Source of the DNA: a bacterium
GTDB taxonomy: Bacteria > UBP7 > UBA6624 > JBBIMK01
Length of the DNA stretch: 12,417 nucleotides
NCBI GenBank assembly: GCA_037444445.1
Contig: JBBIMK010000040.1
Coordinates: 1 to 12,417, forward strand
Direction of reading: 5' to 3'
The position numbers and the translations under genes were made by a program. Shown here one piece after another: positions 1-12,417 of this stretch (positions are counted from its first letter, which is position 1; every line of letters begins with the position of its first letter). A model generated the notes under the pieces. It was given only the letters and a program-made list of their open reading frames with translations. It was not told the DNA's origin and ran no database searches.

Positions 1-4
1 TATT

Positions 5-226
5 TTACCGTTTGCACCTCCGGAAATAGTTAACAGTGATGGTTATATCCACAACAGAGAGCACCGTCATAAATGTGACAAGGGAGAGGAAGAACCATTT
101 GTTAACTGCCTGAGGACCACGGAAGTAGACCAGGTACAGCACATACAGAAATAGCACTTGGAACAGCAAGATAAAAAATCTCCACCCGGTGAACCAGCGA
201 GATTGAGATAGAGGTGAGGTCAGCAT
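5..226 (-). CDS. small hypothetical membrane protein (about 74 aa, two predicted TM helices)
   Basis: ORF 5..250. An internal ATG at 226 overlaps the TGA stop (220-222) of the upstream gene as ATGCTGA, which suggests translational coupling. The translation has two long hydrophobic stretches (WRFFILLFQVLFLYVLYLVYF and WFFLSLVTFMTVLSVV). I recognise no family. Confidence 0.4.
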   Translation of the reverse strand: MLTSPLSQSRWFTGWRFFILLFQVLFLYVLYLVYFRGPQAVNKWFFLSLVTFMTVLSVVDITITVNYFRRCKR

Positions 227-879
227 CGCCCCGTTAACAGCGCACGCCAATAATCATCATAGCAGGCGAGGTAACAGGCAAGAAAAACTATCAAAAGTAT
301 GCCACCGCCAATTACGGCCACTTTGAATCCAATAATCTGACCTCCGGGGATCGCCATGATGATACCACCAGCCGCTGCAATCGCGGTTCCGGTCCAACCC
401 GCAAGCACCGCCCACTTGCCGCTAAGGCACCCAAAGAGGCAGTCAGTCCAACAATCGATTGCTGTCATAAAGCGATCCCAAGAGCGACCCAGCCATCCTC
501 TTGAGCGAAGTTGTTGGTTCTTCGGGGTTCCCGTATCGTAGCCGAGGCTGTACCCTGCTACATTAAGGAGCTTAGATGAGTGCATTAGAAGAGGCTCGTG
601 ATAAAGAGCATCCTCGAGGTGAACAATCACGCTGCCCCTGACAAAAGAGGAAAGGAGGTTCTCACGGTGAAGAGGCGTCCCGTATTCCTCTATCTCATTC
701 GCCAGGAGGTTGTCGTAAAGATGAAACATTACTTGTGTCGCCTGCGGAATTTGGCTCGCCGGGGAAATGGTCAACGAGGCATAATCTTCCTCGGTATAAT
801 CCACCTGGGCTATGACTGGACTGGCAAGTGAAAAAAAGAACAGCACGAACCATAAGGCTAAACGAATCGTTCTTTTCAT
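220..879 (-). CDS. hypothetical secreted/membrane-anchored protein with N-terminal signal peptide and glycine-zipper-like C-terminal hydrophobic region
   Basis: The N-terminus MKRTIRLALWFVLFFFSLASPVIAQ is a classic signal peptide. The C-terminal roughly 60 aa are Gly/Ala/Ile-rich (GWTGTAIAAAGGIIMAIPGGQIIGFKVAVIGGGILLIVFLACYLAC) with repeated GxxxG-like spacing. A strong SD (GGAGGTGG, reverse complement of about 883-890) sits just upstream of the ATG at 879. Confidence 0.6.
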   Translation of the reverse strand: MKRTIRLALWFVLFFFSLASPVIAQVDYTEEDYASLTISPASQIPQATQVMFHLYDNLLANEIEEYGTPLHRENLLSSFVRGSVIVHLEDALYHEPLLMHSSKLLNVAGYSLGYDTGTPKNQQLRSRGWLGRSWDRFMTAIDCWTDCLFGCLSGKWAVLAGWTGTAIAAAGGIIMAIPGGQIIGFKVAVIGGGILLIVFLACYLACYDDYWRALLTGRC

Positions 880-890
880 CTCTCCACCTC

Positions 891-2003
891 CTATCTTACC
901 TCTACATTGACCCGAGTGAACAACATCGTAGGGGAGTATGTCGCCTGGCTGAGGTCGGGAATGGTCAAGACTTCTACGACATAGTTGTCAGGCGGCACAT
1001 ATGATCCCTGGTCGTCGCGCCCGTCCCACTCCGCAGTGTGCACCCCGCCAGGAAGCGCGCCCAGAGAAAGAATAGCCGCCTCGGGATGGGGTCCGGTTAT
1101 CTGATTGATGTCCGTATACTTTTTCGTAACGCCTAATCTCACATCAGATTCTGAGCCGTCAAGGCTGAACCAGACCCTAAAGGTCTCCCCCTGCGACGGG
1201 TAAAAGTATGGCTCAGAACGCACGCAGGCTCCATTAGCCCAGGCGCAGGCATTCGTTACCACCACCCGATTGAGGTACACCGTTTGCGAACTTGAGTATG
1301 GAGTGTTGGTCCCAAATGGTGTGATGGTAACCGAGACGGTGTGAGGACCGACGGAATAAGGAGCGGGATTGCTTCGGAAGAGTCCAGCAGCATCCGAGTA
1401 GTTGAGAGCAACAGGGCTACTATCAAAGGTGACATTGATTTGGTCGCCCGGATTTGCCATCCCCCCAATTACCCAGTCATCTCCTGAAGTGAGGGTATCA
1501 CCAGTGTTCGGGTTCGTGTATTTGTAGGGCCTATACTGCGTCACTCCCCACTTAGGGCGGTAGATCACGGTGTCACATTGGCCCACTTGTACCCACTGAC
1601 TCTGGCCTGTGTCCCACACGCCAGCCTTGATGAGATAAATGCCTTCCCTTCGGAGGGCTCCACCGGAGTCTTTACCATCCCATGCCACCTGAACAGGCGA
1701 TGTCGTGATAACAGCCTCATAGAGAATGCTCAGGGTATCACCTTTCGCATTCTCCATCCAGATTCTGCCCGTTTGCCCGAGATAGGAGGAAAAATCAACG
1801 GAAATACCCGTCACTTGACTCCGGTAAGGGTCAAAGGACGCTGGATACCGGCTGATAGACGCCGTAAAACCCGGGGGATTACACAGAGGAGGTATATCAC
1901 CGCCGCCACCACCGGAGTCCATCGTACCAATTCCACCGCCCCCTGTGATACCACCGCCGCTTGTCATCTGCAGAATCAGGGCGGCGACACCCACTGCTCT
2001 CAA
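891..2003 (-). CDS. hypothetical secreted protein with Gly-rich N-terminal linker and two FlgD-Ig-like (WDG+D..G..V..G.Y) repeats
   Basis: 370-aa ORF with a short hydrophobic N-terminus (RAVGVAALIL) followed by the low-complexity stretch SGGGITGGGGIGTMDSGGGGGD. Two motifs are typical of FlgD Ig-like domains: VAWDGKDSGGALRREGIYLIK and AEWDGRDDQGSYVPPDNYVVEV. The start is a TTG without a well-spaced SD, so the exact start is uncertain. Confidence 0.6.
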   Translation of the reverse strand: MRAVGVAALILQMTSGGGITGGGGIGTMDSGGGGGDIPPLCNPPGFTASISRYPASFDPYRSQVTGISVDFSSYLGQTGRIWMENAKGDTLSILYEAVITTSPVQVAWDGKDSGGALRREGIYLIKAGVWDTGQSQWVQVGQCDTVIYRPKWGVTQYRPYKYTNPNTGDTLTSGDDWVIGGMANPGDQINVTFDSSPVALNYSDAAGLFRSNPAPYSVGPHTVSVTITPFGTNTPYSSSQTVYLNRVVVTNACAWANGACVRSEPYFYPSQGETFRVWFSLDGSESDVRLGVTKKYTDINQITGPHPEAAILSLGALPGGVHTAEWDGRDDQGSYVPPDNYVVEVLTIPDLSQATYSPTMLFTRVNVEVR

Positions 2004-2030
2004 AATTTGCCTTATCCGTATCGCTTAACA

Positions 2031-2160
2031 TCACCTCCGCCTTTCAGTCTTATTTTATCACACCTCTTTCTCTTCTGTCAAATTCTTTCATCTTCCTTCT
2101 CCCTATTTGCCCTTCCATTTTTCCTCTTCCCTTTTCCCTCATCCCCTTGCTCCCTCATCG
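2031..2160. repeat. strand-asymmetric polypyrimidine (C/T) tract, polypurine on the minus strand
   Basis: Read directly from the sequence. About 130 nt on the + strand are almost entirely C and T (ctctttctcttctgtc...ttccttctccctatttgcccttccatttttcctcttcccttttccctcatcccc), with only a handful of G. The tract lies immediately upstream of the minus-strand 370-aa gene, so it would form a GA-rich 5' leader. It also generates spurious plus-strand ORFs (1578..2237 and 1961..2230). Confidence 0.75.
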
Positions 2161-2263
2161 GGGTCTACAGCGCCTCCGGGGGACGAGCCTCCGGGAGGGG
2201 TTTGCCTGCCATCCTGTCCATCTTACTTAAAGAGTAATATAACGGATAAAATAGTGCAATGAA

Positions 2264-2292
2264 AGATAGGAGTCAGATAGGGGTCAGATAAT
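2264..2292. promoter_or_regulatory. three AGATA(G/A) half-sites at 11-bp phasing (possible operator)
   Basis: The sequence reads AGATAGGagtc AGATAGGggtc AGATAAT, giving a period of exactly 11 bp, one helical turn. Further GATAA/GATAG copies occur at about 2245 and about 2351. The repeats lie in the divergent intergenic region between the secreted-protein operon and the small wHTH-like ORF. Confidence 0.3.
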
Positions 2293-2378
2293 ATGCCCGT
2301 ATTCTGAAGAGGAGGGGAACCCGGGGGGGGTTTACCCTATGCAGTTTTGTGATAAGATAGTTACCGATGGAGGAGGAA

Positions 2379-2691
2379 ATGGTATCGCTTTTCAGGGAGT
2401 TCCTCTGGAAGGGGTTCAAGAAGCACGATAGTCTGGAGTGTCTGGTGGCGGAAGCCCTGATAAAAGACCTGATTAGAGCGGGGGGGGTACACTTACGAGG
2501 AGTTATTTGAGGTATGCAACCGGAGATGGAAGTATCCCGGAACCTATGAGCCTGGATTGGATAACACCGCTATACACTTAATTTTAAAGCGTTTACGGAA
2601 GCGGATGTGTCGGTATTTTCACGGGAGAGGGTTGCGGGTGGAGGTAGGGAGAGTGAGCCCCGACCGGGTGCGGATATGGGTAATGAGTTAG
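2379..2691 (+). pseudogene. small stand-alone OmpR/PhoB-type winged-helix-like DNA-binding protein, reading frame broken at a G8 homopolymer (2480-2487)
   Basis: An ATG at 2379 is preceded by GGAGGAGG. Frame A reads MVSLFREFLWKGFKKHDSLECLVAEALIKDLIRAGG and stops 8 codons after the G8 run. Frame B (the +1 frame) continues from the G run as YTYEELFEVCNRRWKYPGTYEPGLDNTAIHLILKRLRKRMCRYFHGRGLRVEVGRVSPDRVRIWVMS and stops at 2689-2691. Removing one G fuses the two into a protein of about 103 aa. Its second half resembles the Trans_reg_C pattern (sreeLl..vw......r.vdvhi.rLRkKl). Neither half reaches the ORF-track length cutoff. Confidence 0.45.
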
Positions 2692-2707
2692 GGGGTTTCC
2701 CTTTTTT
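2686..2707 (+). terminator. weak candidate intrinsic terminator after the wHTH-like ORF
   Basis: AGGGGG-ttt-CCCTTTTTT: a short G/C stem (3 GC pairs, extendable with GU and AU pairs), a tight loop and a T6 run at 2702-2707, immediately after the TAG at 2689-2691. The stem is very short. Confidence 0.25.
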
Positions 2708-2862
2708 GAAACTATTTATGGGGAATGGTGGTGGAGGGTGAAGAGTAGCCCGGAGGAATCGGAGTGAATTTCTAAACTACCCTGGCAACTATTCATCGGT
2801 GGTGAGATTATAGTTGAACCTGATGTATCAAAGAGCGAAGATATTTATGATTCTGCGGTATT

Positions 2863-3315
2863 TCAGGAGTAGAGGTTGTGGAGTTTGGCGCCGCAGAGGC
2901 GAGCATACACCGTGAGTTGCCCGCGGTGATGTGCTTCGTGCTCGTTCAAAGACAGAAGGAAGTAGGCGATGGAACCCACTCGGCCCCGAGGGGTTTTCAC
3001 GCGTCGGTTGAGGGCGGAATTGTCGGCTTTCTCCAGCCAGGCGAGGGTTGTTTCCCTGGTTTTCTGCAGGTAAGCGATGGCGCCCTCAATTCGGTCAATC
3101 AACGGGGGTTGAACCTCTTCCACATCCCACCGATTGGAGAAAAGCCCACGGGTGAGCCGGTCTTCGGATAAGGCGATATGAATGATGATTTGCATGGCGG
3201 AGCGGAGTTCTCCGCGGGGGCGGAAATCTCCCTTATCCTTCGGGAATTGCTCCAGCAGACGAAGGGTAATCTCCCTGGTTCGGTGTAAGAGGGCAACAAT
3301 CTCATCTGGATTCAT
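2863..3315 (-). CDS. DinB-family (DinB_2-like) metal-dependent protein
   Basis: 150 aa. It has the helical-bundle pattern with conserved His positions, including the C-terminal HEAHHRGQL motif typical of the DinB superfamily. The gap to the upstream gene stop is 3 nt, so it is in an operon. Confidence 0.85.
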   Translation of the reverse strand: MNPDEIVALLHRTREITLRLLEQFPKDKGDFRPRGELRSAMQIIIHIALSEDRLTRGLFSNRWDVEEVQPPLIDRIEGAIAYLQKTRETTLAWLEKADNSALNRRVKTPRGRVGSIAYFLLSLNEHEAHHRGQLTVYARLCGAKLHNLYS

Positions 3316-3318
3316 TTT

Positions 3319-3969
3319 TCATCCTCCGACGAGGGTGGAAAGGAAAGGGTCCACGGCCTGGATGGCAGATTCAAAGAGGTAATAGCGGGCGGAGTGGAGG
3401 ATGTCGGACACAGCCTGACGGGTGATATGCAGTTCTTTCGCCACCTTCACCTGGGTTCCGAGGGAGCGGTACAGTTTAGTGACTTCCTTCTGGCGTGCGG
3501 TCCAGGGCTTCCACCGAAGGGTTGAGAGGAAGAGATTCAGGAGGCGTTCTGCACCCGTCAGGTCGGAGCCCAGGCGGAATACTACGGGGCATCGGGCTTT
3601 CCCGGATTGAATCCACATCAATGCCTTTCTGGAGCGTTGAAATACCTCTCCGTCCATCATAAAGGTGCCGCCAGGAAGGATGGGTGTGGACAGGGTGCCA
3701 AAGCCGATGCCAAAAACCGTCTGATGGGGTGCCATCTCCTCCTGAAATGTGCGGACGATGCGAAGAACGCGGGGTGATTCCCCGCCTAACAGTCCTTGAA
3801 ATTCTCTACCGGAGATGAAGTTAAATCGGGACAGGATGGCCTGTTCAAATTGAGAATGAACCAGCTGAAAGACTTCCTTCAGGCGTTTTTGCCCTGTGTC
3901 TTGATTCTTCGCTTTCCGGGAGAATATCCACTCACCCGTCAGGAGAAAATATCGTGGCTGTATTTTCAT
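3319..3969 (-). CDS. SatD-family protein (cyclase-like N-domain plus C-terminal HTH) with substituted acidic motif residues
   Basis: From the ATG at 3969 the protein reads MKIQPRYFLLTGEWIFSRK...FISGREFQGLL...FGIGFG...WTARQKEVTKLYRSLGTQVKVAKELHITRQAVSDILHSARYY. This tracks the SatD (PF16264) pattern GDivnSRk / GDEFQGLL / FGIGiG / HTH as I remember it. The first motif is GEW instead of GD, and the second is GREFQG instead of GDEFQG. The longer ORF-track version (to 4251) overlaps the NYN gene and is not credible. Confidence 0.75.
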   Translation of the reverse strand: MKIQPRYFLLTGEWIFSRKAKNQDTGQKRLKEVFQLVHSQFEQAILSRFNFISGREFQGLLGGESPRVLRIVRTFQEEMAPHQTVFGIGFGTLSTPILPGGTFMMDGEVFQRSRKALMWIQSGKARCPVVFRLGSDLTGAERLLNLFLSTLRWKPWTARQKEVTKLYRSLGTQVKVAKELHITRQAVSDILHSARYYLFESAIQAVDPFLSTLVGG

Positions 3970-4009
3970 ACCCGTCCCTGGATGAACATATTTTGTTGGC
4001 TGTTTTTTT

Positions 4010-4621
4010 CTACGGGGCAGTGTTTGGGAGTTCGGGGTCGTGTTCAGGGACAGGAACCGGCTCCCGTTCCAGCTGGAACTGTTCCAGGAAATCATCCAGG
4101 TAGATATACTGGTCGCAGGCATCCCGAAGGGCATTGGAGGAGTTAGCGCGGAAGACGGCATTTTCCACGATTTTTCCCAGTCGCTGGACTTCTTCCACCA
4201 CCTCCACATAATCACTGTCGCCGGACACCAGCACTGCCACATCATAGGCATTGTGAAAAGCGAGGCTTAAAAGGTCGGTAGCCAGTTTGACATCTGTTCC
4301 CTTTTCCACAAAGCCCAGCCCTCGGGGCTGTTGAAACGCCTGGCGAACCTTCAGGTTTATACCATTTTCATTCGCCCTGGCACGGACGGCATACATAAAA
4401 TCCACCTGCTGTTTGAAGACCTCCGGATTACTTTCCTCCTGGGGGAGGCTGTGATAATAATACACCCGAACCAGTTTTCTTCCTGCCGTCAGGAAGTGGA
4501 AAAATTTCTCGTAATTGATACCAATTCGCACTCCCATTCGCTTGGTGAGTTCCCGGAGGGAGCCGTAAAGATTGGAGCCATCCACGAACAAAATCACGCG
4601 TTCATTGCCACTATTCTTCAT
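4010..4621 (-). CDS. NYN-domain (LabA/DUF88-like, PIN-related) putative ribonuclease
   Basis: Motifs ILFVDGSNLY, EKGTDVKLATD and LVSGDSDY are the three acidic signature blocks of the NYN domain (PF01936). The ATG at 4621 is preceded by GGAGGTAGGAGAA (a good SD). The ORF-track start at 4639 is an upstream GTG. Confidence 0.85.
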   Translation of the reverse strand: MKNSGNERVILFVDGSNLYGSLRELTKRMGVRIGINYEKFFHFLTAGRKLVRVYYYHSLPQEESNPEVFKQQVDFMYAVRARANENGINLKVRQAFQQPRGLGFVEKGTDVKLATDLLSLAFHNAYDVAVLVSGDSDYVEVVEEVQRLGKIVENAVFRANSSNALRDACDQYIYLDDFLEQFQLEREPVPVPEHDPELPNTAP

Positions 4622-4644
4622 TTCTCCTACCTCCAGCACTTACT

Positions 4645-4696
4645 ATTTTACACCTTTCATTTGACTCTTGTCACTTCCGTGTTTTTATCGTAAGAT
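4645..4696. promoter_or_regulatory. candidate back-to-back divergent sigma70-like promoters sharing the -35 region
   Basis: Plus strand: TTGTCA (4668-4673), 17 nt, TAAGAT (4691-4696), upstream of the fixC GTG at 4715. Minus strand: GTGACA (reverse complement of 4669-4674), 18 nt, TAAAAT (reverse complement of 4645-4650), upstream of the NYN gene. This is hexamer matching only. Confidence 0.3.
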
Positions 4697-4714
4697 AAGG
4701 CAGGATGTGAAATC

Positions 4715-6022
4715 GTGGGTGTGCTGGAGTTTGATGGGATAGTGGTAGGTGCGGGGCCGGCGGGTGTGGCTGCCGCTGTGACCATGGCCCGGGGCGGTAT
4801 GAGAACTCTGATGATAGAGAAAGGGCGGAAGCCGGGCGTGAAAAATGTAATGGGTGGCGTCCTGTATACCCGGAGCATCACGCCCATTTTCCCGGAGTTT
4901 TATCAAAATGCCACCCTCATTGAGCGGCCGGTCGTGGAGGAAAATTTCTGGTTTCTTACGAAGGATTCAGCGTTGAAATTCGGCTTCCGAAGTCAGGAAT
5001 TCAATCGGGGGGTTCCGAATGCATTCACGGTGCTTCGGGTGAAGCTGGATGAGTGGGCGGCGAAGGAGGCGAAAAATGCAGGCGCTCTCCTTCTGCCTTC
5101 CACACGGGTGGACGATTTATTGCGAGAAGATGGGCAGATTGTGGGCGTGAGGACTGACCGACCGGAGGGGGATATTCGGGCTTCCGTGGTGGTGCTGGCG
5201 GAAGGTGCCAATCCTTTTCTGGCCATCAAGGCAGGGCTGGTGGAGCCGTTGAAGTCGGACCGGCTCGCCCTGGCCGTGAAAGAAATCATCAGCCTGCCCA
5301 AAGATAAGATTGAGGAGCGTTTTCACTTGAACCCTGGCGATGGCGCTACCCTGGAACTGTTCGGGGATGCGGTAGGCGGTTTGCTGGGCTACGCCTTCAT
5401 CTATACCAATAAAGACAGCCTGTCGGTGGGGCTGGGTGCCATCCTTTCCGACTTCCTCAAGAACCGGGTGAAGCCGTATGAACTGCTGGAAAACTTCAAG
5501 GTTCATCCTGTGGTGAAGCCATTGCTGGAAGGCGGGAAGCCTATGGAGTATATGGCTCACCTGATACCCGAGGCGGGGTTGAGAGCGAACCCGAGGTTCT
5601 ATGCCGATGGCGTGATGGTGGCTGGCGATGCTGCTATGATGGTCAACGCGGTCCATCGGGAGGGCTCCAATTTTGCTTTTGCTTCGGGAAGGATGGCGGG
5701 TGAAACAGCGGTGGAAGCGTTCAAGAGAGGCGATTTCTCCGCCCGCACCCTCTCCGCTTATGAACGACGGTTGAAGGAAAGTTTCATCCTCAAAGACCTG
5801 AAGAAGTATAGAAATCTTACGCCTCTGGTGGAACGGAAGAAAATGGATTTCCTGAAAACCTATCCCGAATGGCTCGTGTTCGCCATCCAGCAAATGTTAT
5901 CGGTGGACGGAGTATCCAAAGGTGAGAAGGAGAAGAGAATCAAGGAGGCGCTGTTCAAGAAAAAAAGCCTCCTGCACGTGGCTTCCGATGTATATCAGTT
6001 GTGGAAAGCCTTCCACGGCTGA
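4715..6022 (+). CDS. fixC: FixC-type FAD-dependent electron-transfer-flavoprotein:quinone oxidoreductase
   Basis: 435 aa. The N-terminal FAD-binding GxGxxG (FDGIVVGAGPAGVAAA), the overall length, the MVAGDAA motif and an immediately following fixX-type gene all support the call. GTG start. Confidence 0.9.
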   Translation: MGVLEFDGIVVGAGPAGVAAAVTMARGGMRTLMIEKGRKPGVKNVMGGVLYTRSITPIFPEFYQNATLIERPVVEENFWFLTKDSALKFGFRSQEFNRGVPNAFTVLRVKLDEWAAKEAKNAGALLLPSTRVDDLLREDGQIVGVRTDRPEGDIRASVVVLAEGANPFLAIKAGLVEPLKSDRLALAVKEIISLPKDKIEERFHLNPGDGATLELFGDAVGGLLGYAFIYTNKDSLSVGLGAILSDFLKNRVKPYELLENFKVHPVVKPLLEGGKPMEYMAHLIPEAGLRANPRFYADGVMVAGDAAMMVNAVHREGSNFAFASGRMAGETAVEAFKRGDFSARTLSAYERRLKESFILKDLKKYRNLTPLVERKKMDFLKTYPEWLVFAIQQMLSVDGVSKGEKEKRIKEALFKKKSLLHVASDVYQLWKAFHG

Positions 6023-6069
6023 ATAAATGATGAGGGAGAGTATCCGTTGAAAGCCAGGAGTTGAAGGCG

Positions 6070-6378
6070 ATGGAAGAGCAGTCACAGTCCCAGAGAATGA
6101 AGATTGAGGATAAGTTGTTTCTGGTGAAGATGAAGGTGGATGAAGGGAATCCACATATATTCATCCGAAATGAGCAGGTATGCTTATCCTGTTATGACAA
6201 GCCCTGCACACTCGTTTGCCCTGCCAATACCTACACCTGGGATGAAGCCAATAAAAAGATTGTGATAGCCTGGGAGAACTGCATAGAGTGTGCGGCTGCG
6301 GAATTGCTGTGTCCTTATTCCAATATCGTCTGGCGCTATCCCCGGGGCGGCTACGGCGTGGAATACAAATTCGGATGA
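6070..6378 (+). CDS. fixX: FixX-type ferredoxin-like protein
   Basis: The translation MKIEDKLFLVKMKVDEGNPHI...CPANTY...CIEC...WRYPRGGYGVEYKFG matches the FixX pattern (KIEDKLY..VDeg.PHI, CPA..Y, YPRGG.GV.F.FG). AGGAG lies 10 nt upstream of the ATG at 6070. Alternative starts are the TTG at 6061 and the ATG at 6097. Confidence 0.85.
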   Translation: MEEQSQSQRMKIEDKLFLVKMKVDEGNPHIFIRNEQVCLSCYDKPCTLVCPANTYTWDEANKKIVIAWENCIECAAAELLCPYSNIVWRYPRGGYGVEYKFG

Positions 6379-6550
6379 CCCGGGACTGTAGATGGTGGAC
6401 TATAGACTCTGGACTTTTTTTTCATGGCCAGGCTTGTCCTGAGCAAAGCGAAGGAACTCGACGAAGCAATCTGTGGTTTGCTACAGGCGTTTTGTGTAGG
6501 GGGGAGTCTCCCTCGTAGTGAAGAAAATGTATAGGAGAGATGCTTTTTTC

Positions 6551-6579
6551 TTGCCTTCTTTGCCCTAACTTCTTATAAT
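6551..6579 (+). promoter_or_regulatory. strong sigma70-like promoter candidate (TTGCCT-17 nt-TATAAT)
   Basis: TTGCCT at 6551-6556, exactly 17 nt of spacer, and a consensus TATAAT at 6574-6579. A GAGGTG SD and an ATG (6601) follow about 20 nt downstream. Confidence 0.5.
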
Positions 6580-6600
6580 GTTAAGATGCTGAGGTGAATA

Positions 6601-6729
6601 ATGGCAAGCATAACAAGCATACCCGGCGAGCACCAGCGTATCCCCTTGAAAGCGATTGACTTTCCGGGGAATGAGGTGCTGCAGATAGTGACGAAAGAGC
6701 GTGTAGAATATGAAAGTGACAGGGGGTGA
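6601..6729 (+). CDS. 42-aa micro-ORF upstream of the toxin-antitoxin pair (hypothetical; faint SpoVT/AbrB-like pattern)
   Basis: MASITSIPGEHQRIPLKAIDFPGNEVLQIVTKERVEYESDRG. It has a GAGGTG SD 5-6 nt upstream, lies directly downstream of the TTGCCT/TATAAT promoter, and stops 4 nt before the antitoxin ATG. It is below the ORF-track cutoff. The stretch IPLKAIDFPGNEVLQIV loosely recalls the IPkeir..lgl.pGd.v swapped-hairpin motif. Confidence 0.35.
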   Translation: MASITSIPGEHQRIPLKAIDFPGNEVLQIVTKERVEYESDRG

Positions 6730-6733
6730 AAGA

Positions 6734-6946
6734 ATGAAAACCCTTGAGGAACTGATAAAGGAGTTACCGGCTGAACTCCGGCAAGAGGCAGAAGACTTTG
6801 TAGAATTCCTGCTGGAGAAGCGGCTAAAGAAACCCCGTGGCAAGCCGAACTTCAACTGGGCAGGAGCGCTCAAGGACTTGCGGGACCAATATACATCTGT
6901 GGAACTCCAGCATAAATTATCGGAGTGGAGGATTGGAGAAAAGTGA
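6734..6946 (+). CDS. DUF2281-family antitoxin (VapB-like partner of the PIN toxin)
   Basis: MKTLEELIKELPAELRQEAEDFVEFLLEKR is the typical DUF2281 N-terminus. The SD GGGGGTG lies upstream of the ATG at 6734. The stop overlaps the toxin GTG as GTGA. Confidence 0.8.
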   Translation: MKTLEELIKELPAELRQEAEDFVEFLLEKRLKKPRGKPNFNWAGALKDLRDQYTSVELQHKLSEWRIGEK

Positions 6947-7347
6947 GGCTACTCATAGACACGAGTATCGTCCTCGAAGTGATCTTAGAGCAATCAAAGG
7001 CCGAAGAGGCGCAGACTCTTCTGGGAAAGACTGAGGAACACGAGTTTTTTCTATCCGATTATTCACTACACTCCATAGGGATTCTTCTTTTTCGCCGAAA
7101 GCAGTTCCTTGTCTTTTGGCAATTTTTAAGCGACATGATAATTAATGCTGGAATGGAGGTAACTTCTCTGCCTGTAGAAAACTTGAGGTCGGTTGTTGAG
7201 GTTGCTCAAAGATGCAACCTCGACTTTGACGATGCCTACCAGGCTGAGGTTGCTGAGAAATACAACTTCACCATTGTGAGTTTTGATAGCGACTTTGACC
7301 GCACTGCCCGGGGAAGGAAAGCCCCGGCGGAAATCTTGGGTGGATAA
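6943..7347 (+). CDS. vapC: PIN-domain toxin (VapC family ribonuclease)
   Basis: RLLIDTSIVLEV carries the N-terminal Asp, and LDFDDAYQAEVAEKYNFTIVSFDSDFDR carries the distal acidic residues, in the typical PIN layout. The GTG at 6943 overlaps the antitoxin stop by 4 nt. An alternative GTG lies at 6925. Confidence 0.85.
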   Translation: MRLLIDTSIVLEVILEQSKAEEAQTLLGKTEEHEFFLSDYSLHSIGILLFRRKQFLVFWQFLSDMIINAGMEVTSLPVENLRSVVEVAQRCNLDFDDAYQAEVAEKYNFTIVSFDSDFDRTARGRKAPAEILGG

Positions 7348-7583
7348 TCTATGCGGGGCACCGTCTCGTTCCCCTACCAACCCGTCGAGCACTGTCTGTG
7401 GAAGTTCCGCATACCACGCCGCCCACAACCCTGCATTATAATATCCATTGAGGGAGTGAAGATGCCAGAAAAAAGCAAGTCCTTCTCCAGAATCGGGCGT
7501 GAAAACCTTCTATGGGAATGAGGTGGTAGGGGTGGAGAAATTGGGACTCAGGAGTGGTTAATGAGCAGTAAAGGAGGGTAAAG

Positions 7584-8798
7584 ATGAAAATTCAAATCAA
7601 GAATTTTCGTTCTATTGAGAATCAAGAGATAGAGCTTACGCCCATCACAGTAGTCTATGGGCCAAATGGTGCTGGTAAATCCAGTTTGCTGTATGCTTTA
7701 CTTACTCTCAAAAATGTCATATTGAACCCTAATCAGAATCCCAGTGGATTTTTTAATTACATCTTTGTTAGCCTTGGAAGTTTTGAAGCAGTTGTTTTCG
7801 ATCACCAGAAACGAAACCGCGTTAATTTGGGAATAACGCTGGAAAAGGATGGAACAACTCTGGTGTATCGAGTATCCGTTGGAGAAACCGAAGGAACTTT
7901 TAATCTGGAGATGGAAGAACAGCGATTTAAGGCAAAAATGGAACTCCCTGTTTCATTTCCATATCCGGGAAATCAGCAATTTCAACAGTCTATATCCCTT
8001 GATGAACGGAGTTTTACTGTGGTTTGGAATGGTGTAACGGTGCAGGTTCAAACGGGCGTGCAAACCCAAGAGGCACAAGAGGAAGCAAAGCAAATCGCAA
8101 CTTCTCTTAATACACCTACCGAATTACTCAGGAAAGTTGGCATCGTTCCACAAAAAAGAGGTTTTTCTAAACCGCATTTTCAAAGCGTTCCAGTTTCTCC
8201 TATGATGATAACTGAAGATGAGGTAGCAACATTGCTTTCCACTGACAAGTACTTGGTATCCAGAGTAAGTTTTTACTTGGAGCAAATTCTTGACCGCGAC
8301 TTTAGAGTGAATGTCCAGCCGGGGACGGCCATTTTTTCTCTGGATTCCACAGATAAAAAGACGGGGGTAGCATCGGAATTGGTAAATGAAGGATTTGGAA
8401 TTAATCAAATTGCGTATTTCCTTGCAAGGTGTTTACACCGGGATGTGGAATGGGTTTGCGTAGAGGAGCCGGAGATTCATCTACATCCATCGGCGGTGCG
8501 GGGTGTTGCCCAGGCTTTGGTCAAAATACTTCATGATGAGGGAAAGCATTTTATTATTTCTACGCACAGCGAATCATTTCTTGCTGCCTTACTTGCGCTC
8601 GTTGCTAAGGGCGAACTAAAACCATCTGACTTGGCATGTTACTTTGCTCAGAAAGAGAAAAAGAAAACCAACTTTGAGCGTCAACTCGTGAATGAAAAGG
8701 GGCAGATTGAGGGTGGACTCATGAGTTTTATTGAGGGGGAATTGGAGGATATCAGAGCTTTATTAAAAATTAATAGAGAACCTACTGTAAGATTATAA
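7584..8798 (+). CDS. ABC/SMC-type AAA ATPase (AAA_15/AAA_21-like; C-terminus possibly DUF3696-like), no fused nuclease domain
   Basis: The N-terminus MKIQIKNFRSIENQEIELTPITVVYGPNGAGKSSLLYAL carries Walker A at 7659-7685. A signature-like block reads ELVNEGFGINQIAYFLARCL. Walker B/D-loop is WVCVEEPEIHLHP (about 8451-8489), and the H-loop is IISTHSE. An excellent SD (AAAGGAGGG) lies 6 nt upstream. GC is markedly lower than in neighbouring housekeeping genes. Confidence 0.9.
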   Translation: MKIQIKNFRSIENQEIELTPITVVYGPNGAGKSSLLYALLTLKNVILNPNQNPSGFFNYIFVSLGSFEAVVFDHQKRNRVNLGITLEKDGTTLVYRVSVGETEGTFNLEMEEQRFKAKMELPVSFPYPGNQQFQQSISLDERSFTVVWNGVTVQVQTGVQTQEAQEEAKQIATSLNTPTELLRKVGIVPQKRGFSKPHFQSVPVSPMMITEDEVATLLSTDKYLVSRVSFYLEQILDRDFRVNVQPGTAIFSLDSTDKKTGVASELVNEGFGINQIAYFLARCLHRDVEWVCVEEPEIHLHPSAVRGVAQALVKILHDEGKHFIISTHSESFLAALLALVAKGELKPSDLACYFAQKEKKKTNFERQLVNEKGQIEGGLMSFIEGELEDIRALLKINREPTVRL

Positions 8799-8920
8799 TG
8801 CTCAAATGGAGATAGGGTTCAAGATTTTTTTCCTTAAATTGATAGTTCGCAGACGAGATTTGGAGGTGAGATGAGCTGCTTTTTCAATGTTTTATTATCG
8901 ATGAATGGCTTCTTCACGAC

Positions 8921-9361
8921 TTGCGTGGAGATAACGGGCGAGAGTATCAAGCGAAAGCATATAACTTCTTATGGACATTGAGGAGAAAATGCGACTCAAT
9001 AGTCGTTTTAATTGGGAGTAAATGGATGACAAAAGCATATGAACTCATGGAGCACCATAACAACATTGTTAGGGGAATCAGCAAATTTTTGCACCTCTCA
9101 ATTCTGAATGACCTCAATAAATGTAAAAAGTTGGGAGAAACTGATATAAGTAATGACATACCCCCAGAGCTGAAAAATCATATCTCACATAAAGACCTTT
9201 ACCTTATTCAGTGCTACTATGCGGCAAATGCCACTCTATTTGTGACAACGGAAAGAGAGATATTCGATTTTCTATCCCATTTTTCCCAATTTGATATCAA
9301 ATGTGCGCTTCGGGATGATTTTTTAGCAGAGTATCTTGGTGAAAAAGGTGCTGAATTCTGA
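8921..9361 (+). CDS. hypothetical small protein, possible PIN-like nuclease partner of the ATPase (true start probably upstream, near 8871-8897)
   Basis: 146-aa ORF from the TTG at 8921. The same frame is open back to 8870 and reads DELLFQCFIIDEWLLHDL, a beta-strand plus Asp like a PIN beta1. The C-terminal block HKDLYLIQCYYAANATLFVTTEREIFDF resembles the PIN/DUF4411-like D..li..A...g..vvT.E pattern. It lies on the same strand as the ATPase, 72-122 nt downstream, in the same low-GC composition. A strong SD plus ATG at 8862-8873 is in a different frame (see findings). Confidence 0.55.
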   Translation: MRGDNGREYQAKAYNFLWTLRRKCDSIVVLIGSKWMTKAYELMEHHNNIVRGISKFLHLSILNDLNKCKKLGETDISNDIPPELKNHISHKDLYLIQCYYAANATLFVTTEREIFDFLSHFSQFDIKCALRDDFLAEYLGEKGAEF

Positions 9362-9364
9362 CTC

Positions 9365-9472
9365 ATGCTGTTGACAGACCCATCATCAATTCACCCTTTG
9401 AAGAGCCATCCCGCTACTGGCCCCTATGAAGAGGGTCAACCTGTCCTACCTGCCCGACTTTTGGGTGACTGA
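9365..9472 (+). pseudogene. degraded 5' relic of a type III-like restriction enzyme/helicase (or partner methyltransferase) gene
   Basis: Frame 1 (9373-9426) reads DRPIINSPFEEPSRYWPL and then stops. Frame 2 (9425-9469) reads YEEGQPVLPARLLGD and then stops. An ATG at 9365 is in frame 2. From memory, INSPFxEPxR(H/Y)(F/W) followed by an acidic-Gly segment is the conserved extreme N-terminus of a widespread family of type III-like R-M proteins. Here it is split by a frameshift at a C4 run (9421-9424) and cut off after about 35 codons. Confidence 0.4.
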
Positions 9473-9561
9473 GGTCAGGATGATGTTCCAGGGTGAAACC
9501 AGGGGAGATGAACGCAGAAAAATAGTATCGGCAGTTTCAAAGGGAGAAATGGGGTGGTAAG

Positions 9562-10344
9562 ATGAAGGAGGGGTGGCGGGTTGACCTGGGAAGGATGTGT
9601 TATAAACAGGCGTGGGATTTCCAGCACCGCTTGCACTCCCTTCGGGTTCAGGGTGAAATTCCTGACACGCTGATATTTGTGGAGCATCCGCCAGTGATTA
9701 CCCTCGGTCGCTCGGCGAAGAGCGAACACCTTCGCCTTCCGATGGAAGATGTACAGAAGCGAGGTGTGGAAGTGTTTCAGGTGGAGCGGGGCGGGGATGT
9801 TACCTTCCACGGTCCCGGACAACTGGTGGGCTATCCCATCTTCCGGCTGGAAGAACTGAGAATGGTGCAGGCGTTCGTGAGGAATATAGAACGGTCTATA
9901 GTGGAGGCTTTGAAGACATTCGGAATCCCTGCCTGCACCCTTCCCGGCTACACCGGCGTCTGGGTGGATGCCAGAAATGCAAAACCGGGTGGAGGATTCA
10001 AGATAGCCTCCATTGGCCTCGCCATTCGTCGGGGGGTATCTTTCCACGGCTTCGCTTTGAATGTATCCACCGCTCTTTCCTATTTTGACCTCATCGTGCC
10101 CTGCGGGCTTCCCGAAGTTCAGATGACCTCTATGGAAAAGTGGCTGGGGGAAAAAGTCCTGATGGAAGATGTGAAAGAGGCAATGGCTCGCTCCTTTGAA
10201 CATATCTTCCAACTCTCGCTCATCCCGATGAGGTATGTTCGCGACTTCATCACAGATTCCTTGAGTCCTGTAAGGCCTTCGGATTTGCCTTTCAAAATTG
10301 GTGATGAGCACATTGTCCAGACTCTGACGGGGGGTAGCGAATGA
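9562..10344 (+). CDS. lipB: lipoyl(octanoyl) transferase LipB
   Basis: The conserved blocks are all present: [49 protein letters not shown] (catalytic Lys region) and IVPCGL (catalytic Cys). The stop overlaps the lipA ATG as ATGA. Confidence 0.9.
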
Positions 10345-11219
10345 GTGAGAGCGCGGTGTTAAGACATCCTCCGTGGATACGAACCCGTCTGCCGACTGGA
10401 GAAACTTTTGCTACCACGAAAGCGATTCTGGATGGTTTGAGGCTTACTACGGTGTGCCGGGAAGCCCTCTGCCCGAATATCGGGGAGTGCTGGGGGCACG
10501 GGGTTGCCACCCTTATGGTGCTGGGCGAGATATGCACCCGGGGATGCCGATTCTGCGCCGTCACCACAGGAAATCCAGGAGGCTTTGTGGACCCCACGGA
10601 GCCTCAGCGTGTTGCCACCGCCGTTCAACTCCTGAAACTGAAATATGTGGTCATTACCTCCGTGGACCGGGATGATTTACCCGACCAGGGCGCCGGGCAC
10701 TTCGCTGATTGCGTGAGGGCCATCAAACGCCGAGTTTCCGATGTGCGGGTGGAGGTTCTTACCCCCGACTTCTCCGGTATAGAGTCTTGCATTGATACGG
10801 TGTTAGAATCGGAGCCGGATGTATTCGGGCATAATATAGAGACGGTTCGGAGGCTCACGCCGAAGGTTCGTGACCGGCGTGCAGGTTACGACCAGTCGCT
10901 GAAAGTTCTGGCTTATGCCAGGCAAAAGCGTCCCCAGAAATATACCAAAAGTTCCATTATGTTAGGGCTGGGGGAGGCGGAGGATGAAGTGATAGAAACG
11001 ATGAAAGACCTGCGAAGGGCGGGGGTGGAGTTGCTCGCCCTGGGTCAATACCTTCAGCCCACAAAAAAGCACCTGCCCGTGGTGGAGTATGTGACGCCCG
11101 AGAAGTTTATGAAGTATGGGCATCTGGCTCGCTCACTGGGTTTCAAAGGGGTGGCTTCAGCCCCCTTCGTCCGGTCCTCCTACCGTGCGGATGCCTTAGC
11201 CCGACCCACCCTCCAATAA
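10341..11219 (+). CDS. lipA: lipoyl synthase LipA (radical SAM)
   Basis: CPNIGECW is the auxiliary-cluster motif and [10 protein letters not shown] is the radical-SAM CxxxCxxC. The length of 292 aa and the position directly after lipB also fit. Confidence 0.95.
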
Positions 11220-11221
11220 TG

Positions 11222-11740
11222 TCAGTGCTTGGGGTCAGACACCAAACTATGATCGTGAAGAAACATCAGAGTATATCCTTTCTCCTTTGCAAAGTCTTTC
11301 AATTGACTGATAGACTCATCACCGATGATGAAAATCATCAAGCCCTGGCTTCCATAAGTTTCCTGAAATTTCTGCAGGACTGGCAACTCCTCCAAACAGG
11401 GACCGCAGGTGGTGGAAAAGAAATTGAGGAGGATGGTTTTTTTCTGTTTCGCCACGGCCGAGAGAGTATAAGTTTTTCCATCTATTCCGGTGAGGGAAAA
11501 ATCCGCACCGGTCTTCCCGGTGAGGAACCCCTCGCCCCTGTGGGAAGCAGAGCCTTGCAGAGGGCGGACAGATTCCAGACGCCACCGGTAATCCTCTGGT
11601 GATTCCGCTGGTATCCACAGATTGGACAGCAGGGTTAGAATCACCAGCCCACCCAGCACTCGTGTCCATAACATTTCTTCTCTGGACCACATTCTCCATC
11701 TACACCCAATTCTTTCGTGGGGGCTGCCTCTGCGTAGCAT
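11222..11740 (-). CDS. TlpA/ResA-like thiol:disulfide oxidoreductase (thioredoxin fold, CGPC), membrane-anchored, apparently C-terminally truncated
   Basis: TM anchor WTRVLGGLVILTLLSNLW, then KTILLNFFSTTCGPCLEELP (CxxC active site). The ATG at 11740 is preceded by GAGGTGG. The protein ends at ...MFLHDHSLVSDPKH, only 2 nt from the lipA stop, before the cis-Pro loop expected in this fold. Confidence 0.7.
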   Translation of the reverse strand: MLRRGSPHERIGCRWRMWSREEMLWTRVLGGLVILTLLSNLWIPAESPEDYRWRLESVRPLQGSASHRGEGFLTGKTGADFSLTGIDGKTYTLSAVAKQKKTILLNFFSTTCGPCLEELPVLQKFQETYGSQGLMIFIIGDESISQLKDFAKEKGYTLMFLHDHSLVSDPKH

Positions 11741-11813
11741 TCCTACCACCTCTTTTTTCTATATCACCATCCTTATACCACACTCCCTATCCAGTTGTTA
11801 GATGCTCGTAGTG

Positions 11814-11833
11814 GGTAACCTTTCGTGGTTACC
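11814..11833. repeat. perfect 7-bp inverted repeat hairpin (GGTAACC-tttcgt-GGTTACC) downstream of the GNAT gene
   Basis: Read directly: 11814-11820 GGTAACC, a 6-nt loop, and 11827-11833 GGTTACC. It lies 14 nt beyond the GNAT stop on the minus strand. No U-tract follows on that strand, so it is not a canonical intrinsic terminator. Confidence 0.6.
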
Positions 11834-11847
11834 TGTAATTACACCCT

Positions 11848-12324
11848 CTAAGATGACAGGTATTTGATGTAGACGATTTGGTGGTCGCCGGGCTTGTAGT
11901 AATCCCGGAAGGTGGCGGCGGGAGAATATCCACATCTCTCATAGAGTTTCCTGGCGGGCTGGTAGTCTTCACGGCTGGAAGTTTCAATGCAAATGCCTCG
12001 CCCCCCTTTCTTCCGGATGTCCTCCTCCATAAACTCCATCAGGCGTATGCCCACCCGCCTGCGTCGGGCTCCGGGATGAACGGCAATCCAGTAGAGGTCA
12101 TAAAAAGCATCAGTCACAGGGTTCAGCCCATAGCAAATGAAGCCCGCAACAGGGAGGTCCGGCAGGTCAGCCAGAGCCAGGAGATAGTCCGGTGAACCCT
12201 TCAGGGATTCATCAATCAATTCCATTGCTACTGAAATCTCTGCCGATGAGAAGAGTTCCAGCATTTGAAGAAGTTGAAAAAGAGGTTCCCGGTCCTCCTG
12301 ATGTGCATTCCGAATCGTCATCAT
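11848..12324 (-). CDS. GNAT-family N-acetyltransferase
   Basis: 158 aa. YWIAVHPGARRRRVGIRLMEFMEE is the acetyl-CoA-binding motif A (Q/RxxGxG/A-like), and ARKLYERCGY is motif B. The start is the ATG at 12324 or at 12321. Confidence 0.85.
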   Translation of the reverse strand: MMTIRNAHQEDREPLFQLLQMLELFSSAEISVAMELIDESLKGSPDYLLALADLPDLPVAGFICYGLNPVTDAFYDLYWIAVHPGARRRRVGIRLMEFMEEDIRKKGGRGICIETSSREDYQPARKLYERCGYSPAATFRDYYKPGDHQIVYIKYLSS

Positions 12325-12417
12325 TTCCTTCGCTCTTCGCCTACCATTATAAACCCGCTTTAGGAAAGTTATTGCAAAATTCGTGAAAAATCTTTCTTTA
12401 TTTTTAGGATTTTGATT

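What the first reader, a model, noticed from the sequence alone, without database searches (positions are those of the whole stretch)
7584..9361. Two-gene module: stand-alone ABC/SMC-type ATPase plus small PIN-like protein, a candidate undescribed anti-phage defence system
Seen in sequence:
- A 404-aa ATPase has intact Walker A (GPNGAGKSS), Walker B/D-loop (EEPEIHLHP) and H-loop (STHSE). It has no recognisable fused effector: I see no TOPRIM, HNH or PLD motifs.
- It is followed on the same strand by a protein of about 150-165 aa with an N-terminal hydrophobic strand plus Asp (FIIDEW) and a C-terminal D..LI......LFVTTE block, which is arranged like a PIN/DUF4411-type nuclease.
- Both genes are clearly more AT-rich than the flanking fixCX and lipBA genes. 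Hand-counted 60-nt lines give 35-45% GC versus about 55-67%.

Established knowledge: ATPases of this AAA_15/AAA_21 class act as the sensor or motor partner of a small nuclease effector in many defence systems, including Septu PtuAB, Gabija, PARIS, AbiL and OLD-family systems.

Inference: the pairing with a PIN-like effector, together with the context (VapBC immediately upstream, a restriction-gene relic immediately downstream), fits a compact defence or abortive-infection module. I cannot assign it to a named system.
Basis: partly seen in the sequence, partly recalled or inferred. Interest (0 to 1): 0.85.

Follow-up and report, generated by a model that had tools for sequence, protein, structure and literature searches.

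The report
ABC ATPase plus PIN-like gene pair
A horizontally acquired two-gene cassette pairs an NsnB/HEC-03-class ABC ATPase with an unannotated PIN-like protein; the pair is conserved across many uncultured bacteria and archaea and is most likely a new sequence family of an already known ATPase-plus-PIN anti-phage or toxin-like design.

Summary
Window 7584-8798 encodes a 404-aa stand-alone OLD/SMC-type ABC ATPase. An open frame at 8876-9361 encodes a 161-aa protein that models confidently (pLDDT 91.6) as a distant PIN-like fold. Both genes are AT-rich (GC 0.40 versus 0.52 outside).

The pairing is not chance. In 67 of 69 informative species-level genomes the small gene lies directly downstream of the ATPase (median gap 7 nt). 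No third gene is conserved, and the two proteins co-diverge (Mantel r = 0.83).

The small family has 546 clusters at 50% identity, all single-domain among those listed. It has no Pfam, PADLOC, NCBIfam or PHROG model. Its signature [N/D]-E-W, K53, D107-x-Y-L and T-T-D126 is nearly invariant.

"Undescribed" is true only at family level. The design (ABC ATPase, then PIN) is that of the validated HEC-03 system and of the Menshen NsnB-NsnC core. The ATPase is a distant relative of NsnB, PDC-M55A and the HEC-03 ATPase (132/120/90 bits).

Defence context is mixed. The closest relatives sit inside type I and type III R-M loci, and the window keeps a type III res relic. Most distant relatives sit among housekeeping genes.

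The window copy itself is atypical: a CTG replaces the GTG start, it carries D126E, and the gene junction is remodelled.

Verdict: new variant of a known kind; moderate interest.

The parts
7573..7578 (+). Shine-Dalgarno-like GGAGGG, 5 nt before the ATPase ATG
   Evidence: Read directly from the sequence.
7584..8798 (+). 404-aa stand-alone ABC (OLD/SMC-type, AAA_15/AAA_21) ATPase, a distant relative of NsnB
   Evidence: ORF. Pfam AAA_15 2.9e-24 and AAA_21 1.3e-23. PADLOC NsnB 1.1e-38 (132 bits, full length), PDC-M55A 4.1e-35, HEC-03 ATPase model 3.6e-26. AF2 pLDDT 83.3. Foldseek top hits are SMC, Rad50, PtuA and OLD heads at about 1e-11 to 1e-9.
7659..7685 (+). Walker A, GPNGAGKSS (aa 26-34)
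   Evidence: G26, G31, K32 and S33 are invariant in 25 homologues.
8385..8408 (+). Degenerate ABC signature NEGFGINQ (G-x-G type, as described for NsnB)
   Evidence: N268, G270, G272 and Q275 are invariant. The NsnB G-x-G signature is described in PMC12065111.
8454..8489 (+). Walker B/D-loop VCVEEPEIHLHP (E-E in place of the usual D-E)
   Evidence: E294, E295, P296, E297, H299, L300, H301 and P302 are invariant.
8559..8573 (+). H-loop STHSE
8616..8762 (+). C-terminal beta-hairpin (aa 350-367) and helix (aa 380-393) of the ATPase. This is the candidate partner-binding tail and is faintly DUF3696-like.
   Evidence: AF2 secondary structure. Y353, K357, G373, G377, G378, L379, F382, E386 and D389 are invariant. 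DUF3696 is sub-threshold: E 0.028 here, and 5 of 25 members with best E 0.002. The best plasmid tblastn hits, which cover this tail, are all annotated 'DUF3696 domain-containing protein'.
8799..8875 (+). Unusually long 77-nt spacer between the two genes. It contains GGAGGTGA (8862-8869) and an out-of-frame ATG at 8871.
   Evidence: The family median gap is 7 nt and 64 of 67 gaps are at most 30 nt. The gap is 16-22 nt in the closest relatives L086-L088.
8876..9361 (+). 161-aa PIN-like protein of an unannotated family. The inferred start is CTG 8876. The first canonical start is TTG 8921, and the database call begins at ATG 9026.
   Evidence: Homologues align from 'MxxxCFIINEW'. GTG in L086-L088 aligns to CTG 8876. 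AF2 pLDDT 91.6 and pTM 0.85. The best Foldseek PDB hits are all PIN domains at E 0.009-0.1 and TM 0.43-0.54. There are 546 cluster representatives at E<=1e-3.
8900..8908 (+). D9-E10-W11 directly after beta-strand 1, the position of the first PIN acidic residue
   Evidence: Position 9 is N or D in 195/195, position 10 is E in 191/195 (4 D), and W11 is in 195/195. Strand 1 spans aa 5-8.
9194..9205 (+). D107-L-Y-L at the N-terminus of the helix before strand 4. It matches the PIN 'D..hhA' third acidic motif.
   Evidence: D107 199/199, Y109 197/199, L110 198/199. Helix 105-116 and strand 121-124.
9245..9253 (+). T124-T125-E126 after strand 4 (PIN 'hhT.D' motif). The family has D at position 126.
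   Evidence: D126 in 196/198. The window is one of only two members with E.
9367..9469 (+). Frameshifted 5' relic of a type III restriction (res) gene. It marks the end of the acquired island.
   Evidence: tblastn gives 94% identity over 18 aa to the L087 Res N-terminus. The continuation 'EGQPVLPA' lies in another frame. The L087 791-aa ORF directly downstream of that N-terminal piece hits PADLOC REase_III, and its neighbour hits MTase_III.

Best explanation
The cassette is a two-gene conflict module, meaning an anti-phage or abortive-infection system with toxin-antitoxin-like behaviour. It follows the 'ABC ATPase sensor/regulator + PIN nuclease effector' design.

Shown:
- The ATPase is a stand-alone OLD/SMC-type ABC ATPase with intact ATP-binding and hydrolysis motifs.
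- The downstream protein has a PIN-like fold with a nearly invariant polar and acidic constellation.
- The two genes are tightly coupled, are inherited together, and need no third conserved gene.
- The cassette is compositionally foreign. In the window's closest relatives it is embedded in R-M loci.

Inferred:
- The ATPase oligomerises, as the predicted NsnB tetramer model and the solved GajA, PtuA and AriA assemblies do.
- It holds the PIN-like protein through its conserved C-terminal hairpin and helix.
- On a phage- or stress-derived cue, and coupled to ATP binding or hydrolysis, it activates or releases the PIN-like protein.
- The PIN-like protein then cleaves RNA, probably tRNA, rRNA or mRNA, and arrests the infected cell.

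In this particular genome the effector gene may be weakly expressed or decaying.
For: Pair conservation:
- The small homologue lies directly downstream of the ATPase in 67 of 72 loci. Three of the other five are contig ends. The median gap is 7 nt.
- The pair also occurs in all 14 metagenome or MAG loci fetched separately (L001-L005 and L086-L089 with an intact or disrupted downstream gene, L094-L098).
- Divergent ATPases (L076, L081, L085) are followed by about 155-aa proteins with the same D-E, D-x-Y/H-L/F and T-x-D motifs.
- No third gene is conserved. The next largest neighbour cluster covers 8 loci.
- The two proteins co-diverge: Mantel r = 0.83, with 0 of 999 permutations reaching it.

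Fold and active site:
- AF2 gives pLDDT 91.6, and all top Foldseek hits are PIN domains.
- A few members give faint Pfam PIN_4, PIN_9 or PIN_3 hits.
- E10, K53, D107 and D126 are essentially invariant in 199 diverse members.

ATPase relationships:
- The best PADLOC hits are NsnB, PDC-M55A, AriA and the HEC-03 ATPase.
- The ABC fold is confirmed.

Precedents:
- HEC-03 is an ABC ATPase + PIN system in which both genes are required for phage defence.
- AlphaFold 3 models in the Menshen paper have the NsnB DUF3696 tails clamping the NsnC PIN-like domain.
- OLD-ABC + PIN pairings are reported.

Context:
- L086 reads HsdS | pair | HsdS relic | HEC-01.
- L087 reads type III Mod | DUF262 | res relic | pair | Res.
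- L088 has an integrase, BrnTA and SNF2 nearby.
- The window has VapBC upstream and a res relic downstream.
- Cassette GC is 0.40 against 0.52, and GC3 is 0.37 against 0.60-0.66.
Against: - There is no experimental data for this family.
- Immediate neighbours in 62 species-level genomes are mostly housekeeping genes (adh_short, SufBD, BirA, TatD, RF3). Only a handful gave PADLOC hits.
- Three Chloroflexi genomes keep the pair in one metabolic gene cluster.
- The fold match is weak. No Foldseek E-value is below 1e-3 and TM is about 0.43-0.54.
- hhalign finds no similarity to VapC, the HEC-03 PIN or PDC-M55B.
- The canonical second PIN acidic residue (E after strand 2) is absent, and the first is usually N followed by E.
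- The small protein has no hit on PLSDB plasmids or INPHARED phages.
- The window copy has no canonical start at the conserved N-terminus, carries D126E, and has a remodelled 77-nt junction.
Confidence: 0.6

Rival explanations
1. The pair is a pure addiction or toxin-antitoxin-like selfish cassette. The PIN-like protein is a toxin, the ATPase is its proteinaceous neutraliser, and there is no dedicated anti-phage role.
For: - The cassette is solitary and scattered between housekeeping genes.
- It often lies beside classical TA pairs: VapBC in the window, HepT/MNT or HEPN/NTP_transf_2 in L089 and L098, and BrnTA in L088.
- The genes are tightly, probably translationally, coupled.
- Pfam itself labels AAA_21 as a 'putative AbiEii toxin, Type IV TA system' domain.
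Against: - A 400-aa ATPase with conserved catalytic motifs is an expensive antitoxin.
- The gene order (large regulator first, small toxin second) and the architecture match the validated defence system HEC-03.
- The closest relatives are embedded in R-M loci.
- TA and abortive-infection roles are not mutually exclusive.
Confidence: 0.15
2. The PIN-like protein is a catalytically inactive adaptor, like the Menshen 'inPIN' domains. The pair would then be a reduced or decayed Menshen-like system that has lost NsnA and the nuclease domain. In this window it may be non-functional.
For: - The best PADLOC match of the ATPase is NsnB.
- NsnC N-terminal domains are PIN-like and are modelled as binding the NsnB tail.
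- The canonical PIN E2 is missing and the first acidic position is mostly N.
- L087 has a DUF262 gene (hits to NsnA, PDC-M55C and HEC-05) two genes upstream.
- The window copy has a CTG at the start position, D126E and a remodelled junction.
Against: - E10, K53, D107 and D126 are invariant or nearly so across 199 members at no more than 50% mutual identity. The paper reports that inPIN domains lack conserved catalytic residues.
- All 150 listed representatives are single-domain, and the pair is conserved without NsnA in 67 genomes. This is a stable architecture, not sporadic decay.
- The window ORF is intact over 161 codons.
Confidence: 0.15
3. The pair has a housekeeping or stress role in nucleic-acid metabolism, for example ATP-controlled RNA processing or quality control, rather than a role in conflict.
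For: - Neighbours are mostly metabolic or translation genes.
- Three Chloroflexi assemblies share the same synteny inside a same-strand metabolic cluster.
- Many Dehalococcoidia genomes carry the pair.
Against: - The distribution across bacteria and archaea is patchy.
- Neighbourhoods differ between lineages.
- The composition here is foreign.
- The closest relatives are embedded in R-M loci or lie next to an integrase.
- The nearest characterised ATPase relatives all belong to defence systems.
- Some copies are disrupted, for example L089.
Confidence: 0.1

Closest known systems
HEC-03 (Hma-embedded candidate 3; Payne et al., bioRxiv 10.1101/2024.01.29.577857)
   Same: - It is a two-gene system of a stand-alone ABC ATPase followed, on the genuine plasmid copies, by a small single-domain PIN protein of about 150-180 aa. 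The genes abut or overlap.
- Both genes are required for phage defence.
- It was found embedded in other immune loci, as the window's closest relatives are.
- The ATPases belong to the same DUF3696/NsnB-like clade: the genuine HEC-03 ATPase also hits NsnB (199 bits) and PDC-M55A (193 bits).
   Different: - They are different sequence families. The window ATPase scores 90 bits on the HEC-03 ATPase model, against 445 bits for a genuine plasmid copy.
- None of 33 small-family members hits the HEC-03 PIN model, and hhalign probability is 0.1%.
- The HEC-03 PIN has the canonical 'IDTNVL' first motif. This family has 'h-N/D-E-W' and an invariant lysine.
- The ATPase here is about 65 aa shorter (404 versus 469 aa).
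- HEC-03 loci on the three plasmids inspected carry a third conserved 'RNA ligase family' gene. This family has none.
Menshen (NsnA-NsnB-NsnC; Millman et al. 2022, from my own knowledge; domain analysis in PMC12065111)
   Same: - The best PADLOC match of the ATPase is NsnB, over its full length.
- Features shared with the published NsnB description: E instead of D at the first Walker B position, a G-x-G signature, R192 where I provisionally place the Q-loop, and a C-terminal tail after the ABC head.
- The downstream partner begins with, and here consists only of, a PIN-like domain. In AlphaFold 3 models that domain is clamped by two NsnB tails.
   Different: - There is no NsnA (ParB-DUF262) gene.
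- The partner has no C-terminal nuclease domain: all 150 listed representatives are 112-179 aa.
- The PIN-like domain keeps invariant acidic residues, whereas inPIN domains are reported to lack them.
- The partner co-diverges with the ATPase rather than being shuffled.
- The NsnB score is 132 bits and DUF3696 is sub-threshold.
PDC-M55 (untested PADLOC candidate with at least three components, A, B and C)
   Same: The ATPase hits PDC-M55A at 4.1e-35 over its full length. In L087 a DUF262 protein that hits PDC-M55C (2e-20) lies nearby.
   Different: A genuine PDC-M55A scores 267 bits and its 352-aa partner hits PDC-M55B. No member of the small family hits PDC-M55B, and hhalign probability is 0.55%. 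No C component is conserved.
PARIS (AriA/AriB), Septu (PtuA/PtuB), Gabija and OLD-family nucleases
   Same: All use an OLD-type ABC ATPase as sensor or regulator of a nuclease. Foldseek finds PtuA and OLD among the best structural matches, and PADLOC finds AriA, GajA and Old at 1e-27 to 1e-13. In the published structures an ATPase dimer binds one effector (summarised).
   Different: Their effectors are Toprim or HNH domains, either fused or separate. None is present here.
VapBC type II toxin-antitoxin (PIN toxin)
   Same: Both have a small PIN-fold protein as the probable RNase toxin in a compact two-gene cassette. A true VapBC pair sits immediately upstream at 6710-7347.
   Different: The partner is a 404-aa ATPase, not a small DNA-binding antitoxin. 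There is no sequence or profile similarity to VapC.

Membership tests
Menshen (NsnABC) | An NsnA gene (ParB-DUF262 + ParBDB) immediately upstream of the ATPase | tested here: not met
   The upstream genes are VapB and VapC. No third gene family is conserved across 74 loci. Only L087 has a DUF262 gene, and a res relic separates it from the pair.
Menshen (NsnABC) | NsnB: an AAA_15 ABC ATPase with a C-terminal DUF3696 tail | tested here: inconclusive
   NsnB is the best PADLOC hit but scores only 132 bits, against 193-199 bits for two plasmid DUF3696 ATPases. DUF3696 reaches E 0.028 here and is seen in 5 of 25 members, always below the Pfam threshold. A conserved C-terminal hairpin and helix is present.
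Menshen (NsnABC) | NsnC: an N-terminal inactive PIN-like domain fused to a C-terminal nuclease or toxin domain | tested here: not met
   The partner is single-domain. It is 161 aa here and 112-179 aa in all 150 listed representatives. Its acidic residues are conserved.
HEC-03 | A two-gene operon of a stand-alone ABC ATPase and a single-domain PIN protein | tested here: met
   The architecture of genuine copies (ATPase first, then PIN) is seen in L090, L092 and L093.
HEC-03 | Sequence membership in the HEC-03 ATPase and PIN families (PADLOC PDLC04148 and PDLC04147) | tested here: not met
   The ATPase scores 90 bits, on its C-terminal half only, against 445 bits for a genuine copy. The small protein gives no hit in 33 members, while the genuine PIN scores 81 bits. 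hhalign probability is 0.1%.
HEC-03 | Anti-phage activity that requires both genes | not testable with these tools
   This needs cloning and phage challenge.
PDC-M55 | PDC-M55A, B and C proteins present together | tested here: not met
   A scores 120 bits, against 267 bits for a genuine copy. B is not hit by any member. C is absent from the window.
PIN-domain-like superfamily | A three-layer alpha/beta/alpha fold with five parallel strands | tested here: met
   AF2 (pLDDT 91.6) gives five strands alternating with helices. The best Foldseek PDB hits are PIN domains (HARP/PRORP, PAE2754, PAE0151, Rrp44 PIN, VapC, EST1A), but only at E 0.009-0.3 and TM 0.43-0.54.
PIN-domain-like superfamily | Four conserved acidic residues (D after strand 1, E after strand 2, D before strand 4, D after strand 4) | tested here: inconclusive
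   Three positions are occupied: N/D9-E10, D107 and D126. The E after strand 2 is absent, and an invariant K53 lies in that helix. Spatial clustering was not checked.
OLD / Gabija / PARIS / Septu | A Toprim or HNH nuclease fused to, or encoded next to, the ABC ATPase | tested here: not met
   Neither protein contains such a domain.
VapBC type II TA | A small DNA-binding antitoxin gene upstream of a Pfam-PIN toxin | tested here: not met
   The upstream partner is a 404-aa ATPase. The small protein has no Pfam PIN hit, and hhalign against VapC gives probability 0.2%.

The most novel reading that the evidence does not exclude
The pair defines a previously unrecognised, widespread defence family. 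It occurs in tens of verified and probably several hundred species, including Dehalococcoidia, Acidobacteriota, Chitinophagaceae, Armatimonadota, WOR-3, Thermoplasmata, Methanofastidiosia and Terraquivivens.

On this reading it is a minimal 'Menshen/HEC-03 core'. An NsnB-like ATPase directly controls a catalytically active, non-canonical PIN-like nuclease with an N/D-E-W...K...D-x-Y-L...T-T-D site.

It would then represent the ancestral active state from which the inactive NsnC 'inPIN' adaptor domains derive. It would also be a system that spreads by recombination into conserved ends of R-M genes.
Probability: 0.35. Interest if true: 0.65.

Novelty: new variant of a known kind. Interest (0 to 1): 0.5.

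Why it matters
If functional, the pair adds a new family to the ABC-ATPase-anchored immune systems. Neither protein belongs to a family with a dedicated model: the ATPase gets only moderate hits to related PADLOC models, and the PIN-like family has no Pfam, PADLOC, NCBIfam or PHROG model. The pair is largely confined to uncultured bacteria and archaea, where defence repertoires are poorly charted.

It is also a compact two-protein model for a current open question: how NsnB/HEC-03-type ATPases hold and release a PIN-like partner. The invariant E/K/D/D constellation gives immediately testable point mutants.

The duplicated R-M gene fragments that flank close relatives hint at how such cassettes become embedded in R-M loci.

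For annotation, the small gene is mis-called in this record (111 aa instead of about 161) and is unnamed everywhere.

Tried and rejected
Searches that found nothing or nothing usable:
- Pfam, PADLOC, NCBIfam and PHROGs on the small protein gave no hit.
- 33 diverse members against PADLOC gave only two chance-level hits. Against Pfam they gave only faint PIN_9, PIN_4 and PIN_3 hits in a few members.
- A profile search of PDB sequences found nothing meaningful.
- hhalign of the family against the window's VapC, the HEC-03 PIN (alone and as a 3-sequence alignment) and PDC-M55B all gave probability below 1%. The templates were shallow, so this is a weak negative.
- Foldseek against viral structures gave nothing significant.
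- tblastn of the small protein against PLSDB plasmids and INPHARED phages gave no match.
- Rfam found nothing in the cassette or in the whole window.
- The promoter and terminator scan was not above shuffled expectation.
- The Menshen paper's supplements are not held, so a direct comparison with the 35 inPIN families was impossible.

Ideas considered and rejected:
- A third conserved gene, such as NsnA or an RNA ligase. None was found.
- A fusion form of the small protein. None appears among the 150 listed representatives.
- A programmed -1 frameshift from ATG 8871 over 'C TTT TTC' into the PIN frame. This is possible on paper but unsupported. A GTG-to-CTG change at the ancestral start is simpler.
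There is no evidence for it.


Full report
**1. What is in the window**

The + strand between fixC/fixX (4715-6378) and lipB/lipA (9562-11219) carries four accessory features:
- A VapBC pair: a DUF2281 antitoxin at 6710-6946 and a PIN toxin at 6925-7347.
- A 404-aa ORF at 7584-8798.
- A further open frame that ends at 9361.
- A short relic at 9367-9469.

The 404-aa protein matches only ATPase models: AAA_15 at 2.9e-24 and AAA_21 at 1.3e-23.

The AlphaFold2 model of the ATPase (pLDDT 83.3, pTM 0.84) is an ABC head followed by a beta-hairpin (aa 350-367) and a helix (aa 380-393). Its best structural matches are SMC, Rad50, PtuA and OLD heads. No nuclease domain is fused to it.

The cassette has GC 0.403 against 0.518 outside it, and GC3 of 0.37 against 0.60-0.66 in the flanking housekeeping genes. 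It is therefore compositionally foreign.

**2. The small gene and its start**

The frame is open from the stop at 8867. The first ATG/GTG/TTG is TTG 8921, and the public record called only 111 aa.

In the three closest relatives the gene starts at a GTG that follows a GGAGG and lies 16-22 nt after the ATPase stop. That GTG aligns codon for codon with CTG 8876 in the window, which follows GGAGGTGA.

The window also differs from the family in three other ways:
- Its spacer is 77 nt, against a family median of 7 nt.
- Its ATPase C-terminus is a few residues longer than in those relatives.
- It has an out-of-frame ATG at 8871.

So the window copy either initiates at CTG or is beginning to decay. 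The 161-codon frame is otherwise intact.

**3. Is the pairing real?**

Yes.
The 80 best were kept.
- An HMM of the small protein finds a homologue directly downstream, on the same strand, in 67 of the 72 loci with a strong ATPase match. Three of the other five are contig ends.
- The same holds in the metagenome and MAG loci fetched independently.
- More divergent ATPases (L076, L081, L085) are followed by about 155-aa proteins with the same motif pattern.
- No third gene family is conserved. The next neighbour cluster covers 8 loci.
- Pairwise identities of the two proteins are strongly correlated: Mantel r = 0.83, with 0 of 999 permutations reaching it. The genes travel and diverge together.
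- Carriers include Dehalococcoidia, Acidobacteriota, Chitinophagaceae, Armatimonadota, WOR-3, Spirochaetota and several archaea. This is a patchy, cross-domain distribution.

**4. What is the small protein?**

It matches no model in Pfam, PADLOC, NCBIfam or PHROGs. Among 33 diverse members only a few give faint PIN_9, PIN_4 or PIN_3 hits.

An exhaustive HMMER search finds 546 cluster representatives at E<=1e-3. All 150 that were listed are single-domain proteins of 112-179 aa.

AlphaFold2 gives a confident model (pLDDT 91.6, pTM 0.85) with five strands alternating with helices. The best PDB matches are PIN domains: HARP/PRORP, PAE2754, PAE0151, Rrp44 PIN, VapC and EST1A. They are weak, at E 0.009-0.3 and TM 0.43-0.54. 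It is best described as a distant PIN-like fold.

Conservation across 199 members at no more than 50% mutual identity:

| Position | Residue | Count |
|---|---|---|
| 9 | N or D | 195/195 |
| 10 | E | 191/195 (4 D) |
| 11 | W | 195/195 |
| 53 | K | 199/199 |
| 107 | D | 199/199 |
| 109 | Y | 197/199 |
| 110 | L | 198/199 |
| 126 | D | 196/198 |

By secondary-structure position, N/D9-E10 follows strand 1. D107 opens the helix before strand 4, like the 'D..hhA' motif visible in the window's own VapC. T-T-D126 follows strand 4, like 'hhT.D'. These are three of the four classical PIN acidic sites. The glutamate expected after strand 2 is missing, and an invariant lysine sits in that helix.

I infer a functional but non-canonical active site. 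I could not check the three-dimensional clustering. The window protein is one of only two members with E at position 126.

**5. Relation to known systems**

The ATPase's best PADLOC hits are NsnB (132 bits, full length), PDC-M55A (120 bits), AriA (94 bits) and the HEC-03 ATPase model (90 bits). The order is the same for all 25 homologues.

Genuine systems found on plasmids serve as calibration:
- An Aeromonas HEC-03 ATPase scores 445 bits on its model, and its 177-aa PIN scores 81 bits.
- A Bacillus PDC-M55A scores 267 bits, and its partner hits PDC-M55B.
- Both of these ATPases also hit NsnB at 193-199 bits.

So the window ATPase is a separate, more distant branch of the same DUF3696/NsnB-like clade. 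It shares with the published NsnB description a Walker B that begins with E, a G-x-G signature, an arginine (R192) that I provisionally place at the Q-loop, and a C-terminal tail. The DUF3696 match itself stays below threshold.

From the literature:
- HEC-03 is an ABC ATPase + VapC-like PIN pair in which both genes are required for phage defence (10.1101/2024.01.29.577857).
- OLD-ABC ATPases paired with PIN endoRNases are reported around BREX (PMC12839542).
- In Menshen, AlphaFold 3 models have two NsnB DUF3696 tails clamping the inactive PIN-like N-domain of NsnC. Those inPIN domains lack catalytic residues and are fused to a separate nuclease domain (PMC12065111).

The present pair has the HEC-03 architecture but not its sequences. 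It has the Menshen NsnB-NsnC core but lacks NsnA and the effector domain, and its PIN-like domain keeps conserved acidic residues.

**6. Context**

The closest relatives (ATPase 70-75% identical) sit in immune or mobile contexts:
- L086: HsdS | pair | HsdS C-terminal relic | HEC-01 A/B | zeta-like toxin.
- L087: type III Mod | DUF262 protein | res N-terminal relic | pair | Res.
- L088: integrase | pair | apparent res-like relic (read from the translation only), with BrnTA and SNF2 nearby.

Elsewhere the picture is different. The immediate neighbours of the pair in 62 species-level genomes are mostly housekeeping genes, with only a handful of PADLOC hits. Three Chloroflexi genomes keep the pair in one metabolic cluster. 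L098 has it inside the gatCAB region beside a HEPN/NTP-transferase pair.

This is the distribution of small TA-like cassettes rather than of classic defence islands. The small protein was not found on PLSDB plasmids or INPHARED phages.

**7. Most likely mechanism**

What is shown: an ATP-competent ABC ATPase, a PIN-like partner with an invariant polar site, strict gene coupling and co-divergence, foreign composition, and R-M embedding in near relatives.

What is inferred by analogy with Menshen, HEC-03, PARIS and Septu:
- The ATPase oligomer sequesters or positions the PIN-like protein through its conserved C-terminal hairpin and helix.
- A phage-derived cue, coupled to ATP binding or hydrolysis, activates or releases the PIN-like protein.
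- The PIN-like protein then cleaves RNA and causes growth arrest, that is, abortive infection.

I put this at about 0.6. The rivals are:
- A pure addiction module (0.15).
- An inactive-adaptor or decayed Menshen-like remnant, possibly non-functional in this window (0.15).
- A housekeeping role (0.10).

**8. Verdict**

The pair is unassigned at family level, and the small family is unannotated. But the kind of system is already known and validated, so this is a new variant of a known kind.

Interest is moderate (0.5). It is a clean and widespread two-protein model for NsnB-type ATPase control of a PIN-like partner, and it comes with ready-made point mutants. A specialist would not find it surprising in principle.

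Noticed in passing
window 4010-4639 (-): A 209-aa NYN-domain protein (Pfam NYN 7.2e-27) hits the PADLOC candidate HEC-09 (6.4e-18). It overlaps a 310-aa ORF at 3319-4251 on the same strand by about 240 nt. It may be another RNase-type defence or TA gene in this neighbourhood.
   Followed up: partly
window 6710-7347 (+): A VapBC-type pair lies immediately upstream of the cassette: a DUF2281 antitoxin (8.3e-19) overlapping a PIN toxin (6.7e-15). Its GC (0.46-0.49) is intermediate, so the accessory region probably starts here rather than at 7584.
   Followed up: partly
window 2260-2860: About 600 bases have no ORF of 50 aa or more on either strand, a strong G-over-C skew (+0.36 to +0.39), and an 11-nt tandem repeat (AGATAGGAGTC x2.5) at 2264-2290. 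There is no Rfam match. Unexplained.
   Followed up: partly
window 8871-8981 (+): An out-of-frame ATG lies 4 nt after the GGAGG and opens a 36-aa ORF across the start of the PIN-like gene. It runs over 'C TTT TTC', where a -1 slip would enter the PIN frame. There is no evidence that this is used.
   Followed up: no
L087 3967-4320 and 6064-6756; L086 3138-3377: In close relatives the pair is flanked by duplicated fragments of the host R-M gene. L087 has the res N-terminus on both sides (57% identity over 63 aa). L086, read from the translation only, has an apparent HsdS C-terminal relic after the pair. This suggests insertion or exchange by recombination at conserved R-M gene ends.
   Followed up: partly
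L089 about 9215-9700: In this relative the PIN-like gene is interrupted inside the invariant NEWL/HDL motif by an AT-rich insertion of roughly 60-70 nt that carries stop codons. The gene is also truncated later. It is a pseudogene or an assembly artefact.
   Followed up: no
L090 5022-5723; L092 4024-4716; L093 4022-4723: Genuine HEC-03 loci on Aeromonas and Azotobacter plasmids carry a conserved third gene, annotated 'RNA ligase family protein', directly after the PIN gene. It has no PADLOC model. It might repair or counteract RNA cleavage.
   Followed up: no
PADLOC models PDLC04147 and PDLC04148: PADLOC 2.0 names the HEC-03 PIN model 'HEC-03A' and the ATPase model 'HEC-03B'. The preprint text uses the opposite labels (HEC-03A for the ATPase, HEC-03B for the PIN).
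   Followed up: yes
window 8770-8799 (+): A promoter-like site (TTAATA-18-TATAAT, 10 of 12) overlaps the end of the ATPase gene, ahead of the unusually long spacer. The overall count of such sites is not above the shuffled expectation.
   Followed up: no
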